A DNA stretch of 64,000 nucleotides from a virus, in the UHGV virus genome UHGV-0236300; one strand, 5' to 3'. The position numbers and the translations under genes were made by a program. The notes under the pieces are model-generated. The model was given only the letters and a program-made list of their open reading frames with translations. It was not told where the DNA came from and made no database searches. The first letter of the stretch is position 1; every line of letters starts with the position of its first letter. Shown piece by piece: positions 1 to 64,000 of the stretch.

Positions 1-106
1 TTATTTAGTATTTAACGACGGAGACGGCAAATATAACCGGAATAAGTGTAACTACTTAAGCGAGATTACCGGACGCAACGTTTTCTATTGCCGTAACACG
101 GATCTG

Positions 107-847
107 GTGAAAGAGTTTAAAGAGGCGGCACACCATCCGTTTTTTGCAGATACGGTCAAATTGTTATCGGAGCTTCCACGCCGACCTACGAAGAAAGGTG
201 AAACCAAAACCCGTTACGAACCAGGCTATTGGGTTAAAAAACTTGAGAAGGATGGTTACTTCCGGCGTGAGCGTATTACTAAGGCAGAGTTCAGGAAGAT
301 TAAGCACTGCATACCGTATGAGGGGGATATCCAACGCGGAAGTTGTTGGCTAGGGCAGATGAGCAACATCTACCAGCAAGATTATGACCGTGTGCGTGCG
401 GCACTCCAGATTCCTGAAGGGGAAGATCTGTACCTGGTGTCGGAATCTCGTCTGCTTTGGACTGATCCTGATTGCCAATATGTTACAGAGAAGAATGTGG
501 AACATTTGTTGAAAGAGGATGCTTGGAAATTCTTACTAACTCGCGCAGCAAATGAAACTTCATATGACAGCCTGTACAGACAGTTAGGTAAAATTATCCC
601 CATGCAGGATTTTGGAAGTTATCGGCCACATTTCCACAAGTGGGAAGGTAGCACCACGTGGAAGTACGGTGAGCTAAATCATCGTGCCAAAATCTTAATC
701 GCCAACCGGGTTAAGTGCGGGAAGGCCTATATTGCAAGATTGGAAAAGAAATATCCACTTTTGAAGCATGTAGGCTTGAAATATTGGGATACTCCTGCTA
801 TGATTGAATACCGTGAACTGATTGATACAAAGAATAACATCAAATAA
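107..847 (+). CDS. hypothetical protein (possibly 5'-truncated by the window edge)
   Basis: ORF track; frame stays open back to nt 2 with no ATG, so the gene may begin upstream of the window or at GTG 107; no recognisable motif. Confidence 0.45.
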   Translation: MKEFKEAAHHPFFADTVKLLSELPRRPTKKGETKTRYEPGYWVKKLEKDGYFRRERITKAEFRKIKHCIPYEGDIQRGSCWLGQMSNIYQQDYDRVRAALQIPEGEDLYLVSESRLLWTDPDCQYVTEKNVEHLLKEDAWKFLLTRAANETSYDSLYRQLGKIIPMQDFGSYRPHFHKWEGSTTWKYGELNHRAKILIANRVKCGKAYIARLEKKYPLLKHVGLKYWDTPAMIEYRELIDTKNNIK

Positions 848-857
848 GGAGACCAAG

Positions 858-2063
858 ATGATTTTCATCTACGAACATTTCAAAACTCGTAAAGAAGCAC
901 GTGACCGCCGTGCAGAGCTTGAGAAGAAGGGTTTCACATGCGCTATTGAGAAAGGTAACACAACCTGGACACTGGCAGTAGGTGCCCCAGAGTTGTTCGA
1001 TCCTGACCGTGACAGCGTCTGCTACACCCGTGAGGATTTTGAAACCCGTGAAGAGGCCCGTTTATTTCGATATGGGCTGGAAGATAACGGTAAGTACGCC
1101 ATGATCTTAGACTTAGGCGAAGGTTCCGTTAAACGTTGGGGCGTGGTATATCCGCTGTGTGTTGTTCACGGTGTAGGGTTCACTGGGGTAGCAATCAAGT
1201 CAGAAGAACCTTTAGTAGAAGTCAAAGACCCGGTGCTGGAGGTGGTGAGCAGTGTGTCTCAGCAACAGACCCGAAGCATCGAGCCTTTGGTGGTTATTTG
1301 CGGGGAACTCCTCCAGATCACCTGCAACGAAGGTATTTTTGAAATTCGCCGCAGTGAAAGTGAGGAAGTTTACCAGAAAGTCTTCGACCATATCTCTGTT
1401 CAGGAATATGACGAGGCAATTGGTGAAATCCTTGTCTGGCTGGAACGCAAGAATGAGTTCACCACACTTGCAGACAACCTGATCATGAAAGATGGTAAGC
1501 TCTACTACTACGGTGTAGAGATGCGATCCACCATTGCAAAGAAAATTGAGAAAGATTATGCAGACGGAACACTGGATGACCGCTATGTGAAATTCCTCGT
1601 TCGCCTGCTACGCAATCCTTCTGCAAAATCTGTAAACATGCTCTACGATTTTATGCAGGCAAACGACATTCAGATTGCAGAAGATGGTCGAATCATTTGC
1701 TACAAAGGGGTTCAGTTTAACGGCGACAAGTGGGTGGATTGGCACAGTGGTAAAGTCCCACAATACCAGGGGGCTTTTGTATCCATGCCTCGTAACTTTG
1801 TAGAGGATGATCCGGAAGCTGCATGCTCTTATGGCCTGCACTGTGCCAGCAAAGAGTATGCAAAGAGCTACGGAACTGTGATGACGGTTATGGTTGACCC
1901 TGCTGATGTAGTTAGTGTACCTTACCGACACAACAGCGCCAAGTGCCGTGCATGCCGCTACGAAATCGTAGTAGCTCCAGAATCGCGCAAAGATGGCGAC
2001 CCAATTGAGTACGTGGTTGACCGCGACGGTAATACTATCGACATTATCTACGAGGAGGCGTAA
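858..2063 (+). CDS. hypothetical protein
   Basis: Long ORF (track 822..2063); ATG 858 preceded by AAGGAG; no recognisable catalytic motif. Confidence 0.6.
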   Translation: MIFIYEHFKTRKEARDRRAELEKKGFTCAIEKGNTTWTLAVGAPELFDPDRDSVCYTREDFETREEARLFRYGLEDNGKYAMILDLGEGSVKRWGVVYPLCVVHGVGFTGVAIKSEEPLVEVKDPVLEVVSSVSQQQTRSIEPLVVICGELLQITCNEGIFEIRRSESEEVYQKVFDHISVQEYDEAIGEILVWLERKNEFTTLADNLIMKDGKLYYYGVEMRSTIAKKIEKDYADGTLDDRYVKFLVRLLRNPSAKSVNMLYDFMQANDIQIAEDGRIICYKGVQFNGDKWVDWHSGKVPQYQGAFVSMPRNFVEDDPEAACSYGLHCASKEYAKSYGTVMTVMVDPADVVSVPYRHNSAKCRACRYEIVVAPESRKDGDPIEYVVDRDGNTIDIIYEEA

Positions 2064-3433
2064 TGGAAAAAGGGCAGTACGATGTAGGCACAGATGCTGC
2101 CCTTGTTGCAATCATGAGCGGTGAGAATGTCTTCGTAAGTGGACCTGGTGGAACCGGGAAGACATATCTTATCAACATGATCCAGTCCATGTATGGAGAC
2201 TCTTGCATAACGGTTGCCCCGACAGGGGTAGCCGCTTTAAACGTTAATGGAGCAACAGCGCACCGAACTTTCGATCTTGCCGCAGGTGTGAGCATGGAGT
2301 CAGACTGGACAGCAATAAGGGCAAAAACAGCAAAGCCTCTGAAAAGCAAGGCATTTACCATCCTGATTATCGATGAAATCTCTATGATCCGTGCTGACAA
2401 GTTCATAGAGATGGATAGAAAACTCCGCTTTCTTCGGAAAAATGACAAACCTTTCGGAGGCATTCAGGTGTTATTGTTTGGAGATTTCTACCAAGCACCT
2501 CCAGTTGTCTCTTCTATGGAGAAAGAAGCCTACTTCAACTTCTACCACACAGATCTGTGTTGCTATACAGAATCTTGGGAGGATCTTAATCTTCACAACA
2601 TAGCCTTGGTAGACCAGTTCCGTCAGGAATCTGTTCGCTTCGCCACAATGTTGAACTGTGTTCGTGAAGGTCGTCGCATAAAAGAGGTTGTAGCAGAGCT
2701 TAACACTCGTTGCTATCATGGTGGTGTCCCAACAGATGCCTTGACCATCTGTGCCACCAATAAGCAAGCAGAGGAGGTGAACAGACGTTTCTATGATGCC
2801 ATCAAGGCCCCAGAGAAGACCTACATTGGTAAAATGAAAGGTAAGTTCCCTTCCACACTACCTGTGGAGCAGGAAATGAGGCTGAAGATAGGGATGAAGG
2901 TTATGATAACCTCAAACGATGTTGACCCTACTCACAAAGTTCCGTATTATGTTAACGGGACACGTGCCACAGTGGTAAAATTCAAGACCAAATCCGTAGT
3001 AGTTGAGCTAGAAGACGGAACACAGGTTGAAATTGAGCCGAGATTGTGGGAGAATAACGAGTACAAACCTTCCCAGAGGTACAATATTGCCGAAAGGAAG
3101 ATGGAGAAGTTCATAGAGAGGGTTGTGATCGGGTCTTATGAGCAACTTCCTTTGAAATCTGGGTACGCAGTAACATCGCATAAAAGTCAAGGACTTACGT
3201 TAGATTGTTACAACCTAGACCTCGGAAAGAACGGAGCTTTCTCTCCCGGAATGACGTATGTTGCCTTGAGTCGGGTTAAGACGATACAAGGAATAAACTT
3301 GTTGCGTCCATTAAGAGAGGTGGATATTATTGTTGACCCGAGAGTCGTAGAGTTTTATAATACAACTTTCCCTGGCTTAGACGAGAAAGTCAGGAAAGAT
3401 TTTGAAACTAGAGCAGAAAAGGGGGACGTATGA
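2063..3433 (+). CDS. SF1B DNA helicase (Dda/RecD/Pif1-like)
   Basis: Walker A GPGGTGKT, Walker B LIIDEISMI, FGDFYQAPPV, and C-terminal TSHKSQGLT motif typical of RecD/Dda helicases. Confidence 0.85.
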   Translation: MEKGQYDVGTDAALVAIMSGENVFVSGPGGTGKTYLINMIQSMYGDSCITVAPTGVAALNVNGATAHRTFDLAAGVSMESDWTAIRAKTAKPLKSKAFTILIIDEISMIRADKFIEMDRKLRFLRKNDKPFGGIQVLLFGDFYQAPPVVSSMEKEAYFNFYHTDLCCYTESWEDLNLHNIALVDQFRQESVRFATMLNCVREGRRIKEVVAELNTRCYHGGVPTDALTICATNKQAEEVNRRFYDAIKAPEKTYIGKMKGKFPSTLPVEQEMRLKIGMKVMITSNDVDPTHKVPYYVNGTRATVVKFKTKSVVVELEDGTQVEIEPRLWENNEYKPSQRYNIAERKMEKFIERVVIGSYEQLPLKSGYAVTSHKSQGLTLDCYNLDLGKNGAFSPGMTYVALSRVKTIQGINLLRPLREVDIIVDPRVVEFYNTTFPGLDEKVRKDFETRAEKGDV

Positions 3434-3771
3434 GTTTGTGGAGAAATATCGTTAACTACGTGTGTGGCAATCCGACTCCTGAAGAGAAGGATGTTGTGAT
3501 TCACGATTTTACTAAAAGATCTCGTGAAAAAGATCTACTGCTAACAAAGGTGACTGATAAAGATCCTGCAGTAGGGGACTGGGCAGGTTTTGCGTTTACA
3601 TCGGACAAATACACCTTTAACAAAGGTGACTACCTTGTTGTGGATTTTAACGAAGATATTGAGGGTGCTGAACCTTACTATCAAACCCTTATTGTTGCAG
3701 GGTGTGTTGATCTCTCTGCAGGCATGCACAGTTTGATTCTTTTTGAGCTTGACTCTGAAGACCTTGAGTAG
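3430..3771 (+). CDS. hypothetical protein
   Basis: ORF overlapping the helicase stop by 4 nt (coupled); no motif. Confidence 0.5.
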   Translation: MSLWRNIVNYVCGNPTPEEKDVVIHDFTKRSREKDLLLTKVTDKDPAVGDWAGFAFTSDKYTFNKGDYLVVDFNEDIEGAEPYYQTLIVAGCVDLSAGMHSLILFELDSEDLE

Positions 3772-3832
3772 TAAGATGTGAGTATAAAGGGGAGGCACTC
3801 CTCCCCACAAAAACTAAGGAGAGCACCAAACG

Positions 3833-5176
3833 ATGAGTAAAACCAAATTAGAACTTACCTGGATAGGTAAGAACGAGCGCAAAAAGCTAGAGCCTCACAT
3901 TTTGTTAGAAGATTCGAGCAAGTCTTATTACGCCAGTAAAAAGGTGACCGAAAACGATATTTTTGATAATAAACTGATTTTTGGAGATAACTTACTGGCA
4001 TTGAAGGCACTAGAGCAAGAGTATGCAGGCAAAGTGAAGTGTGTTTACATAGACCCGCCATTCAATACCGGAAGGGATTTTGAGCACTACGATGATAGCC
4101 TGGAGCACTCCATTTGGCTGGGCTTAATGCGGGACAGATTAGAAATAATTCGTAATCTGCTAAGCGATGATGGAGTGATATTCGTTCACTTAGATGACTG
4201 CGAAATGGCTTATTTAAAAGTCTTGATGGACGAGATTTTTGGTCGTGCAAATCAGTTAAATACCATATCGATGACTACAAATTGCCCTTCAGGCTTTAAG
4301 GCAACAGGAACTACAGTTTTCTCCACAGCAAACTTTTTGCTTGTATATGCAAAAGATCGTACCAAGAAACCACTTAACAAAATCTATATACCTAAAGAGT
4401 ATGATACGGGATATAACAAATATCTATTAAACCCAGATGACCATTATAAAAGTTGGACGTGGTGCGGTATTGCCGATGCGTTTGCAAAGGCCAATGGCTA
4501 TAAAGATACAAAAGAAGCCAAGAAAAAACTGCCTGATACATTTGATGATGAATTAGCACAATTTGCAATTGATAATGCAGAACGTGTATTTCAATCCGTT
4601 GCAATTGGCGGTGGTGCCAAAATAAAGAGAAAAGAAACTATCGAGAAGTCAAAGAAAGATAGGGATAAGGTTTATGTACATCCAAATGAGGATGTCGAAG
4701 GCTTTTATATCGCAAATGGTAGGCAAATGGTCTTTTATTCCAATAGGCTTTTGGAAATTGACGGCAAGATGCAGCCTGCTGAACTAATAACTGATGTTTG
4801 GACTGACATTAGTTGGAATGGAATAGCAAATGAAGGCGGCGTTAGTTTCAAAAATGGAAAAAAGCCCGAAGCGCTTTTGAAGCGAATTTTCGAAATGTGT
4901 ACGCGAGAAGGAGATTTAGTCTTGGATTCATTCGGCGGTTCAGGAACTACTGCTGCCGTAGCTCACAAGATGAAAAGACGTTGGATCTCTGTCGAGTTAG
5001 GTGATCATTGTCATACCCATATCATCCCGCGCTTGCAAAAAGTGATCGATGGCAAAGATCAAAGTGGTATTTCTAAATCTGTAAACTGGCAAGGTGGCGG
5101 GGGCTTTCGCTATTACAAACTTGCCCCGAACTTAGTTATGAAAGATAAGCTTGACTCAGAAGAAGATTTAGAGTAA
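3833..5176 (+). CDS. DNA methyltransferase, beta-class amino-MTase (N6-adenine or N4-cytosine)
   Basis: Motif IV IDPPFNT precedes motif I VLDSFGGSGTT (beta-class order); SD AAGGAGA 10 nt upstream. Confidence 0.8.
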   Translation: MSKTKLELTWIGKNERKKLEPHILLEDSSKSYYASKKVTENDIFDNKLIFGDNLLALKALEQEYAGKVKCVYIDPPFNTGRDFEHYDDSLEHSIWLGLMRDRLEIIRNLLSDDGVIFVHLDDCEMAYLKVLMDEIFGRANQLNTISMTTNCPSGFKATGTTVFSTANFLLVYAKDRTKKPLNKIYIPKEYDTGYNKYLLNPDDHYKSWTWCGIADAFAKANGYKDTKEAKKKLPDTFDDELAQFAIDNAERVFQSVAIGGGAKIKRKETIEKSKKDRDKVYVHPNEDVEGFYIANGRQMVFYSNRLLEIDGKMQPAELITDVWTDISWNGIANEGGVSFKNGKKPEALLKRIFEMCTREGDLVLDSFGGSGTTAAVAHKMKRRWISVELGDHCHTHIIPRLQKVIDGKDQSGISKSVNWQGGGGFRYYKLAPNLVMKDKLDSEEDLE

Positions 5177-5235
5177 TATTTAAAATATCTAAGGGTAGGT
5201 CTACTCTTCACACAAGATAAGGAGAACACCAAACG

Positions 5236-5478
5236 ATGAAGCGTTATAAACCATACACTTTTGAAATCGATTTCGAACTTGACGATATGCTCACTGTAGA
5301 AGCTCAGGCAGTTGTCCAGTTGCCAGATCCGGAGTGCCGTGATTCTGATGTTGATTATTATGGATTTAGACAGATTACTGATGTGCATGTTTACCACACA
5401 ACGGAGAAGAGGTGGATTTTCACCAGTTACCAAACGATCTGCGCCACTCGATTTACAAACGTGCAGCACGTGAACTAG
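5236..5478 (+). CDS. hypothetical protein
   Basis: ORF with 5' leader nearly identical to that of the MTase at 3833 (TAAGGAGARCACCAAACGATG). Confidence 0.45.
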   Translation: MKRYKPYTFEIDFELDDMLTVEAQAVVQLPDPECRDSDVDYYGFRQITDVHVYHTTEKRWIFTSYQTICATRFTNVQHVN

Positions 5479-5539
5479 AGTCCTATCTGGATGCAGCGAC
5501 GACAGCGGCAGCATTTGCTGAAGAAGTAGGAGGCTTCTA

Positions 5540-5938
5540 ATGATTACAGATGTGAAGATTATCCAATACCACCTAACCAAATTAGAAGATGCTGAAAAAG
5601 AGCTTGCAGAAGTTCTGAACAGTGGGTATACTTTACTGACATGCTCCTGCTCAGACACATACATTGTGTGGACACTTGCTAAGAAGGAAGAGCCTGCATG
5701 GATCTTGGTGCCAAACCCAGAGATCGCTAGTGAAGTTGATGGCTACTCCCAAGATAACGGCTTGCCAGAAGGTTGGGAAGTGTGGGAAGGTGGTGAAAAC
5801 CCTGCACCAGGTAAGTGGGTAAAATACAAACTACGTAGCGGTGCACAGTATGCTGACTACTCTGATGACCTAGACTGGAGTCACTCTTCACCAGGATCAT
5901 CTGCAAGTGCATATGATATTGTTGCTTTTCAGGAATAA
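5540..5938 (+). CDS. hypothetical protein
   Basis: ORF with SD GGAGG upstream; no motif. Confidence 0.5.
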   Translation: MITDVKIIQYHLTKLEDAEKELAEVLNSGYTLLTCSCSDTYIVWTLAKKEEPAWILVPNPEIASEVDGYSQDNGLPEGWEVWEGGENPAPGKWVKYKLRSGAQYADYSDDLDWSHSSPGSSASAYDIVAFQE

Positions 5939-5950
5939 GGAGAGGGTGTT

Positions 5951-6433
5951 ATGTCAGATTTTATGTGGAAGGTAGGTTATGCCTCTCCTGAAATGTGTGA
6001 GGCTTGTTTTGTGAAAATAGGCCGCGAGGATATTGACAAAGTGATCCTTAAGTTTCGTGATGTGTCTGTAATCGGCAACCGAGTTCTTAAGCACTTAAAG
6101 AATCTGAAGCTCACCAAGAAGAAGTTCTTCGGACTTTTCGAAGAGAAAGTTGATGCTTGGACCCATTGCATTCAGGAAGCTAAATCTCACTACAGTGCTA
6201 TCGTTACTCCGGAACGGGTAGCCAAGATGGAAGGATTCATCAACAGCACGGAGTTTGAGTGCCTAAAGGCTGCCCTTGATAGCTATCCAAAGTGCCTCAA
6301 ACACCTTGACAAGTATGTAGAAAAGGATGGTGAAATGTATCTCACCCTGGACGCATACTATGAGATGCAAGAAATTTTAAATTTAGATTTGACATTGGTA
6401 TCCACCGAGTATACAATAGGTATCCGGGTTTAA
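5951..6433 (+). CDS. hypothetical protein
   Basis: ORF followed by a strong intrinsic terminator. Confidence 0.5.
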   Translation: MSDFMWKVGYASPEMCEACFVKIGREDIDKVILKFRDVSVIGNRVLKHLKNLKLTKKKFFGLFEEKVDAWTHCIQEAKSHYSAIVTPERVAKMEGFINSTEFECLKAALDSYPKCLKHLDKYVEKDGEMYLTLDAYYEMQEILNLDLTLVSTEYTIGIRV

Positions 6434-6439
6434 CACTAT

Positions 6440-6468
6440 GCCCTGCCCGAAAGGGTGGGGCTTTTTGC
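6440..6468 (+). terminator. rho-independent terminator (GAAA tetraloop hairpin + T5)
   Basis: GCCCTGCCC-GAAA-GGGTGGGGC stem-loop followed by TTTTT; near-identical copy at 17441. Confidence 0.7.
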
Positions 6469-6484
6469 ATTAGGAGACAGCAAA

Positions 6485-7249
6485 TTGAAATTTATCTACA
6501 AAGAACACTACCACAAAGGTGTCGTGTGGAGTCTATTTGACGGGTCTGGTGGTGCAGTTATTGACTGGGCAAAAGCTGGGTACCTGTGCCTGTGCTTTAA
6601 TGCAGAAGGTGCTGACCACGGTAGTTATGCAGAGGTGATAACCGATCATCCTAACATTCACTATGTGGATTATTGGATTGATCCATGGTTCCCTCAAGAA
6701 ACTTTTTGCATGTATCCAGCTCCAGACTTTATTCTTGCATTTCCTCCGTGCACGCATTTAGCAGTATCCGGAGCTGCACACTTTAAGAAAAAGCTGGCTA
6801 AGGACCCACTGATCCAAATTAATGCTGTGAAAGATGCTCGGGTTGCAGAAGAGTTGGGAGAGATTTATGATTGCCCGTGGCATGTAGAGAACCCTGTAGG
6901 AGTTATGTCAACACTGTGGCGAAAACCTGATTACCGTTTTCATCCTTCGGATTATGGTGGGTATCTACCAGAGGACGATGTAAACCCATGGTTTCCTGAA
7001 TTTATAGCTCCACGTGATGCCTACCCAAAAATAACTTGCGGTTGGATAGGCAATGGATTTATAATCCCCGCCACAAAACCTGTCCCGCAAATAGTTGATG
7101 TGGTTAGTGGTTATTCCATGCAACACGCTAAGCTAGGTGGAAAGAGTGCAAGGACGAAGATGATTCGAAGCCTTACACCACGTGGCTGGGCAAGAGCTGT
7201 ATTCTTAGCAAACGAGCCTGCAGTAAGGAGAAGAATTAATGGGCAGTAA
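6485..7249 (+). CDS. C5-cytosine DNA methyltransferase-like protein (divergent, short)
   Basis: FDGSGG (motif I-like), FPPCTHLAVSG (PCQ-like motif IV with Thr for Gln), ENPVGV (ENV-like motif VI); start uncertain (TTG 6485 after SD AGGAGA; track start 6455 lies inside the terminator hairpin). Confidence 0.5.
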   Translation: MKFIYKEHYHKGVVWSLFDGSGGAVIDWAKAGYLCLCFNAEGADHGSYAEVITDHPNIHYVDYWIDPWFPQETFCMYPAPDFILAFPPCTHLAVSGAAHFKKKLAKDPLIQINAVKDARVAEELGEIYDCPWHVENPVGVMSTLWRKPDYRFHPSDYGGYLPEDDVNPWFPEFIAPRDAYPKITCGWIGNGFIIPATKPVPQIVDVVSGYSMQHAKLGGKSARTKMIRSLTPRGWARAVFLANEPAVRRRINGQ

Positions 7250-9317
7250 ATTCATGGCATCTGCATACAACCGTTTCGGTGAGCCAAACCCGAAAGCAAC
7301 TAAGTATAAAAGTGGGGGAAGTGTGAAACGAGACTATCGTGATGAAAAAGAAGTTGAAACTGTAGAGACTGTTTTAGAAAATACTAAAATTGTCCCTGTT
7401 CCACAACAAAATATTGGACTGATGGCTGCACAATATTTTGGTGTACGATCATCGCTATCCCAAGAGGATGGTGTAACTGTTACTGCCACCTACTTTCCGT
7501 ATTATGACCGCTACGGTAATCTATCTGGCTTTAAAAAGCGGGACTGGACAATCCCTAAAGAGCAAAGGGGCCATTTCTCGGTTGTTGGCATAGTAAAGGC
7601 CAACTCCCAGATGTTTGGTCAAAAGCTGTGTGCATCCTCCAACAACCGCAAGCAGATTAACGTTTGTGAGGGGGAAGGAGATGTTATTGCAGCGTGGCAG
7701 GCTGCATATCAGGTACAAGTAAAAGGAATTCTCACCAATACTAAAGCCCCGGCGAAGGTGAAGCAGTGGGCTAAAGAAGTCCAGGATGGGATTGATGCAG
7801 TTATCAACGGCGGTGATCTGGCAGGAAAACCATGCCTGCCTTTTGTCGGAATTAACTGCGGGTGTGCAAACGCCGTAGACACTTTTGCGAACAATGAGAA
7901 ATTTATCCGTAGCTACGGAACAGTAGTCCTTGCAATGGACAACGATGCAGCTAACGAGGTAGAGAAGCAAAAACACGTTATCAAAGGTGTTGAAGCTACG
8001 CATAATATCGCAGCATTTTTGATGGCTGACAACGTTTACCACGTGGAATACCCAGGTGAGGTAAACGACCCTGATGGTGTAAAAGATATTCGTGACATGC
8101 TGAAGGCTAAAAAGCTGGAAGATATTGTCAACATGTTCCGTCACCCAGTCAAATATGTGCCTGATGCTGTATCTGATTTAGAAGACTTCTCCATTGAATC
8201 TCTTCGTAAGAAGACTTCCAATGGCGTGGATATCAGTGCAGAGTTCCCTAAACTGCAGAAGATGCTGAAAGGACTCCACAAAGGCACCTTGATGATGCTG
8301 ACAGGCCCGTCTGGCGGTGGTAAAACAACTGTAGCCAAGAAGCTGGAACATTGCATTGCAAGATACTTGATGGACCCAACATGCCCTAAAGCTGATGATT
8401 ATGAAGAGGATGATCGCCTGTGCCTGATTCACCTTGAAGAGGATCCTGAGGAAGCAATCAACTCTCTGTACGCTAACCAGCTGGGGTTTGATGTTAAAGA
8501 GTTTGTTGAAGACCCCAGTCAGTTCCTGACCGATCAGGAGCACGCTGAGATTCATCAATCTTGGGCCAAGGCCGGAAAAATCAAAGTGTTCAAGCATTTC
8601 GGCTCCATCCCTGTAGATGAGCTGATCACTAAGCTTAAACAAATGGTGTGCCTGTATCACTGCCGTTACATTGTGCTGGATCACTTGTCTATGGTGATTT
8701 CAGGGCTTAATGTTAAGGATGAGCGTAAAGAGCTTGACATGGCTATGACTCAACTAGCCGCGTTCTGTAAGCAGTTTAATGTGTTTATCTTGGTGATTGC
8801 TCACCTGAAGCGCACAGAGATTGTACCTCCGAAGGATAAGGATGGAAATCCGTTACCTTTCTGGTACCCTGTACGAAAAGAGAACCTTCGCGGTAGTGCC
8901 GGATTGGAGCAACTTAGCTGGGTGGTTGTCGGGGTAGAGGCAGAGGAGATGGTGGATCGTTCCCGTGGGCGTGTCCGGCTGGTAGGTCTTAAAAACCGCC
9001 CAGCAAAAACCTTAGGTATTGCGGACACTCTAGTTATGGATCCCCACACAGGCAAGTTCCACGATGCCAGCAATTGGTATTGGGATAAAGAGATGCAGAT
9101 GTTTACAGACGGGGAAGGTGGAGAGGTTGTTTGGAGACCTCAAGCTATGTTTGAGGATCAGGAGCATGCAGTTGTAGAAACACCTGTGGGCAAGGTTGTG
9201 GCTGATAAGGTTATAACTCCTGCTGTTAACCCTGTTGACACACAGGAAGATCTTCAGTATGATGATCCGTCCTCTAACCACGTTCCTGGTTTTGAAGACG
9301 ACGAAACACCTTTTTAA
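7239..9317 (+). CDS. bifunctional primase-helicase (toprim primase + DnaB-like helicase, T7 gp4-like)
   Basis: Toprim-like CEGEGD and MDNDAAN; helicase Walker A TGPSGGGKTT, Walker B IVLDHL, LVIAHLKR; acidic C-terminus ending DDETPF. Confidence 0.85.
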   Translation: MGSKFMASAYNRFGEPNPKATKYKSGGSVKRDYRDEKEVETVETVLENTKIVPVPQQNIGLMAAQYFGVRSSLSQEDGVTVTATYFPYYDRYGNLSGFKKRDWTIPKEQRGHFSVVGIVKANSQMFGQKLCASSNNRKQINVCEGEGDVIAAWQAAYQVQVKGILTNTKAPAKVKQWAKEVQDGIDAVINGGDLAGKPCLPFVGINCGCANAVDTFANNEKFIRSYGTVVLAMDNDAANEVEKQKHVIKGVEATHNIAAFLMADNVYHVEYPGEVNDPDGVKDIRDMLKAKKLEDIVNMFRHPVKYVPDAVSDLEDFSIESLRKKTSNGVDISAEFPKLQKMLKGLHKGTLMMLTGPSGGGKTTVAKKLEHCIARYLMDPTCPKADDYEEDDRLCLIHLEEDPEEAINSLYANQLGFDVKEFVEDPSQFLTDQEHAEIHQSWAKAGKIKVFKHFGSIPVDELITKLKQMVCLYHCRYIVLDHLSMVISGLNVKDERKELDMAMTQLAAFCKQFNVFILVIAHLKRTEIVPPKDKDGNPLPFWYPVRKENLRGSAGLEQLSWVVVGVEAEEMVDRSRGRVRLVGLKNRPAKTLGIADTLVMDPHTGKFHDASNWYWDKEMQMFTDGEGGEVVWRPQAMFEDQEHAVVETPVGKVVADKVITPAVNPVDTQEDLQYDDPSSNHVPGFEDDETPF

Positions 9318-9375
9318 TGTTTAACCAAGAGTGGGAGGGGTAGTACAACCGCCTCCCCTTTAAGGAGAACTGTAT

Positions 9376-11799
9376 ATGAGCATGTGGTCGTTCGATTTTG
9401 AGGCCTCTGGCTTGCTGGAAGACCCAGATCTTTATTATCACTGCGGTTTGTTTAAAGAGCTGAATAAGAACCGTTTTATGCTGTTCCTTCCCCTAAATGA
9501 CCGCACACACTACTCTGAAGAGGATGTGGAGAAAGCTAAGAACTTCATTCTGGCAAAGAAGACCCTTTATACAGATTTTGAGGCTCGCATAGCAGATTTT
9601 TCAGAGTTGGAAGGCTGGCTTACAGGCAATTCAGACTGGTCACCTACGGCTTTGAACTGTCATAACTGCTACAGTTACGACTTTATGCTGATGGAAAGAT
9701 TATCCGGTATTCATTTTGATATGTTCCGTGATCCTAAATGCATGGGAACTATCAACGACCACCAGGTTAATCTGTTTGATACGTTAGCGATGAGTCGAAT
9801 CTTGTGGCCTGACCGCCCTTTGCCAAAAGGTTGTCCAGACGCAGTATTCAATCCAGTTACCAAGAAAATGCAGCCTGTTGGACCTCATGGTCTTATGGCA
9901 TGGGGCTATGCCCTTGGTAACCAGAAAGTTCAAATCGATGACTGGCGGGAGCTTCCGCTGTGGAAGTATGTGGATCGTGTGTTCGAGGACGTTATCATTC
10001 AGGAGTTGCTCTGGAAGGAGTTGGTAGCGGAATCAAAAGGTGTATTCTACGGCAAATCTGACATGCAGAACTTTATGTACGATCCTGCCAAAGAGAAGCC
10101 GAAAGGCTTCAAGAAGATCACCTGGAAGAACGCATTACGCCGAGGCATGTTACAGCACTTCCTGATGGAGCTGCAGGCTCGACAGGGGGTGTATTTCGAC
10201 ATAGATGGGGCTATTGCTTTACGTGATCGTTGCGATGCGTGGATGAAAGAGATCGCTGATCGTGTTGAACCACAGCTTCCTTTAAAAGAGTTATCAATGT
10301 CTCAGCGGCCTAAGTTCCCTGAAAAGCCGTTTAACCAGGATGGGACAATCTCCAATAATGGTTGGAAATGGTTAAAAGACAAGCTTGGCTATCCTGTGGA
10401 CATGAGTGCTTTAGAATTTAAAGCCCCTCCTAAGCGAGCATTTACCTCCACAGGGGATGTAAGTAAGATGGGGATAAAATGGTGTGAAGAGATGGGCTGT
10501 AAAGACCCCGATAAGATGGCTGATTTCTTGAGGGGGTATATCAAAGGAACTTCTACACCACACCCTTTACCTAAAGAGCTGATGGATCAGGCGATAAGTG
10601 ACCTACAGCAGAAGCGAATGCCTGACTGCAAGATACCCATGAAAATCAGCAATCAGGACGACATCAAGCGATACCTGATCAGTGCTGGTTGGCTCCCAAC
10701 AATGTGGAGAACTAAGGATGTAACTAAGGATAGCAAGAAGAAAGCTTTACCTGATGCAGATGTTGATGCACGAGTATATGCATATATGGACGAGCTTTTG
10801 GAGTCAGAGTATTGTGACCTAATTATCAACTTCTGGAACAAAACTGATGCTAAGTTCCAGACAACTGTACATAAGTTCAGAAGCTTCCCTAACTCTGAAA
10901 GAATTAAAAAGGAAGTGTTCGGGAAAATACGTAGAAAAGCCAGAGCGCTTATTACTTCTCCGCAACTGAAAGATACGTTTGGGCACCTGTGCCCGAATCT
11001 TGAAAAATTGAACGGAGAGATGGCTAAAGATATCGTTTTGTGGTTATCATTGCGAAACCGTAGATCGGTCCTTGATCCAATCAAGGAAGATAAGGTTGAT
11101 ACTGGTCTTCTTAATCATCCACGTTTGAAGATTGACCACAAACTTCCTGCTAAAAGTTCTGGATTAACAAACACTTCCAGACAGAAACATAGTATTTGTG
11201 CAAACATGCCTAAACCATCTCCTAAAGTGGTTATGGGTAAAGAGATGCGTAGTCTGTGGGGTGTTCCTCCGGGATACTTTGAGATCGGTATTGACGGGTC
11301 CAACTTAGAGCAGCTCATCGGGGCCTGGGGTGCCTTTGAGTTTGACAACGGTCTGTATTATGATGTTGTAAGTAACGGGGACGCGCACCAAAACAATGCT
11401 GAGGCATATACAAAAGTAGCAGGTAGAGAGGTGTCCCGTAACGATGGTAAACCTATCACGTATGGGGTTATGTATGGGGCACAAAAAGATAAAGTTGCAG
11501 ATATGCTGGATATCTCTCCCGAACTGGGGCAGAGAGTAATCGATGCTCTCTGGGATGCCAACCCAGGTCTTAAGGGGCGCAAAGAGGATCTGGAGAAATT
11601 CTGGGAAGCAACAGGTAAGAAATTTATCTACTCTTTTGACGGGCATGCTATTTGGACACGCTCTAAACACTCTTTGCTTAATGCATATCAGCAAAATGGC
11701 GGTGCATCACTGTGTGACCTAGTTGGGATACTCATGCACCACCAGATGGTGAAGCGTGGATGGTATGATGAGGGTGTTCGTCGTATTATTTATTACCAT
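9376..11799 (+). CDS. DNA polymerase, family A (T7 gp5-like), exon 1
   Basis: N-terminal exo motif FDFEASGL and AWGYALG; motif A IDGSNLE, motif B KPITYGVMYG; ORF stops right after ...IIYYH-K, the H being the His of motif C (HDE). Confidence 0.8.
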
Positions 11800-12641
11800 A
11801 AATAACATTGTGGCTTCGTGCAGTGATGCACGTCGAAAACCTCTTTAATTGACGGGAAGGCTAAGTTGACTTTTACGCCTAAACATGGTAAAAGCTCAAT
11901 ATGCTAATCCGCAGCGAAGACTAAAGGGGTGTAGTTAAAATGGCTAGATCAGTTGATTATCACGGATATACCGTGTTTGATGATGGAACAATACCTTTAT
12001 CGAAACGTGATCATACAACAATGTTTTGTTTTGATAATGGTAGAGGTTACCTTTGCGTAACCATGCTCATCGAGGGGAAGCAGTGCACAAAAGGTGTCCA
12101 CCACTTGGTTGCTGAATGCTTTGTACCGAACCCTGATCCTGAAAAGCTCACATGGGTGAACCATAAGGATGGAAATAAGTACAACAATGCATACTGGAAC
12201 TTGGAATGGACTACCCCTGGCGGAAATATCAAACACGCCTACGATAATGAACTCAGAGTAAGGCCAGTCGGTGAGTATAATGCCAACGCTGTACTGACCG
12301 AGGATGAGGTAACGGAGATTTGTGAACTGTTGCAGAGTGGTCTACGACAATGCGAGATTAGGGATCTTGGGTATCCTTATGAGACGGTTAGGGCCATAAA
12401 GCAAAGAAGACAGTGGAAACATATCTCTAAAAACTACACCTGGTAGTAACGTTCAGAGACTATCGAAAGCATAGCTCCAACATAGTTTGGTGTGAAGAAG
12501 CGAGTAGAGTAGGCCAGCAAGTGCGGTCGAAATGAGAGGTGCCTTGGTGACAAGGCAGTGAGATAGTCCGATCCATACAGGAAACCGTATGGCTGTGCAC
12601 GTAATGGTGCGGGGTAGCTTAACGACCTACCTGAACTATTG
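11800..12641 (+). mobile_element. group I intron interrupting the DNA polymerase gene at motif C, carrying an HNH homing endonuclease ORF
   Basis: Exon 1 ends in U, intron ends in G before GATGAG; IGS-like GUGG near 5' end; conserved P (AATTGACGGGAAGG ~11847), Q (AATCCGCAGC ~11906), R (GTTCAGAGACTA ~12451), S (AGATAGTCC ~12561) elements. Confidence 0.8.
11940..12446 (+). CDS. HNH homing endonuclease (intron-encoded)
   Basis: HNH motif VNHKDGNKYNN...NLEW; lies between intron elements Q and R. Confidence 0.8.
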   Translation: MARSVDYHGYTVFDDGTIPLSKRDHTTMFCFDNGRGYLCVTMLIEGKQCTKGVHHLVAECFVPNPDPEKLTWVNHKDGNKYNNAYWNLEWTTPGGNIKHAYDNELRVRPVGEYNANAVLTEDEVTEICELLQSGLRQCEIRDLGYPYETVRAIKQRRQWKHISKNYTW

Positions 12642-12995
12642 GATGAGTACCAACTTCAAGTGCCTGACACACCTAAGTATAAAACTGTATACACCTTCGA
12701 CACAATTGAAGAGCTGGAAACATTTAAAGCCCAACAAGAGGCTAAACTTCATGTGTTCGACGGTCATAAGTACAAAAAGGCACGCAAAGATGAGGACGGA
12801 AACGAAGTGGTTGACAAGGACGGAAATACGGTATACGATCCTATCTTGAACGATGACGGAAAGCTTGAACTTATCTGGAGCCCTGTGGGCGAAATGGTGG
12901 TGCATTGCTTCTGGCAGGCTTCTAAAATGATGGGCGTTCCGTTCCAGATCACAGGTGAATACTTGTGCGGTCGTAACTGGGGCGATTGTCACTAA
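12642..12995 (+). CDS. DNA polymerase, family A (T7 gp5-like), exon 2
   Basis: Begins DEYQLQV (completes HDE motif C); ends ...GRNWGDCH, matching the T7 DNA polymerase C-terminus ...GPNWAICH; in frame with exon 1 after removing the intron. Confidence 0.8.
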   Translation, partial: DEYQLQVPDTPKYKTVYTFDTIEELETFKAQQEAKLHVFDGHKYKKARKDEDGNEVVDKDGNTVYDPILNDDGKLELIWSPVGEMVVHCFWQASKMMGVPFQITGEYLCGRNWGDCH

Positions 12996-13046
12996 TGTAA
13001 ACTATCAACACACGGAAGTGTTGTTAGACAAAGAGAGGAGACTTTT

Positions 13047-13331
13047 ATGGTAGTAGAACCAACAAAAACATTTACCTCCATGACTATCCCTGTCATTATG
13101 CAGGTAGAGTGCGTTCAGGTGTCCCAAGTGTGGCCCGGTACTAAAATTCCAACAGGGCCTGATTTCTTTCAGGTCGGCAAAGTGTATAATGTCTGGAAGG
13201 CACCGGATTGTTACCCTTTCATTAAAGATGACCGTGGAATGTTATGGTATCTGGGGAATGATTTGACACTGCATCTTGGAAATGCTATTATTGCAGTGTT
13301 CCGGCTCAACAAGAAGGAGACAGATCAATGA
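13047..13331 (+). CDS. hypothetical protein
   Basis: ORF with SD GAGAGGAG upstream. Confidence 0.5.
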   Translation: MVVEPTKTFTSMTIPVIMQVECVQVSQVWPGTKIPTGPDFFQVGKVYNVWKAPDCYPFIKDDRGMLWYLGNDLTLHLGNAIIAVFRLNKKETDQ

Positions 13332-13555
13332 CAACTTTGGTTAAAGCTACGTTTGTAGAAGAAAAGATGACAGACCTGTCATTCTTTGAAGAAGGTAAGG
13401 TCTACAAGGTTTATTACGATAAGGATCGCAGGAACAATATGATCGAAGACGAGGACGGTATCTCCTGGTATATCTCCCATCTGTCAAATGGTGAGTATCA
13501 TATCTATGGGACCACCCTACTTGCCAAGTTTGCAGTTGTTGAAGAGGATCTATGA
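13328..13555 (+). CDS. hypothetical protein
   Basis: ORF with start overlapping the upstream stop (ATGA coupling). Confidence 0.5.
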   Translation: MTTLVKATFVEEKMTDLSFFEEGKVYKVYYDKDRRNNMIEDEDGISWYISHLSNGEYHIYGTTLLAKFAVVEEDL

Positions 13556-13746
13556 AAGTAAAGTATCTGGCTGAAGGTATGAGTAGGTATTTTACCCTTG
13601 GGGAAGAGTATTGGCCCTTCACGGAAAATGGAGATGTATACGTGAAGGATGACCAAGGTGTGCCGTGGTTTCTGCACCCTAATGGGTTGGGATATTCCAT
13701 CTACTGCGGTGCGGTGAACAACACAACCCTTGCAGAGTTTGTATAG
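13552..13746 (+). CDS. hypothetical protein
   Basis: ORF with ATGA overlap with the upstream gene. Confidence 0.45.
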   Translation: MKVKYLAEGMSRYFTLGEEYWPFTENGDVYVKDDQGVPWFLHPNGLGYSIYCGAVNNTTLAEFV

Positions 13747-13756
13747 AGGAGGTAGA

Positions 13757-14128
13757 ATGTTAGTAAAAGGTACCCACACAGTCAAGCAACGTATTGAAGT
13801 TGAGATTGATGATTGTGAGCTGAAGCATATTTTACGGTCATGCTCCAACGTTTTGCTCCTTAGTATTCTTCAGGAGCGAGCGGAGAACGAGTTCTTAAAT
13901 GCACTGGCAGGCCGTCCTGGGGACTTCTGTGTGCGTAAGCGTGAAGATCGTAAGTCATGGTTGTGGGAAATCGATGCCGACTGGGATTACCACAAAAATG
14001 AGGGTATAGATGAGCCTATTCGTGAATTGACAGACAAAGAGATTCAGATGTACAATGAAGTTTGTCATTGGGCAAAACGCCAACAAATTTACCTCGACCC
14101 TGTGTGGATGATTGAAAATAGTCATTGA
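13757..14128 (+). CDS. hypothetical protein
   Basis: Track ORF 13730..14128; ATG 13757 preceded by GGAGGTAG. Confidence 0.5.
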   Translation: MLVKGTHTVKQRIEVEIDDCELKHILRSCSNVLLLSILQERAENEFLNALAGRPGDFCVRKREDRKSWLWEIDADWDYHKNEGIDEPIRELTDKEIQMYNEVCHWAKRQQIYLDPVWMIENSH

Positions 14129-14153
14129 CAAGAGGTAAGATTGGATATAAGAT
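14125..14153 (+). promoter_or_regulatory. candidate sigma70 promoter (TTGACA-N17-TAAGAT)
   Basis: Consensus -35 with weak -10, upstream of gene 14205. Confidence 0.35.
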
Positions 14154-14204
14154 TCTTCACACAAACAGAGATTTGATTTTTAAATAATTGAGGAGACTGC
14201 TAAG

Positions 14205-14459
14205 ATGCAAATCACTTTGAAGCCAGAATGCGTTGCAAATGACCGAGCTTTTAAAGATTGCACACTCGGTGCAATTTATGAAGCAGAATTTTGTGAGAAC
14301 CCTCTGGTAAAAGCCCTTCTGGAAGAAGGAACCTATTTATCACAAGAAGAGCTTGATGAGTTGGAAAACTCGGCCCAGTGTCTTACCTTTAAAGATGATG
14401 AAGGGGATTCTGTCTGGTGCACTGTTAACGAAGTAGTTTTTGTAAAACCTGAGCATTAA
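14205..14459 (+). CDS. hypothetical protein
   Basis: ORF with SD GGAG upstream. Confidence 0.55.
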   Translation: MQITLKPECVANDRAFKDCTLGAIYEAEFCENPLVKALLEEGTYLSQEELDELENSAQCLTFKDDEGDSVWCTVNEVVFVKPEH

Positions 14460-14462
14460 TAC

Positions 14463-14491
14463 TTGACAATAGAGATGGGGTCTAATATAAT
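14463..14491 (+). promoter_or_regulatory. sigma70 promoter, perfect consensus TTGACA-N17-TATAAT
   Basis: Exact -35 and -10 hexamers with 17-nt spacer, upstream of gene 14523. Confidence 0.6.
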
Positions 14492-14522
14492 GGCCCTATC
14501 AAAACGAAAGGAGACCACAGCA

Positions 14523-14795
14523 ATGACCAAACAATATCAACGAATTAAAGCCAAGGTTAAGCCAGACTATCTGGAGAAGGACTCTGCTTTTCGGGACTGC
14601 ACAGCAGACAAAATTTACACAGGGGCCGTCCTGCTAAACGATGAATTTGAAGTGGATGTGCTAGGTAAGGAGGCTACTATCAAGGATGACCAGGGGGATT
14701 ATGTTTGTTGCACCACCAGAGAGCTGGAGGTATTAGAATACTTCGGTGAAATCTTCACCTCTCTTGATGATTACTTAGATGACGAGGAAGCGTGA
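14523..14795 (+). CDS. hypothetical protein
   Basis: Track ORF 14463..14795; ATG 14523 with SD AAAGGAG, downstream of the consensus promoter. Confidence 0.5.
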   Translation: MTKQYQRIKAKVKPDYLEKDSAFRDCTADKIYTGAVLLNDEFEVDVLGKEATIKDDQGDYVCCTTRELEVLEYFGEIFTSLDDYLDDEEA

Positions 14796-15196
14796 TGAAA
14801 AACATTTGGGATATTAATATCTTTGAAGCCTCTGAGCTTGACGGTGCCGATGGAGTTATTATAGTCTCTGATGGAAAGGTAACATTGACCTCTGGACTGA
14901 CCTATGAGGACACTACCTACGCACTGGGAGATCTTGCCTTGTTGAAATCAACAGGTGACTCTCTGGAAGAACGTCTGCAAGGATTTGCCTTTAAAGAAGG
15001 CACAAGCACCACACTGATGTGCACTACACGCACTGTTCAGTTGGGCAACGGGGTCTATATGGTCATTGCAGTGTGCCCCAAATTCAGCAACATCAATAAA
15101 GATGATGCTGACGCTGTCAACGACGTGGTTGTCCTCTTCGTTGGTGACGCTATGGCAGATCTGATGAATGCAGGAGAAGCAGCAAATGAAGACTGA
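14792..15196 (+). CDS. hypothetical protein
   Basis: ORF with ATGA overlap with the upstream gene. Confidence 0.55.
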   Translation: MMKNIWDINIFEASELDGADGVIIVSDGKVTLTSGLTYEDTTYALGDLALLKSTGDSLEERLQGFAFKEGTSTTLMCTTRTVQLGNGVYMVIAVCPKFSNINKDDADAVNDVVVLFVGDAMADLMNAGEAANED

Positions 15197-15488
15197 AAAC
15201 ATCAACCCAACAGGATTCTTGAAAGTATACCGTGAACTGCTATATACTACAGAGGACAGTGTTCTAGAGTACCCAGAATACCTTTTGCTGTATAAGTATC
15301 TACAAGAAGCTGGTGAAAATCTACCAGTTAGTGCAGAAGGCGGTCCGAACTGGATATACAGCGCATGGAGAAAGGTTGACATTCTCCCAGATCCAGGAAA
15401 AGATATGGTAGTTTGGCAGCTTATCAACAACATCGGGATTCCAATCTTTGATGAAGCTGTTAAAATCTATTTTGAACTTGACGATTAA
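15186..15488 (+). CDS. hypothetical protein
   Basis: Track ORF 15168..15488; internal ATG 15186 is the likelier start. Confidence 0.5.
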   Translation: MKTENINPTGFLKVYRELLYTTEDSVLEYPEYLLLYKYLQEAGENLPVSAEGGPNWIYSAWRKVDILPDPGKDMVVWQLINNIGIPIFDEAVKIYFELDD

Positions 15489-15505
15489 TATCAGGAGACC
15501 TTAAG

Positions 15506-15751
15506 ATGGCTGGAGTAGTTGCTCGCGCAGGACAGAAAGTACGTTGTGTTGAAGTTGGTTTCGGCGGCAAAGGTTGCCAGAACCTAACACAAGGTAAGGA
15601 ATACGCTGTTATTTCTGGTGGTGGAGATAAGAGCATTGTGTTCGATGATCATATTCTGGATGCTGAAAACTTTGAAATATTTGACGATGATGGCGATCCG
15701 ATCACCTGCCTGCTGAACGGAAGCTGGGGCACTTTCGAAGTAATTGGCTAA
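15506..15751 (+). CDS. hypothetical protein
   Basis: ORF with SD AGGAGA upstream. Confidence 0.5.
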   Translation: MAGVVARAGQKVRCVEVGFGGKGCQNLTQGKEYAVISGGGDKSIVFDDHILDAENFEIFDDDGDPITCLLNGSWGTFEVIG

Positions 15752-15833
15752 CAAATAGCTGTTGTAATTTACAGAAGGAGATGCTAAAATGGTGTCTCCT
15801 TTATGTTGTTCAAATAAAATCGGAGATTCCACA

Positions 15834-16199
15834 ATGGAACAAATGAACGATCAAGCGTCGGTTGCGATGAACGAGCAAGAACAACCTCAAGAATTTTTCT
15901 TAGGGTTAAGCAAAGATCAAGTGTCTCTTCTGCTGGTACTTTCTTCTTTCATGGGGAGACTTCAGGAGCTCACACAACAACCAGAGGCTGAACAGTTATT
16001 CCAGGCTCTGCGAGAAGAAGAGAAATATCGTCGTTTGGATTATGCCTTAGGTTGGGTAGCTCAACAACGAGATATGCTAATGGCCCTTTCTGGGACGACG
16101 AGTTTTGCAATGGGCCTGTTAGCTCAAGTCCAGGACAAATTAATTCAAGCAGGGTTTGCACATACATCAACCACTAACGAAGAACAAGGAGATAAATAA
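15834..16199 (+). CDS. hypothetical protein
   Basis: Track ORF 15789..16199; ATG 15834 (MEQMNDQ) is the likelier start. Confidence 0.5.
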   Translation: MEQMNDQASVAMNEQEQPQEFFLGLSKDQVSLLLVLSSFMGRLQELTQQPEAEQLFQALREEEKYRRLDYALGWVAQQRDMLMALSGTTSFAMGLLAQVQDKLIQAGFAHTSTTNEEQGDK

Positions 16200-17425
16200 T
16201 GAGCGTTATCCAACAATTTGCTAACCCGATGAATCCGCGTGAAACTGTTTTACTGGCTCACGGTATGATTAAACGTGTCAGCATCAAGCCCATTAAAGGT
16301 GCTGATCCTACAACAGGTATTAAAACCACTGTGTGGCAAGGTAAGAAAATTGAATCCAGCCACACCATCTCTTTACTGATTTCTGAACTGGACTCCTCTG
16401 ATAACCTGCTCCAAGGTGGTGAAGAAGTTTGGATCAGCATGGGTGATAAGCTGCTTAAGCCTGGTCATCAAGACTCCGTCTCTGTTAAAATTGATGACAA
16501 GTGGGAAACAGTAACGCCAGGATGGATCGTAAATATCCCTTTAAAGGCAAATGAGCATAACGGTAAGACCTACTACAAAGGCTCACTGGCTAAAATGGTT
16601 AAGTTGGGGGCAGGAGAGGCTCCATCAGCTCCACAGCAACAAAAACAGCAACAAGGCACACAATCACAAGGCCAGAAGCAGAAACCTCAGCAGAATGCCA
16701 ATCAGGACGTTTTACGCATCTATGGTGATGTGACTCAGATTGTTGGTAACGTGGTTACTGTCAATGACCACAAGATTGGCGAAGGTGCTATGGTTGTCTC
16801 CGATGAGCAGCTTAAAGACCTGGTGGTTGGCGGTCGTGTTGCAGCTATTGTTGACAAAGACACCGGGAATATTATCAGCGGCTTCAAGGCCTACCCGCCT
16901 AAAGCAGAGAACGGTACACAAGGTTCTGGTGGTAAGCGTAAATCCTCTTACGACCCCATCGGTGTAGAGACAGGGCACAGTATCAATGCATTGCAGATCA
17001 TCCTGGATCGCGGGTTTAAGATTGACAGCCCTTTAGATGTGGCTAAAACACTGCACGTGGTCACCATCGAGCTTAAGAAAGAGTACGCTCAAGCCACTAA
17101 CCGAACTGAAGATGAAGTAGGTGCCAGTGTTGGTAATGCGGTATTGAACGCTTGTCGCCGTATTGACAAGAAAACGAAAGTTGATGATTTTGCAGTAGCA
17201 ATTACTGCAGAGGCAAAAGATGTCTTGACTAATCTTGCTGAACCGTTGTATGATTGGATCAAGAACGGTGCTGGAGCCACTGACCATCAAGAGCCTCAAG
17301 CTGCCAAACAGGAAGCCGCCCCACAGCAAAACACTGTAGACGCTCCTCCTGTAGATGATGCGGAAGACGACCCGATGGATCAGAATCCGGCACAGTACGC
17401 CTTTGATGATGACATACCTTTTTAA
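16199..17425 (+). CDS. putative ssDNA-binding protein with host-SSB-like acidic C-terminal tip
   Basis: Q/G-rich linker then C-terminus ...AFDDDIPF, almost identical to the E. coli SSB tip DFDDDIPF; an N-terminal OB fold is not verifiable by eye. Confidence 0.5.
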   Translation: MSVIQQFANPMNPRETVLLAHGMIKRVSIKPIKGADPTTGIKTTVWQGKKIESSHTISLLISELDSSDNLLQGGEEVWISMGDKLLKPGHQDSVSVKIDDKWETVTPGWIVNIPLKANEHNGKTYYKGSLAKMVKLGAGEAPSAPQQQKQQQGTQSQGQKQKPQQNANQDVLRIYGDVTQIVGNVVTVNDHKIGEGAMVVSDEQLKDLVVGGRVAAIVDKDTGNIISGFKAYPPKAENGTQGSGGKRKSSYDPIGVETGHSINALQIILDRGFKIDSPLDVAKTLHVVTIELKKEYAQATNRTEDEVGASVGNAVLNACRRIDKKTKVDDFAVAITAEAKDVLTNLAEPLYDWIKNGAGATDHQEPQAAKQEAAPQQNTVDAPPVDDAEDDPMDQNPAQYAFDDDIPF

Positions 17426-17440
17426 CATCTAGTTAACATA

Positions 17441-17470
17441 GCCCTACCCGAAAGGGTGGGGCATTTTTGT
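17441..17470 (+). terminator. rho-independent terminator (GAAA tetraloop hairpin + T-run)
   Basis: GCCCTACCC-GAAA-GGGTGGGGC followed by ATTTTTGT; paralogous to the terminator at 6440. Confidence 0.7.
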
Positions 17471-17487
17471 ATAGAGAGGACTGAAAA

Positions 17488-17904
17488 ATGACATTAGAAG
17501 ATATCATTGTTAAACCTGAGAACTATGACCAATACAATCTATCAACCCAATCTGTGGACCTTGGATGCGCCACTGTCAGTGCGTGGCTGGTTAACGGAAA
17601 AGAGTTGGATAAATGCTTAGAAGCTCACATGACTGTGAACAAGTTCCTTGATGAAAATACTCACTGGCTGGAAGGTGCAGGTGTATACGCTTCGTGGCTA
17701 GAGAGTATGGGATTTGACTACCAATCTGAAGAGGGGTGGTGGAGCTATCTGGCTATCTGTCCAGAGACATTGCAATGCTTCATGAAATATTCTGAAGATT
17801 TGGAGTACCGGGCGGTGGTTGACAGTGCTATTGCTCGTTATAGCCGTAAACCTTTTTCCCACGACATTAAAACTGTGGAAGAATTTGTTGAAGTTTTCTG
17901 TTGA
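17488..17904 (+). CDS. hypothetical protein
   Basis: ORF with SD AGAGGA upstream. Confidence 0.55.
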   Translation: MTLEDIIVKPENYDQYNLSTQSVDLGCATVSAWLVNGKELDKCLEAHMTVNKFLDENTHWLEGAGVYASWLESMGFDYQSEEGWWSYLAICPETLQCFMKYSEDLEYRAVVDSAIARYSRKPFSHDIKTVEEFVEVFC

Positions 17905-18000
17905 CACAGGTTGTAAGGTGTGCAATTATAACCTTGTAGAGCTGGAGGATGTGATGAACGAAGAAAACTGGGATGTGTAACTAACAGGAGGCCACTGCCC

Positions 18001-18198
18001 ATGATTTATCGAATCCGTGTGAGAGAAGATGCACCAGGTTGTTACTTTGACTGGCGTGGGTGGTGGTTTCTCCACCCAATGGATGGACTCACAGATAGAA
18101 TGCTGGATGCTGCCCTTTACACAGATACCGACATAGAGTATAATCTTTACTTGAAAGATGGTATCGATAACGGCCTGTTTGAAGCAATTCCTGCGTAA
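18001..18198 (+). CDS. hypothetical protein
   Basis: Short ORF with SD AGGAGG upstream. Confidence 0.45.
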   Translation: MIYRIRVREDAPGCYFDWRGWWFLHPMDGLTDRMLDAALYTDTDIEYNLYLKDGIDNGLFEAIPA

Positions 18199-18263
18199 GA
18201 GAATGTGATCGCCATGTTTTATGATCTTCCTGTAGCACCACCTATTGATCCTGGAGAACTACG

Positions 18264-18689
18264 ATGATTTATGAAATGCCAAAACTGATTCGTGACGATG
18301 CACGAAACGCCCACACCTTTATTATGGGCAAGCGCATGGATATTATTTGTCACAAAGACTTCTGGGAAGGGAGCTACTTCACAGAATATTTTGGAAAAAT
18401 GGATGATGGCCTACTGATCCAGTTTTACACCGATGCGGAAAACAACATTAGTTGGGAGTTCGAGACCGAAGATATCCATAAACTTTTCACCTTCCTTGGT
18501 ATTAAGATTAAGGCCAAGTTTGAAGAGGGAGAGTGCGACGATTGTGGATTTTATGAGGTAACAGATTTCTATCTTCCGAGCGGTAAAAACCTTTACTATG
18601 AAAGCCACTTCGGTAACTCCAATATGCCACAGTGCTGGACTGAGTTTTTTGAAATTGTGGAAGAGGAGCTGGAATATCGTGATTATTGA
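18264..18689 (+). CDS. hypothetical protein
   Basis: ORF; Cys pair ECDDCG; no assignable family. Confidence 0.5.
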   Translation: MIYEMPKLIRDDARNAHTFIMGKRMDIICHKDFWEGSYFTEYFGKMDDGLLIQFYTDAENNISWEFETEDIHKLFTFLGIKIKAKFEEGECDDCGFYEVTDFYLPSGKNLYYESHFGNSNMPQCWTEFFEIVEEELEYRDY

Positions 18690-19137
18690 TACTGTAGAGG
18701 GAGATTTAATCTCCCTTTTTAAGAGCGGTGCTGGTCACCTGATCCACGGTTGTAACTGCTTCCACACAATGGGTAAGGGTGTAGCAAAACAGATTGCCCG
18801 TGAGTTCCCTCAAGCATTGGAAGCTGATAAAATGACTATGCACGGTTGCCTAAGTAAACTGGGCGCGTTCTCCCGCTGGGAGCACTTATCTCCGAGAGGT
18901 ATTGTCTACGGAATAAATCTGTATACTCAGTTCTACCCAGGGCCTAATGCTGAATATTTCTCAATACTGAAAGGATTTGAGCGAGTCAATGAAGTATTTG
19001 AGGGGTCGATTTTACCATTCTACATCCCTAAGATCGGGTGCGGCATAGGCGGTTTGAAGTGGGAACATGTAGAGGACATTATTAACCTTGCCACTTTTGA
19101 TATAGATATTATCGTGGTGGAGTACAAAGAGTGTTGA
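18679..19137 (+). CDS. macrodomain protein, TARG1/OARD1/DarG-like (putative ADP-ribose hydrolase)
   Basis: HGCNCFHTMGKGVAKQIAREF and IPKIGCGIGGLKWEHVEDII...IIVVEY closely parallel TARG1 H-CISEDCRMGAGIA and MPRIGCGLDRLQWENV motifs; start uncertain (GTG 18679 or upstream ATG 18598). Confidence 0.65.
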   Translation: MIIDTVEGDLISLFKSGAGHLIHGCNCFHTMGKGVAKQIAREFPQALEADKMTMHGCLSKLGAFSRWEHLSPRGIVYGINLYTQFYPGPNAEYFSILKGFERVNEVFEGSILPFYIPKIGCGIGGLKWEHVEDIINLATFDIDIIVVEYKEC

Positions 19138-19162
19138 CAGCTATATTTTAAGGTGGTATAGT
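19134..19162 (+). promoter_or_regulatory. sigma70 promoter (TTGACA-N17-TATAGT)
   Basis: Consensus -35 and near-consensus -10, upstream of gene 19192. Confidence 0.5.
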
Positions 19163-19191
19163 CACCACAACGATTAAGACAGGGGAGCACT

Positions 19192-19386
19192 ATGGAGACT
19201 AAAATCTTAATTCTAGCTGTGATAGATACAACAGAAGGAGCCATGTTTGAATCTGCAGGAGGGTATTTCTACCTGCCCTACGGAAAAAGAACTTCCGAGC
19301 CGAGTAAAGATTCAATCCTCAAAGTGTTCCCGTGTGCTTTCTGGCTGGAGATTCTGGTAGAAGATTGCAGAGGCTTGGGGAGATAA
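19192..19386 (+). CDS. hypothetical protein
   Basis: ORF with SD AGGGGAG upstream. Confidence 0.45.
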   Translation: METKILILAVIDTTEGAMFESAGGYFYLPYGKRTSEPSKDSILKVFPCAFWLEILVEDCRGLGR

Positions 19387-19388
19387 TT

Positions 19389-19583
19389 ATGAGAAACAAG
19401 AAAGAGCTTTACTCTGGCGAGTGGATAAACGATCAACAGGTAGGAGAGGTAACCTGCTTCCGTTGCTTTACTCGGTACAATCTTAAAACTGCACCAAAAA
19501 GTGTTCCAAAGACTGACGGTTATTACATAAAAGAACCTCATTGCCCGAAGTGTAAATGCCGAGTATACTGGAGTAACCTGTAA
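19389..19583 (+). CDS. small zinc-ribbon protein
   Basis: Track ORF 19332..19583; ATG 19389 after SD GGGGAG; CxxC...CxxC pattern (CFRC, CPKCKC). Confidence 0.5.
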   Translation: MRNKKELYSGEWINDQQVGEVTCFRCFTRYNLKTAPKSVPKTDGYYIKEPHCPKCKCRVYWSNL

Positions 19584-19587
19584 AAGG

Positions 19588-19615
19588 TTGACATCTGAAA
19601 ACTGCGGTATATAAT
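19588..19615 (+). promoter_or_regulatory. sigma70 promoter (TTGACA-N16-TATAAT)
   Basis: Consensus hexamers upstream of gene 19647. Confidence 0.55.
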
Positions 19616-19646
19616 ATAAACATAAACTAGCAGAGAGGGATAAATT

Positions 19647-19838
19647 ATGGTAATTTTTAATCGAGACGGTATCATAGTTAGACAGCACCCATTCCTTGAA
19701 TACTATCAGGTTGAGCAATGGTGTTACGGTGATTGCAGTCATTCCTATGGGCAAAGTTGGGGATATCGCACAGTTTTTGAATCAACAGATCTTGATAAAG
19801 TAAAACAGAAAGTCTTAGAACTTCTTAACAACAAGTGA
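19647..19838 (+). CDS. hypothetical protein
   Basis: ORF with SD AGAGAGGGA upstream. Confidence 0.5.
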   Translation: MVIFNRDGIIVRQHPFLEYYQVEQWCYGDCSHSYGQSWGYRTVFESTDLDKVKQKVLELLNNK

Positions 19839-19848
19839 GTATTATACT

Positions 19849-20181
19849 ATGGTAACATTAGAAAGACGTAAAGCTATCGCCGCCACACTGGCAGACATCT
19901 TTTGGGATTGCAATTTAAAAGATACCCGATATTGCGGCGCATCTGTAGATGTATTATTCCCACGGCCCACCATTGTTGCAATGGGTAGCCTGCTGGGTGT
20001 AGTTGCAGGTGCATGGGATAAGGAAGGTGGTTTCTATATCTGGCAGCCTGACTACGGGACCTGGAAAGAAGTAAGGGGTGCTGATGACTTTGGGCCTGCA
20101 GTTGCTAAGATGGATGGCTGGGAAATTTATGTTGGAAACGACATGAAGCTGAAAGGTGAGATTGTTTACTGGTTACCTTAA
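19849..20181 (+). CDS. hypothetical protein
   Basis: ORF; no motif. Confidence 0.55.
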   Translation: MVTLERRKAIAATLADIFWDCNLKDTRYCGASVDVLFPRPTIVAMGSLLGVVAGAWDKEGGFYIWQPDYGTWKEVRGADDFGPAVAKMDGWEIYVGNDMKLKGEIVYWLP

Positions 20182-20201
20182 TAAAACGCAGGAGATAAAG
20201 T

Positions 20202-20447
20202 ATGAACAAAGGGTGGACATTTGTAGACGGCGTTAAAAACATGCCTCTAGGAAAGTATATTGTAGCCATGGCAGATGAGAATGGCAAGGTGGATTTCGGA
20301 GTTTGCGAGATTGTTCTTGCAGGATCTGGTGACTATGCCCACAAAACTGGGATAATTAACGGTCATTTCTACTTTGATTACAACCCTGTTGTGGCGTATA
20401 TGGCTATGCCAGAGTTAGAGCTCCCAAAGGAGGGTGCAGATGTTTAA
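20202..20447 (+). CDS. hypothetical protein
   Basis: ORF with SD GGAGA upstream. Confidence 0.55.
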   Translation: MNKGWTFVDGVKNMPLGKYIVAMADENGKVDFGVCEIVLAGSGDYAHKTGIINGHFYFDYNPVVAYMAMPELELPKEGADV

Positions 20448-20637
20448 GCTTAAATCTGCATGGAACATTGCTGTGGGTGATGAGATCCGCATCCCTGGTG
20501 GGAAGACCGTTATGAAGATATCTCGTATTGAATACGAAGGCGACCGTGTATTCCACATCTTTGCAGAAGATGGTCGGGAAATTTATGTACAAGCGGGCTC
20601 TCACATCTATATCCGTAAGAAAGGGGATGACAAATGA
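20434..20637 (+). CDS. hypothetical protein
   Basis: ORF overlapping its neighbours (coupled). Confidence 0.5.
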   Translation: MQMFKLKSAWNIAVGDEIRIPGGKTVMKISRIEYEGDRVFHIFAEDGREIYVQAGSHIYIRKKGDDK

Positions 20638-20963
20638 CAGAGATCATTATTTCAACTGCAGGGTATGTATTCCTGACAATCATTGCTCTGACCATTTTGG
20701 TGGCGGTATATGGATTTGTTATTCTACCTATTCTTGAGACAATTAGTTTGTGTCGGTGTTGGAGAAAGGCTTACGGTCCACAGCCGTGGAGGGACTGGCC
20801 CCACCTGGTTCGCATAGCGTTCTCTTATGCTTATGATCACGCCAGCAGTGCATGCATAACCGGGTATCACGCTCACAATTGGAACTGGGAGGGGTTGGGT
20901 AGATGGAATGTTATAAAGACCATACCTCTACGTATGCACAAGCCTAAAAACAAAGACAGTTGA
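20634..20963 (+). CDS. putative membrane protein
   Basis: N-terminal hydrophobic segment GYVFLTIIALTILVAVYGFVILPIL. Confidence 0.5.
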   Translation: MTEIIISTAGYVFLTIIALTILVAVYGFVILPILETISLCRCWRKAYGPQPWRDWPHLVRIAFSYAYDHASSACITGYHAHNWNWEGLGRWNVIKTIPLRMHKPKNKDS

Positions 20964-21274
20964 TACTTGAAAATCCCTGGCACATCAAGTATAAGGAGGA
21001 TTTCTAAAATGGACTTCCTCCTTTTGATATTTTACCTGGCCGGATATTTTAAAATTCTTAGAAAATCAGAAAATGGATCGAAAACTAAAATGGATTTTTC
21101 AAGACAGGCGCGATAAGATGTGCTGCTCATTCTATCGTTCGCACCGTACTTTAAGTTACTATTCCAGATTTTCCGCACATACTCTCACCCTTCTACCAGA
21201 ACTTTCCCAGCTTACCTTTGACCCTTTATAACAATAAACCCATTATTCTCAGTAGGTTTTGATACATCTCTCTC

Positions 21275-21440
21275 AGTACTCGATCTGTTTTTCGTTTCAA
21301 AGATTGAATTTTCTGAAAATTTTTCTCGATAAATTTCTTAGTACTCGATCTGTTTTTCGTTTTCTGAATCAGATTTTCTGGAAATCGTTCCGGAGCTCGA
21401 CCTGAAATTTTTGGGGACGAAATCGATTTTTCGTTTTCGG
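21275..21440. repeat. AT-rich tandem repeats (about 65-bp period; core TCGATCTGTTTTTCGTTT)
   Basis: AGTACTCGATCTGTTTTTCGTTT at ~21275 and ~21340, degenerate third copy ~21420; iteron-like. Confidence 0.6.
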
Positions 21441-21554
21441 AAATGGATTTTTAAAATTTGTATATGGAAATACTTAAGGAGGTATTATTTTATATAGAAT
21501 TGTCACGGTAGGTAATTAGCATGCTAACTAAATTTATGAAATGCGAAAAGTTCT

Positions 21555-21780
21555 CATTTAGAATTTTGAATGATAATCATTCTCGTTTGCAGAATAACGG
21601 GCACCCCCGGTGATTGTCTCCCGGCCCCTGTTGCCCCGGCTTGTTATTATAGTATCACACAGGACAAAGAAAGCAAGGATTTTTTGCATAAATTTTTAAA
21701 TGATAATGATAACCGTTCTCATTTTATGCAGCGCCCATCCCCGGTGGTTGTCTCCCCCGTCACCGGTGCCTGCCGTCCTT
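21555..21780. repeat. pair of GC-rich ~90-bp direct repeats in an AT-rich, ORF-poor region
   Basis: AATGATAAT...CCCCGGTGATTGTCTCCCGGCCCC versus AATGATAATGATAA...CCCCGGTGGTTGTCTCCCCCGTCACCGG; ACCTGGCGGGGCC also recurs at ~21800 and ~21862. Confidence 0.55.
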
Positions 21781-21941
21781 TCGATAGGTATATTGTGCCA
21801 CCTGGCGGGGCCGCTGTCAACACTTTTCAAAAAAATTCTAACCTGATGCGCTAACCGTTGCAACCTGGCGGGGCCAGCCTGGCAGGGCTATGCTATAGGG
21901 TAGGCAACAACTGAAGAGGAGGTACAAAAATAAAAGGTAAT

Positions 21942-22103
21942 ATGATCCCTGGAAATGTAGCGATTAATGACGCTGAGGCTATCGCCCTGGTTGAAAAGGC
22001 TATGGCGGGAGCGTTGGAACATAAAGAAGAGTACGAAAAAATGATGGTTAACCTGGCAGGGGCGGCGGCTGGAGAATTCTGCCCAAAAAATAATTCTAAC
22101 TAA
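21942..22103 (+). CDS. small hypothetical protein (53 aa)
   Basis: ORF below the track cut-off (MIPGNVAINDAEAIALVEKAMAG...); weak SD. Confidence 0.3.
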   Translation: MIPGNVAINDAEAIALVEKAMAGALEHKEEYEKMMVNLAGAAAGEFCPKNNSN

Positions 22104-22106
22104 TGG

Positions 22107-22134
22107 TTGACAGCTCGGATAGTTCTGTTATTCT
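22107..22134 (+). promoter_or_regulatory. candidate sigma70 promoter (TTGACA-N16-TATTCT)
   Basis: Consensus -35 with moderate -10, upstream of gene 22187. Confidence 0.4.
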
Positions 22135-22186
22135 TATCCTCGCAAGGTGAACAACACCACACTAATTAACAGAGAGGATAAAAATC

Positions 22187-22384
22187 ATGAACGCCTACGG
22201 AATTAAAGTACGTCGCAACACTCGCCAGGCCGTCACCGATCAAATGATTTGCCAGGTGGACGTAACCATCAACAACGGGCAAGGCCTTTATAAATTCCGT
22301 CGCGGTCAGAGCTACACCCGGCAACAGCTTAATCGTTGCGCCCTGACAAAAGGCCAGATCAACCACTGGTTTAATAAAAAATAA
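22187..22384 (+). CDS. hypothetical small basic protein
   Basis: ORF with SD GAGAGGA upstream. Confidence 0.55.
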   Translation: MNAYGIKVRRNTRQAVTDQMICQVDVTINNGQGLYKFRRGQSYTRQQLNRCALTKGQINHWFNKK

Positions 22385-22387
22385 GTA

Positions 22388-22416
22388 TTGACATACAGTC
22401 TGACACCAAATACACT
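22388..22416 (+). promoter_or_regulatory. candidate sigma70 promoter (TTGACA-N17-TACACT)
   Basis: Consensus -35, upstream of gene 22449. Confidence 0.45.
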
Positions 22417-22448
22417 AAAAGCACAAAAGACACTAAGAGGATAAAATC

Positions 22449-22847
22449 ATGAAAACCACTACCTTTAATTTTGATAATGCGGACTTTTCTTTTTCTGATG
22501 TCAAGAACTGCCGCCGTGATCGTGGATTTTACAAGGCCTATAATCTGGTGGGCCTGGACGATGACAATAATTTGCACGAAGTAGCTGAGATCCGGTATTA
22601 TGCCGCCGCCAGCGGGAACACTCAATACTGCGTTTTTTGGATTCACGACAACAAGAACAATAAGTACGGTTATACTGGCGGGAAGGCGAGCGGTCACGGT
22701 TACGATAAAGCTAATGCAGCACTTGAGAGCGCATTAAATGCTATGGGGATCACTGCCAACGGCTGGATCTATGAAGAAGAGTTTTTGTCGGCACTTGCTA
22801 ACCACCTGGGCTATAAAAAGCACATTGTAACATGCGCCCACGAATAA
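22449..22847 (+). CDS. hypothetical protein
   Basis: ORF with SD AAGAGGA upstream. Confidence 0.6.
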   Translation: MKTTTFNFDNADFSFSDVKNCRRDRGFYKAYNLVGLDDDNNLHEVAEIRYYAAASGNTQYCVFWIHDNKNNKYGYTGGKASGHGYDKANAALESALNAMGITANGWIYEEEFLSALANHLGYKKHIVTCAHE

Positions 22848-22853
22848 AAATTG

Positions 22854-22881
22854 TTGACACGCTGCAAAATTCAAGTAAACT
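22854..22881 (+). promoter_or_regulatory. candidate sigma70 promoter (TTGACA-N16-TAAACT) followed by a 5'-UTR hairpin
   Basis: Consensus -35; hairpin GGCGGGAA-TGT-TTCCCGCC at ~22892-22910 before gene 22930. Confidence 0.45.
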
Positions 22882-22929
22882 AATCACAAAAGGCGGGAAT
22901 GTTTCCCGCCAACACAAAGGAAAAAGATC

Positions 22930-23334
22930 ATGAATAAGAACGTACGCCGCATCATGAATGAACTGGCAAACGATGAAAAAATTATTGATATGCATTTGGT
23001 GAACATTTGCCGCCGTTGTGTAACATATAACAACCGCGCCGCAAAAGCGCGTGAGATGAACGCAAAAGGCACCTTAAAGCCCTTCCAGGTGGTGGTAAAG
23101 GCCATCAAAGATGTAACTAATACGGCAAACCAGGTACAGGGGAACACCAACGAGAGTACCGATATTGATCCGGCTTACATCATGAAACGGATCCGGACCT
23201 GCAAGAACAAAGAGCAAGTGTATAACGTCATAGACTGGTTGGATTCTATGGGCGACGTGGTGTACAATAGGTTTTCTGCAGCTATCGAGATCCAGCTTGA
23301 CAGGTTGGACGGGAAAGTACTGAAAACTTATTAA
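22930..23334 (+). CDS. hypothetical protein
   Basis: ORF with SD AAGGAAAAAG upstream. Confidence 0.6.
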   Translation: MNKNVRRIMNELANDEKIIDMHLVNICRRCVTYNNRAAKAREMNAKGTLKPFQVVVKAIKDVTNTANQVQGNTNESTDIDPAYIMKRIRTCKNKEQVYNVIDWLDSMGDVVYNRFSAAIEIQLDRLDGKVLKTY

Positions 23335-23382
23335 GTTTATTTTTAGATGGCCTTGACTCCAGGGCCATCAATAAAGTAAACT
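23335..23382. repeat. repeated intergenic element, copy 1 (T-tract + palindrome ATGGCC-TTGACTCCAG-GGCCAT + TAAACT)
   Basis: Near-identical to 23955-24003; embeds a TTGACT-N18-TAAACT promoter-like arrangement. Confidence 0.6.
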
Positions 23383-23414
23383 AGTCTCAACTAAGCGAAA
23401 AAGGGGGCTTTAAG

Positions 23415-23534
23415 ATGAGCACTACACGCCAATACACAAAGGTAACTATTATCGTTTGCGTTGTCGGTTACATCCTGGCGCAAATGTTAATGAGTAGCGC
23501 CAACAGTTTTGCAAAATTTTTCTTAAATTTTTAA
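23415..23534 (+). CDS. small putative membrane protein (39 aa)
   Basis: ORF below the track cut-off; SD AAAGGGGG; hydrophobic core VTIIVCVVGYILAQMLM. Confidence 0.35.
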   Translation: MSTTRQYTKVTIIVCVVGYILAQMLMSSANSFAKFFLNF

Positions 23535-23562
23535 TTGACAAGCTAACCCAAATCAGTATACT
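23535..23562 (+). promoter_or_regulatory. sigma70 promoter (TTGACA-N16-TATACT) followed by a 5'-UTR hairpin
   Basis: Consensus hexamers; CGGGAA-AAC-TTCCC hairpin ~23575-23588; upstream of gene 23614. Confidence 0.55.
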
Positions 23563-23613
23563 TAAGCACGTAAACGGGAAAACTTCCCAGAACACACAAA
23601 AGGAGAAAACACC

Positions 23614-23946
23614 ATGACTACTATGACCGCCGCAGAAAAAGCTATTCAGGTTGCCGCACTGAAAAAACAGATCGCAGACCTTGAGAACAAGATCGATAAC
23701 TTTGAAATCGACGAGGACAAGTACGACGAAAACTATGATGAATGGTTAGACGAGGTCTACGGCGAAATCATGATCGGAAACATTTCTTTTCTTCCGTCGC
23801 GTATCCTCAAGGAGCTAGATCCTATCGCTTACCGCTGCGGATTTAGCGACTACATCGACAGCCTGGATATTGAGGACGATGAAGAGTACCAAGAATTGCA
23901 AACAGAGTTGGAAGAAGCAAAAGAAGAGCTTGCAGAACTGGAATAA
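23614..23946 (+). CDS. hypothetical acidic protein
   Basis: ORF with SD AAAGGAGAAAA upstream; highly acidic C-terminal half. Confidence 0.6.
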   Translation: MTTMTAAEKAIQVAALKKQIADLENKIDNFEIDEDKYDENYDEWLDEVYGEIMIGNISFLPSRILKELDPIAYRCGFSDYIDSLDIEDDEEYQELQTELEEAKEELAELE

Positions 23947-23954
23947 AACGAGTA

Positions 23955-24003
23955 AATTTATTTTTAGATGGCCTTGACTCCAGGGCCATCAATAAAGTAA
24001 ACT
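23955..24003. repeat. repeated intergenic element, copy 2
   Basis: Same T-tract + ATGGCC...GGCCAT palindrome + TAAACT as at 23335. Confidence 0.6.
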
Positions 24004-24041
24004 TTACACTGTTAACACTGAACTAATGAGGAGTTAAAACC

Positions 24042-24287
24042 ATGGCAGCACTAATCACCAAATATTATGCGCCTACCAACACCAAAAGCGCCCGTATCAT
24101 GGTAAAAGGCTTCGGACGTAAAAAGGTCTACACCTGGGATTATGCCTTAGATATGGAAGACAACTACACCAACGCAATGACCGATTTTATTAATGATCTG
24201 AATAAACAGATCTTAACCGACTACAAAGTGACCGATATTGCCTACGTCGGGGAAGGCGGGATCTGTTTTGTGGGCATTGTGAAATAG
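24042..24287 (+). CDS. hypothetical protein
   Basis: ORF with SD GAGGAG upstream. Confidence 0.55.
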   Translation: MAALITKYYAPTNTKSARIMVKGFGRKKVYTWDYALDMEDNYTNAMTDFINDLNKQILTDYKVTDIAYVGEGGICFVGIVK

Positions 24288-24337
24288 TTATTTTTTCGGT
24301 GGTCCTGGCTGCAGGGCCATCTATAAAGATAATTTAT
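24288..24337. repeat. repeated intergenic element, copy 3 (degenerate)
   Basis: T-tract + GGTCCTGGCTGCAGGGCCAT + TATAAAG; diverged relative of the elements at 23335 and 23955. Confidence 0.45.
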
Positions 24338-24362
24338 TAACACCATGAAAGGAGAAAGTAAC

Positions 24363-24716
24363 ATGATCAGCGGTGCAAGTTTTATCATTGGCGCTATTGC
24401 TACGGCTTTAATTGTAAACAAGATCCAGGATAAAAAGGAAAGAGGAAGCACCGCCCTTGCAGAATATCCATTTTGGGCATTCAACGATAACGAAGATTAT
24501 ATTATAAAGTATAAAAATAAAGAAGGTGACCAAGTAACACCGCGACCGATCCCGGCTTACAAGATGCAGGAAACACTATACCGCCTGGAGGCGGGGGGCG
24601 CAAAAATTGTGGACTTTTGGGGATACGATCACACAGATCAGGAAGTTATAAAGCGCCGTATCCGGGCTATTCAGGCCAATATTGAAGTTAGCAAGGGGGG
24701 AATATATGAAGATTAA
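24363..24716 (+). CDS. hypothetical protein with N-terminal transmembrane anchor
   Basis: Track ORF 24345..24716; ATG 24363 after SD AAAGGAGAAAG; N-terminal ISGASFIIGAIATALIV. Confidence 0.55.
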   Translation: MISGASFIIGAIATALIVNKIQDKKERGSTALAEYPFWAFNDNEDYIIKYKNKEGDQVTPRPIPAYKMQETLYRLEAGGAKIVDFWGYDHTDQEVIKRRIRAIQANIEVSKGGIYED

Positions 24717-24903
24717 TTTTGAGAAGATTGTAAAGCGATCTCATGATTCCGAAGAGTTGCCGGAACGCCGCCAGCGTAACAATAAACTGAATAAGCCAAA
24801 AAGATTTGGAAAGATCTGGCGAAATCATTATGATCGTAAATTGCCTGGCCTACTTTTGGAACGTGAACGACAGGCAGAACGATACCGCCATAAAGACAAA
24901 TAA
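24706..24903 (+). CDS. hypothetical small basic protein
   Basis: Track ORF 24682..24903; ATG 24706 after a G-rich SD; Arg/Lys-rich. Confidence 0.5.
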   Translation: MKINFEKIVKRSHDSEELPERRQRNNKLNKPKRFGKIWRNHYDRKLPGLLLERERQAERYRHKDK

Positions 24904-24910
24904 CAACCAA

Positions 24911-24940
24911 CGCCCCGCCATTGTGCGGGGCTTTTTATTT
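24911..24940 (+). terminator. rho-independent terminator
   Basis: GCCCCGC-CATTGT-GCGGGGC hairpin followed by TTTTTATTT. Confidence 0.7.
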
Positions 24941-25083
24941 CTATTCTACGAATAGCGCCCCTGGTTGGCCCTGTAAGCGCCAAAAAGGCCCCCACCTATG
25001 CAATCGCCCCTTTAACCTGAAAACATCGCCCAGGGCCGTTTTATGGCGTTAAAAATATTATTGGCAGTGATTTTATTTAAAGC

Positions 25084-25111
25084 TTGACATCTTAAACAGG
25101 TTAGCTATACT
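25084..25111 (+). promoter_or_regulatory. sigma70 promoter (TTGACA-N16-TATACT)
   Basis: Consensus hexamers upstream of gene 25144. Confidence 0.55.
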
Positions 25112-25143
25112 AACCACATCAAAGAGAGAAAGGAGTAAACGCC

Positions 25144-25404
25144 ATGCGTAAATTAAAAAATTTTGATAAAGTTGATGTTATCCTGAATAATTTTTACTAC
25201 TGCAACAACAAGGCCATTTGGTGGCGTGATAGTTCCACCGATAAAGTCAAGGCGCGCTTTCTCCAGGGGCACTGGCAAGGCCGTCCAGTGATTAAAATCA
25301 TGGGGCAATTGGTAGCGTTTAAAAATTGCCGCCGTGTTGATGACGTTGAAGAGATTTTAAACATTTTGCGCCACAATAATTTAAAAAATAGTGTTGACAA
25401 GTAA
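25144..25404 (+). CDS. hypothetical protein
   Basis: ORF with SD AAAGGAG upstream. Confidence 0.55.
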   Translation: MRKLKNFDKVDVILNNFYYCNNKAIWWRDSSTDKVKARFLQGHWQGRPVIKIMGQLVAFKNCRRVDDVEEILNILRHNNLKNSVDK

Positions 25405-25421
25405 ATCTCGATAAGTATACT
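25394..25421 (+). promoter_or_regulatory. sigma70 promoter (TTGACA-N16-TATACT) followed by a 5'-UTR hairpin
   Basis: Consensus hexamers; CGGGAA-AAC-TTCCCG hairpin ~25434-25448; upstream of gene 25479. Confidence 0.55.
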
Positions 25422-25478
25422 TAAACACGTAAACGGGAAAACTTCCCGCCACTAACAAAGAAAATAGGAGAAAATATC

Positions 25479-26102
25479 ATGACCACCGTTAACATTACCA
25501 CAGGTTGCAATTTATCTTTCGACGTGCTGACCGACGAACAAAAAGAAAAAGCTATTGAAATGGTCCGCGAAAGAGAAGAACACAGCGGAGAGGATTTTTT
25601 CGCAGAAAGTGTAATTGAATATTATAAAGAACAAGTTTTTCCAGAGTACGGCCTTGAAGATACCGAAGTACATTGGTCCGGCTTTTGGTGCCAGGGTGAC
25701 GGCGCGTCAATCAGTGCTGAAAACGTGGATTTAGAAAAATTCTTGCGTAAAGTAAAGGCCCTGACCAAGTTCCGATCAATTCGTCACTTGTTCGGCACAA
25801 TGCACGATGGCGAGTTATCAGCCAGTATTGAACGCGACAAGTACAGCCATTACAGCCATGAAAACACTGTAAGCGGATACATTGATACCACCTGGCTAGA
25901 TCTGACCGCCAAACAAGAAAACAAAGTGGAAGACCTGGAAGAGCTGATCACCGAGACGGTACGGGAGCTATCCCGCAAGGTTTATGTAGACCTGGAGGAG
26001 TCCTATCTTGAACAGTTTACTACCGAAAACCTGATCGGCCTTATTGAAGCCAATGATTGGCGGTTTGATGTGGATGAATATGGTGAGATGAGTTTTTCAT
26101 AA
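25479..26102 (+). CDS. hypothetical protein
   Basis: ORF with SD AGGAGAAAA upstream; acidic; HWSGFWCQGDGA segment of unknown family. Confidence 0.6.
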   Translation: MTTVNITTGCNLSFDVLTDEQKEKAIEMVREREEHSGEDFFAESVIEYYKEQVFPEYGLEDTEVHWSGFWCQGDGASISAENVDLEKFLRKVKALTKFRSIRHLFGTMHDGELSASIERDKYSHYSHENTVSGYIDTTWLDLTAKQENKVEDLEELITETVRELSRKVYVDLEESYLEQFTTENLIGLIEANDWRFDVDEYGEMSFS

Positions 26103-26110
26103 ATAAAGTG

Positions 26111-26138
26111 TTGCAATAATCTAAAAACCTGCTATATT
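26111..26138 (+). promoter_or_regulatory. candidate sigma70 promoter (TTGCAA-N16-TATATT)
   Basis: Near-consensus hexamers upstream of gene 26158. Confidence 0.4.
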
Positions 26139-26157
26139 TAAAACTCAAGGGGGTGAG

Positions 26158-26457
26158 ATGACTTGCCTCCCACAAAACAAAGAGGAAAACATCATGAAAC
26201 GTCTTGACCAGCTCAAACTAGTTCAGTACATGGCTTACAGAATTCTTGAAGTCCAAAAAGGTAGCAAAAAAGAAGTTTGCGAGAAAGCGTACAAGATCTT
26301 TACTCGCAAAAAAGACGATTGGATGTTACGCCAGACCAAAAAAGCCGATATCTTGGGGTACCTGGAAGAAGAGATCCGGCTTGAAGAACAAGAAGAGATC
26401 CGCCGTAGTGAGGCAGATTATCAGGCAGCTTGGGAAAACTGGATGAGCAACAAATAA
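26158..26457 (+). CDS. hypothetical protein
   Basis: ORF with SD GGGGGTGAG upstream; alternative start at ATG 26194. Confidence 0.55.
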   Translation: MTCLPQNKEENIMKRLDQLKLVQYMAYRILEVQKGSKKEVCEKAYKIFTRKKDDWMLRQTKKADILGYLEEEIRLEEQEEIRRSEADYQAAWENWMSNK

Positions 26458-26523
26458 TACAACAGGTTGCATGGTCAGGGGCGATAAAGCCCCTTGATCA
26501 CATAAAAATTATGCTATCCCTTG

Positions 26524-26552
26524 TTGACAGGGATCGGCAGTTTTGCTATATT
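26524..26552 (+). promoter_or_regulatory. sigma70 promoter (TTGACA-N17-TATATT)
   Basis: Consensus -35 and near-consensus -10 upstream of gene 26602. Confidence 0.5.
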
Positions 26553-26601
26553 CTTTTTTGAAGGGAAGTTGTAAGAAAATTAACTAAGAGGTAAAAACAC
26601 C

Positions 26602-27021
26602 ATGAACATTAAATCTGATAATCCGGCATATAGCTTTGATAACGCTTTTTGTCACGGTCCGGCGGCGAAAGGATTCGAAATCGATGGTAAACTAATTATT
26701 GTCAATGTTGACGGGGAAGAGGTTGCAGTATATCCGGTGGCAGACGTTAAAAGCCGTCTACAATGCCGCATAGATGTTACCGCCTATCAGCTTGATCCGG
26801 TCCGGGTAGTTGCCCTGGTCCTGGAAGAAGAAATTAAAGCAATGCACCACAGCAACAAGTTTATTGGTGACGCTCAAGATAATATGCAGGTATGCCGCTA
26901 TAAAGTTAATGAAGTGCTTAAAGAGTACGGCTATAAGGATTTAATGATCAAGCGCGATGAAAAATTCCGCTACCGTAACGACCTGGCAAATCGGATTTTT
27001 GAAATATACGAATCATTATAA
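26602..27021 (+). CDS. hypothetical protein
   Basis: ORF with SD AAGAGGTAAAAA upstream; followed by a terminator. Confidence 0.6.
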   Translation: MNIKSDNPAYSFDNAFCHGPAAKGFEIDGKLIIVNVDGEEVAVYPVADVKSRLQCRIDVTAYQLDPVRVVALVLEEEIKAMHHSNKFIGDAQDNMQVCRYKVNEVLKEYGYKDLMIKRDEKFRYRNDLANRIFEIYESL

Positions 27022-27039
27022 TTTCTTAACTGAATTATC

Positions 27040-27068
27040 AAGGGGCTTAAAGGCCCCTTTCTTTTTGT
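27040..27068 (+). terminator. rho-independent terminator
   Basis: AAGGGGC-TTAAAG-GCCCCTT hairpin followed by TCTTTTTG; closes the plus-strand cassette array. Confidence 0.7.
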
Positions 27069-27526
27069 CTGCTCTTCTCCTACCATAAACGGCCCTACCT
27101 GGCAAGTGGAATAATTGACTAGCCATCAATCCCACATACTGTACAAATATACATGGAAAATAACTATTGCATAATCTTTCATTGTGTGGTAGCAGGGCCA
27201 TTTTTACCCGTTTTCTCTCCCAAAAGTGCACGTAATGCCGCTATTGCACAAATTTTAACCTGATGCACATCTCCAATATCTTGTCAACAACTAAAAATCT
27301 TTATAAGTCATACACTTACACAGCATCGAAAGCGTGTTCTACGCGAAAAATCGAGTATAACTATAGCCGCCAGATCTCAGAATTCACGTACGCACGCCAT
27401 TCTATAGTCTGCAAAGTATTTATTCCAACCACAGAATAACGGAATAGTCAATACCTGCATAAAATAATTATTCGTGTAAACTGCATAACATAAATCAGCT
27501 CAGGTGTCAACATTTTTCGTAAACAG

Positions 27527-28322
27527 TTCGAAATTGTCACGATAAGTTATTATACACAGAGAAATCTTTAGTCGTCTAATGTTTACTGTACATTACTATA
27601 CTGACTGGAATCATTAGATGACTAAGAGAAAGATAAGAAATAATTAATAATGTAATTGTTTTACCTGTAACAATAAGGCAACTATGCAAACGAATGGCAT
27701 GGCGCGACGGAGTCGCGACATAATATAAAAGCAGTAACAATCACCCCCGTGATAGTTTTTCTGCAATCTATTATTCAGATCATAGTTGCCTTGTATTTAG
27801 TTAATCATGACATAACAAGCAAGGCAACTATAGATCTTCTAATAGTTGCCCTGCTTTTATATTATGTCATAGATTGTTATCTTGTTAATTGTTTTCATGC
27901 AAACGAATGTCATGGCTTATCATCTCTGTGTAAACAATTTGGGCGTAAACTATTCAGATGAAAACTATTCAGGCGTAAACAGTCTATGCGTAAACAGTGA
28001 GATATGGAATAGTAACAGCCGTTATTGTGTCATATTGTGTCATTGTGTCAAAGGTAAAAGTGTCAAAAGTGACAATTTTGTCACATTGTGTCAGACAAGT
28101 TTTTCTCCTCTTTGTCAAGTGCCGCATGAAAAATTTACAAACTGGTATGGTAGCATTTTTGCGGCCCTGTTTACATTCAGGAATGTATGTATAATCCTTG
28201 CTGTGTGGGCGTTTAGACGTCTGGACGGTCAGAAGTCAGCAGGTCAATATCTAATCTATTGGTTGCTAACTATATCCCACACAAATAGTAAGAAATATAA
28301 TTGTTATGTGCGTAAACAGTAA
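27527..28322. repeat. iteron-like repeats (core GCGTAAACAGT) in a noncoding region
   Basis: (T/G)CGTAAACAGT at ~27527, ~27974, ~27988, ~28310; GCGTAAACT at ~27944; AAGGCAACTAT and its reverse complement recur at ~27673, ~27783, ~27821, ~27843. Confidence 0.55.
28025..28120. repeat. array of TTGTGTCA-type short repeats
   Basis: TTGTGTCAT x2, TTGTGTCAA, GTGTCAAAAGTGACA, TTGTCACA, TTGTGTCAG, TTGTCAAG within ~95 bp. Confidence 0.55.
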
Positions 28323-28622
28323 CTCATGTTATCAATCCCTGTATGTATCGCCAGTGGTGCGCATAATGGGTATTATGTTAAATTGCCCGTAATGATAACC
28401 ATTCTCACAATGATAGGTATTCTCATTCATCCCCACAAGATAGATTGCAAATGTTGTGCCACTGTGTGAACGGCCTCACCTATTAATTTGCCTCACTGCC
28501 TCGATATTTGAGAATTATTATAAAAAATGAGAAGTATTCCCATTCCGTCCGCCTGGCAGCACTCCTGTAGGACAAGCACAACATCGGGGTATAACTGGAC
28601 CTGTTCAGATATTTCTGGCTGA

Positions 28623-29162
28623 CTCTTCAGGCCTGTGTGGGAAAAGCCAACCTCTCCGGCGGCGGGGAGGGGGGTCAATTAAAAAATTTACGTGGTGTAT
28701 GAAGCGCTCTTCAGGCAAGGTGTGTATTATGGGATGAAACCCTCTTCAGGTGATGATATTTGTGGGGGGATATTTGCTGGAAAGCCAGATATGACGGGGC
28801 TCCCGGCGGGGATGGGGTAGTACAGACAGGGAAAATGTGGGGATGTGGTGGGAGTAAATTGATCAAGTAGGTAGGATATGGAATATGTTACAAGTATGTT
28901 AAATATAGAGGTAGGATATTTGTGAGATTTGTGTGTAAAATCAAAGACTTAGGTGGTGTTGTGGTATTTTCTATAAATAATTCAAGTTTAATAGGTGATA
29001 TTTGTCTCCATCCACTTTGTGTGGTAAACAGCTCCTAATTGAATTGGTTTACAAGTGTATATAAAGTATACAAATTAAAGATATAAGAAACCCCCCTCCC
29101 CCTTCGGCTACCATTCACCTTTTCCTCTGACTGGTACTTAAACACTTATTCAGACTCTTCAG
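28623..29162. repeat. dispersed 9-mer CTCTTCAGG (4 copies here, 5th at ~29814)
   Basis: Exact 9-mer at ~28623, ~28707, ~28742, ~29154 and ~29814; about 0.5 copies expected by chance in 64 kb. Confidence 0.55.
28664..29101. repeat. 12-bp G-rich inverted repeat pair (GGGGAGGGGGGT / ACCCCCCTCCCC) flanking a GT-skewed segment
   Basis: Perfect reverse complements at ~28664-28675 and ~29090-29101; the intervening plus strand is almost devoid of C and holds G-runs. Confidence 0.5.
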
Positions 29163-29526
29163 GTTATCACCCCTATACTATATGGCAGTGACTGGTGTCC
29201 TCCGGCCCCTCTTTCGCCACCCGTCCGCTTCGCCATGCTAATGCCATAGCCAAAGGTTCGGTTGTTCACCCTGTTCACTCAGGTGTATCTCCATACCCCT
29301 TCAAACCGAAGAGAACAGAAAACCCGAATTACTCGGTAAAAGAAAAGAGAAGAACTTAATTTTATCAAGATAGGCAAGAATGTCAAGGGATGACTGCTCA
29401 CTAAACAAGCAAACAGTCATGTGTGGTAGGTAAGTAACTGGGTTGGTAGGAAATTTAGTTGGAAGATGTTATAGGTGCCTCCAGAACCTTAGCTGGGCAG
29501 CTAAACCTGCAAAGCAGACTTGTGTG

Positions 29527-29808
29527 TCAGTCCAAAGGTTCATCTACTACTTCACTGAAATCAATGTTCAGGGTCTCTTCCCAACCATCAATCTCAGCAC
29601 CAGAGTAGAGATCTTTAGGGTCTACATCAAGGGCTTCCGCAACAGCATCTATATTTAACACTTCTGGCAGGTAAGATTCATCGAATTCAAGGTAAATCAG
29701 GCCACGAGTGTTGTCAGTCCCACCAAATATTTCTATTTTCATGAAATCTCCTCTGGAAATGAGAGTGTGAACAGGGTTTATACGTTCCAATACGCTGGAA
29801 TTATGCAC
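29527..29808 (-). CDS. hypothetical acidic protein
   Basis: ORF with GTG start; very acidic composition. Confidence 0.5.
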   Translation of the reverse strand: MHNSSVLERINPVHTLISRGDFMKIEIFGGTDNTRGLIYLEFDESYLPEVLNIDAVAEALDVDPKDLYSGAEIDGWEETLNIDFSEVVDEPLD

Positions 29809-29862
29809 GTTTGCCTCTTCAGGCCATGCTTTAGCATGATAAACTTATGTGGGCTCGGTGCT

Positions 29863-30048
29863 TCATAGTCTCCCACCTCTGAACTCTTCGTGCTCGGGCA
29901 TAATAGAGAACCAGATGGCTATGATATCTTCCCACGTTAGGTCATCAGCCTCAGGATCCACCTGGGACGGAGATAGAGAATCCTCAGAATTGAAGTTTTC
30001 CTCTATCACTCCTTCAGATGTCTCTGTAGATGCATGTGTGTTGGTCAT
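29863..30048 (-). CDS. hypothetical acidic protein
   Basis: Short acidic ORF. Confidence 0.4.
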   Translation of the reverse strand: MTNTHASTETSEGVIEENFNSEDSLSPSQVDPEADDLTWEDIIAIWFSIMPEHEEFRGGRL

Positions 30049-30546
30049 GTTCCACCCGTGAGTATTCCGGCAACATGTTTAAAAAATAAGACTTTATCAA
30101 CATATGGCCGGAACGTGTCGATGCCATAAGCATATTCCTGCAACAGCCGCTATGGACGTAATGATCATCAGGATCACCACTAAAACCTCTGACAATGTTT
30201 TCATTGTGTATTCCATATTATCCAAACAATGTGTGGATACTATCACAGGGGCGGTAATGTGTCAACAGAAGCGCCGCGAGGGTTTGGTTAAAATCCGAGC
30301 GTATGGTGATTTGGGTCAAAACGGGCGTGCGTTCTCGCTACGCTCGAAATAGAGAGTTGTTTGTAGGATGACTTTAAACGCTCTGTAAGGAGATTAATTG
30401 TCTAAGGTATGGAATCGTGCACCAGATAAAGAAAAGGACGCCACAGAGCGTCCTAGGTGCCTTAAATTTGATATTTTGCTATACCCATGAGGGCTTGTCT
30501 AGGTTGGAGTAACTGAAGGGGGTCAAAAGGTGACTGTCAAAATCTT

Positions 30547-30789
30547 TCAAACTGTCCAAGTCTTTTCCTCGTCCTGACACCATCTGTGCCTGCATTTATT
30601 GTTGTAGTGCATGGAATGCATAGCGTTCTGCAACTTAATAGGTACAAGTGATTCAGGAGTAGATAGAATTGTTGGGTATGCCAGGACTATCTCGAACAAT
30701 GGAAACACATCGAAACTGAAGTCTATTTCTGCTGAGGTTGCTGGCATATAGGAGTATTTAGCTGTCGTTGTAGACATAATCCACCTCAC
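30547..30789 (-). CDS. hypothetical protein
   Basis: ORF coupled to the upstream gene. Confidence 0.45.
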   Translation of the reverse strand: MRWIMSTTTAKYSYMPATSAEIDFSFDVFPLFEIVLAYPTILSTPESLVPIKLQNAMHSMHYNNKCRHRWCQDEEKTWTV

Positions 30790-31112
30790 ACAGGCTTGAT
30801 AATACCTTCACCGAATAACTCTTCATATTTAATCTTATCAGGATCCCACTCCTGGATAATTTCGAAGACAATATCCAGCCCAGGGATAATCACTTCTCCG
30901 GTATCAAGTCTGGCAAGAACAAAACCGGAAGGTTGAATGGTTTCCCAGTTGCGACGATTAGAATAGAGAACTTCGAAAATATCGCCAACCGCAATCTGCT
31001 GATCAAGGTGCTCAAGATTCTCTTTCATATAAACGCAGCGTATTTTCCGTGCAGGCCACAGGCCCCCTGCATCACGTTCATTTAGCTCTTTTACAGTAAT
31101 CGGCATTAGCAT
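30786..31112 (-). CDS. hypothetical protein
   Basis: ORF with SD GGAGA upstream. Confidence 0.5.
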   Translation of the reverse strand: MLMPITVKELNERDAGGLWPARKIRCVYMKENLEHLDQQIAVGDIFEVLYSNRRNWETIQPSGFVLARLDTGEVIIPGLDIVFEIIQEWDPDKIKYEELFGEGIIKPV

Positions 31113-31132
31113 TTCTGATCTTCTCCATAGAT

Positions 31133-31158
31133 AGTAAAAAGAGGGGCCAAGACCCCTC
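31133..31158 (-). terminator. rho-independent terminator (minus strand)
   Basis: On the minus strand GAGGGG-TCTTGG-CCCCTC hairpin followed by TTTTTACTAT. Confidence 0.6.
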
Positions 31159-31165
31159 CTCGTTG

Positions 31166-31471
31166 TTATTCTGCAGAGCGTTTGAACAGAATGTCTGCTT
31201 CAGACATGTGCTCAACCTCTTCTTCGATTTTAGCTCGACGTTTTTCAGCTTCGTAGCGGATATCGAATTCGGTAGCCACCAATGACTTGATAAACTTAGG
31301 AGAATACAGGTGATCCTGTTTCTCGACAAGAATAATATCCTTGATAGCGTCTTTCAGATCTTTAATCTGAAGCTGAAGTTCCACCAGCTCTTCAATTGTT
31401 TTACGGAGGCGATCACGCTCTGCAGTGTCAGAAGGCAGAGAGGTGAACAGTTCAACTTTAGATTTAGCCAT
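31166..31471 (-). CDS. hypothetical protein (predicted helical)
   Basis: ORF; Lys/Glu-rich repeats suggest coiled-coil. Confidence 0.55.
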   Translation of the reverse strand: MAKSKVELFTSLPSDTAERDRLRKTIEELVELQLQIKDLKDAIKDIILVEKQDHLYSPKFIKSLVATEFDIRYEAEKRRAKIEEEVEHMSEADILFKRSAE

Positions 31472-31499
31472 AGTAAGAGTCTCCTTATATTGTTTTAAA

Positions 31500-31751
31500 T
31501 TAACGTTCTACAAAAATACCGTTCAGTTCAATAACCAGGAATTTCTGGTCTTCACTATCGTCACGTGCCAGCACCTCACAGACGTAACGGTCATCTCCGT
31601 CATCATCACAGTCAAACACAAGGCTGAGGACTTTATCATGATAAACCTTCGCCACTACCGCCTCGTAAGTGTTGCCGATTGTGAATCCAAGATAATCCCC
31701 GATGCATTTGACAACAACATGGTCGCCAGCATTTAAGTCAATCTTCGTCAT
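31500..31751 (-). CDS. hypothetical protein
   Basis: Track ORF 31500..31817; ATG 31751 (MTKIDL) after SD AAGGAG is the likelier start. Confidence 0.5.
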   Translation of the reverse strand: MTKIDLNAGDHVVVKCIGDYLGFTIGNTYEAVVAKVYHDKVLSLVFDCDDDGDDRYVCEVLARDDSEDQKFLVIELNGIFVER

Positions 31752-31878
31752 TACTGTGCTCCTTGGGTGATAATACGGTATGTAAAACTCTAACCAGAGA
31801 TGTGAATAACGCCCCAAAACACACCGATAGCGCTAAAACAGATAAGGCCATCATTAAAGCTTCAGTAAAATCAGTCAT
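31738..31878 (-). CDS. small putative membrane protein (46 aa)
   Basis: ORF below the track cut-off; SD GAGGTGAGGA; hydrophobic MMALSVLALSVCFGALF; stop overlaps the next start. Confidence 0.3.
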   Translation of the reverse strand: MTDFTEALMMALSVLALSVCFGALFTSLVRVLHTVLSPKEHSNDED

Positions 31879-31906
31879 TCCTCACCTCTTGTTAGTCACT
31901 ATACTA

Positions 31907-32221
31907 TTATTTATCTTTGCCGTCAAGAACTTTTTTAAATCTCTCAGGAATATCTCCTGTTCTTAGATAGTTCATGACCTCACAAGGTTCCCACTTAAAC
32001 TTCTTGCACAGCAGAGCGGCTGAGATTGTCTCATTGCGAAAAGAAAGGATATCAATATCCCACTCTGAGAACCCTAATTTCCGAAGAGTGGCTATAGAAA
32101 TCCTCACAGCAACCCAACAAGAGAGGCACGCAACAAACGCCACTGCCACAACCCACACCAAGATGTTCATACAGCCCCTTAATGAAATACAAGACATAGT
32201 GCCAAGGTCACTATTCAGCAA
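31907..32221 (-). CDS. putative membrane protein
   Basis: Hydrophobic segment ILVWVVAVAFVACLSCWVAV. Confidence 0.45.
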   Translation of the reverse strand: MLNSDLGTMSCISLRGCMNILVWVVAVAFVACLSCWVAVRISIATLRKLGFSEWDIDILSFRNETISAALLCKKFKWEPCEVMNYLRTGDIPERFKKVLDGKDK

Positions 32222-32258
32222 ATAATTAACAGTGCCGTTGCAACCTTGGCAAGATTTA

Positions 32259-32546
32259 TCATAGCGTCTCTAAAATTTCATACCCTTCGGGTCGGAAAAC
32301 AAGCCACTCAGGTGCTCCATTTGGTCGATACGCTTTATACAGAACAACCTGATCTCGGCACATACACATTGCTACATAGTTTTCATCCACACCTGCAGCC
32401 TGCATTGCATCTTCTTCTCCGGCAACCGCTTTGCTTACAACTTCCTTGGTAGGCAGGTGGGCGATCAGCTCGTCACCATCGTTAATTCCAAAATGGCTGA
32501 GTTCTCCATTGGTGTCTTTAATCTTGATCTTAACCAAATCTTTCAT
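32259..32546 (-). CDS. hypothetical protein
   Basis: ORF coupled to the upstream gene. Confidence 0.5.
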   Translation of the reverse strand: MKDLVKIKIKDTNGELSHFGINDGDELIAHLPTKEVVSKAVAGEEDAMQAAGVDENYVAMCMCRDQVVLYKAYRPNGAPEWLVFRPEGYEILETL

Positions 32547-32875
32547 TAGTCTTCCCCCAAGTTCAAAGGTCCTAAGATTTCATATGCCAGATTAGAAGTT
32601 ACCAGGGGATCTTCTGCATCTTTAGTATTATACCACCCGTGAATAACCAGAGTCCCACTTTTCTTCATGTCTAACTGGAACTGTTCTGCCGTTTCCTCAT
32701 CCACCTCCAAGATCTCCATGAGGTATTTGATGTTAGGAAGGTATGCAGCTGTTACAGTCCCCTCTACCCGGCCTTCAGGCCAACCTACATCCGGATGACA
32801 AGTAGGGACCAGAGAGGTCAGCTTGATAGTGTATGCTTTTTCTGCACGAGCCTTCAGTAACGGATCAATCTTCAT
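32546..32875 (-). CDS. hypothetical protein
   Basis: ORF coupled to the upstream gene. Confidence 0.5.
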   Translation of the reverse strand: MKIDPLLKARAEKAYTIKLTSLVPTCHPDVGWPEGRVEGTVTAAYLPNIKYLMEILEVDEETAEQFQLDMKKSGTLVIHGWYNTKDAEDPLVTSNLAYEILGPLNLGED

Positions 32876-33225
32876 TATTCTTCCTCCTCTTCGGTGCCTG
32901 CTTCCAGTAGTAAGTTAAGAACATCTTCAGCAGAAGGTTCGTAGAACTCTTGGCCTTCGTTGTCGATGATGCGATAGTCATCACCACGAATAATCAGAGG
33001 ATCGTCATCAAAACCTTCAAGACCTTTAACAACGACAACACGGTCGATTGCCATCATTGTAAGAACTTTATCGACATCTTCCTCTGCTACACCATACTGC
33101 AGCAGAATGTCTTTGGTAGGAGGGACAGCATCCACCACAACACCGTTACTAAAACCTTCCGGAAGTTTAGCTAAAATATCTTCCGGAACCACATTCATAT
33201 CAAAACCTGTGATCTCTACTTTCAT
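32875..33225 (-). CDS. hypothetical acidic protein (paralog family B)
   Basis: Similarity by eye to 33226..33486 and 34651..34920; poly-Glu C-terminus. Confidence 0.55.
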   Translation of the reverse strand: MKVEITGFDMNVVPEDILAKLPEGFSNGVVVDAVPPTKDILLQYGVAEEDVDKVLTMMAIDRVVVVKGLEGFDDDPLIIRGDDYRIIDNEGQEFYEPSAEDVLNLLLEAGTEEEEE

Positions 33226-33486
33226 TTACAGCACCTCTTCGTCAACTACTTCATAAAAATGGCTAGGGATTGCAATAGCGTTCTCACCTTCACCTACAAA
33301 CACAGTCCCGTCAAGGATCAACATCATAAGAATGTCTGTAATATCCTCCTCCGGAACGTTGCCAAAACCTTTAATCAACTTATATGTCGGGACATTCGCC
33401 TCTAGGATGTCGCCATCTTTAGAACGGAAATCCACACCTTCCTGAATCTCTGCCATTTCAAGGTTTTTCAATCTAATCTTCATCAA
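33226..33486 (-). CDS. hypothetical acidic protein (paralog family B)
   Basis: Shares an MKI/MKV start and an YEVV(D/E)EE-type C-terminus with 34651..34920. Confidence 0.55.
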   Translation of the reverse strand: MMKIRLKNLEMAEIQEGVDFRSKDGDILEANVPTYKLIKGFGNVPEEDITDILMMLILDGTVFVGEGENAIAIPSHFYEVVDEEVL

Positions 33487-33515
33487 TCAGTCTCCTGTCT
33501 TGTTAAGATGAAGGT

Positions 33516-33544
33516 ATTATTGCACACAGGGTTGGTGTTGTCAA
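33516..33544 (-). promoter_or_regulatory. candidate sigma70 promoter (minus strand) overlapped by a 15-bp palindrome
   Basis: Minus-strand TTGACA at 33544-33539 with an AATAAT/TAATAC -10 candidate; perfect palindrome GGTGTTG-T-CAACACC (33534-33548) covers the -35. Confidence 0.35.
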
Positions 33545-33562
33545 CACCTGTGTGGCATAAAA

Positions 33563-33958
33563 TTACTGAAACAGTGCAGATAAATTACCTTCTGGTGGGA
33601 ACTTATCTGCCAGGAATGGGGTTAGAACAGTGGCCTTCTGAAGATCTGGGGTCCACTCGTTGTTCAGAACATCCCAGTAATACGCAATGTTGCTATGTGG
33701 GTGCCGCATTACGAACTTTTTCCCTTCGTAGTCAGTTGAAACCTCTACAGAAGAAATAACAACAGAATCTTCAAGGGTTTCTTCATAGAAAGATCCACCC
33801 TCAAATTTCCAACGAGATGCAAGAGCTCCTGCCTTGAACGCTGCAGATAACGGACTGTCTGCAAGAACATACATTTCTTGCACTCTGTCACTGCGATCTT
33901 TGCTTCTTACGTTGTATACAGTATCCGAGCTATACTCAACACGGTATAGACTTACCAT
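33563..33958 (-). CDS. hypothetical protein (paralog family C)
   Basis: Paralogous to 35766..36164 (HP(D/H)S...YW...WTP motif). Confidence 0.55.
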   Translation of the reverse strand: MVSLYRVEYSSDTVYNVRSKDRSDRVQEMYVLADSPLSAAFKAGALASRWKFEGGSFYEETLEDSVVISSVEVSTDYEGKKFVMRHPHSNIAYYWDVLNNEWTPDLQKATVLTPFLADKFPPEGNLSALFQ

Positions 33959-34317
33959 TACCGAGCCTCCTCAATAACTTCCACATCTGAACCCACCACA
34001 AATGCAAAAGGGCAGGTTTCATGAAAGATATCCGGATCTCCACCAAGCTTGCTAACTATCTCTCCACCACTAATAAACACAAGCTCACCAATATTCATCA
34101 GATTGCTAAAATAGTAGCCATAATGATTGAAGAATGCAGCTGGGTCAGGTAGACTGGTGGCCTCAAGCTCTACATTGCTTGAGATCACTTTCTTATCATA
34201 CCCTCTCGCCTTTTGAGATGCAAGATCTGCAGAGTCTTCAGGAGACCGGAGATGCACAGGAATTGTTTCACCAATAAAGCGTACTTTCATATTCTTACCC
34301 CACAACCATAGCTTCAA
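33958..34317 (-). CDS. hypothetical protein (possible family A relative)
   Basis: C-terminal FVVGSDVEVIEE resembles family A tails; start may be an internal ATG. Confidence 0.5.
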   Translation of the reverse strand: MKLWLWGKNMKVRFIGETIPVHLRSPEDSADLASQKARGYDKKVISSNVELEATSLPDPAAFFNHYGYYFSNLMNIGELVFISGGEIVSKLGGDPDIFHETCPFAFVVGSDVEVIEEAR

Positions 34318-34558
34318 AAGGTGTCATAAACGAATAAACAGCATCATCATCTGCTTCAGGGAATGCCCCCAAAGACTTTATGTCTGATCCCTTGACAAAT
34401 ACAAGGTTTTGATCAAAAGCTTCTTGTGGATCAATCCGATACATATCTCGTAGGATACCACTTACCTCCTCATCAAGAGGCGAGTATGCTGTGCACGTTT
34501 TTCCAATCAAGCTTTGAGAATCAGGGTATCCACCTGAAGTTTTAAAATAAACAATCAT
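34295..34558 (-). CDS. hypothetical protein (paralog family A)
   Basis: LVFVKGSDIKSLGAFPE resembles VFILGSDLIAAGAPE of 36177..36431. Confidence 0.5.
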   Translation of the reverse strand: MIVYFKTSGGYPDSQSLIGKTCTAYSPLDEEVSGILRDMYRIDPQEAFDQNLVFVKGSDIKSLGAFPEADDDAVYSFMTPFEAMVVG

Positions 34559-34650
34559 ATAGTATCACCTCTGGTAAGAGATGGGGATTCCTTTCCCACA
34601 AATAATTACAAACCTTTCTTGTCGAGGAAAGTATGCTAACCCAAGTAGGA

Positions 34651-34920
34651 TTACTCTTCTACAACCTCATACACATCCGGAGTTACAATCAACTCTTCTC
34701 CGTTACCTGGTGCAACAAACACTACCAAACCTTCCGGTGTGTGCTTTTTAGCCATCTCGATGACATCTTCTCGCAGAGCTGGCTCCATCAGATCAAAACC
34801 TTCACCCAGAGCATCACGAACCACCTTCATGTAGTCAACTGGTTGTGCTTCAACGATCATGCCTTCAACCAGTCCACAGTTTTTGTCTGCCAGCTCAGTT
34901 TGGAATAATTTAATTTTCAT
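34651..34920 (-). CDS. hypothetical acidic protein (paralog family B)
   Basis: MKIKL start and YEVVEE end shared with family B. Confidence 0.55.
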   Translation of the reverse strand: MKIKLFQTELADKNCGLVEGMIVEAQPVDYMKVVRDALGEGFDLMEPALREDVIEMAKKHTPEGLVVFVAPGNGEELIVTPDVYEVVEE

Positions 34921-35063
34921 TTAGAGGTCTCCTCAATTATTTGATATTAATAGCCGTAACCTAACACATTAACTACAACTGCGATTGCAAACATAATTTC
35001 AAAGCATGCAATCTCTACATTTGGGACTAATTTCTTAATCATGCCCATTGTAGCACCTCAATC

Positions 35064-35375
35064 TCAAAAGTCAATCTTTACTTTACCTTTTCCCTTACCT
35101 TTCTTTCCACCGCATTTAGCCAACTGGCGTGCTGCAACATCCACCATACGGTCAGTTGCCTCGTAAGCATCGCTACCTTTAGCTTTGGCGATAACTTCTT
35201 TCCCAGAATTGTCAAAAATGAAAGCCATAACTTCCTGGTGATCATTTTCAACTTTTACACTCACACGTGCATAGTTGGCAGAGGGGTGCAAACGCTCCAG
35301 CTTGGACATTTTGTGGGAAATGAAAGACACCATACCTTCAGTGATCTCTACGTTGCCAGTGATTTCAATCTGCAT
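35064..35375 (-). CDS. hpf: ribosome hibernation promoting factor / RaiA-like protein
   Basis: MQIEITGNVEITEGM...VSVKVEN...AKAKGSDAYEATDRMVDVAARQLAK parallels E. coli HPF MQLNITGNNVEITEAL...; basic C-terminal tail. Confidence 0.8.
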   Translation of the reverse strand: MQIEITGNVEITEGMVSFISHKMSKLERLHPSANYARVSVKVENDHQEVMAFIFDNSGKEVIAKAKGSDAYEATDRMVDVAARQLAKCGGKKGKGKGKVKIDF

Positions 35376-35422
35376 AACGTGCTCCTTTTAAAGAAGAGGG
35401 AACCAAACCCTCTTTGAAAATA

Positions 35423-35451
35423 ATGATACTAAAGATCAAATGTTGTGTCAA
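35423..35451 (-). promoter_or_regulatory. hpf: sigma70 promoter (minus strand, TTGACA-N17-TATCAT) with a 5'-UTR hairpin
   Basis: Minus-strand TTGACA at 35451-35446, TATCAT at 35428-35423; hairpin AGAGGG-N7-CCCTCT (35395-35413) then SD AAGGAG before the hpf ATG. Confidence 0.5.
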
Positions 35452-35457
35452 CAGTTT

Positions 35458-35748
35458 TTACAGCTTGTCGTCGATAGTTTTTAAAATATCCACTGCAAGA
35501 TCTGCCATTTTACGAACATACTCTGCAAACTCAACAGGATCCTTGATCAATGAGTTCACAGGGTCATACCCTAAAGCGTTTAAAATGGCTACAGCATCCA
35601 CAACCTTCTCATCATTTGCGAAGATCTCACCGTCAAACTTGTAAGTCCATTTTGAGTCAATCTTGGCATGGCAGGATTGGTCCATGCTTATTACACCATC
35701 TTTTTTAAACGATTCGGTGTTATCAGTATCCAAAACTAAATCCATCAT
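35458..35748 (-). CDS. hypothetical protein
   Basis: ORF; no motif. Confidence 0.5.
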   Translation of the reverse strand: MMDLVLDTDNTESFKKDGVISMDQSCHAKIDSKWTYKFDGEIFANDEKVVDAVAILNALGYDPVNSLIKDPVEFAEYVRKMADLAVDILKTIDDKL

Positions 35749-35765
35749 GTAAGTACCCCACTATT

Positions 35766-36164
35766 TCAGCTTATCTTTTCTTCAACAACCCCGTAGCTCG
35801 GGGCAGAGTCAAGAGCTTTCTGGTTTAAAAGTGGTGTAGCAGAATCTGCAAACGGTGTCCAGGTTTTTGTTCTGGCATTCCAGTAATGCTTTACTCTGGA
35901 ATCTGGATGCACTATAACAAAAACTTTTTCACTTGTCAACACATTAATTTCTTCTACACCCTTGCTGATAATCTCTCCGTCATAGCCACCAGTCTGGTAT
36001 CCTTCGTACCAGGTTCTTGCATAGGCATAGCCAGCCTGCCAGCATGCAGCCTCCTCCGAGGTGGAGACTACGTAGAAGTCTTTCTCAAATTCGGGGATAC
36101 GCCCTTGCTTTACGCTCCAAGCTCCGCGAATTTTCATTGTAACTTTGAACAGTTTATTTTTCAC
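35766..36164 (-). CDS. hypothetical protein (paralog family C)
   Basis: Paralogous to 33563..33958. Confidence 0.55.
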   Translation of the reverse strand: MKNKLFKVTMKIRGAWSVKQGRIPEFEKDFYVVSTSEEAACWQAGYAYARTWYEGYQTGGYDGEIISKGVEEINVLTSEKVFVIVHPDSRVKHYWNARTKTWTPFADSATPLLNQKALDSAPSYGVVEEKIS

Positions 36165-36176
36165 AACAGTTCCCCA

Positions 36177-36431
36177 TCACAGCTCTAAAATATCTGCATC
36201 TGACCCTGTCCCAAAGGCATAATACGAGTCCTCTCCGAAATAATATTCCGGGGCACCAGCCGCGATCAGGTCTGATCCCAAGATGAACACCACATTGTGG
36301 CCTACATGGCTGTGATTTTGCCGCACAGGATCGTCCCACGGCAACCCTTCGAAGTATACAGCAGGTACTACCTTTCCTTTCAGGAAGGATTGTCCCAAGT
36401 AGACGTTAGAGTCAAGAATTTTAACCTTCAT
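36177..36431 (-). CDS. hypothetical protein (paralog family A)
   Basis: MKVKILD... and GSDLIAAGAPE shared with 36421..36645 and 40069..40302. Confidence 0.55.
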   Translation of the reverse strand: MKVKILDSNVYLGQSFLKGKVVPAVYFEGLPWDDPVRQNHSHVGHNVVFILGSDLIAAGAPEYYFGEDSYYAFGTGSDADILEL

Positions 36432-36645
36432 GATCGTCCTCCACTATCTCCACATCCTCTCCTAGGGCAAAGTTGTAGGTCCACTGACTGTCAAAGCATT
36501 CCTGGGATGCACCAGCGGCAATAAGATCTGCACCTTTTATTTTTAAAAGGTCAGGATAATCTTCGTTAGGGATAGCGGTAAACACTTTCCCCACTAAGGG
36601 CTCCTGACCAATATAGAAGCTTGAATCTAAAACTTTAACTTTCAT
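36421..36645 (-). CDS. hypothetical protein (paralog family A)
   Basis: MKVKVLD... and GADLIAAGAS motif. Confidence 0.55.
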   Translation of the reverse strand: MKVKVLDSSFYIGQEPLVGKVFTAIPNEDYPDLLKIKGADLIAAGASQECFDSQWTYNFALGEDVEIVEDDHEG

Positions 36646-36929
36646 CAGCGGTCTCCATCGGGCGGTTGTGGAACGTAAACACTGTTACGAATCTCGTCAG
36701 CAGTATAGTAACAAGTTTTCCCCTCTCTGTCTCTGGCAGCAATGTATTCAGCTATACCAATAAGTGCCATAGCCTTGGTTGCGTATCTCTTAAGCTCGTT
36801 AGCTCCCCAGCAAAATCTCTGCCAAAACGGTATGAAACCGAATAGGTACACTTTCTGTTTCACTATCCAATAAGTTCCTTTACAGATCACTTTAAACTCT
36901 GCAGCACTATTGCTAACACCATTGCTCAT
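36645..36929 (-). CDS. hypothetical protein
   Basis: ORF coupled to its neighbours. Confidence 0.45.
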   Translation of the reverse strand: MSNGVSNSAAEFKVICKGTYWIVKQKVYLFGFIPFWQRFCWGANELKRYATKAMALIGIAEYIAARDREGKTCYYTADEIRNSVYVPQPPDGDR

Positions 36930-36941
36930 TATCTTCTCCTT

Positions 36942-37226
36942 TTATTTTTCTGGATTTGGCAGATATTGCACATTGGCAGGAGGAACACCGGATAGCTCCC
37001 AAACAACCATAGTGCTGTACCCTGGCACACTTCTAACATTTAAAAGAGTAGGAGCACCAACACATTTAAACTTCCTTTTCCCAAATCCGTTCTCCATCAT
37101 AACCCAGTATCCGGTATCCTGATCACCGGGAATTTGTGTTCCATCATCGTCCACCCAGCGGACGGTCCATTTCGATACAGCAACAGCCTGGTATTTAAAC
37201 TTTTTAAACCACTCGAACAGTTTCAT
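36942..37226 (-). CDS. hypothetical protein
   Basis: ORF; no motif. Confidence 0.45.
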   Translation of the reverse strand: MKLFEWFKKFKYQAVAVSKWTVRWVDDDGTQIPGDQDTGYWVMMENGFGKRKFKCVGAPTLLNVRSVPGYSTMVVWELSGVPPANVQYLPNPEK

Positions 37227-37321
37227 AATTCAGCCTCGCATAGCCATAATAACTATAAACAGACAAAGAATGAATCCGAATGCCACGCCACCCATAAACG
37301 TTAATATTGATGCGACCATAA

Positions 37322-37507
37322 TCAATCAGCCTCGTTTGGCAGCTCTTCCATTTTGACATACCGGAAAGTGTTGCCGTAATAGTTGATCCATGACATCAGC
37401 TCACTTTCTTGCTCTTCCTCTGGGATGGACTCTCGAACGCTGACAAGTTTTAAGAAAACCCAATCACAATCCACCCCCATCCTACCAGACAGACAATAGT
37501 GCTTCAT
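37322..37507 (-). CDS. hypothetical protein
   Basis: Short ORF. Confidence 0.4.
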   Translation of the reverse strand: MKHYCLSGRMGVDCDWVFLKLVSVRESIPEEEQESELMSWINYYGNTFRYVKMEELPNEAD

Positions 37508-37525
37508 AAAACCCTCCCGCCTGGT

Positions 37526-37720
37526 TTAGAATACTGCTTCTTCCATTGCACCTGAGAGCAACAAAGAGGTAATCTGGCTAACATTCATCTCAGACTCCAC
37601 TTCCTCCCCTTTGAAAGGTTCGCGGCAGAATAGGACTGTTTCAGGATTTTTACTTCGAACAATATAATACAAATCATTCAAAGTGTTGTAGTAATAAGTG
37701 TTAAAACGTAAGTTTTTCAT
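37526..37720 (-). CDS. hypothetical protein
   Basis: Short ORF. Confidence 0.4.
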   Translation of the reverse strand: MKNLRFNTYYYNTLNDLYYIVRSKNPETVLFCREPFKGEEVESEMNVSQITSLLLSGAMEEAVF

Positions 37721-38004
37721 TTTCTAGTCCCCTTTTTAGATTTTTGTGCAGAAACGCTTTCTGCAATACGAGACAGGCGTTCTTCTGAAGCTTTACCTAC
37801 TCCAGGTTTCTTGAGCGGGCTATCTTTATGACCGCAATCCAATTGGATGCTAGATACATCCCCAACCTTGTAAGTCAATTCTAGCAAAAGGTTGTCGTCC
37901 TTGTCAAATGTTTTTACGATAAATTTTTTATCGTCCTCCTTAACTTCATATCTAGTACCTGCAGTGTACAGCATGGTGCCATCAGCGTAGGATATCCAGA
38001 TCAT
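37717..38004 (-). CDS. hypothetical protein
   Basis: ORF coupled to its neighbours. Confidence 0.45.
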   Translation of the reverse strand: MIWISYADGTMLYTAGTRYEVKEDDKKFIVKTFDKDDNLLLELTYKVGDVSSIQLDCGHKDSPLKKPGVGKASEERLSRIAESVSAQKSKKGTRK

Positions 38005-38321
38005 TGCACCTCCTTCTGCTGCAACAGCATCAACTCTTTGTTGGAAATCTTTACTGCTGTCTTTATTGTCCCATCTTCACGGAACCACGACCAGAATTCT
38101 ACAGTGTCACCACTATCAAGCAAGGCATGACCATGGTAAAAATCTTTGTCCTTAGACAGTTTCTCATCTATATCTGCATCGACACATTCGTGATCCATAG
38201 CATTCTGCCTGAATGCATCGGTTATGCCAATGCACGCCTTACTCTCAAGGCTGGTATACCCAATATCTTTTAATTCAGTTCCCAAGTCCAGTATCCTACA
38301 AAAGCTACAACAGCCACCCAC
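38001..38321 (-). CDS. hypothetical protein
   Basis: ORF with GTG start per track; start uncertain; a 26-codon hydrophobic mini-ORF overlaps the 5' end. Confidence 0.4.
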   Translation of the reverse strand: MGGCCSFCRILDLGTELKDIGYTSLESKACIGITDAFRQNAMDHECVDADIDEKLSKDKDFYHGHALLDSGDTVEFWSWFREDGTIKTAVKISNKELMLLQQKEVQ

Positions 38322-38407
38322 ATTAATATCGATTTAATCTTTGACATTCTCTCTACCTCTTTCTTAGTTTATTTAATTATGGCACATCCTTTGTGCCATA
38401 ATGCACA

Positions 38408-38869
38408 TTACTTAAACAACAGTTCAAAATAGTGCAAAATTAACAGAAGTTGAATTACGCCTAGCACAACGGCGAGTATGTTGATCTTAGAATCAAAAAA
38501 CTTCTTAACTTTTACCCTAAAAGGCTCCTTAATGTCCTTTACGATCCTATTTATAGATGATTTCATATCCCTGATTACCATCCTAAACATTAGGGACGGA
38601 TCTTCCTTCTCTGTAACGGAATCGAAAACATACTCTCTTCGGTCATAAGGACCTCCAGATCTGCGTATTAACCTCTCCACAGATACCTCGTACGACACAC
38701 CTGTAACGTAATCATCTATGACAAGTAGTGACGGATCTTTATCGTCCAAAGGTATTAAAGTTATCTTTCCAGATTTTGTTAAAATTTCTCCTTTTTCAAG
38801 CAGTGTGTACCAATGCTCTCTACCAAGGTTGTTGAGGCACGTTTTTACATATTTAACAAACATCGTCAC
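38408..38869 (-). CDS. hypothetical protein with C-terminal hydrophobic helix
   Basis: C-terminal ILAVVLGVIQLLLILHYF. Confidence 0.5.
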   Translation of the reverse strand: MTMFVKYVKTCLNNLGREHWYTLLEKGEILTKSGKITLIPLDDKDPSLLVIDDYVTGVSYEVSVERLIRRSGGPYDRREYVFDSVTEKEDPSLMFRMVIRDMKSSINRIVKDIKEPFRVKVKKFFDSKINILAVVLGVIQLLLILHYFELLFK

Positions 38870-39069
38870 CCCTCATCGCACGTCTGATATAGCCATTCTA
38901 TGAAATCTTGATACCACTCTCCCTCTGAGCGCTCCGTAGGCCAATAATCTTCCCCCTCTCTTGCATTAAAATCTGAGTATTCAACTTTCCACTCCTTTAC
39001 CAGCTCGTGGAGAAGGTTTTCAGCCTGTTCTAAGGATTTATTTTTTGTCATTACTGTCCCCTTTTTCAA
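38866..39069 (-). CDS. hypothetical protein
   Basis: Short ORF; likelier start at internal ATG (MTKNKSL) after SD AAAAGGGGA. Confidence 0.45.
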   Translation of the reverse strand: MKKGTVMTKNKSLEQAENLLHELVKEWKVEYSDFNAREGEDYWPTERSEGEWYQDFIEWLYQTCDEG

Positions 39070-39271
39070 GATAATTATACATCAGCGCCGCACCACCCAA
39101 AATGGCTACCAGCAGTAATACCCCAGAGAGCATTTCAATAAACATGGCTTGAAACATTAGAAGGCCCCCTCTAATTTCACGCACCATTTTAAATACATAT
39201 TCTTTTCCCATAAAGGTGCCCGGCTAAGATCTGTGTAGAACGCAATCTCTTTAAGAACAGTATAAACAGTT

Positions 39272-39508
39272 TTAGGTGCGGTATCCATCCCTACTCTCCT
39301 TTTTCTCCTTACGGGTATTCTTGTAGTAATCAACCAGACACATTATTACGATGAAGACAACCACAGGCCAAAAAGGTGCAGCAGTGATGATGGTGATAAA
39401 ATCATCAAACTTCACCCTTCGTGTAGACACGATGCATATACCTGTCAAGATTACTGCTGTTATAACAGCTACTACTAGGTAACCTATTAGCACAGCATTT
39501 ATACTCAT
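39272..39508 (-). CDS. small two-TM membrane protein with charged C-terminal tail (holin-like topology)
   Basis: Two hydrophobic segments (LIGYLVVAVITAVILTGICIV; ITAAPFWPVVVFIVIMCLV) and a Lys/Arg/Glu-rich C-terminus. Confidence 0.45.
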   Translation of the reverse strand: MSINAVLIGYLVVAVITAVILTGICIVSTRRVKFDDFITIITAAPFWPVVVFIVIMCLVDYYKNTRKEKKESRDGYRT

Positions 39509-39526
39509 TGGCTCCTCCTTCGTAGG

Positions 39527-40072
39527 TTAAATTGTGCACTTCAGGTGGTTGTCGATGGTGTCAAGAAAATTATCCCGTTCTTTCTCAGAGTTTTCACGGA
39601 TGTAGCTGAAAAACATATCTAGAATAACCTTATTGATATATTCCAACTCCTCTGTGTTCAAGTACTTAGCAGGATCTACAATGACATCCCAAGTATCATA
39701 CAGACCGCACTCATGATACCCCCAACGCCGCTCAATTGTCAAACTGATCGGCAAATCTTTACCGTCACAAACAACCCTCCATCTACAGATACTGGTATCT
39801 GGGCGTACCTGTGCACGGTATACCTGTACAAAATCCAATTTGAATTTGAGGTACTCGTCATACAATTTAAGCACAAAGCTCTCGATTTGTGGAGACACTT
39901 TTGCAGCAAACTGTGCGTATTTGTACTTGCACTGGATGATCTTTCTGCGTTTTGCAGTTAAATTTTTTGCAGCCAGTTGTTCTTCAGTGTACCTCCACCT
40001 ACGATCAACAAACGCAACAGGGTCTTTGTCCCCATAGAGGTCTTCCCAGTTAATCAGAAGCATACCTGTCAC
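39527..40072 (-). CDS. hypothetical protein
   Basis: ORF; no motif. Confidence 0.55.
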   Translation of the reverse strand: MTGMLLINWEDLYGDKDPVAFVDRRWRYTEEQLAAKNLTAKRRKIIQCKYKYAQFAAKVSPQIESFVLKLYDEYLKFKLDFVQVYRAQVRPDTSICRWRVVCDGKDLPISLTIERRWGYHECGLYDTWDVIVDPAKYLNTEELEYINKVILDMFFSYIRENSEKERDNFLDTIDNHLKCTI

Positions 40073-40302
40073 TCCTCCACAACTTCAAGGCCTTTACCGC
40101 CTCGCTCTGGCAGATTGCCTAAAGATAGGTAATACGTATAATCAGGAGAGATCCTACCAGACTCTGCACCTGCAGCTAGTAAATATTTTCCCTTAACCAT
40201 GACAACATTATCGTTTGCAGATAGCCGTTTTGCTTCCACAATTTTACCAACGCAGTCAACCAAGGAAGGGTACCCTAAATCTGTAAGAAATTTAACTTTC
40301 AT
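40069..40302 (-). CDS. hypothetical protein (paralog family A)
   Basis: MKVKFLTD... and KYLLAAGAESG resemble family A. Confidence 0.55.
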   Translation of the reverse strand: MKVKFLTDLGYPSLVDCVGKIVEAKRLSANDNVVMVKGKYLLAAGAESGRISPDYTYYLSLGNLPERGGKGLEVVEE

Positions 40303-40341
40303 GCTACCTCCTACTTCTACCGTCCCTGGTAAGATAAATTA

Positions 40342-40740
40342 TTACTGAACAGAGCGCGGAGCTGGGAAGGATAACTCTTCTAAAGAGAATATTTCATTTC
40401 CCACAATCCATGTTGCCGGATCATCCGGGTTGACTGGATAGATAATCATCACCTCATCAGTGTTACATACCCGCTTTTTACCTGTGGAGTTATCAGCAAC
40501 TAGCATGCGAGGCTCTTCAGAGATACACAGGTATCCGCCACGTCCAACTGTCCCTTCTACAGGGTCCTGACCTTTTATTACGATGAATATCTTCTCTCCT
40601 GAGGTGATATTACCTTGCACACTTACCGTTTGACCAACCTTGGATGTACCAATCTTAGTGACTTCGAACATTACATCACGGATAACTGTTGCATAGTTAC
40701 CAGAGACTTTCTTACCTTCTTCAGTAATCTCAATCTTCAT
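40342..40740 (-). CDS. hypothetical protein
   Basis: ORF; no motif. Confidence 0.55.
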   Translation of the reverse strand: MKIEITEEGKKVSGNYATVIRDVMFEVTKIGTSKVGQTVSVQGNITSGEKIFIVIKGQDPVEGTVGRGGYLCISEEPRMLVADNSTGKKRVCNTDEVMIIYPVNPDDPATWIVGNEIFSLEELSFPAPRSVQ

Positions 40741-40976
40741 AATCTAGGCTCCTTAAATGAATCTATATAGTCAATTAAATCCCAAGCATCCCTATGACCT
40801 GTCAGAGGGTATACTTCTCCAAGAGGGATCATAGCAATAAGCCTATCAAAAACCCAGTCTGGACGCAACATTTTATGATGATATTCCCACTCACCTTCCA
40901 CAGATTTTTTCTGAGTGATCAGAATCTCTGTGTAGTGTTTTGCCTGTCTTGAGTAAATTGAAAATGACTTATACAT
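40737..40976 (-). CDS. hypothetical protein
   Basis: ORF coupled to the downstream gene. Confidence 0.5.
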   Translation of the reverse strand: MYKSFSIYSRQAKHYTEILITQKKSVEGEWEYHHKMLRPDWVFDRLIAMIPLGEVYPLTGHRDAWDLIDYIDSFKEPRL

Positions 40977-41013
40977 AGATGACCCCCCCTCTTGTTGAAA
41001 ACAAAATACACTA

Positions 41014-41298
41014 CTACCAGGTCACTGTCAAGTAGGCAACTGTGTTATTTTTCTCCGGGGAGATGCCAACAACATCCACCCGCAGACCTCCTGCCCTCAA
41101 ATCCCCAACGATGTGTGGGAAGTAGTCTGAGAGGTGTGATGGAAGATTTATCGAAAATCCGCATCCCAGAAAGCCTGCTAACGCCTTATTTTGTATCTCC
41201 CCTACAATCGCATCATAAATGGAGTTAAGCTCGTCAGGGAGAGTTACAGGACGTTTTAGCGCTAACTGGTGCAACTTGTCCTTAGCACTCATTTTCAT
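41014..41298 (-). CDS. hypothetical protein
   Basis: Track ORF 41014..41367; likelier start is the internal ATG forming an ATGA overlap with the MTase stop. Confidence 0.45.
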   Translation of the reverse strand: MKMSAKDKLHQLALKRPVTLPDELNSIYDAIVGEIQNKALAGFLGCGFSINLPSHLSDYFPHIVGDLRAGGLRVDVVGISPEKNNTVAYLTVTW

Positions 41299-41828
41299 TT
41301 CAAGTCTGCCTCCGGAGGTGCCAACCACATAAATGGTGGTAGGTCTAAACGGTTCTTCTTGTCCCACACAAAATATGCATATGCTTGCCCGTCAGTTCTG
41401 CCATTAGATTGGAATGATGGACGCTTAGATATTGTGATCACAGTGGTAGGGGCATTATCAAGCCACCATTCAAATCTGGCCTTGCTTTCCAGAAAATTAA
41501 GACGCAAAAGCATAATAACTACGTCAGCATCTTTCAACGCCTTGTCCACAAACTCACGAGCCAGGCTGTACGGCGGGTTGGTGATAATACAGTCAACATG
41601 GTTGTATTCCGTATTCAGATAGTCAACACCTTCTTGGATTTCTCCCCATGCAGATCCTAACGGCATACGGGAGTAGAATACACCTGAGGCGCTATTCCTG
41701 CAAGGCTCCAAATAGGTCCAATCTTCTGGGAACGGAATGAGGTTATACAACCCTTCTGCACACCACTCTGGTGTCACATATTCATCATAGGCGTTACGTT
41801 GTTCGTCAGGTTTTCTAGCACAAGTCAT
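41295..41828 (-). CDS. small DNA N6-adenine methyltransferase (phage Dam-like)
   Basis: Catalytic motif IV ITNPPYS; small size (177 aa) as in phage T1-type Dam proteins. Confidence 0.6.
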   Translation of the reverse strand: MTCARKPDEQRNAYDEYVTPEWCAEGLYNLIPFPEDWTYLEPCRNSASGVFYSRMPLGSAWGEIQEGVDYLNTEYNHVDCIITNPPYSLAREFVDKALKDADVVIMLLRLNFLESKARFEWWLDNAPTTVITISKRPSFQSNGRTDGQAYAYFVWDKKNRLDLPPFMWLAPPEADLK

Positions 41829-41840
41829 GCAAATCTCCAG

Positions 41841-41865
41841 ATCATAAAAGCCCTCCGAAGAGGGC
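41841..41865 (-). terminator. rho-independent terminator (minus strand)
   Basis: On the minus strand GCCCTC-TTCG-GAGGGC followed by TTTTATGAT, directly after the ClpP-like gene stop. Confidence 0.6.
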
Positions 41866-41879
41866 TTTAAGATTAATGT

Positions 41880-42929
41880 TTAAGCTTCTTCGACAATTCC
41901 TGCGCCCAGGATTTTTTCATTGAGCTCTTTTGCTGTTTTAATAATATTGTCAACCAGACGCTTGCGGGTCTTATCTTTAACCTGAACTTCTTCACCTCCG
42001 TTCAGGGTGGTTTTCAATTGGGACAAAATGTCCTGAAGCTCTACCACAGAGAATCGCTGCAGATCTTCCGAGGTAATCTCACCCAGTGCAATCTTAACGG
42101 TCTCACCACTCTCCATCTGCAGATTCAGGAACACAGTGTGAACATCACCTTTCATACCATTTGCTTTTGCAGACTCAACAGCATGAACCAGCTCGTCCAG
42201 AGATGTGCATTGGTGAATCTCTGGCAAACCTGCTTCACCTAGCACACCTTCTTCATCACTTTTTGCCAAAAGCTTTTTCGGTTTCTGTCCATTCTGAATG
42301 TGCTGAATGTTTTCATCGTCCAGAATGATAGCACCAGTTCGAGATGCCAGCTCTTCTCCATCCAACCACACTTCGCCACCAGCTGTGATGGATGCGATCT
42401 CATCTTCTGTCAGAACCCCACCGTAGTATTTTTCAATCAGGCGTTCAAAACGTTTCTTCCAGTAGTTAACCTGGGTATTCATGTTCACACCGTTGCCATA
42501 GGTGCCACCTTGATAGTAGTGGAACATAAACTCTGTGTCCGGAGCCACAGTTCGTTCTTTGCACCCCAGCCATAAGATTGTTCCTGCTGAGCAGCACATC
42601 CCTTCAGCGTGTACAACAACGCTTGCCTGAGACTCGCGAAATGCCTGCAAATACGCCATAGCAATGTGAACGCAACCACCAGGGCTGTTAATGATTACAC
42701 GGATACTTTCTTCTGGCTGTGCCATACGAATTGTTTGCAAACGTGACATATGATCCTGCAAGTCTTCAAGATCGTCAATATAAAGGACGTGGTCAACAAC
42801 TGGCGTTGGGTAGCTATATGTTTCCATAATACCACCAGGCATACCGAACATTTTATTACTCATCGGTTCGAAGCCGTTCTGTTTTTCTTTCATACCGTGT
42901 ACCATGGTGCTACGAGGTGTTAAATTCAT
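41880..42929 (-). CDS. ClpP-family serine protease-like protein with C-terminal extension
   Basis: INSPGG motif, candidate catalytic Ser in GMCCSAG and His in FMFHYY; ~150-aa acidic C-terminal extension; start uncertain. Confidence 0.65.
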   Translation of the reverse strand: MNLTPRSTMVHGMKEKQNGFEPMSNKMFGMPGGIMETYSYPTPVVDHVLYIDDLEDLQDHMSRLQTIRMAQPEESIRVIINSPGGCVHIAMAYLQAFRESQASVVVHAEGMCCSAGTILWLGCKERTVAPDTEFMFHYYQGGTYGNGVNMNTQVNYWKKRFERLIEKYYGGVLTEDEIASITAGGEVWLDGEELASRTGAIILDDENIQHIQNGQKPKKLLAKSDEEGVLGEAGLPEIHQCTSLDELVHAVESAKANGMKGDVHTVFLNLQMESGETVKIALGEITSEDLQRFSVVELQDILSQLKTTLNGGEEVQVKDKTRKRLVDNIIKTAKELNEKILGAGIVEEA

Positions 42930-42990
42930 GTGAGGTCCTTAATGTTGGAAAGTTAAAAGCGATCTATTTAAACCTGATTATCATTTACCT

Positions 42991-43302
42991 TTATTTAGCA
43001 ATTACCATGGAATACTTACAATTGTCAGAAGCATCACAGGTCAACGATTGCCAGTCTACAACATACCACGTATCATTGTCAACAATTACTTTATCGCCTG
43101 TTCTGTAAAAGGTGTTGCTTTCAATAACACGAGACTCAGTGAAGAATCGGTGTCTCCGCTCACGCAGTAGTGCTAAGTTGATTATATTACCACCGCTGTC
43201 CTTAATCCACACATTCTTGTATCCTTTGTTTGCCAAAATTGTCTCGCCGTTATAGACAAATAGGCAGTATATTTTATTCAGTCTCTCTTGTATTGTAGCC
43301 AT
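42991..43302 (-). CDS. hypothetical protein
   Basis: ORF; no motif. Confidence 0.5.
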   Translation of the reverse strand: MATIQERLNKIYCLFVYNGETILANKGYKNVWIKDSGGNIINLALLRERRHRFFTESRVIESNTFYRTGDKVIVDNDTWYVVDWQSLTCDASDNCKYSMVIAK

Positions 43303-43401
43303 ACTGTCATTCTCCTTGCCTTGTTCGATAATATCTAAAACTTATCCGTTTGTCAACAATTGTTTTAGGTATTTAAGGGTGGAATAAACCACCCTTTTGT
43401 A

Positions 43402-44190
43402 TTACTCGGAAACAGGGGTCCAAATATGATTTGCACGATCCTCAATGAGATTGAGTGCAATCTGACGACCCAACCCGGAACGAACAACATCGTCTGGACT
43501 ATCAAAGCTGATCATTCCGACCTCAGGATCTGGATGGCGAGTAAAGAAATCCGTAACCCACGCAAGGCCAGATTTACCAGGAATGTCACGTTGGCTGTTA
43601 TCGCCCATAATTACAAGGGTTGCCTGATCAGAGATCCTTGTGATGATTGACAACATCTCTTCAGGGTTGGTTTGCTGTGCTTCATCAATAAGGACAAAGC
43701 ATCGTTCATCAAAACTACGACCACGAATGCTTTCAACCTCACAAATCTCGATACGGCTGTTCTGACCATCCCCAAGCATTGCTGCAAAAGCACCTTTGCC
43801 GACACGTTTGCAAATCGTGTCCATCATACTGCGAAGGTAAGGCCACAGTTTCTGCATTGCATTTCCAGGTTTAAATCCTGAAGTCTTTCCTGTTTGAACG
43901 TAAGGGCGTGCAACAATGATCTTATCAATCTCGTTCTTACGCAAAAGATCACCTGCATATGCGGATGCCATGAATGTCTTACCGGATCCAAACACACCGT
44001 TTACAATAATAATCTTACGCGATCCTAGATAATCAAGATACTTTTGCTGCTTTTTGTTCATTGGTCTAAGAGCTGGAGCTGTGTGCTCTCGTTCGTCAGC
44101 AAATTTCTCAGCAGCCTTACGCAGGCGATCAGATTTGCGAGCCTCTCTGGCTTCATCACGCATGCGTTTTGTTTCTTTAGCTCGACCCAT
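43402..44190 (-). CDS. phoH: PhoH-like ATPase
   Basis: Walker A GVFGSGKTF, Walker B-like VLIDEAQ; PhoH family architecture. Confidence 0.8.
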   Translation of the reverse strand: MGRAKETKRMRDEAREARKSDRLRKAAEKFADEREHTAPALRPMNKKQQKYLDYLGSRKIIIVNGVFGSGKTFMASAYAGDLLRKNEIDKIIVARPYVQTGKTSGFKPGNAMQKLWPYLRSMMDTICKRVGKGAFAAMLGDGQNSRIEICEVESIRGRSFDERCFVLIDEAQQTNPEEMLSIITRISDQATLVIMGDNSQRDIPGKSGLAWVTDFFTRHPDPEVGMISFDSPDDVVRSGLGRQIALNLIEDRANHIWTPVSE

Positions 44191-44228
44191 GTTGGGACTC
44201 CTTTCAGATTGAGATGTGTCAAGGACTT

Positions 44229-44579
44229 TTACTGCAACAGTTTTTCAATAGCCGCTTCCATGCTGCTTGCAACAGCCTGAACTCGGATATTCATCTCTTC
44301 TTGGCGGATCAGCTCCTTAAGCTCTTTAACGGTAAATTCTTTAGAGAAACCTTCCACCATAATCTTGTGCAAGGCTTCTTGCGTGTCTACTTGCAAGAAC
44401 TTTTCCAGTTTGTTGGCAGAGGCCTCTAAATCGGCCCGAATACGTGGGTCATCTGTTCGGTTCAGCATTAGGCGTAAGCCATCAAGATTGGTAGAAATAG
44501 CGTCTGCATGTTGAGTAACCAACCGTGGCAAAATGAGATCTACAAACTTACTGGCTAAATCAATACGCTCTTGTGTCAC
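44229..44579 (-). CDS. hypothetical protein
   Basis: ORF with GTG start overlapping the upstream small ORF stop. Confidence 0.5.
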   Translation of the reverse strand: MTQERIDLASKFVDLILPRLVTQHADAISTNLDGLRLMLNRTDDPRIRADLEASANKLEKFLQVDTQEALHKIMVEGFSKEFTVKELKELIRQEEMNIRVQAVASSMEAAIEKLLQ

Positions 44580-44689
44580 TGTTGCACCCCCTCTTCATCT
44601 TCATGATATTTCTTTTCACGCTTGTGTTTTTTCTTAAGCTCAAGCGCAATCTCTTTCTTGTACGCCTTCTTCAAGGCTTTTTTAGCCAT
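44576..44689 (-). CDS. small Lys-rich protein (37 aa)
   Basis: ORF below the track cut-off; strong SD GGAGGTG; MAKKALKKAYKKEIALELKKKHKREKK... Confidence 0.35.
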   Translation of the reverse strand: MAKKALKKAYKKEIALELKKKHKREKKYHEDEEGVQQ

Positions 44690-44751
44690 TTGGCACCTCC
44701 TCTGCTTTCATTATGATAATTATAACCAACTTATCAAAGCTTTGTCAACGA

Positions 44752-45225
44752 TTAGTCAACCTGAACCCAACCGCCTGCTACCTTTTTAAACATTCTTTGG
44801 TTATCGCTGCCTCGGAATGGTTTCTTTGTTGGTAAATCTTTTACATACTTTCCATCAATGACGATATCAGCCAGTTTAAGAACATCACTAGAGATATGCT
44901 CAAATGTGAACCCAGTATACACAAGAATAGTTTTCTTGTCACCAAACTTTTCCTTAATTCTCCTCATAAGGTCTATAATACCTGGCTCATTATAAGGAGC
45001 CAAAGGCTCTCCACCAAGTAAAGAAATACCGCATACAGATTCATTGTCTAAATCCGACAAAATTTTCTGCAAATCTTCTTCGGTGAACTCCCTTCCTTTA
45101 TCTTTTGACCAAAATGCTTGATTAAAGCAACCAGGACAAGCGTGTGGGCACCCAGATACCCACAAAGCTGTCCTAATGCCTGGCCCCTCGGTGTAAGATA
45201 TCTCTGTATACCCGACAATATTCAT
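44752..45225 (-). CDS. nrdG: anaerobic ribonucleotide reductase activating protein (radical SAM)
   Basis: CPHACPGCFN (CxxxCxxC radical-SAM cluster motif); directly downstream of nrdD; track ORF 44752..45243, start set at MNIVGYT. Confidence 0.8.
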   Translation of the reverse strand: MNIVGYTEISYTEGPGIRTALWVSGCPHACPGCFNQAFWSKDKGREFTEEDLQKILSDLDNESVCGISLLGGEPLAPYNEPGIIDLMRRIKEKFGDKKTILVYTGFTFEHISSDVLKLADIVIDGKYVKDLPTKKPFRGSDNQRMFKKVAGGWVQVD

Positions 45226-45338
45226 ACGTACTCCGCATCGCATTTAGGACAATGCCAAATAAAATCGTCCAGTGCCTTACACCAACGAAGATTGCAATGA
45301 CAACCACACTTGCAAATTTTATAAATACCTGTAGACAT
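45222..45338 (-). CDS. small Cys-rich zinc-ribbon protein (38 aa)
   Basis: ORF below the track cut-off between nrdD and nrdG; SD GGAGGTG; CKCGCHC...CPKC; stop overlaps the nrdG start. Confidence 0.4.
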   Translation of the reverse strand: MSTGIYKICKCGCHCNLRWCKALDDFIWHCPKCDAEYV

Positions 45339-45401
45339 ATTGCACCTCCTAGTTTACTGTGTGACAACAATATGCCACATCCTTGTGACTTTTGTCAAGT
45401 A

Positions 45402-47522
45402 TCAGCAACCACAACTTCCGTAGTGCTTAACCCGTTCTATAACCTCAGCCTGCTTACCCTTATTGTAAGGGCGGGAGTTTGGACTAGACAGATACCCGGA
45501 TACGCGTCTGATCACACTGATCGTTCCTTCTTCATGGTTTCCACACTCTGGGCATACAAAGCCTTTAGCTGTTGCACTGAACTCGCCAGAGAATCCACAC
45601 TTAAGACATTTATCCACAGGCTGGTTAATACCAAAATACATAATGTGTTTATACCCGAAATCGACAAGAGCTTCTAAAGCATCTAAGTTGTTTTTCAGGT
45701 TAGGTGTTTCTATGTATCCAATGTTGCCGCCAGAAGAGATCATAGCAAAACCTTCCTCATACTTCCACTTGTCAAAAGGTGAGCTATTGATCCACACGGG
45801 TTGGTGGAAACTGTTGGTAAGGTATTCGTGCTCGTGCTTCAACACTTCAGGATATTCACGATCTAGACATGTTGCAGCCTTATAGCACAAGCTCTCTGAA
45901 GGAGTGCCGTACAAGCTGAATGCCAGACCACTTTCTTTTTTGTACCGATCACAAGCATCTTTCATGTGTTGAAGGATCCCAAGAGCTAAGGACTTGTCTC
46001 CCTCTCTGCCTAAAATCTGGCAGGTTTCATACACACCAATATACCCAATACTTATGGAAGCATACCCGTCATAGAAGAGTTTATCAATACTCTCTTCAGG
46101 ATCCAGGCGAGCAAGGGCCCCTTCACACCACATGATGGGGTTCTGCCCTGCCTTTGTTCCTTTTAGACGGTTAACTCTTACAAGGTGAGCCTCGTATGCC
46201 AGATCCAAGTACTCGTCAAGAACTGCAAAGAAATCAACACCTTCCGTTTTAGCTTTTGCCGCAATCATTGGTAGGTTAAGGCTAACAACACCCAAGTTGA
46301 ATCTGCCAAGGTATTTTTCATCACCCTCCGAGGTAACGTATTTGCCAAGGAACGACCTACATCCCATGCTTGTTACTTTGCCATCTGTTGAACCTGTCAC
46401 TTTACGATTTAGCGGAACAGAAACAAAGTCAGGATAAATCCGCTCTGCAGAGCATTCTAGGGCCAATCGTTTCAAATCATAGTTAGGATCCCCAGGGTTC
46501 ATGTTGACACCATCTTCTAAGAAGAACAGCACTTTAGGGAACACAGGCGTGATCCGTTCTTCACCAAGACCCATTTTGTGGACTTTCAAGTAGTTTTTGG
46601 TAATCATTCTACCAAAGACCGAAGTATCCAGCCCTAAACTTAATGTGATGAATGGGGTTTGCCCGTTGACAGAAGTTAACGTATTGATTTGGTAGAGCAA
46701 AGTTTGCATACTATCAAACACGTCTTTATCGGTCATTTGCATTGCAACAGTCTCAGCATCTGGCAACCAATGTTCCTGACAAAATTTAAGGTTCTTCTCA
46801 TAAGTTGCTTCAGCATATTGTGCCAGATAATGATCAATATGGCTCATAGTTTGACCACCATATTGAGCACTAGCTACTGCACTAGAGATTTGACTAAGGA
46901 TTGTTGTTGCAACCCCTATTGACTTCGGCTTACTGACATGGGCGTTGCCAATGTTGAATCCGTTTTCCAGCATATCCGGATAATTTACCAAACAACAGTT
47001 TGTTAACGGACTGATCAGGTAGTCAAGATCATGCACATGGATGAAGCCCTTGTTGTGCTCTTCTGAGACACGATCTGGCAGGATCTGTGTTGATGCAAGG
47101 TGTTTGCTAAGGATGCCTGCAAGCAGGTCACGATGAGTGTGTACATGATTAGTAGGCTTATTTGCGTTTTCTTTTGTAAATTCATCACAAGTACGATCCA
47201 AAAAGCCACTAATATCTGCAAGCAGTTTTCCACCTGCCTCTCTGTTATTATCTCTTGTCTGTCTATACTGGATGTATTCTCTGGCTGCACATTTTAAACC
47301 CATATCCATAAGAGCATCTTCAACAAGGATATGGATATTTTTTACAGAGATCGTGCACTGGTCGGTTGGCAGATTGTTGGCAACAACTTCATTAACCGCG
47401 CAGGCAATCCGGTAAGCTTCTTCTTCAGTATGCCCAGACTCAAGTAAGGCGGACTCTGCCGCCTTGATCACCTTAATTCCGTTATAAAACTCTTCTCTAC
47501 CGTCCCGTTTTACAACTTTCAC
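45402..47522 (-). CDS. nrdD: anaerobic ribonucleoside-triphosphate reductase (class III)
   Basis: C-terminal zinc site CLKCG...CPECG and glycyl-radical motif RRVSGYL. Confidence 0.9.
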   Translation of the reverse strand: MKVVKRDGREEFYNGIKVIKAAESALLESGHTEEEAYRIACAVNEVVANNLPTDQCTISVKNIHILVEDALMDMGLKCAAREYIQYRQTRDNNREAGGKLLADISGFLDRTCDEFTKENANKPTNHVHTHRDLLAGILSKHLASTQILPDRVSEEHNKGFIHVHDLDYLISPLTNCCLVNYPDMLENGFNIGNAHVSKPKSIGVATTILSQISSAVASAQYGGQTMSHIDHYLAQYAEATYEKNLKFCQEHWLPDAETVAMQMTDKDVFDSMQTLLYQINTLTSVNGQTPFITLSLGLDTSVFGRMITKNYLKVHKMGLGEERITPVFPKVLFFLEDGVNMNPGDPNYDLKRLALECSAERIYPDFVSVPLNRKVTGSTDGKVTSMGCRSFLGKYVTSEGDEKYLGRFNLGVVSLNLPMIAAKAKTEGVDFFAVLDEYLDLAYEAHLVRVNRLKGTKAGQNPIMWCEGALARLDPEESIDKLFYDGYASISIGYIGVYETCQILGREGDKSLALGILQHMKDACDRYKKESGLAFSLYGTPSESLCYKAATCLDREYPEVLKHEHEYLTNSFHQPVWINSSPFDKWKYEEGFAMISSGGNIGYIETPNLKNNLDALEALVDFGYKHIMYFGINQPVDKCLKCGFSGEFSATAKGFVCPECGNHEEGTISVIRRVSGYLSSPNSRPYNKGKQAEVIERVKHYGSCGC

Positions 47523-47797
47523 TTTTTCTCTCCAAAACCATTCTTAACAAAAGAGATGAAATCGTCAGCACCACCTATGTGGAGACTGTCAAGGTTGCTT
47601 TCCAAGAAGATCTGAGGCAACGTTCTAGGAACAAATGGGCTACACTTCTCGATAAGCTCTTCTTTTGTGTATCCTTCACCCAGCGTCTTGTATACGAAAG
47701 GTATGCCTTTGCTGACTGCAAATTCTTTTGCTCTTACACAATGTGGGCAGTTATCCTTGCCGTAAATGATGATGAAAAAAGATTTTTCGCAGCTCAT
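47519..47797 (-). CDS. glutaredoxin-like protein
   Basis: CPHC active-site motif in a ~90-aa protein within the RNR cluster. Confidence 0.7.
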   Translation of the reverse strand: MSCEKSFFIIIYGKDNCPHCVRAKEFAVSKGIPFVYKTLGEGYTKEELIEKCSPFVPRTLPQIFLESNLDSLHIGGADDFISFVKNGFGEKK

Positions 47798-47800
47798 ATA

Positions 47801-48889
47801 TTAAAACTCCCAAATTTCTTCTTCAGCGTCGTTAACAGTTGTGTTGACGCGGTAGTCAGTGTTAGACATTTCCTGGTTAGCCGTCTGTTGCAGTGAAGGT
47901 TTCATCCACACCTGCATAAACGGTAGCGGGTCTTTTGTTGGCGGCACAAAGTCTTTGTCGATATTGTAGTAATCATAAATCGGTGAGCAGTTATAGTCAA
48001 CCCATTCTTTAAGTAATGGTGAGTTAAGACCTATAATTGCTCTTCCTTCGCTGAAAATATAGTCACTCCAACCGTACTCCTTGATTCGCACTTCGTCAAG
48101 AATTTCTTTTAACTCACCCTTAATCTCAAGAAAGCTTTGCTCCCATGCAGGGTCATCAAGCAGGATATCGATGATAGCAAAATCACCTTTCGAATGCAGC
48201 ATTTCATCAAGCATAATTTTTTGAACGAGTTGTGCAACTTGAACAAAAATACCTTGCTCAGCTACTGCGAACGTACATGCAAAACTTGCAATAAACTCAA
48301 TACTCTCTAGAGCTAAAAGTGCAAAAAGTGCTCTAAGGATACATTTCCGTACAACATCTTCTTCAACACTGGAAGGATCCAGTCGGTATTTTGCACCAAT
48401 AACCTCAAGCTCTTGCATATATTTGACAATAACTCCAGACCTGCTCAGCACGTTCTGGTTTTCCTGAATCTCTTCTATAATCTCACGAGCATTAGGAAGG
48501 CATTGTCTAACAATCTCTGAGTAAGTTAGTGCATGAAGAACCTCAATCTCAGACTGCTTCATCAACAAGGTGAAAAGTTCACTATTGGTGATAAATGGTG
48601 AAAACAGACAAATGATAGATCTTGCTGCAACACTGTCTGCCTCCCATTGCCACATCAGTGTCTGCACCATCACATCGTAAGTTGACTTTGAGCATGTTAC
48701 GAAATCCGAAATAGACTGTGACAGATCTACTTCGTCCTCTGCCCAATCTTGTTCTTTTTGTTTTTTGTATAGTTCAAACAGCTGTGGGTACTTTTTGTTA
48801 ATAGAGTCGTACATCCCCATCTGCTGTCCTAAAAACAGTGGATAATCACCAGTTTTATGAGCAGTGTTCTCAGTATTAAATACAGCCAT
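47801..48889 (-). CDS. nrdB: ribonucleoside-diphosphate reductase beta subunit (class Ia)
   Basis: PLFLGQQ, EIEVLHALTYSE and ALESIEFIASFACTFAVAEQG parallel E. coli NrdB; track start 48979 overlaps nrdA, start set at MAVFNTE after SD. Confidence 0.85.
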   Translation of the reverse strand: MAVFNTENTAHKTGDYPLFLGQQMGMYDSINKKYPQLFELYKKQKEQDWAEDEVDLSQSISDFVTCSKSTYDVMVQTLMWQWEADSVAARSIICLFSPFITNSELFTLLMKQSEIEVLHALTYSEIVRQCLPNAREIIEEIQENQNVLSRSGVIVKYMQELEVIGAKYRLDPSSVEEDVVRKCILRALFALLALESIEFIASFACTFAVAEQGIFVQVAQLVQKIMLDEMLHSKGDFAIIDILLDDPAWEQSFLEIKGELKEILDEVRIKEYGWSDYIFSEGRAIIGLNSPLLKEWVDYNCSPIYDYYNIDKDFVPPTKDPLPFMQVWMKPSLQQTANQEMSNTDYRVNTTVNDAEEEIWEF

Positions 48890-48929
48890 TATTCTACCTC
48901 TAAAATGGGGCCGAAGCCCCTTTTTTAAA

Positions 48930-51245
48930 TTACAGTGCACAACTTTCGCAATATGGATCTTCAACTGAACTATCTGCAATCAAAGGATAGTTCTTTCTGG
49001 TTTCATCTTCAGCCTGTTTCTTCGCGTGAAGCTCCTCTGTCAAAGAGTCACCAGCACCAACCCGAGAGTTTAAGTAATACCATGTCTTCATCCCGAATTT
49101 AGTAGCACGGATAAGATACCCCAGCTGCTCCTTCATTGAAATTTTACCATCTTTCAACTTGGTGTAATCAATATATAGGTCAGCACTGATTGCCTGTCCT
49201 GTGAATTTTTGAATCACAGCATACATATCAATCATGTCGTTAGTATCAACGTCCCAAGCCGAGGTATAATACTCTTTCAGTTCATCATATTCAGGAACGA
49301 TAAACAGCACCTGTCCTTGTGGCGACTTTTTAAAGATAATGTGCTCACGGACAGGATAAACCCCGTTAGTGGTGTTTGTTGCCAGCGAAGAGCTTTCATT
49401 AGGCATATATGCTTCAAGAACGCTATTACGTAGCCCACCATTTTCAATGATTTCTTTACGTAACCCTTCCCAATCCTGCTTAAGAGAAGGATCTTTCACC
49501 ACACTATCGACCTCTTTGTTATAGGTGTCGATTGGTAACCAACCATCCGGGTATTTTGTTTTATGCATCCACTCACAGACACCACGCTCTTTTGCCAATC
49601 GTAAACTTGCCTTATGCAAGCTGTAGCTGTGGAGCTCTGCAAGATCGTGAACAAGCTGTTTACTTTCAGGAGACCCGTAAGCAACCTTGTGGCTGGCAAT
49701 AAAATGTGCAACATTGGTAAGGCCAACCCCGATGGATCTGCGTTTTTTAACAGTGCTCTCCATATTTTCATACGGATATGTCATGATTTCCATAACATTG
49801 TCAATCATAAGCACAGTGTAGTATGCAACATCCTCATACTCCTCTGGGGTAACCCTTCCAGCTACAAGAGATGACAGGAAGCACAATGCAACTTCGCCAT
49901 CATCAACATCGTACTTGAAGATATTACGCATATCTGAATAGCCTTTTGTCGGGAGGGCTATTTCTGCACACAGGTTACTTGAATAGATCACATCTTTAAA
50001 AGGTGTATGTCTATTCATCTCATCTGTCCAGTATACGTACAGCCTGCCAACCTCGGTACGCTGCGTGATCAGTTCAACAGCAAGGTCTCTAGCACGGATC
50101 CATGTTTTAGGAATGCTGTCATCTTTAGCAATACGATCAACCTCTGCATCAAACTCCTCCATAGACATGGTGAAGATACCCTCATGCAGTTGAGGCGCGT
50201 GCTTATAAGAAACAAGCATCCAATCTAAATTCTTAGCCACACGGTTGATAAACGACCTATTAATACCTATAGAGTAATCCATGGTGTTGATTCTTTTTGA
50301 AGCAACAGTCATAGGGTTTCTCAAACGGATTAGCTCATCAATCTGCGGGTCCAGTGCAAGGAATGATACTGTTGCAGAACCGCCACGTGATTGTTGTCTG
50401 TTCTCCTTAACCCCAGCATCAATACCTCGATAATATGGAATCTTGCCCATATGTTTAATAGTGTTACCACGAACACCATCACCTGCAGATCTTGATGATA
50501 AATAGTATCCAATACCTGCTTGGTTAACCGTCATTGTGTATGCAACTTCACGTGCCACACCAATAGATTTTGCTGTATCGTCAGCTTTTATTACACAACA
50601 AGATGCATACCCTGTCTTGCCTGTGCGTAGACCGTTTAAGTACGGTGTCGGGGCATTGATCTTTAAGTCTGACAGATAAGTGTATAATTTTACAACATCG
50701 TCAATACGGCGTTCTTTCGGCATATTTTTCATGACAGCCATCGCTATCCCCATAAACATCATCTGTGGAGATTCGAACAGGGTGTCTTTAAGAGTATCCT
50801 TGATCCCGTATTTGTCTCGAAACTGTTTAAGGACTGCATAGCCATAACCAAGGTCTTTACTGTGATCAATAACAGTGTCTAAAGTGTTTAACTCGGTAAA
50901 GCTATAACCCATATCCTCCCAATACCCTTTATCAACCATGGTATTGTAAAATGATGGTAAGGAAGGGATCTTTGTGAATCCTCCAAAAGCCTCTTTATAA
51001 ATCTGACCGATAAGAACACGACCAGCCATACGAGAATGTGCTTCGTCCTTACGGCTAACACAGGAGTCTATAATAGCTTGGTTAACTTCTTTGGTTGTGC
51101 ATCCATCATACAGCCGTTTGTATGCATCAAGTGCAATATGTGACCAATTGCCGTTACCGTCGTCACCGAAAATAGCTGCCTTATTTAAACGTTCCGGATC
51201 GAATGCCACTTCACATCCGTTGCTTTTAATTACCTTAGTGATCAA
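48930..51245 (-). CDS. nrdA: ribonucleoside-diphosphate reductase alpha subunit (class Ia)
   Basis: N-terminal ATP-cone-like segment, active-site NLCAEI, C-terminal CESCAL cysteine pair. Confidence 0.9.
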   Translation of the reverse strand: MITKVIKSNGCEVAFDPERLNKAAIFGDDGNGNWSHIALDAYKRLYDGCTTKEVNQAIIDSCVSRKDEAHSRMAGRVLIGQIYKEAFGGFTKIPSLPSFYNTMVDKGYWEDMGYSFTELNTLDTVIDHSKDLGYGYAVLKQFRDKYGIKDTLKDTLFESPQMMFMGIAMAVMKNMPKERRIDDVVKLYTYLSDLKINAPTPYLNGLRTGKTGYASCCVIKADDTAKSIGVAREVAYTMTVNQAGIGYYLSSRSAGDGVRGNTIKHMGKIPYYRGIDAGVKENRQQSRGGSATVSFLALDPQIDELIRLRNPMTVASKRINTMDYSIGINRSFINRVAKNLDWMLVSYKHAPQLHEGIFTMSMEEFDAEVDRIAKDDSIPKTWIRARDLAVELITQRTEVGRLYVYWTDEMNRHTPFKDVIYSSNLCAEIALPTKGYSDMRNIFKYDVDDGEVALCFLSSLVAGRVTPEEYEDVAYYTVLMIDNVMEIMTYPYENMESTVKKRRSIGVGLTNVAHFIASHKVAYGSPESKQLVHDLAELHSYSLHKASLRLAKERGVCEWMHKTKYPDGWLPIDTYNKEVDSVVKDPSLKQDWEGLRKEIIENGGLRNSVLEAYMPNESSSLATNTTNGVYPVREHIIFKKSPQGQVLFIVPEYDELKEYYTSAWDVDTNDMIDMYAVIQKFTGQAISADLYIDYTKLKDGKISMKEQLGYLIRATKFGMKTWYYLNSRVGAGDSLTEELHAKKQAEDETRKNYPLIADSSVEDPYCESCAL

Positions 51246-51472
51246 TTTGCTTCCTCCACTTCATCAACGTATTTATCAAGGCAGGTATCAGTATCTTGTT
51301 GGGTAAAGGTATCCTCTTCTACAGAGATATTTATAATTTTACCTGTATACTCGTCATAATAAACATCATCATACATTTTAATATCGTTTGTCAGGCCATT
51401 GAACCAAAGCCAACCAACATATTCTGCCCGACTTGCAAAACCAAGATCCTTCCACTTGGAGTTATGACTCAT
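51242..51472 (-). CDS. hypothetical protein
   Basis: Track ORF 51242..51550; ATG 51472 after SD AAGGTGG is the likelier start. Confidence 0.45.
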   Translation of the reverse strand: MSHNSKWKDLGFASRAEYVGWLWFNGLTNDIKMYDDVYYDEYTGKIINISVEEDTFTQQDTDTCLDKYVDEVEEAN

Positions 51473-51482
51473 CTTCACCACC

Positions 51483-51944
51483 TTAGCTTTCAATACCGAA
51501 TAATTTTTCCAGGAGATGCAGATCTTCAAAATTGAAAGGTTCATCAACAATATGAATATCTTCAGCCTTTTCAGATTGTTTTGTATACTTTCTTACATTA
51601 ACACGATCTTCTACAGGGATATCATATGGAAGATCTTGAACAAGCATTGTCTCACCGGGTGCTTTATCTACATCGAGAATATCTACACCATTATACATTT
51701 GTGGGTATCTAAAGTCTGCACGCATGACACCAGCAAATACATCGGCCTTTCGATAATGAGTTGGTTTATTTTTGCATCTAACGTTTTTTCCACGAAGAAC
51801 ATCAATATTTTTTAAATCAAACCCTACGGCAAAGAGTGCAGCTCGAAGACCGTTTCGTGTGCGAACGTTAAACCCGGGAACGGTAGATAGGAAATCTAAA
51901 GTAACTGAAATAAATGTCTTTTTAGGAATCATAACATCACTCAT
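51483..51944 (-). CDS. hypothetical protein
   Basis: Track ORF 51483..51983; ATG 51944 after SD AAGGGAGA is the likelier start. Confidence 0.5.
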   Translation of the reverse strand: MSDVMIPKKTFISVTLDFLSTVPGFNVRTRNGLRAALFAVGFDLKNIDVLRGKNVRCKNKPTHYRKADVFAGVMRADFRYPQMYNGVDILDVDKAPGETMLVQDLPYDIPVEDRVNVRKYTKQSEKAEDIHIVDEPFNFEDLHLLEKLFGIES

Positions 51945-52042
51945 ATCTGTCTCCCTTTCTGGCTCACCAACAAAGTGAGCCACTATTATAGATTATCTAA
52001 TGCTATTAGTCAACACAAAAGTTACCTATCGCTGTGATAGGC

Positions 52043-53026
52043 TTACCCTTTCATGAAGTGGTTATTAAGCAACTGTCTGTGCTGAACCCACCCACAAAAG
52101 TTGGCAGACCAGAATTTACCATCGCGGTCTTGATGGGTTACACCTTCCTGCCAAACACAACTATCTTGTGTGATTTCACATGAAGACAGGTAGTAGTTTA
52201 AACGTTCCATTGCATTGTCGTGATCCATAGGTGTCGCCTGGTGCTCGTAAGGGCTTGCATGAATACGATCCCCACCAATCAATTTTTTAGCCACACTATC
52301 TGCTTTTTCAAACGTGCTGTCAATATTGCGATAAGATACTTGTGCACAGCAGCTCGCACTAATAGATAGAGCTTCTCCAGTATCGAGAATGCATAGCTTC
52401 CCTTCTGTGTCACGCACAGCATAGTTAAACTCACCGTCCAAATAAACGTGTTCTACATATGGGGTGTGCCATTGACCTGGTTTAAGGACTTCAGGAGTGC
52501 TATTCACAAGAGCCTCCCACATACAATTAGCCAACATCTGAATCGTAGGATCCGCATCGTGCCAGCAACGGAGGTGGAAAAAATTATTCCACTCGGTGCT
52601 TGTTACAACTGTTTTCATGCGTTGAAAAGGTTCCACTAAGCGGTTACATACTTGCTTATGGTAACCAGCAAGGGCGAACTTCTCTGCATGCCAAGCGGCG
52701 TTTTTTGCAGCTTCTTTCCAAAACTCTTCAGGAGTCAGCTCCATGTCAGTGTATTCTACACGGATCTTTTGATCGTGTTCCCCACCATCTTCCATCCCTC
52801 GCTTATTTACACCGAAGCGAACTGGCATTGCCGGATTCTCCACGATCTGCTGCAGCATCTTGCTGACAGGTACTGCACGAGAAGACATAGCGTTTCGGCT
52901 GAACACTCGATGTGTCATAAGCTCTGAGTGAATAATTCGAGGATATTCTAGCTCAAAAGTGGTGATACGCTTACCTTTCTCGGAAATGCTGTCGGCAATA
53001 ATCTTTGCAGTGCACAGTTTTAGCAT
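52043..53026 (-). CDS. thyX: flavin-dependent thymidylate synthase-like protein (ThyX family)
   Basis: ELMTHRVFSRNAMSSRAV parallels the ThyX signature (RHRxxxxxxxS...R), with Thr in place of the first Arg; longer than typical ThyX. Confidence 0.65.
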   Translation of the reverse strand: MLKLCTAKIIADSISEKGKRITTFELEYPRIIHSELMTHRVFSRNAMSSRAVPVSKMLQQIVENPAMPVRFGVNKRGMEDGGEHDQKIRVEYTDMELTPEEFWKEAAKNAAWHAEKFALAGYHKQVCNRLVEPFQRMKTVVTSTEWNNFFHLRCWHDADPTIQMLANCMWEALVNSTPEVLKPGQWHTPYVEHVYLDGEFNYAVRDTEGKLCILDTGEALSISASCCAQVSYRNIDSTFEKADSVAKKLIGGDRIHASPYEHQATPMDHDNAMERLNYYLSSCEITQDSCVWQEGVTHQDRDGKFWSANFCGWVQHRQLLNNHFMKG

Positions 53027-53226
53027 TATTTAGCTCTCCTTGTTTTAATTTTGGAAATTTCGTCTGGGTTTATGTTGGCCTTAAATGCAAGGTATCTGTT
53101 GAACATATCGGAGCACATATCTTGGGTGATCCTAGAGGCATACACCAGCTTACCACCCAGATCATACACCTCTAGCCAGTCACCGTATCTGACTACAGGA
53201 TCGCCACCCTTAGAACATCTGCCCAT
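53026..53226 (-). CDS. hypothetical protein
   Basis: Short ORF coupled to thyX. Confidence 0.45.
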   Translation of the reverse strand: MGRCSKGGDPVVRYGDWLEVYDLGGKLVYASRITQDMCSDMFNRYLAFKANINPDEISKIKTRRAK

Positions 53227-53227
53227 T

Positions 53228-53821
53228 TCAAATACCTTCTAAAAACTTCCCTATTTTATACCAGCTGTTAGCGGTATAGTCAACACTAACCTTCAACTCC
53301 TCGAATTGCTCATAAGGAGTGTCTTTTAAGATTTTAATAACTTCAGGGCGTGAAGCGAATTGGTTCAGGTATTCATGCCTGTCGTCAATTATAACATCTA
53401 CAGCCACATTACCTTTGAAATGTGTGGCGTAGAAGCCGTGACCCTGGGTGTGATCGTCCAGATCCATAAAATCGCTGGTCCAACGCTTTAAGAACCTTGA
53501 TTTAGATGCAAGGTGACCTTTCTTGCATACAGAGATAAATGCAAGCTTGTGACCACGAGCCACCAAATCTTTCATAACCTCAATAGCCCCCTCTTCAGGC
53601 TTAAGAAAGTCGTAGAGGAACGGGTCACTCCAGAAATCAAAAGGTCCTATGATGTTTTCTTTGGGGCGATCAGGCCAATACTTTGACAGATCGTAATACA
53701 TCAGCCCGTTAGAAGGTTTAGCAACTGTCTTGCTGGCTGGACCATATAAACGCTCTAGCCACTCCCACCATGCTGTTCCTGAGTCTACCAGTGTTAAATC
53801 TACATCAATTCCGATCAGCAT
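53228..53821 (-). CDS. HAD-family phosphatase (putative 5'(3')-deoxyribonucleotidase)
   Basis: N-terminal IGIDVDLTLVDS (DxDxT HAD motif I); sits between thyX and a dNMP kinase. Confidence 0.5.
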   Translation of the reverse strand: MLIGIDVDLTLVDSGTAWWEWLERLYGPASKTVAKPSNGLMYYDLSKYWPDRPKENIIGPFDFWSDPFLYDFLKPEEGAIEVMKDLVARGHKLAFISVCKKGHLASKSRFLKRWTSDFMDLDDHTQGHGFYATHFKGNVAVDVIIDDRHEYLNQFASRPEVIKILKDTPYEQFEELKVSVDYTANSWYKIGKFLEGI

Positions 53822-53826
53822 TGTTC

Positions 53827-54429
53827 TCAGACCTCTTTAGCATCAATATACTTGCACACAATCTCAGATGCGCACTCCCAAGGAGACCCCTCAGGGTTAA
53901 CAACATCAAACTCGATACCTTTTATCCCGTTCTTCTCTAGGCTAAGGTAAGTTCTGGAATCATTCCCCCAATCATACCCTGCACGGTGGATACGGAACAG
54001 TAGAAGATCACCACCTGTGCTGTATGCGTACTCGCCAAGGCATGCCAGCTCCTCTTTGAAGCCACCATCGGAGTAAACAACAACCCCTTTACCTTCAGGG
54101 AAATCTTTCTTCAAGGATGCTACTGCGGCCTTACCGAAAGCGTCTTCACCAAAGATAGGTTTAATCAGATTTTCACTACAATGGATCATCCATTCTCGCG
54201 GAGAAACATGCTTGCCGTCTATCATTAAGAACGGGCACGGTTCTTCTTTGTAGCGGCGATCATAGAGTGCATTCCACAACTGTGGTGAAATACCAGCTGC
54301 CTTAATTGCCACACTGAATAGCATTTCCTTTACCTCGCGGTGATGCGAGTTTGGAATGGCTTCCAACAAAAGATCTGCGATATGGTCTTTTCCAGAACTT
54401 GGTGGAGCATTAAGAACAATAATATCCAT
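53827..54429 (-). CDS. deoxynucleoside monophosphate kinase (T4 gp1-like)
   Basis: MDIIVLNAPPSSGKDHIADLL parallels T4 gp1 MKLIFLSGVKRSGKDTTADFI (P-loop). Confidence 0.6.
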   Translation of the reverse strand: MDIIVLNAPPSSGKDHIADLLLEAIPNSHHREVKEMLFSVAIKAAGISPQLWNALYDRRYKEEPCPFLMIDGKHVSPREWMIHCSENLIKPIFGEDAFGKAAVASLKKDFPEGKGVVVYSDGGFKEELACLGEYAYSTGGDLLLFRIHRAGYDWGNDSRTYLSLEKNGIKGIEFDVVNPEGSPWECASEIVCKYIDAKEV

Positions 54430-54632
54430 TAAAAACCTCCGTGGTATTCTTCAACTGCATCAATAATACTTTTACACTTATCTACCAGCTCGTTAGCCAC
54501 TACAGCATCGTCTTCCCAAACAGCCTCCTCAATCTGGTCAAGCAGTGATCGCATCTTTCCCATCATTTCTGGAATAAAGCTTTCTGAAAAGCTGTCTGGG
54601 ATTGTTAACTCTGGTGTCATTGCGGTCTCCAA
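54429..54632 (-). CDS. hypothetical acidic protein
   Basis: Short ORF coupled to its neighbours. Confidence 0.45.
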   Translation of the reverse strand: METAMTPELTIPDSFSESFIPEMMGKMRSLLDQIEEAVWEDDAVVANELVDKCKSIIDAVEEYHGGF

Positions 54633-54647
54633 TCATACTGTGCGTTA

Positions 54648-55088
54648 TTAGAAGTTTGTTTTTACACGTCCCTTTTCATCTACTTCGTTGTTAGCTAAAA
54701 GCGTTACAAAGTCTGTAAAACGAACATGAAGAACTCTTTTCTTATCTAGGTATCCTAAAGCCACACCTGAGAAATTTACCATCAAAGGGGCTAAAGAAGC
54801 TCTGGCACTGAGATGTTGCTGTTCCACTCTTCCAACACCTTTAGTATAAGAAGGGTTGAGATTGTAAGTTCTGAATCCAAGTTTTGTTGGAGCTTTAGAA
54901 TTAAAAACAACTTTATAACGTTTCTTACTCAGCTTATGTTCCAGAATAAGCATCCCCTTTTCACCACGGATAAGCTGAAAATCTGTAAAATGCTCTTTTA
55001 AGACAAAAGGTAGTGCCAGGCCCATAGCCTGCCCCCTTTGCACAGCTGTCTCACCAAAAGCTTTTGCATCAGTAAGCTCTTTAGTCAA
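54648..55088 (-). CDS. hypothetical protein
   Basis: ORF; no motif. Confidence 0.5.
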   Translation of the reverse strand: MTKELTDAKAFGETAVQRGQAMGLALPFVLKEHFTDFQLIRGEKGMLILEHKLSKKRYKVVFNSKAPTKLGFRTYNLNPSYTKGVGRVEQQHLSARASLAPLMVNFSGVALGYLDKKRVLHVRFTDFVTLLANNEVDEKGRVKTNF

Positions 55089-55090
55089 GT

Positions 55091-55882
55091 CTATAGATCA
55101 TACCTGGTCTCCAAAATGTATTGTAGTTCTTTCTTGCCTATACTCTTCATTCCAGCAGTCTTACCTGCTTCTTCTTGAAAAGAAGAATAGCATTCAGCAA
55201 ACACTCTGTCAACACCGTCAACTAAAGATTTTATGAAATATGTTGATTCTTCAGATTTTGGGTCATCATCCCCCAATACTTTTCCAGCATTATACCCAAC
55301 ACGTCTTATGCAGAAGTCGTAGTCATCTGGTGTACTAAAAGAAAATAGCTTATTCTCCCCAATCTCTACAGGATCCCTATTGCACACCTTTTTCTCCCAA
55401 ATTTGGAAAACACATGGCACGTCATAAGGTTTGCCGTTGAGTAAAAACGAGTTCTTGGGGCACCTTTCACTGTAAATAAGGTGCATCGACATGTCCAGTT
55501 TGTTTGCAAAAAATATTTTTTCAAATGTCCGTGGCAAGATGAAGGCTATAGCCCCACCAGGCTCTAGCAATGATGCGCAGTGGTTAAAAAACTTGCAAGC
55601 TAAAGACGAATTTTTGCCGAATGGGGGATTACCTATGAAGACATCAGCCTTAGGGTACACCTCTAAGAAGTCTGCCTTAATACACGGTGTTGGGCCTTCA
55701 AATTCAGGATCTGGTACCAAATCGTACGACAGTATCTCTGAAAATAGTTTTGAAAAAGAACCCTTTCCAGCAGAAGGCTCAACGTATGCACAACTCCCAT
55801 ACTTACCTTTTACTTTACCAACAAGATATTCTGCATACTCAGGGTCTGTGTAATATTTGTCGTTGGACTCTTTCTTGCTCAA
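55091..55882 (-). CDS. DNA N6-adenine methyltransferase (gamma-class)
   Basis: YYTDPEYAEYLV, motif I VEPSAGKGSF before motif IV IGNPPFG (gamma order). Confidence 0.7.
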   Translation of the reverse strand: MSKKESNDKYYTDPEYAEYLVGKVKGKYGSCAYVEPSAGKGSFSKLFSEILSYDLVPDPEFEGPTPCIKADFLEVYPKADVFIGNPPFGKNSSLACKFFNHCASLLEPGGAIAFILPRTFEKIFFANKLDMSMHLIYSERCPKNSFLLNGKPYDVPCVFQIWEKKVCNRDPVEIGENKLFSFSTPDDYDFCIRRVGYNAGKVLGDDDPKSEESTYFIKSLVDGVDRVFAECYSSFQEEAGKTAGMKSIGKKELQYILETRYDL

Positions 55883-55928
55883 AGTGCCTCCAAAAATGAA
55901 AAGGGAGGCGCAAGCCTCCCTCTACTTG

Positions 55929-56912
55929 TCAGATTATCTGAATCAGGGTGTTTTTCATCTCTTCTCTGGTACGGATGTTGTTACGATCACGAACAACAGA
56001 TCCACAACCTTCGCAGCGGTATGTTTTAAATGCACTCAGCTGAGTATACGCCAAAGCTTCTTCCTCGTGAAGGTGTTCTCCACCACAACGTGGGCAACGA
56101 ACTTTTGACTCCTCATCTTGGTAGTACAATGACATGTTAGGGTGCTGCTTGGCAAACGGACGCGCCAGCAAATACAGGCCTTCCAGAGACAAGATGTCCC
56201 CAACATTATACTCCCGCATCTGTTTAAACGCCTCAAGATCACCATGAACACACTTGATCCACATTTCAAATGTGTGGTCAATCAGCTTCTGTCGGGCCAG
56301 TTGGAAGTATTTACATGCATACTCTAACGTGTTTGCATTCAAACGGAATGCCTTTTTAATCATCTTGAGGGTGTCAACCTCTTTGTATGGACTTGTTGGC
56401 GGCAAACCGTGAAATGCAAATCGTTGGTTGGCCCACCCACAGTCAAAACCAGAGTTGTGCGCTACTGCGACATCACATTTATCCAGATAATACCACAAAT
56501 CTTGAATCAGTTCAAGATCGTTGTGGATATCCTCGCCCCACATTTTGTAATCGGGAAGAGCACAGTCAACCACGCTAGGGCTGTCTAACCATTTACCTGC
56601 GAAAGTTAGCATATAAGGCATAATTTCAATACCGCAGGTTTGAATGTTGGTCTTATAGTGCCCAAAGAACCAGCCGTTTGTTGGGGATGTCTCTGTATCA
56701 TACACCCAAACTTTAGCGCCCTTGTGTTCTTCAAGGAAGCGCTCCGTTGCCTCCCCTACAATCTCTGACATATTCTCTTGTGCACGTTTAAGCTGTAGCC
56801 GGATCCAGCTCTCACGTGACTCACGACCTAAAAATTCACGAGCAATCTGTCTATTAGTGTATCCCTGTTGCTTTAGTGTTAAAATTTGCTCAAGAGTTAA
56901 CTTTGTCATCAT
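55929..56912 (-). CDS. DEDDy-type 3'-5' exonuclease with N-terminal HTH-like and C-terminal zinc-ribbon segments
   Basis: Exo I VWVYDTETS, Exo II AHNSGFD, Exo III YNVGD; C-terminal CPRCGG...CEGCG. Confidence 0.7.
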   Translation of the reverse strand: MMTKLTLEQILTLKQQGYTNRQIAREFLGRESRESWIRLQLKRAQENMSEIVGEATERFLEEHKGAKVWVYDTETSPTNGWFFGHYKTNIQTCGIEIMPYMLTFAGKWLDSPSVVDCALPDYKMWGEDIHNDLELIQDLWYYLDKCDVAVAHNSGFDCGWANQRFAFHGLPPTSPYKEVDTLKMIKKAFRLNANTLEYACKYFQLARQKLIDHTFEMWIKCVHGDLEAFKQMREYNVGDILSLEGLYLLARPFAKQHPNMSLYYQDEESKVRCPRCGGEHLHEEEALAYTQLSAFKTYRCEGCGSVVRDRNNIRTREEMKNTLIQII

Positions 56913-56924
56913 CGTTAAGATTCC

Positions 56925-57146
56925 TTAGTAAAACTGAAGAATGTCTTTTAAAGCGAAGTCACGATATTCGCCCTTGTCTACATCAAATGCATGCATCAAC
57001 CACTGATCTTCTTTATGATAATCTGTAGAGCCAAACCATAAACTAGGCTCAGTAACGCAGCGATCTGCAACAACACCTTTCCAGTTACGGTATTTCATCC
57101 TGATCAGAACTGAATCGCAAGGATTGAATACCTTTTTCATCTCCAT
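56925..57146 (-). CDS. hypothetical protein
   Basis: Short ORF overlapping the endonuclease VII 3' end; start probably internal. Confidence 0.4.
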   Translation of the reverse strand: MEMKKVFNPCDSVLIRMKYRNWKGVVADRCVTEPSLWFGSTDYHKEDQWLMHAFDVDKGEYRDFALKDILQFY

Positions 57147-57690
57147 AGAAATCTCTCTCCTCAGTTTTCTTTATAAACTCCTGCATGTAGGCCTCAATAG
57201 CCTCATGCTTGGTATACTCTGAATTAATGACAAGATCTAGATCCGATTCTGCCCGTGCAATAATCGTAGCTTTAGAGCATCTCCTCAAGAACTTTGTCAT
57301 ATCGTCCCTGTAGTTTTTGTGGAGCGGGAAGTCGCTGTAGTCTTTCTCCAGATAGTCAGCCATCCGGCGCAACGCCTCTGATAAACTGCAATCTGTATAC
57401 TCGTTACAGTATTTCATCCAGTATTTAAGCACATACCCCTCAAAGGTATTAGTGCATTGGGACAAAACACCCCTGCAACGACCAGTCAGATGATCATGAT
57501 CTAAACAAGGCTTACGAAGTGGTTCGCACAAGATCGGATCAAGACCATCCTGCTCTTCTGACAATTCTTTCCGAAAGTTAGCTATGTCCTTAGAATCTTT
57601 TAGCCACCCGCTATGAACGGGGGCTTTGACAGCTTTCTTTCTTATTTTACGCTTTGCGATAATCCCTCCAGATGCGCCCTGCCTATCCAA
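57085..57690 (-). CDS. endonuclease VII-like junction-resolving enzyme
   Basis: CLDHDHLTGRCRGVLSQCTNTFEG parallels the T4 gp49 zinc/active-site segment HLDHDHELNG...RGLLCNLCN..EG. Confidence 0.75.
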   Translation of the reverse strand: MDRQGASGGIIAKRKIRKKAVKAPVHSGWLKDSKDIANFRKELSEEQDGLDPILCEPLRKPCLDHDHLTGRCRGVLSQCTNTFEGYVLKYWMKYCNEYTDCSLSEALRRMADYLEKDYSDFPLHKNYRDDMTKFLRRCSKATIIARAESDLDLVINSEYTKHEAIEAYMQEFIKKTEERDFYGDEKGIQSLRFSSDQDEIP

Positions 57691-58271
57691 TAAGCATCTG
57701 CGAGATCGGCCTTACCTTGTACCAAATTGATCCCATCTAGGAACCCCGGTTCAGATACTTCGCAGGCCTTAACCATCAACTTTTTATCCATCGTAACAGG
57801 TTTCTTCACAGTAAGCTCCTTACCTGTCCTTTTGTCAAGCTTTTTCTTCTCCTCAAAAGCAAGTTCTTCAGGAAGATGACTACGAGCAAACTTTTTGGCA
57901 GTTGTTGGTGTCACTGTGTGAACCTTAAACAGGCCGTCATTTTCACAATCTGCTAAAGCATCCCAAAGCATAACTTCAAGACCGTAAAACAACCCAGCCA
58001 GTTCACGTGTGGCATCTCCTCGCGATCCGAAGGAGAGCCCTTCCATAACCACGGTGTCAACGCCGTGCGTGTGGATATAATATCTAACCTGTTTGCAGAT
58101 CCAGTCAATACGCTCAGCAGCTGTTGCAAAAGAAACCGTCCCTGGTTTCTTCTCTTTTGCAGACGAGCTTTGGGTTCGTAACACAACCTTATGAACAGGC
58201 CTACCATCGTCCCATACAACGCAGGCAGTGTGGGTAAGAGACTGGTCTATAGACAGCAGTCTTTCTCTCAT
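57642..58271 (-). CDS. putative RuvC-like Holliday junction resolvase
   Basis: N-terminal LSIDQSLTHTACVV (RuvC-like Asp motif) and VVMEGLSFGS...ATRELA (Glu motif); weak, by eye. Confidence 0.4.
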   Translation of the reverse strand: MRERLLSIDQSLTHTACVVWDDGRPVHKVVLRTQSSSAKEKKPGTVSFATAAERIDWICKQVRYYIHTHGVDTVVMEGLSFGSRGDATRELAGLFYGLEVMLWDALADCENDGLFKVHTVTPTTAKKFARSHLPEELAFEEKKKLDKRTGKELTVKKPVTMDKKLMVKACEVSEPGFLDGINLVQGKADLADAYWIGRAHLEGLSQSVK

Positions 58272-58594
58272 GCTGTTTCCTCTTCATCTGGGGCATAAGC
58301 TTTGTCTTTGAACAACACAAGGGAGCAAAGCTTAACATCTGTTTCCACACTGGTAAACATGCATAACCGCTCGCCCTCGATCAGCTCACAGTCCTCTTTT
58401 AAAACAGCAGACCATACACGATCATCTGCGTAATCATCAGTATACAAGATGTATGCAATAGTATCATCTTCATACAATCGCCACATACCTGTGGCAACAA
58501 TAAATGTATTTTTTGTTTTAATGGTGCCTGTTGTATGATCATCCTCAAAAACAGCTTCCATAATTGCATTATCTACAGAATTTTTAGTCATCAA
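58268..58594 (-). CDS. hypothetical protein
   Basis: ORF coupled to its neighbours. Confidence 0.5.
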   Translation of the reverse strand: MMTKNSVDNAIMEAVFEDDHTTGTIKTKNTFIVATGMWRLYEDDTIAYILYTDDYADDRVWSAVLKEDCELIEGERLCMFTSVETDVKLCSLVLFKDKAYAPDEEETA

Positions 58595-59730
58595 ATTGCT
58601 CCAACATTTCTAAGAACGTTAACAAGTTTTGTTTGATCATTGAATGTTCGCTTCATATACAAACAGTCAAAAATTATACTCATCCACTGGCCTACGGAAA
58701 TCCTACGGTCGATACCATTGAAATCAGTATACTTAACGGCACCTTTCGGAAACCATTTTTTATACTGATCAATAATTGCTAACCACATCTCTTTCGGTGT
58801 GCTGCACTGAGACAGTAAGGAGAATGCAGATGCATCTCCAAACTTTCCTTTACCAATAAGCCCTTGGTAAGGCTTAATATTGTCAGCCGAGTCACCACAC
58901 AGCATTTGATAACCGAAGAACAACATTCCATACCCACCAACATCGCCGTTTGGTTTCATGAATATGTTACCCATACCGTTATCAATGAGCATAGGTGTCT
59001 CTCTTACAAAATCACCTTTATCGTTCCTCATCGGATCGAATACAAGCCCAGGAAGTGTTCGCTGGTCCTTATCTATAGAGATAATAAACTTGTTGAACTT
59101 TCCTGTTTTCTGGTAGTGGTTCCAACCTTCAAATTGCTGGATAGCTAACCAGTCGTCAGCTTCAATACCGTTGATCACTTGAGCGTTATATTGCTTTTGT
59201 AGATACTGTCTTGCATCTTCAAGCAACAGTGGTCGAAGAGTATTGTTACGGTTGGCTTTATATCGTTCCGGCATGGGAAGATCTAGTCTGAAATTGCCTG
59301 TTCCTCCAAGCACCCCTACGCACCGATCTTCAGGAATACCGAGATAGTTAAGGACTGCATTAGCTTTACACTTAATTGTGTGCAAGCAGTTCTCTACAGG
59401 ATCAGGGGTTTGGATATCCAAGACATCAAAATCTTCGCGTGTCCACGGAATAAACTCCTTGCCAGCTTTTTTACATGCAGCTTCACGGTTGGTGTTCTCA
59501 GCCTTTAACCAACCGCCAACTGCGTTCTTCTGCCTCCCCCAAAATTCTGTTCGTGTTTTAAACACCTTCTTACGTCCGGAGGCTTTATGTGTTACCTCAA
59601 TTGTCCTTTTTTCACAACTTGCTGCAGCTTGATATGCAACCTGATCGAAGTCATAATAAACTATAGCGTCAGGTTCAAGAAGATCAGCTAGACAATCTAT
59701 AGACTCAATAAGTGGATATTCTCTACTCAA
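58591..59730 (-). CDS. 5'-3' exonuclease / flap endonuclease (FEN family)
   Basis: LCGDSADNIKPYQGLIGKGKFGDASAFSLL parallels the Pol I 5'-nuclease motif GDSSDNIPGVPGIGEKTA..LL. Confidence 0.7.
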   Translation of the reverse strand: MSREYPLIESIDCLADLLEPDAIVYYDFDQVAYQAAASCEKRTIEVTHKASGRKKVFKTRTEFWGRQKNAVGGWLKAENTNREAACKKAGKEFIPWTREDFDVLDIQTPDPVENCLHTIKCKANAVLNYLGIPEDRCVGVLGGTGNFRLDLPMPERYKANRNNTLRPLLLEDARQYLQKQYNAQVINGIEADDWLAIQQFEGWNHYQKTGKFNKFIISIDKDQRTLPGLVFDPMRNDKGDFVRETPMLIDNGMGNIFMKPNGDVGGYGMLFFGYQMLCGDSADNIKPYQGLIGKGKFGDASAFSLLSQCSTPKEMWLAIIDQYKKWFPKGAVKYTDFNGIDRRISVGQWMSIIFDCLYMKRTFNDQTKLVNVLRNVGAI

Positions 59731-60031
59731 AGACCCTCCTGTTAGTTACTCTGCAAGATGGTTGGATGCTGTAATGGAATGCATCATCACTCTCTGCAAT
59801 AAGAGACTCAACATCCCAATATTTTTCAAAAAGGAACGGATTAGACCCCCAGTGGTGGGTTATTTTCATCAAGGAGTCTGGTATCAGATAGCCACAAATC
59901 TTAATTACATCACCAGGTTGAATGGTGTTTTCATGAAGGTTGCTTGCCTTCTTCAGGATCATACCTTTATGATTCTCGTTTGCATACAACTGGACAATAT
60001 CTTTATCTTCAACAATAAAAATTTTAAGCAT
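59723..60031 (-). CDS. hypothetical protein
   Basis: ORF; no motif. Confidence 0.5.
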   Translation of the reverse strand: MLKIFIVEDKDIVQLYANENHKGMILKKASNLHENTIQPGDVIKICGYLIPDSLMKITHHWGSNPFLFEKYWDVESLIAESDDAFHYSIQPSCRVTNRRVFE

Positions 60032-60090
60032 GTCTAGTTCTCCTAGTTTATAAATATCTGACTGATAATATCAGATTAATAGAACTTTTG

Positions 60091-60384
60091 TCAAGACTTT
60101 TTAGTCTTTCTTGGAGAGCCTTTTGTTGATCTTTTCCTTTTGTGGTAGATTCCAAGTGCGGCGTTTTCTTGGGCGCACGTTTTAACAGTTCTCAGACAAG
60201 AACTTTCAGCTTTAGGCAGGTTTAACTCCCACCAACCAAGCCAGTAAAGTTCTGATTCAGACAATTGCTCAGATTCAGCCTTCCGATACAATGATTGCAT
60301 ACCTCTGATAATGTCGTCCAGAGGCGTATCAAATACAAAAGCTGTCTTATCGAATTTCTCTTTTACAGGTTTCTTAGCCATCAA
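60091..60384 (-). CDS. hypothetical basic protein
   Basis: ORF; Lys/Arg-rich C-terminus. Confidence 0.5.
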   Translation of the reverse strand: MMAKKPVKEKFDKTAFVFDTPLDDIIRGMQSLYRKAESEQLSESELYWLGWWELNLPKAESSCLRTVKTCAQENAALGIYHKRKRSTKGSPRKTKKS

Positions 60385-60838
60385 GGTAACCCTCTATCCA
60401 CGAAAAGTCAGTCTTCCATTCCGGAACTTTACTAAGCTCACGCCACTCTGCAAAGCAGTCTCGGTAATACGCCTCTGCCATACCCTTGGTGATCTTATTC
60501 ACCTTAGCCAACTGATTAACTGCCTGAGCATACTTTCCACGGATATTTGCTAACCCAGGATGCACCGATGTGTGACAATCTGGGCACAACGCTATCAGTC
60601 CGACAAGCCGGATCACTCCCTCTTCGAAAGTGTAAAGTTCATGACACTCCACCGGATGTTTGCTGCCTTTACCGCCGCACACCTCACAAGTATAGTTGGC
60701 TTCTCTGTAGCACTTCTTACGGATCTTATCCCACTCACTCTTCTTCACAGCGTTTCGGAGATTATTATACCAAGCTGTCTCTGGGATCAGCTGTACAATA
60801 AGCCTGCGTTCAGACTTCATTAAACGTCCGTCTTCCAC
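60374..60838 (-). CDS. zinc-binding protein, possible HNH-like nuclease fold
   Basis: CEVCGG...HPVECHELY...LCPDCH cysteine/histidine spacing reminiscent of zinc-bound HNH motifs. Confidence 0.4.
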   Translation of the reverse strand: MEDGRLMKSERRLIVQLIPETAWYNNLRNAVKKSEWDKIRKKCYREANYTCEVCGGKGSKHPVECHELYTFEEGVIRLVGLIALCPDCHTSVHPGLANIRGKYAQAVNQLAKVNKITKGMAEAYYRDCFAEWRELSKVPEWKTDFSWIEGYLDG

Positions 60839-60847
60839 GTATCCTCC

Positions 60848-61054
60848 TCATTCAAAGAAATGGGTGCGAGGGCAGGAACCTGCCTCGCCTTGTTTCACAA
60901 GCTCGTAGAGCTCACCTTGGCTTGTCTCATAAAGGCAAATACGTTTACCATTGTCCCGATATACATCCACAAGATACGCTGTTTCACCTGCAAACACGAC
61001 ACCACAGGCAAGGCATGCTGCCATGAACAAAATTGCCAACAGAAAATCTTTCAT
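60848..61054 (-). CDS. small secreted or lipoprotein-like Cys-containing protein
   Basis: N-terminal signal-like FLLAILFMAACLACGVVFAG; immediately downstream of the endolysin. Confidence 0.5.
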   Translation of the reverse strand: MKDFLLAILFMAACLACGVVFAGETAYLVDVYRDNGKRICLYETSQGELYELVKQGEAGSCPRTHFFE

Positions 61055-61117
61055 GGTTAAACCCTCTTGAGTACTTTATGAGGTAACAATACCACATCCA
61101 TGTGGTCATGTCAATGA

Positions 61118-61588
61118 CTAATCTAGGACAACACCGCCTGACTTTTTAAACACCTCGATCAACTTTTCGATCTTCTGTTCGTGCTGACCATACCCTGCAC
61201 CAGGAAGGCTTGCCCATCGGGATCTGCAAAGATGGATGGCCTGATGAATACGACCTTCATCAATATCATCGAGCGCCTTGCACTCACGGATCAATTGTAG
61301 TGCGATCTTATCCTGACTGGCAGGGCCAAAATCTGGTAATCCTAACTGTTTCATATAGTGTTTAGCAAACTTCTCCAAAACTTGGTAGCGACCCGCAGCA
61401 GAGGAGGTAAGTTTAGCATTTAGCTTAACGTACACACCTGGATGCTTACTGTAATCGCTAAACAGCTTGCCACCGACTATGACATCATAGCCACGATCCT
61501 TGGTAGGTTGTCTACCATTATCTGTGCCTTCTGAATATGCGATCATATCCAAGAAAGCTTTTCGTTGAACATTTTTATCAAGTTTCAT
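61118..61588 (-). CDS. endolysin, lambda R-like lytic transglycosylase
   Basis: NVQRKAFLDMIAYSEGTDNGRQPTKDRGYDVIVGG...GRYQVL...WASLPGAGYGQHE is near-collinear with lambda R, including the catalytic Glu in SEGTD. Confidence 0.9.
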   Translation of the reverse strand: MKLDKNVQRKAFLDMIAYSEGTDNGRQPTKDRGYDVIVGGKLFSDYSKHPGVYVKLNAKLTSSAAGRYQVLEKFAKHYMKQLGLPDFGPASQDKIALQLIRECKALDDIDEGRIHQAIHLCRSRWASLPGAGYGQHEQKIEKLIEVFKKSGGVVLD

Positions 61589-61712
61589 TTTTCATACTCT
61601 CCAGTTTACTCATAACTAACCAGATCAACAACACTGCATAATGTGGTTATGCAGGGGCCAATTGAAAAACCATCATTCAATTGGCTACCGTTATCTACTG
61701 AACATCCCTACA

Positions 61713-62996
61713 TTATTCCAGCACCTCCCAAGTGTCTGGGTTAACATTTCGGACACAGATGCCGACAGGGAATTGGTAGTTGTTGTCTTCTGTCCTTGCT
61801 TGATATTTGAAGGTGACAAACTTGCCGATCATTTCCTGCATCCTGTCATAGCTGCGCTCCTCGTGCGTACCTTTCATCTTCATTTTAACAACGATACCTT
61901 CCTTGTCAACACAGATAAGAACACCTTCATCATTCTTATCTTTCTCAACGTCAATAACTTTCACCTCAGCATCGTTGAACTTTTTCCATTTCAATGCTTC
62001 GGATGTTCGCTGACCGTATTCGTATTTACCACAGAAGTTACGCATGATAGTACCTTCATATCCTTCGGACATGAATACACCAACAGATTCTTCGCAATGA
62101 TCAACTGTGTACGCAAGCTCTGCGTCAACAACCTTGATATTGTCAAGCATCAGAGTGGCAATGGTATCTTCTGCATCCATGAGATCCTTGCATCGTCCAG
62201 ATTCTGTTTCCGGATCCCACCATACCTTGTCACTAGGGATGTCGAAAATATGATACTCTAAGTCATAGCTACAGTACCCTCCGTAACGCAAATCATCACG
62301 AACAGGCTCAACATCAACAGGAATATCTACCTTATTGAAGTTTTTGTATGTTGATAAGCCTGCCTTAATTGCGGCATGACGGCGTTTTTTATCTGCCTCG
62401 TAGTCTTTATCGATCTCGGCCTGAATCTCTTCCTGTGTGCGCCACCGTTTAGCAAGAGACACTATTTTCTGCAGAGGCAGACCATGAATATAGATCTCTC
62501 CGTCGAGCTGTTTAATCCCGGTGGTGAAGTGGAAAGAACGAAGTTGCTCCAGAAGCTTTCCTTGAATAGGGTAGGACTTATTACCACGGGAAATAAATTT
62601 AGGCTCACCGTTTTGGAAAACAACCAGTAGACGAAGGCCATCTAACTTACGCAAGATCCAGCAAGGCAATTTAAGTGCCTTTCCACGCTTCAGGTAGTCA
62701 TGCACCAGCATGGGTAAAAGGTCAACACCCTGCTCGCAATCTTCCATATTTTCAACATACCCCAGACGGACTTGTTTTTCCCACTTACTGATCGCTTCCA
62801 GCTCAGCCTGTTGCTCAGCTGTAGTTTCATTGGCACGACCCACGTTCTTAGGTGTGCAGATCGTCTCTTTGTATTGCAGTTTACCATCAAGCTTGCCAAA
62901 CTCTACGATAACCTTATCACCATCCGTGAATACTTTCCACTGTTGGTAGCTGCCATCTTTGTTCAGTGCGTACAGTGTTGTTTTAATCTGATGCAT
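61713..62996 (-). CDS. ATP-dependent DNA ligase
   Basis: Adenylation motif I KLDGLR (KxDGxR), motif IV-like EGTIMR, motif V-like KWKKF. Confidence 0.8.
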   Translation of the reverse strand: MHQIKTTLYALNKDGSYQQWKVFTDGDKVIVEFGKLDGKLQYKETICTPKNVGRANETTAEQQAELEAISKWEKQVRLGYVENMEDCEQGVDLLPMLVHDYLKRGKALKLPCWILRKLDGLRLLVVFQNGEPKFISRGNKSYPIQGKLLEQLRSFHFTTGIKQLDGEIYIHGLPLQKIVSLAKRWRTQEEIQAEIDKDYEADKKRRHAAIKAGLSTYKNFNKVDIPVDVEPVRDDLRYGGYCSYDLEYHIFDIPSDKVWWDPETESGRCKDLMDAEDTIATLMLDNIKVVDAELAYTVDHCEESVGVFMSEGYEGTIMRNFCGKYEYGQRTSEALKWKKFNDAEVKVIDVEKDKNDEGVLICVDKEGIVVKMKMKGTHEERSYDRMQEMIGKFVTFKYQARTEDNNYQFPVGICVRNVNPDTWEVLE

Positions 62997-63265
62997 TACT
63001 CAGCCTCTTCCTTAAAAATTTTAAACATCTCTTCTTTGCTCATTACCAACCAGTCTCCCATAAAGTCAACTAACCAATCCCCTTGGTACAAGACCAGGTT
63101 ACCAAACGGCTCGACAAGCTCACACATGCGGAGAATATCTCTGGTCCGAACAGGTGACGGTGTAAACACACCTGTATCAATCCACCGTTGCAGATCAGAT
63201 ACTGATGAAGAGCTTCCGTCAAACTGGTGTGCTTCTACAGGTTTAGCAAGATTAAATAACGGCAT
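62996..63265 (-). CDS. hypothetical protein
   Basis: ORF coupled to the ligase gene. Confidence 0.5.
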   Translation of the reverse strand: MPLFNLAKPVEAHQFDGSSSSVSDLQRWIDTGVFTPSPVRTRDILRMCELVEPFGNLVLYQGDWLVDFMGDWLVMSKEEMFKIFKEEAE

Positions 63266-63560
63266 TGCAGTCCTCCTTCTCTAATAGGTCTTTTATCGGG
63301 TAAACAAGTAGGTGTGGATCGTAATAATTTATAGTTTTATTCTGCCACACTATGAACTTAATTACAACTAAATTTACCACATCTTTATCTCCATGCAGTC
63401 CAACACACAGATTTGTCCATACTTTGTGGTTGAATACTTTGCTGTCGATATAGATCTTAGTGTCAAACTTATCCTCTATCCTACCTATAAGTTTAACCAA
63501 TTCTTTCATCTGATCCCCAAACACATCATCGTTTTCAAGATCTCTGGAGTGCTTGTACAT
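63252..63560 (-). CDS. hypothetical protein
   Basis: ORF; no motif. Confidence 0.5.
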   Translation of the reverse strand: MYKHSRDLENDDVFGDQMKELVKLIGRIEDKFDTKIYIDSKVFNHKVWTNLCVGLHGDKDVVNLVVIKFIVWQNKTINYYDPHLLVYPIKDLLEKEDCNAVI

Positions 63561-63584
63561 AACTTTCTACCTCACTTGCATACT

Positions 63585-63618
63585 TTCCGAAACAAGTAAA
63601 GCCGGGATCGCCCCGGCT
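63585..63618 (-). terminator. candidate rho-independent terminator (minus strand)
   Basis: On the minus strand AGCCGGG-GCGAT-CCCGGCT hairpin followed by TTACTTGTTTC. Confidence 0.45.
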
Positions 63619-63624
63619 ATGTTA

Positions 63625-63900
63625 TTAAATATATTCTGTTACATCCTTGAAGCTTGAAGGCTTCATAATCTTACCTTTACTGTCGAGGAATATGATAACT
63701 TTATTTCCGTTGTAGAATTCTTCTTTAGCAACAAAACCTTCATAGCGACCATCAAAGCGTCGCTCAAGATCTTTAATCTCCAACTCGATGAGTTGTTCAG
63801 CAGGCATATCTGCACTGGCACCGTGTGAATGCCGCAGATGGTTGACACGTGCAAACTTGCTGTCATTAGATTTTAGAACCTTCCGCATCATCCCGCACAC
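63625..63900 (-). CDS. hypothetical protein
   Basis: ORF; upstream region runs to the window edge. Confidence 0.5.
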   Translation of the reverse strand: MCGMMRKVLKSNDSKFARVNHLRHSHGASADMPAEQLIELEIKDLERRFDGRYEGFVAKEEFYNGNKVIIFLDSKGKIMKPSSFKDVTEYI

Positions 63901-64000
63901 ATCACCGCGAAGCTGGAACAGTAAAGCCGTTGACAGCTCTGCTAAGCGGTAAGCAGACGCTCTTTGCTTAGAGGTATTTTTCGCAGCGATCAGTGTATCA

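Follow-up and report, generated by a model that had tools for sequence, protein, structure and literature searches.

Phages T7 and T3 have a terminal repeat with adjacent pac and hairpin sequences. In T7, the inverted repeat beside the terminal repeat has been proposed for hairpin-primed duplication of that repeat. Phage phi29, whose family has protein-primed DNA, carries a structured noncoding RNA (pRNA) near its genome end. The primer-transcript origins of ColE1 (RNA II) and of T4 (oriF, or ori(uvsY)) combine a strong promoter, a structured or G-rich transcript and an AT-rich stretch. In mitochondria, the CSB II sequence (GGGGGAGGGGGGGTTTG) forms a hybrid quadruplex of DNA and RNA, or an R-loop; this structure ends transcription and provides the primer for replication (PMC4176368). 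Rho-dependent terminators are recognized in RhoTermPredict by a 78-nt window with a C/G ratio above 1 and a C every 11–13 nt, together with a GC-rich pause hairpin (loop of 4–8 nt) within 150 nt downstream of the rut site (PMC6407284). For the large myophage rV5, the published map shows a gray "non-coding" box between ORF163 and ORF164. The terminators expected in the box were not found, and the replication origin was not located (PMC3606486). For phage Gotham, of the same genus, terminal repeats of 459 bp and a packaging start at a fixed position have been reported (PMC7471380).

The window analyzed here is a stretch of 64,000 nt from a Vequintavirus (an rV5-like E. coli myophage), with approximately 97% identity to phages ECP32, S127 and ECP26. 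It has no credible ORF in positions 27022–29526 (2.5 kb), between convergent gene blocks, and this stretch is the same as the rV5 box. The plus-strand genes stop at 27021 and are followed by a canonical terminator at 27040–27059. The minus-strand genes stop at 29527. The Gotham repeats (annotated at 1–459 and 136567–137025 of that genome) map to 28094–28553 of the window with 95.4% identity, and at least four other records (EdH4, ECP2303, ECP2309 and YN3) terminate at approximately 28095. The physical genome ends therefore lie inside the ORF-free box. The direct terminal repeat (DTR; 28094–28553) is present in a single copy here, and the window is permuted or concatemer-like. A cluster of short repeats of the TTGTGTCA type (28024–28093) adjoins the outer DTR boundary. 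It is hypervariable among relatives, with a mean pairwise identity of 63.6% and 23% gaps, compared to 92–95% identity in the neighboring regions. The segment of interest, 28664–29101, lies outside the DTR. It starts 111 bp beyond the repeat, which in virion DNA places it just inside the right-hand copy.

All of the approximately 120 related records contain the segment. Mean pairwise identity is 94.7% in the DTR and 94.5% in the G-rich left half of the interval (28664–28850). It is 88.7% in the AT/GT-rich right half (28851–29089), which is among the least conserved stretches. The RNA gene described below (29090–29352) has 98.9% identity, and its promoter with the hairpin upstream (29353–29430) has 97.8%; the values for the flanking coding DNA are 93.8–95.0%. 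Pattern scans of IMG/VR and metagenomes gave a second, divergent clade (clade B) on eight contigs, with approximately 50% identity across the RNA element. Clade B was absent from the isolate phage genomes searched, and the pattern scans found no homologue of the RNA element in bacterial genomes. In an attempt to reach other genera, the matches of the flanking proteins and of the DNA both stopped at the boundary of the genus Vequintavirus.

The locus is made up of three adjacent parts, and not of one element, in a sub-terminal control region of the Vequintavirus genome. With the T7/T3 concatemer junction it shares a short DTR (459 bp here), defined packaging starts, repeat-bearing non-coding flanks, and an inverted repeat located immediately inside one of the ends. 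Unlike in T7/T3, a phage family to which it is unrelated, the arms of the inverted repeat are 414 nt apart and do not co-vary. With phi29 it shares a structured noncoding RNA (approximately 170–260 nt) that has its own promoter and lies approximately 0.5–1.3 kb from the physical genome end. However, there is no similarity to pRNA in sequence or structure, and a link to packaging would be by analogy only. The strong promoter, structured and G-rich transcript and AT-rich stretch of the ColE1 and T4 origins also have counterparts here. There is no sequence or Rfam similarity to these origins, and origin activity at this locus is putative.

The inverted repeat and its two arms

The sequence-only reading drew attention to a G-rich inverted repeat of 12 bp. 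The repeat is exact. The left arm, GGGGAGGGGGGT, is at 28664–28675 on the plus strand, and its exact reverse complement, ACCCCCCTCCCC, is at 29090–29101, with 414 nt between the two. Taken alone, this pair is not beyond chance. By chance, 64 kb should contain around two exact 12-mer inverted repeats with arms no more than 500 bp apart (64000 × 500/4^12), and the pair ranks 18th among the 34 inverted repeats found in the 3.5 kb around the arms. The two arms are the only matches to GGGGNGGGG in the window, and two or more matches were obtained in 22 of 100 shuffles.

Pairing between the arms, within single-stranded DNA or a long RNA of the minus strand, would close a 414-nt loop. Such a loop could serve in RNA processing, or in fold-back priming while the terminal repeat is duplicated, as has been proposed for the inverted repeat of T7. 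The exact 12-nt complementarity in this window is consistent with such pairing. We compared the arms in 20 sequences in which both could be located, out of 23 examined. The exact 12-nt match is found only in this window. The left arm is variable, with indels nearby, and occurs as GGGGAGGGGGG, GGGGAGGGG, GGGGCAGGGGGG or GGGAAGGGGG. The right arm, against this, is nearly invariant (G5AG6 or G6AG6, with one G5AG5 variant). In clade B, the left arm is GGGGAGGGG and the right arm is G5TAG5 (GGGGGTAGGGGG). The spacing of the arms ranges from 395 to 1262 nt over the compared sequences, and from 423 to 1262 nt within clade B. There is no co-variation between the arms among the 20 sequences.

Each arm also has a partner of its own, one local and the other internal to the RNA. 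The left arm contributes to a hairpin at 28651–28670, formed by CCTCTCC (28651–28657), the loop GGCGGC, and GGGGAGG (28664–28670). The stem is GC-rich with 7 bp, and the loop has 6 nt. Other sequences keep the pairing with different bases (CCCCTCC/GGAGGGG in rV5, and CCTCCC-TCTG-GGGAGG in clade B). By this pairing, the left arm provides the G-strand of a conserved and GC-rich predicted hairpin that is independent of the right arm. The right arm pairs with the leader of the RNA, as described below. The complementarity of the arms is a by-product, since both sit in helices formed by a G-run and a pyrimidine run.

The same comparison bears on the suggestion, made from the sequence alone, that the segment is a small inserted element bounded by inverted repeats. 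A mobile element with terminal inverted repeats would account for the existence of the repeat itself. However, no empty site, and thus no relative lacking the segment, occurs among the approximately 120 records, and the two arms are not maintained together as a matching set. One of them, the right arm, lies within the nearly invariant RNA gene. The flanks differ (GGCGGC on the left and CTTCGG on the right), with no target-site duplication, and the segment has no ORF for a transposase. The only mobile gene nearby is an HNH endonuclease gene of clade B, on the plus strand, which is contained in the interval and does not set its limits. The missing co-variation, together with the missing empty site, target duplication and transposase, rules out a mobile element with near certainty. 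It also makes pairing between the arms very unlikely.

The predicted RNA gene and its G-rich 3′ end

The sequence-only reading also considered a structured noncoding RNA. A conserved and structured RNA gene does exist, but it is found to the right of the segment, on the minus strand (29352→29090, approximately 263 nt), and only the right arm belongs to it. We infer the start of the RNA from its promoter and its end from the boundary of conservation; any read-through is putative. On the minus strand, the right arm (29090–29101) reads GGGGAGGGGGGT within GAAGGGGGAGGGGGGTTT. It is the last 12 nt of an invariant block, and conservation collapses straight after it. In clade B, conservation also stops at the G-run, GGGGGTAGGGGG. 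The right arm is thus the 3′-terminal G5AG6 run of a predicted, promoter-driven, highly conserved and structured RNA.

The predicted sigma70 promoter of the RNA gene (29359–29386, minus strand) consists of TTGACA, a 16-nt spacer and TGaTAAAAT, an extended −10 element. It scores 11 of 12 plus the TG extension, is the best promoter in the region, and is directly upstream of the invariant block. Clade B has a promoter at the same position with another sequence (TTGCAA, a 17-nt spacer and TGnTATAAT). A hairpin, ATGACTG...CAGTCAT, can be read between the last minus-strand gene and the promoter (29390–29420, minus strand). It is replaced in clade B by a different hairpin (ATACCTAC...GTAGGTAT). The hairpin at 29390–29420 has no U-tract, and the upstream operon is therefore without a canonical terminator.

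The structure of the RNA (helices P0 and H1–H6) was derived from a hand-curated alignment of 16 sequences from only two clades, with 40 pairs. In this alignment, which was curated with the structure in mind, 98.9% of the cells are paired, and 15 pairs show compensatory (double-sided) change between the clades. Controls with a slid register gave 50–57% paired cells and 0–2 compensatory pairs. The opposite strand pairs at only 75% under the same structure, which is caused by the G-U pairs. The changes between the clades are CCGA/UCGG to CCAGAA/UUCUGG in H1, GUAU/AUAC to GAUA/UAUC in H3, and GGUGAC/GUCACU to GGUUGG/CCAACU in H4. In H6, UCUGA/UCAGA is replaced by CAAUAGCA/UGCUGUUG, and this helix co-varies within clade B as well. 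P0 is the closing helix. It pairs the 5′ pyrimidine leader with the 3′ G-run in both clades, so that the right arm is its 3′ strand.

The folding energy of the single sequence is ordinary (z = −1.08), and the unconstrained minimum-free-energy folds of single sequences disagree between the clades. Automatic alignment and folding of both clades (MAFFT and RNAalifold) recovered the structure only in part because of misalignment. The structure was curated by hand because of this partial recovery and the disagreement of the folds. It is the conservation, the retention of the promoter, the covariation and the sharp 3′ boundary at the G-run that support the RNA gene.

A search of the 64 kb against Rfam 15 at the gathering thresholds gave no match. 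At E ≤ 5 over 26900–29700 there were two matches only, both at chance level (E = 1.6 and 3.3) and located elsewhere in that stretch. ARAGORN found no tRNA or tmRNA. The RNA gene is absent from the annotation of every record inspected, and we found no description of the RNA, or of a function for this region, in the literature.

Several other candidates were tried and rejected. Protein coding was dismissed since there is no consistent ORF in the RNA gene or the interval: the ORFs are short and in different frames in each clade, and all codon positions show equal conservation. The sequence CUGAAGAG (CUGANGA) hinted at a hammerhead ribozyme, but Rfam gave no match, its stems II and III would be poor, and four members of clade B have lost the motif by deletion. 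The conserved GUGAACAGGGU of the RNA complements 11 nt in the leader of the adjacent gene (29767–29777), as an sRNA would complement its target. This match is weak. The closest relative and one other carry changes in the site, clade B has it at a position that is not homologous, and CTGTTCAC shows no enrichment. A CsrB-like GGA sponge was considered by eye only and dropped.

The 3′ end of the RNA, GAAGGGGGAGGGGGGUUU (DNA GGGGGAGGGGGGTTT), nearly matches the RNA of human mitochondrial CSB II, GAAGCGGGGGAGGGGGGGUUU, over approximately 17 nt of low complexity. The shared string is G5AG6TTT here and G5AG7TTTG in CSB II, and both are preceded by GAAG. Both strings follow a promoter, belong to the non-template strand and coincide with the end of the conserved RNA. 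G-tracts of the CSB II type (GGGGGAGGGGGG) are present on the minus strand approximately 250 nt downstream of the predicted start. The likeness to CSB II is one of sequence alone, and an R-loop, a quadruplex and priming are putative here.

This likeness leads to the most interesting rival that we infer for the locus, namely an R-loop or hybrid G-quadruplex origin of replication at the G5AG6-TTT run. The strong promoter would produce a G-rich, structured RNA, and this RNA and the non-template DNA would form a hybrid G-quadruplex or a stable R-loop. Transcription would stop, and the 3′ end of the RNA would prime DNA synthesis into the AT-rich stretch. A transcript of the host polymerase would in this way be turned into a replication primer beside the genome end. 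Besides the near-match to CSB II, such an origin would fit the exact stop of conservation at the G-run. The lowest GC content of the region (31%, at 28900–29099) is just downstream of the right arm on the minus strand, and the two arms have the top G4Hunter scores of the window. The rV5 authors, moreover, could not locate an origin (PMC3606486). However, the G-run has a possible partner in the 5′ leader of the RNA itself, which sets it apart from CSB II. The U-tract after the G-run is lost in some phages of clade A and in clade B. The behavior of CSB II has been reported for single-subunit, T7-like polymerases, whereas the promoter here is of the sigma70 type used by the multi-subunit polymerase of the host. 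The similarity itself covers only the low-complexity stretch. On balance, an origin at the G-run appears doubtful. By analogy, the RNA of approximately 263 nt with its CSB II-like end could be a phage primer or origin RNA, or could have another role at the terminus (packaging or end protection), but we consider this general assignment quite unlikely as well.

The skewed interval and predicted leftward transcription

The interval between the arms (28676–29089) was also described beforehand as strongly GT-skewed, and this is borne out. The excess of G over C between the arms is the strongest in the window and is beyond chance. The maximum of (G−C)/(G+C) in the window falls here at every scale tried (0.89 for 100 nt, 0.75 for 200 nt, 0.59 for 300 nt and 0.50 for 400 nt). 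The top 200-nt window, 28805–29004, contains 63 G and 9 C, and the top 400-nt window begins exactly at 28664. The description of the plus strand as almost free of C is fair for 28805–29004 but is somewhat overstated for the whole interval, with 41 C in 414 nt. A near-copy of the left arm, CGGCGGGGATGGGG, is found at 28804–28817. Of 23 relatives examined, 20 allowed both arms to be placed, and every one of these retains the skew, at 0.40–0.49 in clade A and 0.27–0.34 in clade B.

The G-quadruplex potential that was ascribed to the segment is modest. There is no canonical motif (four runs of three or more G, loops of 1–7 nt) on either strand of the whole window. One relaxed motif, with loops of up to 12 nt, is present at 28796–28852, and three of the six loci in the window with a G4Hunter score of at least 1.5 are located in this segment, the arms leading. 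An intramolecular G-quadruplex is possible solely with relaxed loop lengths.

As minus-strand RNA, the interval is C-rich and G-poor. The 78-nt window 28916→28839 has 27 C and 2 G, with the C regularly spaced as in the published Rho-terminator criteria. Its C/G ratio of 13.5 is the maximum of the 127,846 such windows on both strands of the 64 kb, for which the 99.9th percentile is 6.25. Between 28962 and 28768, four sampled windows in succession qualify as well, and the rut-like core extends over approximately 29001→28768. The left-arm hairpin, read as 28670–28651, is roughly 100–170 nt downstream of the rut core, depending on the 78-nt window chosen, and is present in both clades. The conserved promoter at 29386–29359 points into the tract, and the weak, terminator-like hairpin H1 is the only candidate intrinsic terminator that intervenes. 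Apart from H1, a scan of the minus strand found no intrinsic terminator down to 26500, and no hairpin with a U-run was found at either arm. Past the left hairpin, the plus strand continues with an A-rich stretch; on the minus strand the hairpin is followed by UUGGCUUUUCC, in clade A only.

The minus-strand unit lacks a hairpin-plus-U terminator, and we therefore read the interval as a zone of Rho loading and termination. Polymerases reading through from the RNA gene and from the long minus-strand operon would cross the skewed 414 nt in the leftward direction. The transcript, being untranslated, C-rich and G-poor, would act as a rut tract on which Rho loads, and the left-arm hairpin would be the downstream point at which the polymerase pauses or stops. 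Rho would then end leftward transcription approximately 100 bp before the DTR, and RNA polymerase would be kept off the genome end and the packaging region. We give a probability of roughly 0.4 to this reading, our leading one, in which a predicted Rho-dependent terminator shields the genome end. The composition is kept while the sequence of 28851–29089 drifts, which is the pattern expected of a compositional signal.

Rho terminators of E. coli and its phages, such as lambda tR1, likewise have an untranslated, C-rich and G-poor tract of at least 78 nt with regular C, and a GC-rich hairpin within about 150 nt, at the end of a unit without a hairpin-plus-U terminator. Unlike in the usual examples, the C/G ratio (13.5) and the length (approximately 230–400 nt) are extreme here. 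The tract also adjoins a phage genome terminus and is conserved in sequence in parts, and its Rho dependence is predicted. An excess of C over G predicts Rho sites with low specificity, which tells against a Rho site. So does H1, a weak terminator-like hairpin approximately 20 nt into the RNA (29336–29324), which could limit read-through. The HNH gene of clade B implies that the tract tolerates large insertions and, in that clade, opposing transcription.

Two blocks in the interval are conserved beyond composition. Block E2 (28734–28829) was found by BLAST across the clades with approximately 75–79% identity to clade B, and the L003 alignment agrees. It contains CTCTTCAGG, two copies of GATATTTG and a small CGGG-N3-CCCG hairpin. 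Block E3 (28938–28982), found in the same way, is also kept in sequence in clade B; for E2 and E3 together the identity across the clades is approximately 73–79%. A pair of motifs, GATATTT...CTCTTCAGG, is located on the plus strand at 28609–28633, just left of the left-arm hairpin. Further copies of CTCTTCAGG start at 28707, 28742, 29155 and 29815, and copies of GATATTTG start at about 28755 and 28769. The window has 10 copies of CTCTTCAGG in total, where 0.49 would be expected, and 5 of the 10 are within 28623–29823. The arrangement of CTCTTCAGG and GATATTTG around the left-arm hairpin is fixed in both clades, and both motifs are candidate protein-binding sites.

A pure rut tract does not require that the sequence of E2 and E3 be kept across clades, and a superimposed function at the level of the DNA is thus likely. 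Given the retained blocks and motif arrangement, this may be a role in packaging or replication. The neighborhood fits the recombination or packaging signal that the sequence-only reading had allowed for, the segment being approximately 110 bp from the DTR. The motifs, E2 and E3, and the G-run hairpin could accordingly make up a recognition region for packaging. They would be putative binding sites of the small terminase subunit that direct the cuts which make the terminal repeat, resembling pacB and the sub-terminal hairpin beside the T7/T3 junction. The skew would then be a side effect of the binding sites. The motifs begin approximately 55 bp from the DTR boundary, and this, along with the arrangement kept in both clades and the conserved sequence of the two blocks, is consistent with such a region. 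However, the part with the strongest skew (28851–29089) is poorly conserved and has no motifs, and the other 5 of the 10 CTCTTCAGG copies are far from the terminal region (3478 and 43657–53591). A packaging region also leaves the depletion of one base over 300 nt unexplained. As an alternative to the Rho site, packaging recognition seems unlikely. A Chi/RecBCD signal, considered by eye only, was rejected: a Chi-like GGTGG is on the wrong strand for entry from the near end, and there is no exact Chi.

Significance for rV5-like phages

The anatomy of the locus is well supported. It comprises the terminal repeat, the RNA gene, two independent G-run helices and an extreme rut-like tract. The mechanisms that we propose for the interval and for the RNA are deduced from this anatomy. 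The rV5-like phages are widely isolated and are candidates for therapy and biocontrol. The 2.5-kb "non-coding" box in their genome has been blank since 2013, and both a replication origin and a packaging signal have been lacking so far. The present analysis places the DTR inside this box. Beside the DTR it adds a nearly invariant, structured RNA gene that was previously undescribed and is absent from Rfam, and it offers an explanation, open to test, for the part of the genome with the strongest skew.

A role as a primer or in packaging would make the RNA a new functional class for large myophages, and in the primer case a bacterial virus would have its own counterpart of the mitochondrial LSP/CSB II switch. 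Should the interval prove to be a Rho site, it would show how a phage that depends on the polymerase of its host shields its DNA ends from transcription.

Complementarity of the conserved RNA motif

The most conserved unpaired motif of the predicted structured noncoding RNA (~263 nt, minus strand, 29352 to 29090) is GUGAACAGGGU (window 29268-29278), which lies within a GUGAACA direct repeat. A stretch of 11 nt (29767-29777) complementary to this motif occurs in the leader of the neighbouring minus-strand gene, approximately 25 nt upstream of the start codon. The complementary site is changed in the closest relative (locus L002) and in L001. In the divergent relatives of clade B, a complement of 9-11 nt is found elsewhere, within the 3' UTR of this neighbouring gene. 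The match between GUGAACAGGGU and the leader is probably due to chance.

Insertions around the G-run arms

Clade B carries a plus-strand HNH_3 endonuclease ORF of 240-267 aa (Pfam E = 1.6e-18) that lies between the G-run arms, the counterparts of the window's 12-bp inverted repeat. It occupies 7716-8486 in L003 and equivalent positions in L023, L056 and L104; it is degraded in L021 and absent from L082. The ORF looks like a homing-endonuclease insertion that is polymorphic for presence and absence. Two indel hot spots are seen among relatives. Some have a 30-50-nt insertion repeating CACTCCTGTA or CCTCCCTGTA at 28569/28570, just beyond the boundary of the direct terminal repeat (DTR), and others have insertions of 12-70 nt at 28672, directly after the left arm.

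Among the matches in the phage collection, 18 or 19 records named 'Campylobacter phage' (MG0656xx, UNVERIFIED) are Vequintavirus genomes with 86-92% identity to this E. coli phage. These records are probably mislabelled or contaminant assemblies.

Repeats of the non-coding box

Repeats of families D1-D3, (T/G)GCGTAAACAGT / GTAAACAG, are dispersed over the ORF-free box both within and beyond the DTR (window 27516, 27972, 27987, 28309 and 29024). The left half of the box holds two perfect inverted repeats nested about ATAGTTGCC motifs, I2 (18 bp; 27717-27734 / 27851-27868) and I13 (12 bp; 27782-27793 / 27820-27831), which may be additional structured elements. A terminator is annotated in the left part of the same box in the Murica record (L001 3822-3857).

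The terminal repeat and its boundary

The 459-bp DTR of the genus maps to 28094-28553, so the ends of the virion DNA meet within the window. The repeat holds no ORF. In Shigella phage CM1 (L008), the inner ~150 bp of the DTR (window 28402-28553) is present twice, at 1130-1280 and 1653-1804. The extra copy, ~520 bp upstream of the first, is either a true duplication or an artefact of terminal-repeat assembly.

A cluster of TTGTGTCA / TTTTGTCAC repeats (28024-28093) extends precisely to the edge of the DTR. GTGTC, a T7-type primase recognition sequence, occurs within these repeats. Between close relatives the cluster is hypervariable, with 63.6% identity and 23% gaps, and it may be a specificity determinant for the terminase or an initiator.

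Follow-up and report, generated by a model that had tools for sequence, protein, structure and literature searches.

Three families of small, duplicated proteins in the minus-strand accessory block of a Vequintavirus, some of them candidate host-specific factors

What do twelve small genes annotated as hypothetical proteins contribute to the phage that carries them? The question matters because rV5-like phages are among the commonest E. coli phage isolates and are candidates for therapy, and the majority of their genes are functionally uncharacterized. The window analyzed here, a stretch of 64,000 nucleotides (UHGV-0236300), belongs to such a phage, a Vequintavirus (rV5-like myophage infecting E. 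coli) with 98% identity to vB_EcoM-ECP32. A first-pass annotation had proposed that its minus-strand block holds at least three paralogous families of small acidic proteins, expanded in tandem, outside any named family and typical of host-takeover or anti-restriction loci. Every open reading frame that it named is present on the minus strand at the position assigned to it, and the motifs it quoted were found as well. Comparisons by BLASTP, PHROGs, and hhalign with orthologue alignments confirm that families A, B and C are all genuine, B at the profile level only. When compared with three other Vequintaviruses, all 12 genes have dN/dS values of 0.02-0.26, which reflects purifying selection and indicates that the genes are real. 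The block is best explained as a Vequintavirus accessory-gene region encoding small cytoplasmic proteins of three unrelated families, which would have multiplied via local duplication. Its features are as follows, with genes named hereafter by their lower coordinate.

32259..32546, minus strand: family B, 95 aa, new relative to the first-pass annotation (hhalign)
32546..32875, minus strand: probable family B, 109 aa, likewise new (merged B profile)
32875..33225, minus strand: family B, 116 aa, net charge -22, poly-Glu tail (hhalign to 33226)
33226..33483, minus strand: family B hub, 85 aa, pI 4.2 (hhalign to 32875 and 34651)
33516..33544, minus strand: predicted sigma70-like promoter, located between genes and upstream of the run of four B genes, TTGACA-17-AATAAT, extended -10, 11/12 match
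33563..33958, minus strand: family C, 131 aa, bas54_0150 orthologue (phrog_7379, BLASTP)
33958..34290, minus strand: divergent family A, 110 aa from MKVRF, long insertion, bas54_0151 orthologue (hhalign, shuffle test)
34295..34558, minus strand: divergent family A, 87 aa, insertion between N- and C-terminal conserved blocks, bas54_0152 orthologue (phrog_13920, hhalign)
34651..34920, minus strand: family B, 89 aa, pI 4.3, bas54_0153 orthologue (hhalign)
35064..35375, minus strand: HPF/RaiA ribosome hibernation factor gene, outside the families and between the two A-A-C groups (Pfam PF02482, E 1.7e-12)
35766..36164, minus strand: family C, 132 aa from a GTG at 36164, bas54_0157 orthologue (phrog_7379, E 1e-73)
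36177..36431, minus strand: family A core, 84 aa, loop insertion relative to 36421 (BLASTP, phrog_5009, hhalign Prob 100)
36421..36645, minus strand: family A core, 74 aa, modeled as an SH3-like beta-barrel (BLASTP, phrog_5009)
40069..40302, minus strand: family A core, 77 aa, pI 6.2 (phrog_5009, E 9e-35; hhalign Prob 99-100)

Family A has five members, three of which form a core. BLASTP links 36421 to 36177 (E 4e-13) and 40069 to 36421 (E 2.8e-5), the phrog_5009 profile matches all three at full length (E 2e-38 for 36421 and 1.5e-31 for 36177, with 40069 as listed), and hhalign with orthologue alignments joins them with Prob 99-100. The same profile matches 34295 weakly (E 1.6e-4) and 33958 not at all. 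Nevertheless, hhalign connects both to the core, 34295 with Prob 94-96 (E 1e-7 to 1e-8) and 33958, through its C-terminal half only, with Prob 90-93 (E ~1e-6); a Smith-Waterman shuffle test of 33958 against 36177 gave a Bonferroni p of 1.5e-3. An AlphaFold model of the family (pLDDT 90.8) confidently predicts an SH3-like fold, a five-stranded barrel that superposes on solved SH3, KOW or PsaE domains. The closest known folds, listed for comparison, are the SH3-like small beta-barrels of PsaE, Spt5 KOW and eukaryotic SH3 domains. The SH3-like barrel is a common protein-binding scaffold.

Family C consists of 35766 and 33563 (BLASTP E 4.6e-9, hhalign Prob 100), both of which match phrog_7379 at full length (33563 with E 4e-66, and 35766 from residue 2). 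Conservation of 33563 within the genus is 98-100%, and 1.84 billion representatives searched exhaustively with HMMER yielded only two further full-length relatives, P0102 and P0103, in which the N-terminal strand of 35766 is conserved. Scanning metagenomes for the P0102 locus yielded spurious bacterial contigs only. Five models, with pLDDT values of 44 to 77 and hence of moderate confidence only, suggest a small protein of alpha+beta fold with a conserved H-P-x-S...Y-W...W-T-P surface motif. The fold has no informative match; eL20/LX and PurS-like alpha+beta domains and T7 Gp2 are listed among the closest known systems. By eye, the segment YW-N-x-x-T-x-T-W-T-P resembles a WW domain, but the Pfam WW profile is not matched, and hits in two repeat proteins, an FN3-like one of 1,900 aa and another of 659 aa, do not extend beyond the motif and were judged spurious.

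Family B is divided among five entries in PHROGs, and its internal relationship went undetected by BLASTP. It reached significance in hhalign once divergent sister-lineage orthologues (L010-L013) had been added to the alignments. Under these conditions 33226 matches 32875 (Prob 95-96, E 1e-9) and, along its full length, 34651 (Prob 88-93, E 2e-7), so that the three genes grouped by the first-pass annotation are indeed related at the profile level. The family is larger than had been proposed, however, since the neighboring 32259 also belongs to it (Prob 88 against 33226, 69-81 against 32875 and 74-80 against 34651), as does, more weakly, 32546, which matches a merged B profile with Prob 74 and E 2.7e-5 where the best decoy has E 0.016. 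Reversed-sequence decoys of family B queries gave a best E of at least 0.004. Four of the five B genes are consecutive (32259-33486). An intermediate homologue of 32875 (P0086, L010:7704-7979) ends in CYEV(V/L)EE, and 32546 has no counterpart in the sister lineage. The MK[IV] start and acidic tail by which the family was first recognized are not diagnostic, because unrelated neighbors such as 40342 (MKIEITE) and the HPF gene (MQIEITG) carry them too. An odd hhalign similarity between 33226 and the methyltransferase at 41295 (Prob 36-66) was treated as noise.

No profile links were found between A and B, A and C, or B and C (hhalign Prob < 7), and no further family members were found among window open reading frames of at least 45 aa. 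A single A+B superfamily, considered because both families have an MK[IV]K start and an E-V-V-E-E tail, was rejected at the sequence level (merged-profile Prob <= 1.6, with reversed decoys scoring as well). The tandem expansion of small, mostly acidic proteins holds, with net charges computed at -6 to -22 and most members at pI 4.05-4.85 (family B, the most acidic, at 4.05-4.7), but acidity does not extend to 40069 or to 35766 (pI 5.7), and about 35% of all window open reading frames of at least 60 aa have a pI below 5. Searches of Pfam, NCBIfam and PDB sequences with A, B and C members gave no match, and none of the three families has a recognizable catalytic motif. The absence of a family name is thus accurate for Pfam and NCBIfam, although every member belongs to a PHROG of unknown function: phrog_5009 for the A core, phrog_13920 and phrog_13661 for divergent A, phrog_7379 for C, and phrog_11868, 12359, 12155, 12457 and 12794 for B. 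The window proteins match these entries end to end (E 1e-31 to 1e-73), and PHROGs groups the three core A proteins together and the two C proteins together. Unlike our families, however, PHROGs does not link 34295 and 33958 to the A core. It is profile-profile comparison with sister-lineage orthologues that unifies A and B beyond PHROGs.

Judged from homologue searches, the three families are restricted to Vequintavirus and one sister lineage, with one rare exception. Among 5.8 billion proteins, almost all homologues come from contigs of the ~135 kb typical of Vequintavirus. The sister lineage has one A, four B and one C gene, whereas the window has five, five and two; its A gene is of the 40069 type (orthologue L010:1578-1811). 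The exception is a family A homologue in lambdoid prophages, present in 13 of 5,426 complete E. coli genomes and located between antiterminator Q and holin, a moron hotspot; 40069 is the A member nearest to these prophage proteins (P0030/P0031). Phmmer found no A, B or C homologue in Seunavirus SPLA5a or Mydovirus KB57 across 14 kb lying downstream from the ClpP-like protease; the remainder of the replication and nucleotide-metabolism arm is common to Vequintavirus and these sister genera. Even among close relatives within Vequintavirus the block differs by indels, and phage MaxBurger lacks six of its genes. The order A-A-C occurs twice in the window (36421-36177-35766 and 34295-33958-33563), a hint that a cassette of three genes was duplicated and that its products may work together. 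This adjacency fails as proof of a functional module, since the sister lineage has two unrelated open reading frames before its C gene.

Evidence on function comes from the supplement of the HIDEN-SEQ preprint (10.1101/2025.11.20.689424), in which Tn-seq was applied to Bas54/MaxBurger, a close relative, on K-12 and on one natural, uropathogenic isolate. On K-12 all orthologues are dispensable, being either non-essential or, in three cases (bas54_0151 to 0153), 'intermediate', with saturation of 0.69-1.0. On the uropathogenic isolate, bas54_0150, 0151 and 0152 fall to zero reads (log2FC -6.8, -6.17 and -7.16, q=0), and bas54_0157 is depleted more weakly (log2FC -2.14, q=0). The flanking genes show no change (0146-0149, 0154-0156 and 0158-0168), and bas54_0153, upstream of 0152, shows a non-significant log2FC of -2.8. 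The orthologues of family B and of 36177, 36421 and 40069 have a phenotype on neither tested host (10.1101/2025.11.20.689424). In these data, only the orthologues of 33563, 33958, 34295 and 35766 are dispensable on K-12 yet depleted on the natural isolate. For 0151 and 0152, the depletion might arise through local polarity on 0150. The transposon of the T4 library has no terminator, however, the Bas54 library was made by the same procedure, and the authors argue against widespread polarity; insertions in bas54_0158 and 0159, directly upstream of 0157, are not depleted (10.1101/2025.11.20.689424). The phenotype on the clinical isolate could also stem from a difference in host factors rather than from immunity. 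The supplementary sheet is labeled CFE303, yet the command line gives sample 311. The defenses cloned from CFE311 are DS-28 and Gao_Tmn, with DS-28 paired with 0063 and 0140 only, and bas54_0150-0152 and 0157 receive no discussion in the preprint (10.1101/2025.11.20.689424).

One of these paired genes, bas54_0140, is experimentally anti-defense against DS-28 (10.1101/2025.11.20.689424) and lies about 2.8 kb from the region under study in the same minus-strand block. Like the depleted A and C genes, it is small, not needed on K-12 and conditionally essential on the uropathogenic isolate, but its window orthologue has no meaningful match to A, B or C in pairwise or profile comparisons. Together, the Tn-seq depletion and this nearby validated gene argue for a host-specific role, accessory or in counter-defense, for part of the set. 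We favor, at roughly even chances, the reading that A, B and C are host-specific accessory or counter-defense binder proteins, duplicated to deal with differing host variants or targets. The proteins would bind or inhibit host proteins stoichiometrically, with each copy covering a different variant or target. The contiguous 34295, 33958 and 33563, joined more weakly by 35766, would be host-specific fitness factors, probably for counter-defense, that are required on some natural E. coli strains and not on K-12, and the products of an A-A-C cassette may act jointly. Family B would have the same general role in host interaction, which we assign from its context. The first-pass proposal is supported in part, but its anti-restriction, DNA-mimic reading is not.

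A bolder version of this reading is possible but doubtful. The 34295-33958-33563 triplet, with 36421-36177-35766 as the older copy, might form a multi-component counter-defense cassette in which two SH3-like adaptors and an alpha+beta effector oppose an immune system of uropathogenic E. coli, with family B as a second, independent family of inhibitors. If so, at least one new anti-defense protein family, unrelated to any known one, would be involved.

Alternatively, the block may serve general host takeover, shutting down or re-tuning transcription, translation or metabolism whatever the host, together with the phage HPF, with no role specific to immune systems. The position of the HPF/RaiA gene (48.4 bits against PF02482, cut-off 23.7) between the A-A-C groups is consistent with this idea, as are the 'intermediate' scores of bas54_0151 to 0153 on K-12 and the promoters throughout the block, which are predicted to be sigma70-like and strand-coherent with the genes; a literature search found no time-course data on transcription in Vequintavirus. 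We consider general takeover unlikely, since every orthologue tolerates insertions on K-12, the strong phenotype is strain-specific, and absence of the families from sister genera that share the replication arm would be unusual for core takeover functions. Less likely still is that these are phage-versus-phage or conditionally neutral 'moron-like' genes (superinfection exclusion, competition), duplicated by drift in a recombination hotspot and giving a polar or regulatory Tn-seq signal. The rare prophage homologue in its moron hotspot, the indels between relatives and the lack of phenotype for most members would fit, but purifying selection is strong, family C keeps 98-100% conservation across the genus, two unlinked C paralogues are both depleted on one host while their neighbors are not, and the transposon lacks a terminator. 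The idea that the acidic proteins, B above all, act as DNA mimics against restriction enzymes or other DNA-binding defenses is very improbable: they do resemble Ocr and ArdA in being small, very acidic phage proteins from a host-interaction region, with B genes just downstream of a sigma70-like promoter and the poly-Glu tail of 32875, but no sequence similarity to either was found in Pfam, NCBIfam or PDB sequence searches and no fold similarity was found, the one confidently modeled family is a beta-barrel, acidity is common in this genome, B orthologues lack a phenotype on both tested hosts, and Vequintavirinae are reported to be 'exceptionally susceptible' to RM systems, apparently without effective protection (BASEL, PMC8594841). 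Because some genes are needed only on the clinical host strain, host-specific counter-defense or takeover is likelier than mimicry.

The twelve hypothetical proteins resolve into three families, one of which gains a modeled fold, and four genes become tied to a host-specific phenotype left unremarked in public Tn-seq data. The result is a short list of candidate determinants of host range or counter-defense. Should these be confirmed, they would account for some of the differences between strains in susceptibility to rV5-like phages, and they could also point to an uncharacterized defense in clinical E. coli.

Several functional labels in GenBank find no counterpart in Pfam. Some orthologues of 34651 are called 'sigma 54 modulation factor' (Ribosomal_S30AE / HPF) with no Pfam hit at E <= 1, and there is likewise no Pfam hit for the 'non-specific endonuclease' orthologous to 33226 or for the 'putative glycosidase' at 39527. 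The 'portal vertex protein' of phage WM is an orthologue of 30547 and of bas54_0140, which itself has no Pfam hit. In the window, this bas54_0140 orthologue (30547-30789) is frameshifted.

The first-pass annotation had described at least three paralogous families of small acidic proteins (A, B and C) in the minus-strand block at 32875-40302, and the ORFs and motifs that it quoted are present as described. In an all-against-all BLASTP of the window ORFs, family A (named, like the others, by ORF start) is linked through 36421/36177 (E 4e-13), 40069/36421 (E 2.8e-5) and 33958/36177 (E 0.009), and the family C pair 33563/35766 is linked at E 4.6e-9; a Smith-Waterman shuffle test on 630 protein pairs agrees with these A and C links. 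PHROGs places 36421, 36177 and 40069 (the A core) in phrog_5009, to which 34295 is a weak second match, and both C proteins in phrog_7379, so the proposed C pairing is borne out. In profile-profile comparisons of orthologue alignments, the A core scores Prob 99-100 internally, 34295 matches it at Prob 94-96 and 33958 at Prob 90-93 over its C-terminal half. Together these links support a family A of all five listed members, including 33958, which had been entered with a "possibly". No cross-link among A, B and C was found at the profile level, and HMMs of the three families added no member when run on the window ORFs of 45 aa or longer. The statement that these proteins match no named family holds for Pfam, NCBIfam and PDB sequence searches, which returned nothing for any of the three, but the A core and C groupings were already implicit in PHROGs. 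What is new here is the unification of family B, the joining of 34295 and 33958 to family A, a predicted fold for family A (an SH3-like beta-barrel in the AlphaFold model), and the tying of four genes to an unremarked host-specific transposon phenotype.

Family B was more difficult to establish. BLASTP gives no links among its genes, which PHROGs splits into separate families, and with within-genus orthologues only, 33226 matches 32875 at Prob 90 while 34651 stays at noise level. Scanning IMG/VR with a family C pattern yielded four contigs (118-140 kb); their proteins share roughly 30-60% identity, and synteny, with those of the window. With these orthologues added, 33226 matches 32875 at Prob 96 (E 1e-9) and 34651 end to end at Prob 93 (E 2e-7); 32259 matches 33226 at Prob 88, 34651 at Prob 74-80 and 32875 at Prob 69-81; and the merged B profile matches 32546 at Prob 74 (E 2.7e-5), where the best reversed-alignment decoys for B-family queries reach E 0.004-0.07. 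Judged by these profile scores, family B is real and larger than proposed: the three genes originally named are related, but the membership was drawn too small, and the family is made up of four consecutive genes (32259, 32546, 32875 and 33226) plus 34651. The MK[IV] start and acidic tail also occur in unrelated neighbors, and hence these cues are not what establishes homology.

Three annotation details concern individual genes of the block. Residues 10-55 of 33226-33483 (minus strand) weakly but recurrently resemble residues 61-108 of a Dam-like methyltransferase at 41295-41828 (minus strand; Smith-Waterman shuffle p 2e-5, hhalign Prob 36-66), which may be noise. The gene at 35064-35375 (minus strand) encodes a genuine ribosome hibernation factor (HPF; Pfam PF02482, E 1.7e-12), and its B neighbor at 34651-34920 (minus strand) is called "sigma 54 modulation factor" in several GenBank records, a name for which Pfam gives no support. 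The family C gene at 35766-36164 (minus strand) starts at 36137 in the BASEL annotation; with translation from a GTG at 36164, the protein gains an N-terminal strand alignable with 33563 and with two other family C relatives, and matches the PHROG profile from its first position, so the longer form is probably the right one.

Over its full length, the interval 32800-40400 is 98% identical to Escherichia phage vB_EcoM-ECP32; of the 122 phage records that it matches, nearly all are from Vequintavirus, the rV5-like myophages. Almost every gene of the flagged region is labeled hypothetical in GenBank. All twelve family genes show dN/dS of 0.02-0.26 (dS 0.08-1.1) against three other Vequintaviruses. 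Family C is the most conserved, with 97-100% amino-acid identity across the genus, and the A core the most variable, with 78-96%. A search of 5.8 billion proteins found matches almost only from contigs of ~135 kb, the size of a Vequintavirus genome, and in the syntenic region of Seunavirus and Mydovirus all three families are absent although the flanking genes are shared. The four IMG/VR contigs come from a sister lineage of Vequintavirus in which the accessory block is syntenic but slimmer, and they can serve as an outgroup for all the small genes of the region. Family A is present there as a single gene (40069-type), B as four genes and C as a single gene (35766-type); missing are the pair 36421/36177, the HPF gene, 32546 and all of the 34295-33958-33563 group. 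From this gene content, the A and C expansions look genus-specific and most of the B array older. MaxBurger (Bas54) lacks six consecutive small genes that the window (36942-38869, minus strand), AlexBoehm, WM and Aya all have, which indicates that the accessory block varies by indels within the genus.

Outside this clade, the sole relatives are family A homologues of 75 aa, ~40% identical to 40069, which lie between antiterminator Q and holin in lambdoid prophages of 13 of 5,426 complete E. coli genomes. The Q-holin interval is a classical moron hotspot; in one prophage locus the homologue (10001-10228) sits among small unknown ORFs, and no B or C relatives were found near it in the three loci inspected.

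Saturating transposon mutagenesis of Bas54 (MaxBurger, MZ501093) by HIDEN-SEQ (10.1101/2025.11.20.689424) provides phenotypes for the orthologues, which we assigned by position and identity.

Genes of the minus-strand block and their Bas54 orthologues
32259, family B: bas54_0146
32546, family B: bas54_0147
32875, family B: bas54_0148
33226, family B: bas54_0149
33563, family C: bas54_0150
33958, family A: bas54_0151
34295, family A: bas54_0152
34651, family B: bas54_0153
HPF gene: bas54_0155
35766, family C: bas54_0157
36177, family A: bas54_0158
36421, family A: bas54_0159
40069, family A: bas54_0166

On K-12 the mapped orthologues are non-essential, save for 0151-0153, which are intermediate. 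When a uropathogenic isolate is set against K-12, reads drop to zero for 0150, 0151 and 0152 (log2FC -6.77, -6.17 and -7.16; adjusted p 0) and 0157 is at -2.14 (adjusted p 0), whereas 0153 (-2.78) is not significant and the remaining block genes are unchanged; the preprint does not discuss 0150, 0151, 0152 or 0157 (10.1101/2025.11.20.689424). The sheet concerned in supplementary file 10 is titled "Data S6 resampling_K-12_vs_CFE303", a header shared by the next sheet, and its command line and input files are those of sample 311. In it 0063 and 0140 are depleted too, as the preprint describes for CFE311, and on both grounds we read the host as CFE311.

These data fit an accessory set of host-interaction genes, some of which (the divergent A genes 33958 and 34295, and the C pair) matter only on a natural host. 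The order A-A-C is found twice (36421-36177-35766 and 34295-33958-33563), and all three genes of the second copy share the phenotype, which suggests a duplicated three-gene cassette whose products would act together, probably by binding host proteins. However, this adjacency is not kept in the sister lineage, and polarity is only partly excluded. The transposon described for the T4 library carries no terminator, the Bas54 library was made by the same procedure, and the authors argue against widespread polar effects (10.1101/2025.11.20.689424); in line with their argument, 0158 and 0159, which lie just upstream of 0157, show no depletion of insertions. Expanded small phage accessory proteins with a likely role in host interaction are a well-known kind of thing, and that the cassette constitutes a genuinely new counter-defense system is possible but rather unlikely. 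The anti-restriction DNA-mimic function originally suggested is weakened by the exceptional susceptibility of Vequintavirinae to RM systems found in the BASEL study (PMC8594841). The predicted barrel of family A weakens it further, as does the fact that B, the most acidic family, shows no phenotype.

Within the same block, ~2.8 kb from the flagged region, bas54_0140 was shown experimentally to counter the DS-28 system (10.1101/2025.11.20.689424). Compared with MaxBurger and AlexBoehm, its orthologue at 30479-30789 (minus strand) has lost 1 nt from an A-run (GGAAAAAG to GGAAAAG), which splits it into ORFs 30547-30789 and 30479-30595; it may be a true pseudogene, or the loss may be a sequencing error in the homopolymer.

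By GC skew and the direction of its ORFs, the window has two convergent gene arms, on the plus strand from 1 to ~27 kb and on the minus strand from 64 kb down to ~29.5 kb, with an ORF-poor stretch between them. The flagged region lies at the distal end of the minus-strand arm, downstream of genes for ribonucleotide reductase, thymidylate synthase, PhoH, a ClpP-like protease and the Dam-like methyltransferase. Sigma70-like promoters (at least 10/12 matches, entire window) run strikingly in the same direction as the genes: the 29-64 kb segment holds 24 of 28 matches on the minus strand, and the 1-27 kb segment holds 26 of 31 on the plus strand. Among the minus-strand sites are some in the intergenic gaps that precede 33226 and the HPF gene. 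Such a pattern implies a high density of host-RNA-polymerase promoters on both arms, and the rV5 genome paper likewise reports host-type promoters throughout the genome. The "early" label given to the block is plausible; no time-course data were found in the literature on Vequintavirus transcription timing.

The zone of arm convergence (~27200-29500) contains CGTAAAC-type direct repeats clustered at 27929-27995 and several inverted repeats at 27668-27868, with no tRNA or Rfam match. Its Bas54 equivalent (~2 kb) tolerates zero transposon insertions in HIDEN-SEQ (10.1101/2025.11.20.689424), and the zone is possibly an origin of replication or some other cis element that is essential. Small paralogues also occur in the plus-strand arm, as the adjacent pairs 13047-13331/13328-13555 (BLASTP E 1e-4) and 14205-14459/14463-14795 (E 1e-6), all on the plus strand.

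Follow-up and report, generated by a model that had tools for sequence, protein, structure and literature searches.

A phage HPF homologue with a host-type promoter and a constrained core in an rV5-type Vequintavirus genome

The 64,000-nt stretch of viral DNA analysed here (UHGV virus genome UHGV-0236300, hereafter the window) encodes a genuine phage copy of the ribosome hibernation factor HPF that is selectively maintained and equipped with a host-type promoter. Judged by its sequence, the window belonged to an rV5-type Vequintavirus. We tentatively propose, at slightly less than an even chance, that the product is an accessory factor that reversibly occupies vacant host ribosomes, parking or protecting idle 70S particles. 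The gene and its promoter were already known, having been annotated in rV5 in 2006 and discussed in a publication of 2019; the additions made here are the purifying selection on the protein core, the variable and indel-prone tail, a natural deletion of the gene and the looseness of its database labels.

The HPF homologue was encoded on the minus strand at 35064-35375 (ATG start, stop codon included) and comprised 103 aa (MQIEITGNVEITEGMVSFISHKMSKLERLHPSANYARVSVKVENDHQEVMAFIFDNSGKEVIAKAKGSDAYEATDRMVDVAARQLAKCGGKKGKGKGKVKIDF), with residues 1-89 forming the folded core. A Shine-Dalgarno motif, AAGGAG, was read from the sequence at 35382-35387 (minus strand), 6 nt 5' of the ATG, and phage Murica has an annotated ribosome-binding site at the equivalent position. 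DNA of the region was 92-98% identical to that of approximately 120 rV5-type Vequintavirus genomes, and of the 119 records carrying the gene, 117 had a protein 95-100% identical to that of the window. IMG/VR yielded two loci only, and comparisons were built on GenBank phage records and Logan/ENA contigs. The rV5 protein (ABI79209) was the product of the same gene, with 100% identity over 103 aa, the same flanking genes and the same promoter, P144. In the rV5 record (DQ832317) the gene has been annotated since 2006 as "sigma 54 modulation factor" (ORF 144), and other records name it hpf, ribosome hibernation factor or RaiA. For rV5, Kropinski 2013 (PMC3606486) reported 33 sigma-70 promoters and a run of 88 ORFs, most of them small, to which the gene belongs. 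Mizuno 2019 (PMC6375957) included rV5 HPF in a list of ribosomal proteins encoded by viruses, where it grouped with gammaproteobacterial sequences, and Mathieu 2020 (PMC6969025) reported hpf in five more rV5-type isolates, "as already described". Our literature search returned neither later work on the function of a phage HPF nor any on expression timing in Vequintavirus.

The protein matched both Pfam PF02482 (E = 1.7e-12; 48.4 bits, cut-off 23.7) and TIGR00741 (46.0 bits, cut-off 40.9), which makes it a member of each family at a level well above chance. Its residues 1-89 aligned with residues 1-89 of the E. coli HPF structures 2rql and 4v8h (E = 5e-12), and BLASTP against E. coli HPF gave 38 identities over 88 positions (43%) with two 1-residue gaps. 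The E. coli HPF query agreed with the PDB alignment, and the HPF and RaiA queries both scored full-length against PF02482. An AF2 model based on an 18-sequence alignment, used instead of a poor single-sequence model (pLDDT 55), reached a mean pLDDT of 84.2 and comprised the elements E2-7, H13-29, E33-43, E46-55, E60-67 and H70-89, with residues 91-103 predicted to be disordered (pLDDT < 50). According to this model, the phage protein keeps the HPF fold. An earlier note on this DNA, made from the letters alone, had described a 103-aa HPF/RaiA-like protein near-collinear with E. coli HPF and ending in a Lys/Gly-rich tail, and had made an HPF fold in structure prediction a check on it; all of this was borne out. 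The family of the Acb4-type sponge (PF13876) was ruled out, with no PF13876 match and a low fold score.

Within the family, the phage protein was nearer to HPF than to RaiA. It scored 55.9 bits against the NCBIfam HPF equivalog NF007780 (cut-off 125) compared with 17.7 bits against the RaiA/YfiA equivalog NF007654 (cut-off 158), and its 43% identity to E. coli HPF compared with 25% identity to E. coli RaiA. Since neither equivalog cut-off was reached, the database label "RaiA" is loose, and it is not supported at the level of subfamily. The protein did fit the short HPF subfamily in size, having no C-terminal dimerisation domain, and in its best match. The RaiA/YfiA subfamily did not fit, and the basic, Gly-rich tail of the phage protein was not RaiA-like. 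E. coli RaiA (YfiA, protein Y) nevertheless has its fold in common with the phage protein, as it would its binding site, and both have a C-terminal extension past the length of HPF; that of RaiA runs towards the RMF site and ends acidic, unlike the phage tail.

A HMMER scan of 1.8 billion proteins identified enterobacterial-type HPFs as the closest non-phage sequences, at 38-45% identity; a word-indexed protein search had retrieved six relatives only, all from phages, and it was the full scan that reached bacterial HPFs. Enterobacterial HPFs are highly conserved among themselves (95% identity between E. coli and Salmonella), and E. coli HPF scored twice as high against Pfam as the phage protein (99 versus 48 bits). 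Set against this conservation, the 43% identity and the halved score therefore indicate much divergence after capture, and the "relatively recent" HPF transfer put forward by Mizuno is to be read with caution. HPF-like proteins of the same fold or family are also encoded by the jumbo phages Cronobacter GAP32, Escherichia PBECO4 and Xanthomonas XaC1. With only 18-34% identity to the window HPF and unrelated genomes, these point to separate acquisitions, and GAP32 HPF has been placed near Firmicutes sequences (Mizuno 2019, PMC6375957).

Ribosome-contact positions were taken from HPF-70S structures of enterobacteria and Pseudomonas, which name K26, Y30, R33, E44, T53, N57, D75, R83 and H95, as well as positions 80, 83, 87, 89, 91 and 93 for helix 2 (bioRxiv 2025.10.07.680626). 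Mapped by alignment, the phage protein kept E44 and N57 together with K26, D75, R83, K87 and K91, the latter five being shared with E. coli short HPF (YhbH; 2rql, 4v8h, 6h4n). It lacked Y30, R33, T53, K80 and K89 of that protein, the full set of changes being Y30->L, R33->S, T53->F, K80->V, K89->G and K93->G. Losses common to both phage clades were Y30->L, R33->S, T53->F/L, K80->V/T and K89->G/S. Lysines at positions 92, 94, 96, 98 and 100 partly offset the lost contacts. Of 45 class-conserved columns, 35 (78%) were kept relative to 15 bacterial homologues, which themselves kept 70-96% in leave-one-out comparisons, although this comparison is lenient because the homologues were picked by similarity to the phage protein. 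Overall, the ribosome-contact surface was partly retained, amounting to about half of the known 16S contacts, a state compatible with ribosome binding as well as with its loss.

The Lys/Gly-rich tail spanned residues 88-103 (KCGGKKGKGKGKVKIDF; 35067-35114, minus strand) and was 8 residues longer than the end of E. coli HPF, taking the place of its Lys-rich C-terminus KHKDKLKQH. In E. coli HPF, residues 87-95 touch the ribosome (bioRxiv 2025.10.07.680626). The tail is encoded by an AAAGG/GGGG-rich tract prone to 1-nt indels, and relatives carried KCGGKKGKGKAK, KCGRKKGKGERQSKD or ...VKIDFGE in its place through +1 or -1 nt or a point change. In APCEc02 an additional G in the AAGGGGAAAGG tract produced the tail KCGRKKGKGERQSKD, and in Murica the loss of 1 nt from the same tract produced KCGGKKGKGKAK; the Murica protein has only 99 aa. 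The window copy had itself lost the final Gly-Glu of rV5 HPF through a change of GGA to TGA (G to T), leaving it two residues shorter. Sequencing errors may account for some of these 1-nt indels. A basic tail unrelated to that of the window was found in a sister lineage (P0004), and a truncated 58-aa form of the protein exists among the relatives; all tail variants were basic. The final HPF codons, I-D-F, coincided with TTGACT, the -35 hexamer of the next promoter-like site, an overlap that may explain the conservation of these codons at the DNA level.

That next site, TTGACT-N16-TACAAT (35047-35074, minus strand; 10/12 consensus, TG before the -10), overlapped the last codons and stop of the HPF gene and was 5' of a 33-aa hydrophobic ORF (MGMIKKLVPNVEIACFEIMFAIAVVVNVLGYGY; 34947-35048, minus strand) situated directly 3' of HPF and equivalent to ORF 145 in rV5. 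PhagePromoter also placed a promoter here in phage Gotham, and the site was kept in rV5-type relatives and missing in L005, a locus of the sister lineage. The 33-aa ORF was missing in that clade, whose HPF is 64% identical to that of the window.

The HPF gene was preceded by a sigma-70-type promoter, TTGACA-N17-TATCAT, at 35423-35451 (minus strand), with 11 of 12 consensus positions. The same site in DQ832317 is annotated "Sigma70-type promoter; P144", PhagePromoter also predicted an HPF promoter in Gotham, and every relative, the 64%-identity clade among them, kept the -35 hexamer. Across the window, TTGACA-N16-18-TAWNNT occurred at 23 sites against 1.7 expected, always on the local coding strand (plus up to 26.5 kb, minus from 29.4 kb). 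The HPF promoter is therefore above chance but one among many, and a promoter of its own is ordinary for a gene in this window. This arrangement differs from that in E. coli, where the HPF gene lies in the rpoN operon.

Between the promoter and the Shine-Dalgarno was a 7-bp stem-loop, AAGAGGG-UUUGGUU-CCCUCUU (35394-35414, minus strand; dG -11.3 kcal/mol), beginning approximately 2-3 nt 3' of the predicted transcript start. Its z-score of -1.2, with 22 of 200 shuffles folding equally well, was not exceptional. The 5' arm, AAGAGGG, resembled a Shine-Dalgarno. Close relatives retained the hairpin with minor changes, and it was weaker in the Murica subgroup (L010 and L011); L005 and L007 of the sister clade had no hairpin, and there the aligned GAGGG served as the ribosome-binding site. 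Two roles were considered. An intrinsic terminator of the upstream gene was rejected because of the position of the hairpin 3' of the promoter, a poor U-tract and the absence of a call in the terminator scan. A conserved regulatory element found no support, given the z-score, a lack of evidence for compensatory changes and the absence of the hairpin from the sister clade. A reasonable guess is that it forms a 5'-terminal stabilising stem-loop, and nothing singles it out. Thus the promoter and leader hairpin reported in the earlier note both exist, the promoter as one of 23 such sites and the hairpin as a statistically ordinary structure that the sister clade lacks.

The HPF core is under strong purifying selection. 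Codons 1-89 showed 12 synonymous and no non-synonymous changes between the window and rV5, and dN/dS of the core was 0.02-0.07 in five within-group comparisons. The sister lineage P0004 (loci L005-L008, metagenomic assemblies only) had the gene in the corresponding place, and its protein was 64% identical to that of the window, a mid-range value compared with its neighbouring genes (28-85%). In Murica and A6-1 (L010:400-700 and L011:400-721), the subgroup in which the leader hairpin was also altered, one extra Asn codon gave ITGNNVEITE instead of ITGNVEITE and restored the exact spacing of E. coli HPF. A 132-kb metagenomic relative (L013, compared over L013:1-1371) and similar contigs had a clean 2,159-bp deletion corresponding to window positions 35229-37387, which took out the HPF promoter, codons 1-49 and approximately eight upstream small genes, and left the ORF at 37322-37507 joined out of frame to what remains of HPF. 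Because this natural deletion removes the promoter and codons 1-49, the HPF gene is dispensable, and the lineage carrying it could be a ready-made comparison strain.

The 70S/100S profile check suggested in the earlier note had, in effect, been carried out once with a negative outcome. When rV5 HPF was expressed from pBAD24 in E. coli with 1 mM arabinose, cells reached OD600 = 1 with a normal 70S profile and unchanged 100S, and HPF peptides were detected in the crude extract and were absent from salt-washed 70S and 100S fractions (PMC6375957). Little 100S was present under these conditions, and the authors list two caveats, namely the use of late-exponential cells (OD600 = 1) and of a 500 mM NH4Cl cushion (PMC6375957). 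With late-exponential cells and a 500 mM NH4Cl wash, the negative result leaves room for ribosome binding. At OD600 = 1, most ribosomes are engaged in translation. The conditions of this single negative experiment also work against the binding of cellular hibernation factors.

We postulate that the ancestor of this group of phages acquired a short (~95-aa) gammaproteobacterial HPF, which diverged strongly and was then held by purifying selection. Host RNA polymerase would transcribe the gene from the consensus sigma-70 promoter P144, probably early in infection. On the most likely reading, by analogy with cellular factors, its product would bind vacant, non-translating host 30S or 70S particles in the decoding channel in a reversible, salt-sensitive manner, so that idle ribosomes might be parked or protected as 70S monomers, as with RaiA, rather than as RMF-dependent 100S dimers. 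Any advantage would depend on circumstances, such as slow growth or starvation of the host; the gene itself is not essential. The published negative test weakens this idle-ribosome reading without refuting it; the lost contacts, the halved Pfam score, the missed HPF equivalog cut-off and the lineage with a deleted gene also count against it. That phages carry genes of the translation machinery is well recognised, although the class is poorly understood. If the protein does act on ribosomes, a lytic coliphage would be managing the idle host ribosome pool, with consequences for how phages grow on stationary or starved hosts and for rV5-type phage therapy and biocontrol.

Alternatively, the protein might compete with host hibernation factors, an idea proposed for viral HPF by Mizuno 2019 (PMC6375957) that we consider unlikely here, if somewhat plausible. 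It would take the HPF/RaiA site, or block the RMF site with its basic tail, and so stop the host from locking ribosomes into 100S; by leaving readily, it would keep them usable for phage mRNAs and counter dormancy induced by starvation or defence. The tail, which extends past HPF length as does the longer tail of RaiA that runs towards the RMF site, would suit such a role. The negative pull-down implies a weak, salt-labile association and fits a readily displaced binder, and a review notes RMF induction in DRT2 defence, a conceivable selective pressure. On the other side, 100S was unaffected in the published test, albeit with little 100S to affect, and neither sequence nor length of the tail is conserved, as the 99-aa protein of Murica illustrates, so a tail-dependent mechanism is doubtful. 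A wider version, to which we assign a rather small chance, would make the protein an anti-dormancy factor and not a hibernation factor, recast after capture as a transient, salt-labile occupant of the decoding channel that counters imposed hibernation or dormancy or ribosome-directed defence. It might, with the same small chance, block RMF/HPF 100S formation induced by starvation or abortive infection, or shield rRNA from defence nucleases.

It is similarly improbable, in our estimation, that the HPF fold has been neofunctionalised, losing stable ribosome binding after capture in favour of another ligand, for which a host protein, a nucleotide signal and a different RNA are examples. The negative ribosome association test would agree with this, as would the loss of contact residues in both phage clades and the combination of 43% identity to HPF (against 95% between E. 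coli and Salmonella) with subsequent tight constraint. A precedent for a related fold in another role is Acb4, the anti-CBASS nucleotide sponge of phage SPO1 (PF13876), which is likewise small and whose alpha/beta dsRBD-like fold is distantly similar; its authors noted that it resembles the HPF structure 4HEI.

The earlier note had suggested that a phage copy might silence host ribosomes or shut off host translation. In that case, early expression would inactivate host ribosomes during takeover, which would suit the host-type promoter and the surrounding block of small, presumably early genes, and HPF-family proteins do occlude the A and P sites (bioRxiv 2025.10.07.680626). This suggestion found no support and is very unlikely, given that cells expressing the protein under 1 mM arabinose still reached OD600 = 1 and had normal 70S and unchanged 100S profiles (PMC6375957) and that the gene is dispensable. 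Moreover, to judge from the binding site, HPF-type binding needs a site free of tRNA and mRNA, so host and phage translation would be indistinguishable to the protein and phage protein synthesis would be blocked too. Least probable is a functionless passenger drifting in an accessory region, for although the natural deletion, the variable or frameshifted tails, the 58-aa form and the negative ribosome test might suggest one, dN/dS of 0.02-0.07 with many synonymous changes, an intact gene across 119 phage records, 117 of them at 95% identity or more, and the 64%-identity sister clade, and a -35 hexamer conserved throughout all argue against it.

Several database labels around the gene are loose or misplaced. 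In APCEc02, A6-1, S127 BCL3, ECP26 and ECP32, 'sigma 54 modulation factor' was set on the 89-aa ORF at 34651-34920 (minus strand), which had no Pfam match, and the adjoining true HPF was then called hypothetical; in bov10K2 and NWU phages the HPF gene was labelled 'ATP-dependent protease La type I'. Both are annotation slips. Eighteen 'Campylobacter phage' records (MG0656xx; host Campylobacter jejuni) were 94-95% identical in DNA to window positions 34000-37000, with HPF proteins 97-100% identical to that of the window, and their host assignment looks doubtful.

The HPF locus was part of a long run of small genes with host-type promoters. Scanned from end to end, the window gave no Rfam or tRNA match. 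The small genes around HPF formed paralogous sets, none with a Pfam match: the 131-aa and 132-aa ORFs (33563-33958 and 35766-36164, minus strand) both matched one L005 gene, and the 87-aa, 84-aa and 74-aa ORFs (34295-34558, 36177-36431 and 36421-36645, minus strand) each matched counterparts of the others. Farther away, the plus- and minus-strand transcription blocks converged at 27000-29400, approximately 2.4 kb without long ATG ORFs that corresponded by offset to the rV5 'non-coding' region 104013-106618 (Kropinski 2013, PMC3606486). GC content fell to 0.34 in this region, which held iteron-like copies of GCGTAAAC at 27518 and 27929-27995 as well as a perfect 18-nt inverted repeat (27717-27734 and 27851-27868), and which is possibly a replication origin.
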